The position numbers and the translations under genes are program-made. A stretch of DNA of 13,791 bases. Origin: Nanobdellota archaeon (lineage in GTDB: Archaea; Aenigmatarchaeota; Aenigmatarchaeia; QMZP01). Of this stretch, positions 1-13,791 are shown in pieces. The notes below the pieces were generated by a model. That model saw only the letters and a list, made by a program, of their open reading frames with translations, searched no databases and was not told the origin of the DNA. Every line of letters begins with the position of its first letter. The first letter of the stretch is position 1. The stretch is from contig JBDRJQ010000017.1 of NCBI GenBank assembly GCA_043814765.1, forward strand, positions 1 through 13,791, in the 5' to 3' direction.

Positions 1-859
1 ACATTATCTCTGGACCATTAATAGTGAAGAAGCTTGCTCCGGACTCGTTAGCAACTGCCTTGGCTAGCAGAGTCTTGCCAGTGCCAGGCGGTCCGTACAA
101 CAGAACGCCTTTTGGAGCTTCTACTCCCAAGCGAACAAACAGTTCAGGATGCCTTAAAGGCAGTTCTACCATCTCTCTTATTTTTTCTATGGACTGATGC
201 AGTCCGCCAATATCTTCGTATGTTATTGTGGGTATTGCCTTTTCCTCAACATCAACAGCTTCTGGTTTAAGCTCCATTTCTGTCATGTCTGTTATCTTTA
301 CTATTTCCCCAGGCGAAGTGGAGATAACCATGAACTTTGTATCGCCAAGCGTTGGCGTAAAAGAAAATTCTCCCCTGGCATCTACGTCTATGCCAAAATT
401 ATTAAATATCTCATCAAAAACTGTCTCGTTCCTTCTTTTTACAATAGGAAACGGTGCAATCATGTCACCCTTCATAACTGGTCTCATTATAAGATTCTTT
501 TTCAGTATGTCAGGGTTCAGCTGAACAATTATTCCCTTTTCTGCAGGAGCCAATACAACTTTTTTAGCTTCTTTAAAATCAGCTTTATTTATTCTAATAT
601 TCTCTCCGACACTCACGCCAGAGTTTCTTCTGGTTATGCCGTCCATTCTAATTAAATTAAGACCAACATCAGCAGGATAAGATCTTACTGCTATAGCAGT
701 AGTCTTCCTGCTGCCAAGCAATTCAACAACATCCCCTTCTCTAATGCTTAGTTCTTTCATTGTTTTTGTGTCAACCCTTATGATGCCTCTGCCAAATTCT
801 GCTCTGTTTGTTAGCTCACCAATCTTCAATGAAATTTCTCTTGGATTCTTTTCTGCCAT
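1..859 (-). CDS. cdc48: Cdc48/VCP (p97)-family AAA+ ATPase, 5' part (N-domain and start of D1); continues beyond the window start
   Basis: Manual translation from the ATG at 859: [30 protein letters not shown]...[17 protein letters not shown]...ITYEDIGGL...[60 protein letters not shown]. This shows the Walker A motif and the Cdc48 signature. GGAGG SD lies about 9 nt upstream. An alternative in-frame ATG is at 868. Confidence 0.97.
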
Positions 860-897
860 ACTATCCATCCTCCTTTACATTGGATTATTAAGTTGAT

Positions 898-927
898 GAC
901 GACTGCATCCAATCTATATAAGTCGTC
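898..927 (-). promoter_or_regulatory. Probable cdc48 promoter: TATA box bracketed by a 7-bp inverted repeat (candidate operator)
   Basis: TTATATAG on the minus strand (914-921). GACGACT (898-904) and AGTCGTC (921-927) form a perfect IR with a 16-nt spacer. Confidence 0.6.
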
Positions 928-937
928 TATTTGTGTA

Positions 938-1147
938 TTATCTCCTAATTCTCACAATTATGGAATTTCTTGTTTTTATGACTTCTATGTGAGGCTCATT
1001 GTGAACCCTTTCAATTATCTGAACATAACGTTTTATTGTAATGTTGTGTATGCCTGTCTCTTTTGCCAGCTCGTTCATAGAGAAAGGTCTTCCACATTCT
1101 AAAGCATTCAATATTTGTTCCATTATCTCAAGTGGGTCTCTCTTCAT
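938..1147 (-). CDS. Small winged helix-turn-helix DNA-binding protein
   Basis: 69 aa: ILNALE...SMNELAKETGIHNITIKRYVQII followed by a beta-hairpin wing (IEVIKTRNSIIVRI), a typical wHTH pattern. Confidence 0.8.
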   Translation of the reverse strand: MKRDPLEIMEQILNALECGRPFSMNELAKETGIHNITIKRYVQIIERVHNEPHIEVIKTRNSIIVRIRR

Positions 1148-1164
1148 GTTATCATTTTAAATGA

Positions 1165-1533
1165 TCAACCAAAGTAAGTGTGTTCTGATCCTGGCATGTT
1201 TTGTGAATTCTGTGGATTTACAGCGACATTTCTCTGTTTTTGTCTTCCAGCAGCAGCTTTTCTTTTTTCTAATAGCTGTTTGTAGTGTCTCCATATCTCG
1301 TTTGCTTCACTGTCCTTGATTACATTCACTATCAGAAAGTTAGGTCTGTGTGGCTGTTGCCTGGTTGGATAATAATCTACCAAAACAAAACTGTCTTCCT
1401 TTACTTTGTCTGCTACTGTTTTTTCTATTTTTAGCGTGTGAATGTTCTCGTCCCAAAATTCAACTGTAGCCTGTGCATTTTTTCCTGTAATGTCCTTGAA
1501 TACCTTAAGAACTCTTCCTGGGTGATATACCAT
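1165..1533 (-). CDS. Hypothetical protein, HypC/HupF-like OB-fold pattern without Cys2
   Basis: 122 aa with GGAG SD upstream. The pattern HPGRVLKV...ATVEF...VKEDSFVLVD...I..SEANEIW parallels HypC (PGKVxxI...AxVDF...VxVGDYVLVH...IDxEEAxE). Q/N-rich disordered tail. The ORF is solid; the fold call is by eye. Confidence 0.7.
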   Translation of the reverse strand: MVYHPGRVLKVFKDITGKNAQATVEFWDENIHTLKIEKTVADKVKEDSFVLVDYYPTRQQPHRPNFLIVNVIKDSEANEIWRHYKQLLEKRKAAAGRQKQRNVAVNPQNSQNMPGSEHTYFG

Positions 1534-1611
1534 AGCTAATCAACTCCTCAGTTTTCTAGTGAAAACCCTGTATACTATAATATATAACATTAGATATTTA
1601 AAGTTATCGTT

Positions 1612-2265
1612 TCAACATCCATTACATTCTTCAGAATAGTCGCAGTAATTGCATAGCCATCTGAGTTCTTCGTAATTCTTTGCCTCTGCATCTGGCAGTA
1701 TGTCATTCTTTAAATGATGATGCAGTTTTTTGAAACGTGCTAGTATTCTCTTTGCTTCAACTTCATCGTACTCGACATTAAATGATTTGCTTTTCAGGTT
1801 GTCTTTCTGCACATAAAGGAGAACGCCTTTCTTCAAGCCAAGGCTGTACAGATATAACTGAAGCTGTGTTACGTAAGACTGGTGCGGCTCCTTAACAAAA
1901 TCTACGTTCTTTGTGCTCTTGACTTCCACAACAATCTTTTCGTTCTTGTCTCTAACTAAAATCATGTTGTCTATTCTTCCAGAAATAAGAAAGTCTTCAA
2001 TCTCTATTTTGAAAGGAAGCTCTGTTTCTAATAGTTCCACATGATTGTTTTTTTCACTCTTTAGAACATCTGTAACAAAGTCGTGCAGTATATTGCCTGC
2101 ATGAAATATTTTTAATGTGCCTGGATCTGTCTCTTTTGGTTTTTTGTATGAGAACCAAACCTTTCTCAGACAGGTGCCAACTTCAGAAGGATAGTATTTT
2201 CCTAAAACCTTCTCTTTTTTCTCACGGTAAAGATAATTGTCTATCATTTCGTCGAAATTAATCAT
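1612..2265 (-). CDS. Solo Cas4-like PD-(D/E)XK nuclease with 4Fe-4S Cys motif
   Basis: YPSEVGTCLRK (first Cys), GNILH, GRID, VVEVKS, QLQLY, and C-terminal CNYCDYSEEC. No other cas genes or CRISPR repeats in the window. Confidence 0.9.
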   Translation of the reverse strand: MINFDEMIDNYLYREKKEKVLGKYYPSEVGTCLRKVWFSYKKPKETDPGTLKIFHAGNILHDFVTDVLKSEKNNHVELLETELPFKIEIEDFLISGRIDNMILVRDKNEKIVVEVKSTKNVDFVKEPHQSYVTQLQLYLYSLGLKKGVLLYVQKDNLKSKSFNVEYDEVEAKRILARFKKLHHHLKNDILPDAEAKNYEELRWLCNYCDYSEECNGC

Positions 2266-2355
2266 AGAACAAGATTGTTTGATAACAATAAAAATGAAAT
2301 AGTTTCACGAAGTTTTTTATATCTCAACATGTAAAAATGATTAGGGGGCTAATTT

Positions 2356-2910
2356 ATGAAAAAACTTTTGTTAGTTTCAATGGCTTTAGTAATTTCAATG
2401 ACAGTGATGTTTTCGTCAACAGTTTCAGCAGTACAGCAGGGTCAGCACAAGGGAAACAAATTAAATGTGGATATTGAATACACTGATTTTTTTGGGTACA
2501 AAGACTACTCTTATCTGGGTCTCGGTGATCTTCCTGTCTACTACATTGGCGGAACCACAAATTATACAATTGATATAACCAACGGGAAAAACAACAAGTA
2601 CAATTATCTAGTGATTCTAGTAACTCACAGGGAATACCTTTCAGGGAATCTTCTTCCAGGATACAGTATAGACCCGTTCTCAGGACTGCCTTATCATAAC
2701 ATAGTTTACATGGACACAATGACATCTGGCGAATCGTTTGACCTGTCTTACTGGGTTCCATGGTCAACACCAACTGGTGCAGATCAGACTGATGTAGTCA
2801 TATACAGAGGATACAACCAAAGAGATGGAATTGAAGGAAATGAATGGAGCAATGGAAGGATTATATTTGACGGAACTATTGGATATTTTTGTCCACCAGT
2901 GCTGAATTGA
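2356..2910 (+). CDS. Secreted hypothetical protein, probably beta-sandwich
   Basis: 184 aa; Sec signal peptide MKKLLLVSMALVISMTVMFSSTVSA; beta-rich, Tyr/Gly-rich mature part; ends GYFCPPVLN; GGGGG SD-like element upstream. Confidence 0.8.
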   Translation: MKKLLLVSMALVISMTVMFSSTVSAVQQGQHKGNKLNVDIEYTDFFGYKDYSYLGLGDLPVYYIGGTTNYTIDITNGKNNKYNYLVILVTHREYLSGNLLPGYSIDPFSGLPYHNIVYMDTMTSGESFDLSYWVPWSTPTGADQTDVVIYRGYNQRDGIEGNEWSNGRIIFDGTIGYFCPPVLN

Positions 2911-2930
2911 TCCTTCTTTTTTTATTCTTT
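2911..2930 (+). terminator. Oligo-T/pyrimidine archaeal-type terminator
   Basis: TCCTTCTTTTTTTATTCTTT immediately after the stop codon at 2910. Confidence 0.55.
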
Positions 2931-3056
2931 CTGTGTTAGATATTCATAAAAATAGCCAGTGGCATCAAGTGTTCGTGTGCCTGAAACCTGACGCATCCTA
3001 TATTGACACAAAAGATACTGCAAGATGTCCTGCGTTAATAAGTTCTGATTTAAACA

Positions 3057-3410
3057 TCAGATTGAGTCAAGGAATTTAATTCCTTCTGCGGCGCGGTCTT
3101 CGTCGTCTTCTTTCTTTCGCCATGTCATTGGTTGTGATTGGTACTGGGATTGAGAATATGAAGGTGTTGGAGAATAGCTATGTGATTCTTGATAATCTTG
3201 CGATGGTTGCTGACTTGAAAATACTGGTCTCTCAGGTGGCTTCTGCCGTCCTTCAAGCGTATCACAAATTAATCGGCTGAAGGTTTCAGAACAAGCTCTG
3301 CATTGGTATTTTGCCTTGGCAATCATTCTAAGTGGTTCAAAACCTTCCAAAATTTTAACAAGCTCTTCCTCAGAAAGAAAAGCTCCCCCTCCACATTTAG
3401 GACATTCCAT
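3057..3410 (-). CDS. Zn-ribbon protein with low-complexity S/Q/Y/P linker
   Basis: MECPKCGG...YQCRACSETF (two CxxC), then a disordered tract and a short C-terminal motif EGIKFLDSI. Confidence 0.8.
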   Translation of the reverse strand: MECPKCGGGAFLSEEELVKILEGFEPLRMIAKAKYQCRACSETFSRLICDTLEGRQKPPERPVFSSQQPSQDYQESHSYSPTPSYSQSQYQSQPMTWRKKEDDEDRAAEGIKFLDSI

Positions 3411-3461
3411 GAAATATAATTGTTTTTAAACGCTTAAATAATCCAGATTTATTAAGATTGC

Positions 3462-3812
3462 ATGAATGAAAAAATAAGCACTAACGGAAGAGTGGTCCGC
3501 ATATCACTGATAGGAAAAGATAAAGGAAATGGGAGGGGATACTTTTCTGTTGATGGTAGAGTACAAAAATATGATATTTCAGGAACTTCTGATGCTGGTT
3601 TTTCTGTTAGTATGCTAAACAGTTTTACAGTTCTTGATGGTGATAATTTTGTCATGGACATAAATCCTGAAGAAGATTTGGAAAAATATATGCCACATAT
3701 AGCATCGCTAAAAAATTATACAGCAGACGAAGCAAGAGGATTAGCTATCGATCTTGAAATGACTTTTAAAACAAGATATCAAAGAAAAATAGATGTTAAA
3801 TTGGACATCTAA
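3462..3812 (+). CDS. Hypothetical protein
   Basis: 116-aa ATG ORF with protein-like composition, divergent from the Zn-ribbon gene and followed by a T-run. No family recognised. Confidence 0.7.
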   Translation: MNEKISTNGRVVRISLIGKDKGNGRGYFSVDGRVQKYDISGTSDAGFSVSMLNSFTVLDGDNFVMDINPEEDLEKYMPHIASLKNYTADEARGLAIDLEMTFKTRYQRKIDVKLDI

Positions 3813-3904
3813 TTTTTTAGTAAACTGCACTTTCTGTAGAAATACTGAATTTTATAATTGTCTTTGAAATTTATATAATGAATTACGTGCAGGGGATATT
3901 AGAA

Positions 3905-4423
3905 TTAATCAAACATTGCATATATAAGCATGCCAGCATACTGCGTTATGCTTATTACAAGCACAGCTATTATAAGGTGTTCTGATATCACACTGAATGG
4001 ATTTTTCTTTTGGCTTTTTGCAGAGAAAAAACTTAGAACAGTTAGTGCCAAAAGTCCCCAGACAGCACTAACTATGATAGCTGTTGACAGTTCTAGAAGC
4101 ATAACAGGTATTACGAAAGTTAATGTAAACAAAAACTTAGATGAAAAAGTAGATAATGCGGATTCTAAAACATCTCTTTTAACATAATTCTTTTTGGATT
4201 CTTCTGATACGTGGATGCTGAACGCATCTGATATCGCGTCTGCTATGGCTATCATTAGTATGGCTCCTATAACAGCCAGCCTTGAATGCGTACCAGCATT
4301 TATGCCTATCATTAAACCAAGCGTTGTAATTATGCCAGAAGTTAGGCCGAAACTGAATCCGGTTTTCAATGACTGCCTCATATTAATTGTTTGTGTTTTC
4401 GATAATAAATCTTCACTGTTCAT
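3905..4423 (-). CDS. VIT1/CCC1-like (vacuolar iron transporter family) membrane protein
   Basis: GFSFGLTSGIITTLGLMIG...IADAISDAFSIHVSEES pattern and about 5 hydrophobic helices. The true start may be the second Met at 4381 (MRQSLKTG). Confidence 0.8.
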   Translation of the reverse strand: MNSEDLLSKTQTINMRQSLKTGFSFGLTSGIITTLGLMIGINAGTHSRLAVIGAILMIAIADAISDAFSIHVSEESKKNYVKRDVLESALSTFSSKFLFTLTFVIPVMLLELSTAIIVSAVWGLLALTVLSFFSAKSQKKNPFSVISEHLIIAVLVISITQYAGMLIYAMFD

Positions 4424-4473
4424 TTAGGATATGTATATTTTTAAAGGCTTAACCAAATATTATTGTGATTAAT

Positions 4474-4662
4474 ATGGCATTCAAAATATCTGTTAATAAA
4501 GAAACATGCATAGGTTGCGGATCATGTGCAGAAGTTTGCAGTAACTTCAAGCTTGTAGACGGCAAGTCAGTTGTAAAAAAAACTCCTGTTAAAGCTGCAG
4601 GATGCAATGTTGAAGCAAAAAACATCTGTCCAACGCACTCTATAAAAGTTGAGAAGGCTTAA
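4474..4662 (+). CDS. Single-cluster [4Fe-4S] ferredoxin
   Basis: CIGCGSC...CP plus two extra Cys, an arrangement like Pyrococcus/Thermotoga monocluster ferredoxins. ATG at 4474 after GTGAT. The stop overlaps the convergent MCM stop by 4 nt. Confidence 0.92.
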   Translation: MAFKISVNKETCIGCGSCAEVCSNFKLVDGKSVVKKTPVKAAGCNVEAKNICPTHSIKVEKA

Positions 4663-7600
4663 ACCTTTTGAACAAAGCCCGGATTGGGTTCAAACAGCAT
4701 TCCTTCTCTTTTTAGTTTCTCTATTATTTCCTCTACGCCCTCCACTTCTTGAGATCTGGCTCTGGAAGTTAAATCACTTAGAGATATCTCTTTCTTCTTT
4801 TCAGACATTTCGTTTATGATATCCATGACTATTTTTATCTTGCCTCTCTCGCTTGAACTTGTGGATGCGCCCTCTGCTCTGTCAATGTCTATCATGCCTG
4901 TTTCAGGATCGAAACCTAGCTGGCGAAGCGAGAATTTCACAAGTTTTATTGCCCGTTCTGCATCACTTTTTCTAACTGTTTCGCTTAATTGTATTTTTGC
5001 AGAAGCCTCTGATAAACGGACTAGAGCTTCAAATTGTCTCAGTGTTATAGGTATTGGTGCAGACCCGCCTTCTGCTTTTTTTCTGGTTTTCAAATAGAAA
5101 GTTTTTAGGATTTTGCCTGCTTCCTTAGTTAAAACAGGACTGCAATTTCCGCGTGCATAGGCAATGTATTTTCTTACGAGCGCTTGCTCTATTTTCGGTA
5201 ATGATTTCGTATAATCAGCTTCCCTTGCATTGAGTATGTGATCAACTATTAATTTATCAGTTGTTGTGTCAGGCAAATCACGGAGAGCAAACTTTAGGTC
5301 AAACCTTGACAGCAAGCTGTCTGGCAATGTTATTTGTTTGGATATAGCCATGTAAGGATCGAATCTGCTGAATTTTGGGTTTCCACCAGCTAGTACAGAT
5401 GTCTTAGCCGGTAATGTTGCAACAATAGAAGCCTTTGCTATGGATATAGTTCCCTGCTCCAGGGCTTCGTGCATCGCTATCATGTCGTCTGGTGACATTT
5501 TTTCAAATTCATCTATGGACAGAACACCTTTGTTTGCAAGAACCAATGCGCCTGCTTCTAAAACCCATCCGCCCATAAATTGTTCATCCTTGGTAACAGT
5601 TGCAGTGTTATGAACTATGAAATTGTTCGCTATGAAATTGTGTTCACCTTCCACAGTAAGATCATAAACCCATTCTTCCTTTATAGTATCTGTACTAACT
5701 ATTTTATCCCAAAATATGTCAGATGCTGCCAGTTTTCCTAAGAAATCAAAATATTCATGTTTCTTTTCTTTCTTTAATAGCGATACAAATCTTAGCAGAC
5801 TTTCGGGAGAGAAATTTCTGTTTCCATATTCATACTGGCGCAGATAATAAAGATCTTCGTTGTTTTTTATACCAATCTTAAGGGATTTTCTAACTTCATT
5901 AAGCCTTTCACCAACACCAGGAATAACATCGATATTTGTGTTTGGTTTTAGGTTCTTAGATAAGATTTTATCAAGTTTTTCCTTTTTGGATCCTGTAAAA
6001 TTTATATGTTCTCTGAACTTTTCCAAGTTATCAGCACCCCTTATTAATATACAATATTTTTTCTTTTTCCCACCAAATCCCTTTTTAGACGGTTCTCTTT
6101 CCCTTATCTTGCTTAACACAGAAAATCTTAAAAGTGCGGTTTGCAATTCAATTGCCATCCTCTTGCTAGTGGTTGTGAATTCTATATAACTTCCATTTCC
6201 CTTTAGAACTACACCGCCATCACAATTGAAAATACCTGAAATGAATTCAGAAAGTAGTTTATTTGATTTTAATATTTCTTCTGGAATTCTTATTTTATCA
6301 CATTTGATTCCCCTAGGTATGCCTACAGAATCAAGTTTATCACAAAGAGATTTTGATGCAACTCTTACGCATGGTATTCTGTTTTTTTGGTAGTATTTTC
6401 TTGGATTAAAGCCTAATTTGTACGAAAGATTAGAAAATTCGTTCAAATAGTATTCGTTTGTGTTATGGAATCTGATCTCTCTTTGGCCCACATCACCGTC
6501 TCCTGCTACCATACCCATAAGTCTTGATGTTTTATTGTCCATAAAGGTAGGTTCATGATTGATAGGTATTTTCTTTGCTGTAGCAATGTAATCTCCTGTT
6601 TTCATTGCGTTAGCTTTCACCCAAGTAAGCTCACCGTTCCTTATAACTAGAACTGGGTTTTCCTTAGTTAGTTTTATTTCTTTACCTGTGCGTGTCTTTA
6701 TCTTAATTAATTTATCTTTTGATTTCAATTTGAAAACTTTAGAAACTTTTCTCTTTTTTATTTTCAAGTCTTTGAAATCTAGCATATTAATTTCTAAATC
6801 ACAATTAGATGATACCCAACCCTCTTTGGTTTTTTCTTTATTTTTCTTTAAGACAGATTCTACAATATCTCCTATATACTTTATTTCTCCGTGAGCTAGA
6901 GGTATAAGGGTGTCATAAGACATGCACAAACCAGCACCAGTTACGCCCTTTCCTGAAACGTATCTAGCGCGCGGAACTATCTCAGGTACGAGCTTAAGCA
7001 GTTGTGAATTATGAACAAATATTTGGTTTGCTATAAAATTATGAACAAACGGAACCTGCAAATCATAAACCCATTTTTCTTTGGATTGTATTTTTTTTAT
7101 TCTTTTTATTCTATCCCAGAAAATATCACTGTTGCTCAGTTTGTGGAGGGATTCTATTTTGGTTTTTAGTTCATTGTCTTTCCTAACCGAAGAACAGGTA
7201 TCAGTAAGGGCATGTTTTATTCTTTTGGTTGTATTCTCCACACTCTTTCTTTTAGGTTTTATTCTGGATTTTCCGCATCTTCCACTCTCATATTGAGATA
7301 ATAAAGTTTGAGAAAAACCAGCTTTTTTGGACAGCGAATCCTGCGAGATTCCAAGCTCATTTCTTATGTTCTTCAATTCTGCTATACTGGCATTCTGCAC
7401 GCGCTTCTCCAGATTATCAAGATATTCTAATCTTTTCTTAAAGATATCTAATATCAATTTCATTGGTTTCCTTGTGGGGTTCCTGTCGCCTCGTTCAAAA
7501 TGCTGATAGGTGCTCCTTGGAACTCCCATACCAAATTGTGTCAGTCTTAACCCTTTTCTGATACCAAACAACGCCTTTGAAAGGTTTGGTACAACATCGG

Positions 7601-9653
7601 TTATTGAATTTTTATCAGTTAATTTGTCCAATTTCTCTTTTTTCCTTGACATGGAAAAATTTATTTTCTCTTTAAACAGTTTTACATCAGAACCTGAAAT
7701 TGCTAATCTATGATATTCCCTTAATTTTGGTTTAGGAGAATTGGTGGCCTTTTTTAGCATACTGTGAATTTGAGAGTTTATCCCAAATCTCAGCAAAAGA
7801 ACCTGTATTTGATCCAAAAGCTCTCTGCTGGCACTAGCCAATTCTATACCTCTATCTTCAACATTTGCTTCGCAGTCAAAGTACACTCGGAGGAAGGATT
7901 TAATTTCGTCATCGCTTGTTCTCATTATAATATCTGGAATCTTCTTGTATCTTGATTTCTTTAATAATGCCGGTTCTAACTGCTTTAAAAAACGCCCCAG
8001 CTCTATAGAAGAGATGTAGTAATCGAAGGCTCTTTTGCCTTTATGAGGTTTCCTCTTATGAACAGGTAAATTGAATATCCTAGCACAATCCTCATATTCT
8101 CTCAGTGATAGAGGATCGTTGTTTGTAAACCATATTAAGCATGTTGAATCGCTTCTCTGCACACACCCTTCTGCTATAAGATAGGCGAGGAATTTGCACA
8201 ATTCCTTGGATGTCTTTTCAGGAATTTTCATATGTTTCGCGTTGTTTGCCTTTGATTTTTCTATTTCCACGTTTATTTCCTGCGTTTTGCCCTTTGTTGG
8301 TATTTTGCTAGGAGATGCTATGAAATCGTTTTTATTCAATTCGCTTGCCTTCTTTGACATTATATAACCATCTGAACAGGTGAAAAACGGGTGGGTTGGT
8401 GTGACAGTGATTTTTTTACCAGAAAAAGTTTCAACACTGTATAGATATTTTGGGCTTTTTCTTTTCCAGAATATGTTAGCCTTAGTTTCCTGTGCTTTTC
8501 CATCAAGTGACATGCTTATTAGATCATCGTTACCGTTAGCATAAAAACCGTCGTCTATTGCTTTTATATTATCTTTTAATTTATTTTCCACAATATTCTT
8601 TATGGGTCTAAGTTCTCCGTTCTTAAGAACCACTTTTGTGTCTCCTGTGACACATTTACCAGAAGCAGGATCTCCTATCAAAAGAATATGTATGTCACCC
8701 CTGATATGCGTGCCATCTTTAAGATGTTGCGGAACTCCGCCAAACAATTGTAGTATTATGGATTCTTTTATCTCTCTCATGCCGTACAATGACGGAGCGA
8801 GTGAATCCACAAGGGTTTCATAAATGCCAGGATCTTTAGCCATTTCTTTTATTCTCTCTTTATCGCTTTCTGATATGTCAATATGATGCCAGCCTATTTC
8901 CAATGGCTCTACATGATTGCCATCTATAAAGAATTCCAGCTTAGTTGAATAGCTTTTTCCTTTTGGCGTCTCTCTTAGTATGCCTGATATTTTGAGTCTG
9001 TTGCCTGGGTCTGTTATTCTTCTCATTTCTGGTGAAACAAGATCATCAATTAGAACGATTGTAACCTGAGAAGGCCTGTCACCCTCTGTCAGTTCAAACG
9101 GTTCCTCGATGGTTATCCATCTCGTGTCAACCATTTTTTTGCCTGTCTGCTTGAAGGCTTTTCTGCTTCTGCAGGTATCATTGGTGCACTGGAATGGCCT
9201 CATTATTATGCTGGCCCTTATGGGCTGAATTATCTCTTCGCCGCACTCTGAGCACTCCCAAAAGCTCTCAGTAATCTCTGGTCTTATCTCAGAAGCACGC
9301 CTTACAGTGCCCTCAACAGATATTAATTTTGATAAGTGCCTTGATCTCAAATTTCTTATAGAAGTTAATTCTGGCAAATTATAGAAACGGACATTAAATG
9401 GATTTGGCAGATCTATGTCCTTTACAGCCTCGTTTATTATCTCAAAAACGTTATCAGGCTCTATTAACAGTAAATCTGCTATCTCTGAATTGTACTTGTG
9501 AAGTGTGCTGTAATCAACGTCCAGAGCCTTGTTCTCCATAGAAGCAGAAGTCATCTCGGTCTCGTAGTTCTCATGCAGAAACTCCTTAATCTTGGCTATG
9601 AATTCTATCCTTTTCTTCTCAGATATTTCGATAGCTAATTTTACAGAAGTCAT
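4659..9653 (-). CDS. mcm: MCM replicative helicase precursor with two inteins (spliced product 675 aa)
   Basis: N-terminal Zn finger (CSEC...CTNDTC), LAPSLYG, QLFGG, RGDIHILLIGDPASGK|S Walker A, LEAGALVLANKG..IDEFEKM Walker B, HEALEQGTISIAKA, LLSRFD Arg finger, ITLRQFEALVRLSEA, C-terminal winged helix. Confidence 0.98.
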   Translation of the reverse strand: MTSVKLAIEISEKKRIEFIAKIKEFLHENYETEMTSASMENKALDVDYSTLHKYNSEIADLLLIEPDNVFEIINEAVKDIDLPNPFNVRFYNLPELTSIRNLRSRHLSKLISVEGTVRRASEIRPEITESFWECSECGEEIIQPIRASIIMRPFQCTNDTCRSRKAFKQTGKKMVDTRWITIEEPFELTEGDRPSQVTIVLIDDLVSPEMRRITDPGNRLKISGILRETPKGKSYSTKLEFFIDGNHVEPLEIGWHHIDISESDKERIKEMAKDPGIYETLVDSLAPSLYGMREIKESIILQLFGGVPQHLKDGTHIRGDIHILLIGDPASGKCVTGDTKVVLKNGELRPIKNIVENKLKDNIKAIDDGFYANGNDDLISMSLDGKAQETKANIFWKRKSPKYLYSVETFSGKKITVTPTHPFFTCSDGYIMSKKASELNKNDFIASPSKIPTKGKTQEINVEIEKSKANNAKHMKIPEKTSKELCKFLAYLIAEGCVQRSDSTCLIWFTNNDPLSLREYEDCARIFNLPVHKRKPHKGKRAFDYYISSIELGRFLKQLEPALLKKSRYKKIPDIIMRTSDDEIKSFLRVYFDCEANVEDRGIELASASRELLDQIQVLLLRFGINSQIHSMLKKATNSPKPKLREYHRLAISGSDVKLFKEKINFSMSRKKEKLDKLTDKNSITDVVPNLSKALFGIRKGLRLTQFGMGVPRSTYQHFERGDRNPTRKPMKLILDIFKKRLEYLDNLEKRVQNASIAELKNIRNELGISQDSLSKKAGFSQTLLSQYESGRCGKSRIKPKRKSVENTTKRIKHALTDTCSSVRKDNELKTKIESLHKLSNSDIFWDRIKRIKKIQSKEKWVYDLQVPFVHNFIANQIFVHNSQLLKLVPEIVPRARYVSGKGVTGAGLCMSYDTLIPLAHGEIKYIGDIVESVLKKNKEKTKEGWVSSNCDLEINMLDFKDLKIKKRKVSKVFKLKSKDKLIKIKTRTGKEIKLTKENPVLVIRNGELTWVKANAMKTGDYIATAKKIPINHEPTFMDNKTSRLMGMVAGDGDVGQREIRFHNTNEYYLNEFSNLSYKLGFNPRKYYQKNRIPCVRVASKSLCDKLDSVGIPRGIKCDKIRIPEEILKSNKLLSEFISGIFNCDGGVVLKGNGSYIEFTTTSKRMAIELQTALLRFSVLSKIREREPSKKGFGGKKKKYCILIRGADNLEKFREHINFTGSKKEKLDKILSKNLKPNTNIDVIPGVGERLNEVRKSLKIGIKNNEDLYYLRQYEYGNRNFSPESLLRFVSLLKKEKKHEYFDFLGKLAASDIFWDKIVSTDTIKEEWVYDLTVEGEHNFIANNFIVHNTATVTKDEQFMGGWVLEAGALVLANKGVLSIDEFEKMSPDDMIAMHEALEQGTISIAKASIVATLPAKTSVLAGGNPKFSRFDPYMAISKQITLPDSLLSRFDLKFALRDLPDTTTDKLIVDHILNAREADYTKSLPKIEQALVRKYIAYARGNCSPVLTKEAGKILKTFYLKTRKKAEGGSAPIPITLRQFEALVRLSEASAKIQLSETVRKSDAERAIKLVKFSLRQLGFDPETGMIDIDRAEGASTSSSERGKIKIVMDIINEMSEKKKEISLSDLTSRARSQEVEGVEEIIEKLKREGMLFEPNPGFVQKV
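5607..6926 (-). mobile_element. Intein 2 in MCM (GAGL|T site), 440 aa, with LAGLIDADG homing endonuclease
   Basis: Starts CMSYDT (aa 910); block B IKLTKENPV; LMGMVAGDG and FISGIFNCDG; ends WVYDLTVEGEHNFIANNFIVHN followed by Thr. Confidence 0.95.
7008..8654 (-). mobile_element. Intein 1 in MCM (Walker A site, GK|S), 549 aa, with LAGLIDADG homing endonuclease and two Xre-HTH inserts
   Basis: Starts CVTGDT (aa 334); block B ITVTPTHPF; LAGLIDADG-like FLAYLIAEG and FLRVYFDCEA; ends WVYDLQVPFVHNFIANQIFVHN followed by Ser. Confidence 0.95.
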
Positions 9654-9744
9654 ATCATTTTCTTGTAACTAAGCTTTAAAATATGGTCTGTTCCGAGAAA
9701 TTGACGGTTAACAGTTTTATTTGATCGTTGACAATAATTAAACA

Positions 9745-10050
9745 ATGGCTGATAAAAAACTGGTTGATTACATCGAGAAGCAAATGAAAAAGGGGCGCAC
9801 AAGGAACGAGATAGGAAGAACTCTGGTTAAGCATGGATGGAAGAGAGAAGATGTTGTCGAAGGCCTGAATGAAGCTGAGGGCAAAAAGCATTCAGATTTC
9901 ATGAAATACCTTCCTAAAAAGAAGGTAAGAAGGAGGTCTCTAAGGGATGAGTACATGAGATTCAGATTCAAAAAGAAGCACAAACAAAAACCAAAGGGCA
10001 TTATTGATCATATTAAAGCTGTTTTTTCAAAGAAACCATCAGCCAAATAA
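9745..10050 (+). CDS. Small basic hypothetical protein with an N-terminal three-helix motif (LxDYI...G...EI...LxxxGW...V.E)
   Basis: 101 aa, divergent from mcm, with a very K/R-rich C-half. Its 3' end overlaps the convergent gene by 12 nt. Confidence 0.7.
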   Translation: MADKKLVDYIEKQMKKGRTRNEIGRTLVKHGWKREDVVEGLNEAEGKKHSDFMKYLPKKKVRRRSLRDEYMRFRFKKKHKQKPKGIIDHIKAVFSKKPSAK

Positions 10051-11913
10051 ACCAGCTATGCTATTTGACAGGTATTCAAATAACTCCATTATCATAGCAA
10101 AGAAATCTCTTACCGGGTTTATTGGAACCTGCTTTTCTATGTTAATTTTTTCGTAAACAACATTATCCTTAACTATGATAGCGAATAACTGATCGTCACC
10201 GGTGCATGTTTCATTGACACTGCTGTTCATAACAATATGTTTTGTCTCGCCTTCTTCAACAGTAACAACAAACAGTTTCACTTCTTTTAGTTCTTCAGTG
10301 GCCAAATTCTCTATTTTTAGTATTTTTGTAGCGCCCATGTTCTCAATATCAAAACTAATTTCAAATTGATCCCCGCAATCCAAACCCTGTGCTGGCTTCT
10401 CTATATTTTTTATCACAAAACCTAAAACTCTTTTTACATCAAAATCCTTTTTAACAACCTCGCCTGTATCTGTTGCTGCAATCAGATAATGGTTTCCTGT
10501 GACTTCTGCCAGAATTTCATTTTCTGTAAACTTTAAATCAGAATAGAGTCTGTAATTGCCATCACTACTTACAGTATAGTCAATTGTTCCTCCTTTCAAT
10601 ATTGAGGGGCTGTCCAAAACCAGATCCAGGTAAGAGTAGTCCTTTTCTGTGGGTGATACTGTTAAATTAACAGTTACTTTATCACCTAAAAAAGTGTATA
10701 TGTCTGCAAGGTTGAAATACTTAAGACTTTCATCCAGATCAGAGCGGGCTTTGATAACAAAATGCGTCTTTTCTTCCTCGCCAGGGCAGACTGCTATAAC
10801 CCTTTCTCCTTTAACATCCACTATGGCTCTTTTATTGCTGTCCACTCTGGGAACAATACCGACACTGGTAGCAACACATCCTTGATCTGCTTTAACTCTT
10901 GTTTTTATTTCAACAACAGCAGAATCGCCAAATCCTATTTCCTCAGGAAACAGCTCATAGGATGTTGTGAATATTTTTTTAATTTCAGTGTACTGGTTAT
11001 TGTTCAATCTAACAGAAGGCATCTCCATTGTTATGGTGGTGGATTCGTATGTCCTGTAGTTTGATGTCATGACAACATCATCCGAATCTAGAAATCTGCC
11101 AAGCGCTATATGAGTTGCATCAATCCAACCAATTTCGTCCCATGTCGGATCAACAGGAACCCATTCATCCAGGTATACTTCCGCCCATCCATGATATCCC
11201 CAGCCACCCTTGCTGTAAACAACTCCAGCAACATAGCGTGCTGGTATGCCAACAGATCGGGCCATTGCAACAAAAAGCGTAGCAAACTCATCGCAGGTTC
11301 CTATTCTGTTTCTGTAAACCCATTCAGAGTCCTTTGCAACTTCGCTCAGGCCTATATCATAAATAATATTTGCGTATATCCAATGAGATAGTTTTGTAAC
11401 AACTTCAAAAGAGTTCTCAGAATCCTCTACTATTTCATTTGCCTTTATGCGTATATCATCTGTTATCTTAGTGTTATTGCCTTCTGAAAGATATTTCAAA
11501 AGAAAACCGAAATTAGCTGGAAGCTTGTATGGGTAAGTAATTTTTTTAGCGCCAGTTAATTCCGCATTGCTAATCACGTGCATCTTAACAGTGTACGTAT
11601 CTGATTCAAATTCATCCCACATAAGAACTAATTTTTTGTTCCCGTATTCGTCTGTTATAATAGAGTAATCAGTTGATACCTGAAGGCCAGTGTATTCTTC
11701 AGGTAAAATATAAAGCGTGTGATTATGATCCTCAATCTTGGTGCTCGCAAATATATCTGCTGTAAATGTTATGTCAGTTTCCAATCTTCCTACGCTCTGC
11801 GGATTGATTTCATTACCAAATTGAATATAGTTCTGCGCATTAGCCAGAGTCGGTAAAATAGACAGAACTAGAATTATCATTATCAATGTATTTTTCTTCT
11901 CCATGGAAACCAT
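10039..11913 (-). CDS. Secreted/surface transglutaminase-like (TGc) protein with C-terminal beta-sandwich domains
   Basis: Signal peptide (...ILVLSILPTLANA). Catalytic triad motifs GTCDEFATLFVAMARSVGIPARYV, YHGWAEVY and WVPVDPTW. Amphipathic C-terminal helix. The start may be 11904. Confidence 0.9.
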   Translation of the reverse strand: MVSMEKKNTLIMIILVLSILPTLANAQNYIQFGNEINPQSVGRLETDITFTADIFASTKIEDHNHTLYILPEEYTGLQVSTDYSIITDEYGNKKLVLMWDEFESDTYTVKMHVISNAELTGAKKITYPYKLPANFGFLLKYLSEGNNTKITDDIRIKANEIVEDSENSFEVVTKLSHWIYANIIYDIGLSEVAKDSEWVYRNRIGTCDEFATLFVAMARSVGIPARYVAGVVYSKGGWGYHGWAEVYLDEWVPVDPTWDEIGWIDATHIALGRFLDSDDVVMTSNYRTYESTTITMEMPSVRLNNNQYTEIKKIFTTSYELFPEEIGFGDSAVVEIKTRVKADQGCVATSVGIVPRVDSNKRAIVDVKGERVIAVCPGEEEKTHFVIKARSDLDESLKYFNLADIYTFLGDKVTVNLTVSPTEKDYSYLDLVLDSPSILKGGTIDYTVSSDGNYRLYSDLKFTENEILAEVTGNHYLIAATDTGEVVKKDFDVKRVLGFVIKNIEKPAQGLDCGDQFEISFDIENMGATKILKIENLATEELKEVKLFVVTVEEGETKHIVMNSSVNETCTGDDQLFAIIVKDNVVYEKINIEKQVPINPVRDFFAMIMELFEYLSNSIAGLFG

Positions 11914-11916
11914 GAA

Positions 11917-11988
11917 TTAACAACAACCGCACTTCTTATTGATTTTCTTTTCTGTTGTTTTTTTTACTGCTTTCTTTTTAGTAGCCAT
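11917..11988 (-). CDS. Unannotated 23-aa polybasic peptide MATKKKAVKKTTEKKINKKCGCC
   Basis: Fills the gap between two co-oriented genes. An in-frame ATG at 11994 overlaps the upstream TGA (TGATG). The stop lies 3 nt before the next start. Composition is strongly non-random. Confidence 0.65.
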   Translation of the reverse strand: MATKKKAVKKTTEKKINKKCGCC

Positions 11989-11993
11989 AATCA

Positions 11994-12452
11994 TCACGTC
12001 TTGCAGGGTCCCTCATCTGTGCATCCACAATCAAGCCCGCAATCTTCTGCGCTGTCATTCAGACAAGTAATGCCATCACATGTATTGTCAGTGCAACCGT
12101 ATAGTCCGCCAGTAATTGTGCAACTTGCTGGATCGTCTGGAGTGCATGTTCCATAAACTATAAGATTGTATGCAGTGAATGTTGTCAGAGCCAAACTAGC
12201 AAACAGTATAATAGTGAATACCCAAGAAATGGCCTCAAAATGGCTGTTAACAACTTTGGCTAAACCCGCGCTTCTGTTCATTAATTTTCCTGTAATTTTT
12301 GCCTTAACCTGCTGGTTAAATGTGCTTTTACACGGCCTCAACGTAAGTCTTCTGCCTACGCAAGAGAAGGCTTCTTTTGCCCATCTCCTGTATTTTGCTG
12401 AGAACAAACCCATTATTCCCAATACAACCGCAGCCGCAATGCAAATGCTCAT
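11994..12452 (-). CDS. Two-TM membrane protein with Cys-rich acidic C-terminal tail
   Basis: MSICIAAAVVLGIMGLFSAKYR..AKEAFSCV.RRLTLRPC; second TM AISWVFTIILFASLALTTF; 9 Cys in the last ~50 aa. Confidence 0.8.
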   Translation of the reverse strand: MSICIAAAVVLGIMGLFSAKYRRWAKEAFSCVGRRLTLRPCKSTFNQQVKAKITGKLMNRSAGLAKVVNSHFEAISWVFTIILFASLALTTFTAYNLIVYGTCTPDDPASCTITGGLYGCTDNTCDGITCLNDSAEDCGLDCGCTDEGPCKT

Positions 12453-12469
12453 AATAATCCTTTTTGAAT

Positions 12470-12492
12470 CAAACCTTTTTTAAAAAGGTTTG
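12470..12492. promoter_or_regulatory. Perfect 11-bp inverted repeat CAAACCTTTTT-T-AAAAAGGTTTG
   Basis: Directly visible; lies 18-40 nt upstream of the start at 12452. Confidence 0.6.
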
Positions 12493-12552
12493 TCATAATA
12501 ACCATATTTAGAGTTACTTATTAAAAAATGTCGTATTTTTAAGGTTCTAGCC

Positions 12553-12976
12553 CTACTCCACAATCTCAACAGTGTTCATAACAACAGGCGTTACTGGCCT
12601 GTCCATTGCATCAGTTTGGGTCTTTCCAATCTTCTCAATTACATCCATGATGGAATTCGTCGTCTATAGTGTATCCTGGTCCGCCCATGCCAGTGCCCTG
12701 CGGATCTCCGCCCTGAATCATGAAATCATCAATAACTCTGTGAAAAATAACACCGTTATAAAATCCATCTTTAACCAGCTTCAAAAAATTTTCTGAAGTA
12801 TTTGGGACCTTGTCTTCAAATATTTCTACCTTGAAATCTCCCATGCTTGTGCTGAACTTTACTATTGAATTTGACATTTTGCTTTCCTCCTTTATGAAAT
12901 TTCCAGTAATGGATACTGAAACAACTGAAACAATGACCATTATTATAATCAGACCCAGCAATTTCTTTTTGGCCAT
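12553..12976 (-). pseudogene. Membrane-anchored cyclophilin-type PPIase with an internal out-of-frame deletion
   Basis: From the ATG at 12976: TM anchor, then [25 protein letters not shown]...[38 protein letters not shown]. After one extra base (12649), a different frame encodes the normal C-terminus [31 protein letters not shown] (12648-12553). The intervening SMANxGP...SQFFI...LD..HTVFG block is absent. Confidence 0.88.
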
Positions 12977-13392
12977 ATTATCAGTTAGCGTATGATTATT
13001 TAAATGTTTATATACCTCTTTTAGTTGACAGATATAACACAAGTCGCTTTTTTTACGTGAGAAGAATTAGAGACTTGTGGCCGCTGCTCAAAAAGAGCAC
13101 GAGTACCAAATTTATGTAAATATGCGGGCTCCTTTTTTCATTGCGCAACCGCATAAGTCTGTTCTCTGCGCAACTTTTGTTACCTTTGCTTTACCAATTA
13201 TTGCGATGGACAGTAGTTTTTATCACATCCTTTTTCCATGGTGTCCTAAGTTCTCCGACCAAAGAACTTTCAGTATGTACAGATGTTCATTCGCACCTCC
13301 TTTATGAATCACAGTTTGCCTTGATATATTGATGAGTCGACTAACTCCCAATTCAATACAGCAACATGATATCAATGTGATGTGTTAAATCA

Positions 13393-13461
13393 GAATGGGC
13401 CCAGCGAACATCACTGGATTGACATAAAATGCCGTACATTCACAGAATGTAAAGCCCATTC
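13393..13461 (-). ncRNA. Candidate 69-nt four-way-junction (tRNA-shaped) structured RNA
   Basis: Minus strand: GAAUGGGC-UU-[UACAUUC UGU GAAUGUA]-C-[GGCAU UUU AUGUC]-AAU-[CCAGUGA UGU UCGCUGG]-GCCCAUUC. The G-U wobbles work only on the minus strand. Confidence 0.5.
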
Positions 13462-13478
13462 ATTTAGTTGTTGGCGGG

Positions 13479-13727
13479 TTATTTGCCGCCGCCTGATGGG
13501 GTAGTTGAGCCGTCTGAATGAACGTCTCTTGAGTCGTGGCTGAAAGCTGAACTTCGCTCAGCCCTCATGGAACCGTTATCGTTTATTCCAGTGACGCTGT
13601 AATCCTGTCCACTGATTGTGACATGATTACCGTCCCAACCACTACTTCTGACTTCCACTCTACCGGAATTATCGGTATTAGCTCTCGGGGAGTCGCTGTC
13701 ACCGCTTATTGGAGTTGAATCTGTCAT
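13479..13727 (-). CDS. Orphan S/G/D-rich small protein (82 aa)
   Basis: Strong SD AGGAGGT (13737-13743) before the ATG. A GC hairpin GGCGG/CCGCC spans the stop. No Leu or Cys. Confidence 0.7.
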   Translation of the reverse strand: MTDSTPISGDSDSPRANTDNSGRVEVRSSGWDGNHVTISGQDYSVTGINDNGSMRAERSSAFSHDSRDVHSDGSTTPSGGGK

Positions 13728-13791
13728 GGTGTTTAACCTCCTTTTTGTCGTGATTATTTATTTGGTTAAACGCCCGTGATGATGTTGCATT

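Follow-up and report, generated by a model that had tools for sequence, protein, structure and literature searches.

Near the end of the window, by which we mean the whole stretch of 13,791 nucleotides that was analysed and which makes up all of contig C17, a short minus-strand element folds into the outline of a transfer RNA just behind a small orphan gene. The original prediction saw in it a tRNA-like element for the processing or stability of an mRNA, or a small RNA. The question raised by this locus is whether the fold serves the adjacent mRNA or some other purpose of the cell, or whether a few palindromes have fallen into this shape by accident. The fold is predicted in a short and an extended form.

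13393 to 13461, minus strand: 69-nt cloverleaf; MFE -28.8 kcal/mol, z -5.38; 27 pairs, the top match of the tRNA-geometry descriptor used below.
13385 to 13466, minus strand: extended cloverleaf of 82 nt, in which five further A-U pairs (UAAAU/AUUUA), set off by a 2-nt bulge, lengthen the closing stem; -30.2 kcal/mol, z -4.68.

On the minus strand, positions 13393-13461 are predicted to fold as ((((((((..(((((((...))))))).(((((...)))))...(((((((...))))))))))))))). The closing stem of 8 bp (GAAUGGGC/GCCCAUUC) is followed by a 2-nt linker, a 17-nt arm (7 bp and the loop UGU), 1 nt, a middle arm of 13 nt (5 bp and UUU), 3 nt and a third arm of 17 nt (7 bp and UGU), from which 0 nt lead to the closing stem, giving direct stacking. 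The element is thus built of three perfect triloop hairpins of 7, 5 and 7 bp with linkers of 2/1/3/0 nt. The 8-bp closing stem, the three hairpins, the linkers and the 13-nt middle arm had all been described in the original prediction and are all present in the sequence. The claim that two G-U pairs fix the strand was also borne out, as the pairs G30-U40 and U49-G57 occur in the minus-strand fold and the plus strand of the same segment folds less stably (-21.7 kcal/mol, z -3.58). The z-score against dinucleotide shuffles, proposed as a check, turned out strongly negative, and none of 200 shuffles folded as well as the cloverleaf. The MFE structure accounts for 42% of the ensemble and is identical to the centroid, and in a 261-nt context the cloverleaf is retained in both the MFE structure and the centroid.

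We then compared the element with tRNA and with known RNA families. Its loops are UGU, UUU and UGU; the D-loop GG and the T-loop, whose lack had been correctly noticed beforehand, are absent together with the 7-nt anticodon loop, and the motif GGTTCRANYCC does not occur in the element. Since all three loops are 3 nt long, a D-loop/T-loop elbow cannot form. The acceptor-plus-T stack would measure 8+7 = 15 bp, versus 12 in tRNA. ARAGORN found no tRNA gene in the 13,791-nt window, and Rfam, searched at E <= 10 over the whole window and over 151 nt, matched nothing at the element, RF00005 included; both empty results had been anticipated. Searching the whole genome with RF00005 (E <= 1; gathering score 29 bits) returned 27 matches, none of which lies on contig C17.

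With the canonical tRNA described by RF00005, the element shares the four-way junction, the 2-nt and 1-nt linkers, the short variable segment, the third arm stacked directly on the closing stem, the 17-nt outer arms and a total length of 69 nt. Topology and linkers are near those of tRNA but not identical, with 2/1/3/0 versus 2/1/4-5/0 nt and a closing stem of 8 versus 7 bp. The element differs further in that its 8-bp closing stem can be extended, all of its loops are 3 nt long, its middle arm has 13 nt, G18G19, the T-loop and U33 with the anticodon loop are lacking, and neither a covariance-model match at E <= 10 nor an ARAGORN call was obtained. The tRNA resemblance of the element is restricted to secondary-structure topology and linker lengths.

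Elsewhere in this genome of 859 kb (39 contigs, 88% complete), 21 RF00005 matches passed the cut-off and ARAGORN reported about 27 tRNAs, with introns that in many cases are long or oddly placed. No tRNAs were called for Lys, Leu, Pro, Gln, Asp and Cys, which may be due to the 88% completeness or to disrupted genes escaping these tools. An identity as the tRNA-Lys that ARAGORN does not call in the genome was tried for the element, whose middle arm could open to the 7-nt loop AUUUUAU with UUU in its centre; it was rejected, as only a 3-bp stem would be left and no other tRNA feature is present. Ribozymes, riboswitches and Y-RNA-like families were rejected for want of an Rfam match.

If the resemblance were functional, the element would be a tRNA mimic that RNase P and/or RNase Z cut at the cloverleaf, making an mRNA 3' end and a tRNA-sized RNA. 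The linkers of 2/1/3/0 nt and the 17-nt outer arms are indeed tRNA-like and are otherwise combined only in true tRNAs of this genome, and the machinery appears to be at hand, with an encoded RNase Z (G000:C27:5951-6832; 314 bits, above the cut-off) and a candidate RNase P RNA (57.8 bits, E 5e-16), although the latter match stays below the Rfam gathering score of 84 bits. This candidate (RNaseP_arch, G000:C29:6798-7150, plus strand) covers the whole model and may be divergent or reduced. As a precedent, an excerpt of PMC1920247 presents acceptor-stem-like stem-loops as proposed RNase Z/RNase P signals in plant mitochondria. However, the D/T elbow that these enzymes bind is the very feature that loops of 3 nt cannot form, and the element matches RF00005 nowhere at E <= 10. 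RNase P-type enzymes measure along the acceptor/T-stem stack, and the cleavage site follows stack length, according to the portion of PMC4919922 that deals with a plant protein-only RNase P; the stack here is 15 bp and not 12. Furthermore, the 5' and 3' flanks of the element pair in context and would bury both cleavage sites. The proposal of a tRNA mimic in the original prediction is therefore not backed and loses ground with the missing T-loop and D-loop, the 15-bp stack and the empty RF00005 and ARAGORN searches, and we regard such cleavage as unlikely.

A sharper version, in which a newborn, lineage-specific, tRNA-shaped 3' element recruits RNase Z and/or RNase P to the orphan mRNA without a T-loop or D-loop, appears quite unlikely to us. 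If true, it would be an archaeal counterpart of the plant mitochondrial t-elements and of mascRNA in which junction geometry alone suffices for recognition. Among archaea with very small genomes, it would be the first tRNA-like processing signal linked to an mRNA, and it would provide a test of whether shape alone is enough to recruit RNase P or RNase Z.

We searched for relatives of the element with R1, a covariance model built from it, and with BLAST. In its own genome (859 kb), neither BLAST nor R1 found a second copy, and a repeated palindromic element of the REP or MITE type was rejected, the sole genome match being the element itself. R1 had no match in 46 genomes of the family, 90 of the order and 150 sampled from the phylum. 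At the syntenic locus of the same-genus genome G001, R1 gave nothing better than E 0.078. In nine related metagenome loci, chosen around relatives of the neighbouring 152-aa gene with at most 68% identity, it gave nothing better than E 0.09, and the matches between E 0.09 and 0.5 were chance-like. A weak opposite-strand R1 match in G001 (12.9 bits), with the same sequence in locus L017, was judged not homologous. Two stem patterns had 0 matches each in viral contigs and in genome contigs, and one stem pattern had 0 matches in metagenome contigs. A blastn search against phages and plasmids returned nothing, and when positions 13300-13791 were compared with 60 relatives by BLAST, a 27-nt chance match (E 0.003) in genome G029 was all that came up. 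The search for homologs in archaeal genomes and viruses proposed with the original prediction thus brought up no relative, so that the element stands as a singleton; no homolog with compensatory changes came from any collection searched. The element is a well-defined predicted fold that is private to one genome.

The immediate surroundings were examined on the strand of the element.

13479 to 13727, minus strand: 82-aa orphan ORF, a listed ORF with its stop codon 17 nt ahead of the cloverleaf.
13737 to 13741, minus strand: GGAGG, a Shine-Dalgarno-like motif 9 nt upstream of the ATG of the 82-aa ORF, read from the sequence.
13473 to 13490, minus strand: 5-bp hairpin GGCGG...CCGCC that encloses the stop codon of the ORF; present in both MFE structure and centroid.
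13043 to 13392, minus strand: 350-nt non-coding stretch between the element and the remnant of a cyclophilin gene, with no terminator-like site and no Rfam family.
12553 to 13042, minus strand: broken cyclophilin gene, matching only positions 2-81 of the 159 of profile PF00160.

The distance of 17 nt had been given correctly, with the TAA at 13479-13481. The ORF has a codon-usage score of 0.369, where in-frame sequence averages 0.378 and off-frame sequence -1.20, and it is probably a real gene. Its protein matched only itself among 5.8 billion proteins and was found in none of the 46 family genomes; no Pfam or PHROG family was assigned and the protein atlas held no usable match. The GC content of the ORF, 49% versus 37% for the genome, hints at a foreign or recent origin. 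About 100 nt downstream of the cloverleaf, a mini-ORF of 6 codons (MNICTY and a stop; 13270-13290) lies behind an AGGAGG, within 13270-13301 on the minus strand, and resembles what is left of a lost gene, or else a tiny leader ORF.

Further along the strand, the cyclophilin gene is split between two frames, one encoding the N-terminal half of the domain and the other its C-terminal tail, and about 145 nt (about 48 aa) are missing between them. It is the sole cyclophilin in this genome, while intact open frames of 193 aa, 180 aa and 196 aa occur in genomes G001, G002 and G012, respectively, with a 191-aa ORF listed in G001 as well. Alternatively, the break could be an assembly artefact. The transglutaminase-like gene (61% amino acid identity) and the 152-aa gene (77% nucleotide identity) of the window are common to G001. 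Synteny is lost shortly upstream of the 152-aa gene, near position 12540, past which G001 has unrelated sequence, its cyclophilin gene being on a different contig; from about 12540 to the contig end at 13791 there is no counterpart in this same-genus genome. The loss of synteny and the broken cyclophilin together place the element in a species-specific, rearranged and partly decaying patch. A family profile search found no transposase or integrase in the window. The window also encodes the N-terminus of a Cdc48, a Cas4-like nuclease and an MCM helicase of 1,664 aa (4659-9653, minus strand) with an archaeal winged-helix domain and two inteins. For a genome of 859 kb, this helicase is elaborate, its sequence including intein splicing domains, an HTH_3 domain and three LAGLIDADG stretches. 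Along with the RNaseP_arch match and the many intron-bearing tRNAs, these genes mark the genome as archaeal, and its size suggests one of the small-genome archaea of DPANN type.

A strongly negative z-score for a chosen segment invites the question of how often such structures arise without selection. RNALfold was run on both strands of the whole genome with a span of 90, and local structures at or below -18 kcal/mol were kept, which gave 11,477 local structures, about 1,180 of them cloverleaf-shaped. By z-score, the 82-nt form of the element (z -4.68, 60 shuffles) ranks 115th among 660 non-redundant dense structures and third among the 33 dense cloverleafs; the local structures stronger than the element are mostly long hairpins. 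Put through the same procedure, block-wise dinucleotide-shuffled sequence (259,882 bp) yielded 24 structures with z <= -4.68, versus 31 in the real sequence of the same contigs. A boundary-optimised z near -5 is therefore expected about once per window of 13.8 kb, and window-optimised stability by itself is at chance level. The lesson for calibration is that a z of -5 obtained for a hand-picked window is equalled by shuffled sequence once the boundaries are optimised.

Within the top 115 structures by z, 74 lie inside ORFs (30 of these antisense) and 41 are intergenic, a mild enrichment over the share of about 14% that is non-coding. By a crude call, the genome is 86% coding, and the element falls in non-coding DNA. 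The most structured local element of the genome (z about -10) is found at G000:C33:10250-10324, between two convergent ORFs, and is a tandem duplication of a GACCCGCTTAGGCGGGTC hairpin with its spacer. At G000:C39:13800-14200, three cloverleaf-shaped local structures cluster on both strands, with z down to -5.0.

The shape of the cloverleaf is rarer by chance than its stability. In 605,243 bp of shuffled sequence, only 1 of 772 cloverleafs had loosely tRNA-like linkers and none had arms of 12-20 nt in addition. Among the approximately 1,180 real cloverleafs, 14 entries had such linkers and 5 also had such arms, and these 5 correspond to three tRNA loci and the element. We further used a tRNA-geometry descriptor (closing stem of at least 7 bp, 2 nt, an arm of 15-18 nt, 1 nt, an arm of 13-17 nt, 3-5 nt, and a 17-nt arm with a 0-nt junction), which has 12 matches in the real genome; the element comes first with 27 pairs, above seven true tRNAs. 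At least 27 pairs were reached in 1 of 46 shuffled genomes and at least 25 pairs four times, under descriptor ranges that had been widened after the element was seen, so as to admit it.

Moreover, the genome is richer in inverted repeats than its shuffled versions. Palindromes of 7 bp with a 3-nt centre number 131, versus 86 ± 11 in shuffles (about 1.5-fold), and those of 8 bp 47 versus 24. Perfect inverted repeats are 1.5 to 3 times commoner than in shuffles at any loop size, and perfect-armed cloverleaf cores of at least 26 bp occur 12 times per 859 kb of real sequence versus 3 times per 605 kb of shuffled sequence. Because real DNA is richer in inverted repeats than the shuffles, the chance rate is at least 0.02 per genome, and in view of the post-hoc descriptor ranges and the palindrome excess we put this rate at roughly 0.02-0.1 per genome. 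This makes the element unusual for a single genome, yet such cases are bound to appear when very many windows are scanned. The excess of inverted repeats also makes a non-selective source of palindromes plausible.

In a second functional explanation, the element, as part of a 3' untranslated region, would act as a passive barrier to 3'-to-5' exonucleases, possibly defining the 3' end and stabilising the mRNA of the 82-aa ORF. 3' stem-loops stabilise upstream mRNAs in bacteria and organelles; they are usually single hairpins and are often repeated in the genome. The position of the element on the coding strand, 17 nt past the stop of an ORF that is coding-like by codon usage, would suit this role, as would a fold that is strand-specific, well defined and robust in context, and the mild intergenic enrichment of high-z structures (41 of 115) points the same way. 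Against it, there was no conservation anywhere searched and no second copy, and the genome has no general class of 3' hairpins, since only 13 of the 150 top structures start between -10 and +60 nt of a same-strand stop and these have no common form. A plain hairpin would suffice for such a barrier, which leaves the cloverleaf shape unexplained. No U-tract or terminator-like site follows the element: the tail is UGAUUUAAC, and a search for a G+C-rich hairpin with a T-run found 0 sites in 12900-13791, by which an intrinsic terminator was rejected. We hold a protective 3' structure to be possible but doubtful.

The element might also be a gene in its own right, with a separate promoter, for a small non-coding RNA of about 70-80 nt. 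Its compact, stable fold and an A/T-rich AAATAA about 18-23 nt upstream of 13461 would be compatible with this, but the TATA-like word lies nearer than the usual position of about -26, and such words are common at 37% GC. The fold has no single-stranded region long enough for target pairing, no homolog was found, and no Rfam family covers it; the best matches, with E > 1, are to C/D-box models and lie on the opposite strand. An archaeal C/D-box sRNA was considered specifically, and these plus-strand matches are sub-threshold (E 1.8 and 7.8); on the minus strand, inspection by eye shows a C-like GUGAUGU and a single CUGA, but a proper C'/D pair is lacking. From the sequence, a separate RNA gene appears very unlikely.

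A further explanation leaves RNA aside and treats the segment as a DNA-level element, whose palindromes would either be bound by a regulator or a recombinase or form an extruded cruciform or single-strand fold. Each arm is a near-perfect palindrome around a 3-nt centre, the 69 nt contain four occurrences of GAATG/CATTC versus 0.15 expected, and DNA parameters predict the same cloverleaf (-14.7 kcal/mol, z -4.80). However, CATTC-N3-GAATG is found once in the whole genome, at the element, with about 1 expected, so the recurrence of a regulon is lacking; the idea of an operator was rejected on the ground that the palindrome does not recur in the genome. There is no transposase, integrase or second copy, and on one strand the two G-U pairs would be mismatches in DNA. 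The probability that we assign to a DNA-level role is very slight indeed.

The reading that we favour, tentatively and at roughly even odds with a working RNA element, is that the element is a private and probably neutral fold without dedicated function. An 8-bp inverted repeat and, within it, three short palindromes, nearly perfect and with centres of 3 nt, would have nested into a cloverleaf by accident, and their origin may have been neutral, for example through inverted repeats formed locally while the DNA was replicated. In a transcript of the 82-aa gene, should there be one, the element would lie in the 3' untranslated region and could fold there as a four-way junction. This reading fits a singleton with triloops in a decaying context, whose stability is at chance level in a genome with an excess of palindromes. 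Triloops are typical of DNA palindromes with minimal spacers and not of selected RNA hairpins.

Several observations run counter to a neutral origin. Only true tRNAs otherwise have the linker-plus-arm geometry of the element in this genome, and tRNA-like geometry with at least 27 pairs appeared in only 1 of 46 shuffled genomes. The two G-U pairs speak for the strand on which the adjacent gene lies, the site is non-coding and lies 17 nt past a coding-like ORF, and the MFE structure holds 42% of the ensemble. Weighing both sides, we consider that the element is probably not a selected feature. A cloverleaf without relatives or transcript data is indistinguishable from a by-product of young, palindrome-rich DNA.

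Three groups of known systems help to place the element among related structures. The first comprises tRNA-like processing signals. The t-elements of plant mitochondria came to light by way of the motif GGTTCRANYCC, and an excerpt of PMC1920247 calls their pseudouridine arm "perfectly conserved". MALAT1 mascRNA and MEN-beta menRNA are treated as tRNA-like processing signals in a section of the review PMC4919922, and a tRNA-like structure upstream of the 5S rRNA of Haloferax volcanii is cited in part of PMC5627344, as is Hölzle 2008 on the tRNase Z of this species. Like these, the element is cloverleaf-shaped and non-decoding, in a genome that encodes the enzymes, and with its place 17 nt past a stop codon it might adjoin the end of an mRNA or RNA. 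The known signals have a recognisable T arm or T loop and experimentally shown cleavage, whereas the element has no T loop, a triloop-capped 15-bp stack and no conservation.

The second group is that of the bacterial and organellar 3' stem-loop stabilisers, with which the element shares a stable structure a few nucleotides past a stop codon on the coding strand. It differs from them as a single-copy four-way junction in an archaeon.

The third comparison is with hairpins that arise by template switching in replication, a known process according to the part of PMC8794818 that describes it. The four nested or adjacent helices of the element would require several such events or added coincidence, and no outgroup sequence is available here. 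With the hairpins described in that part of PMC8794818, the element shares perfect short inverted repeats, minimal spacers and a location in young, unconstrained DNA, in a genome where such repeats are in excess.
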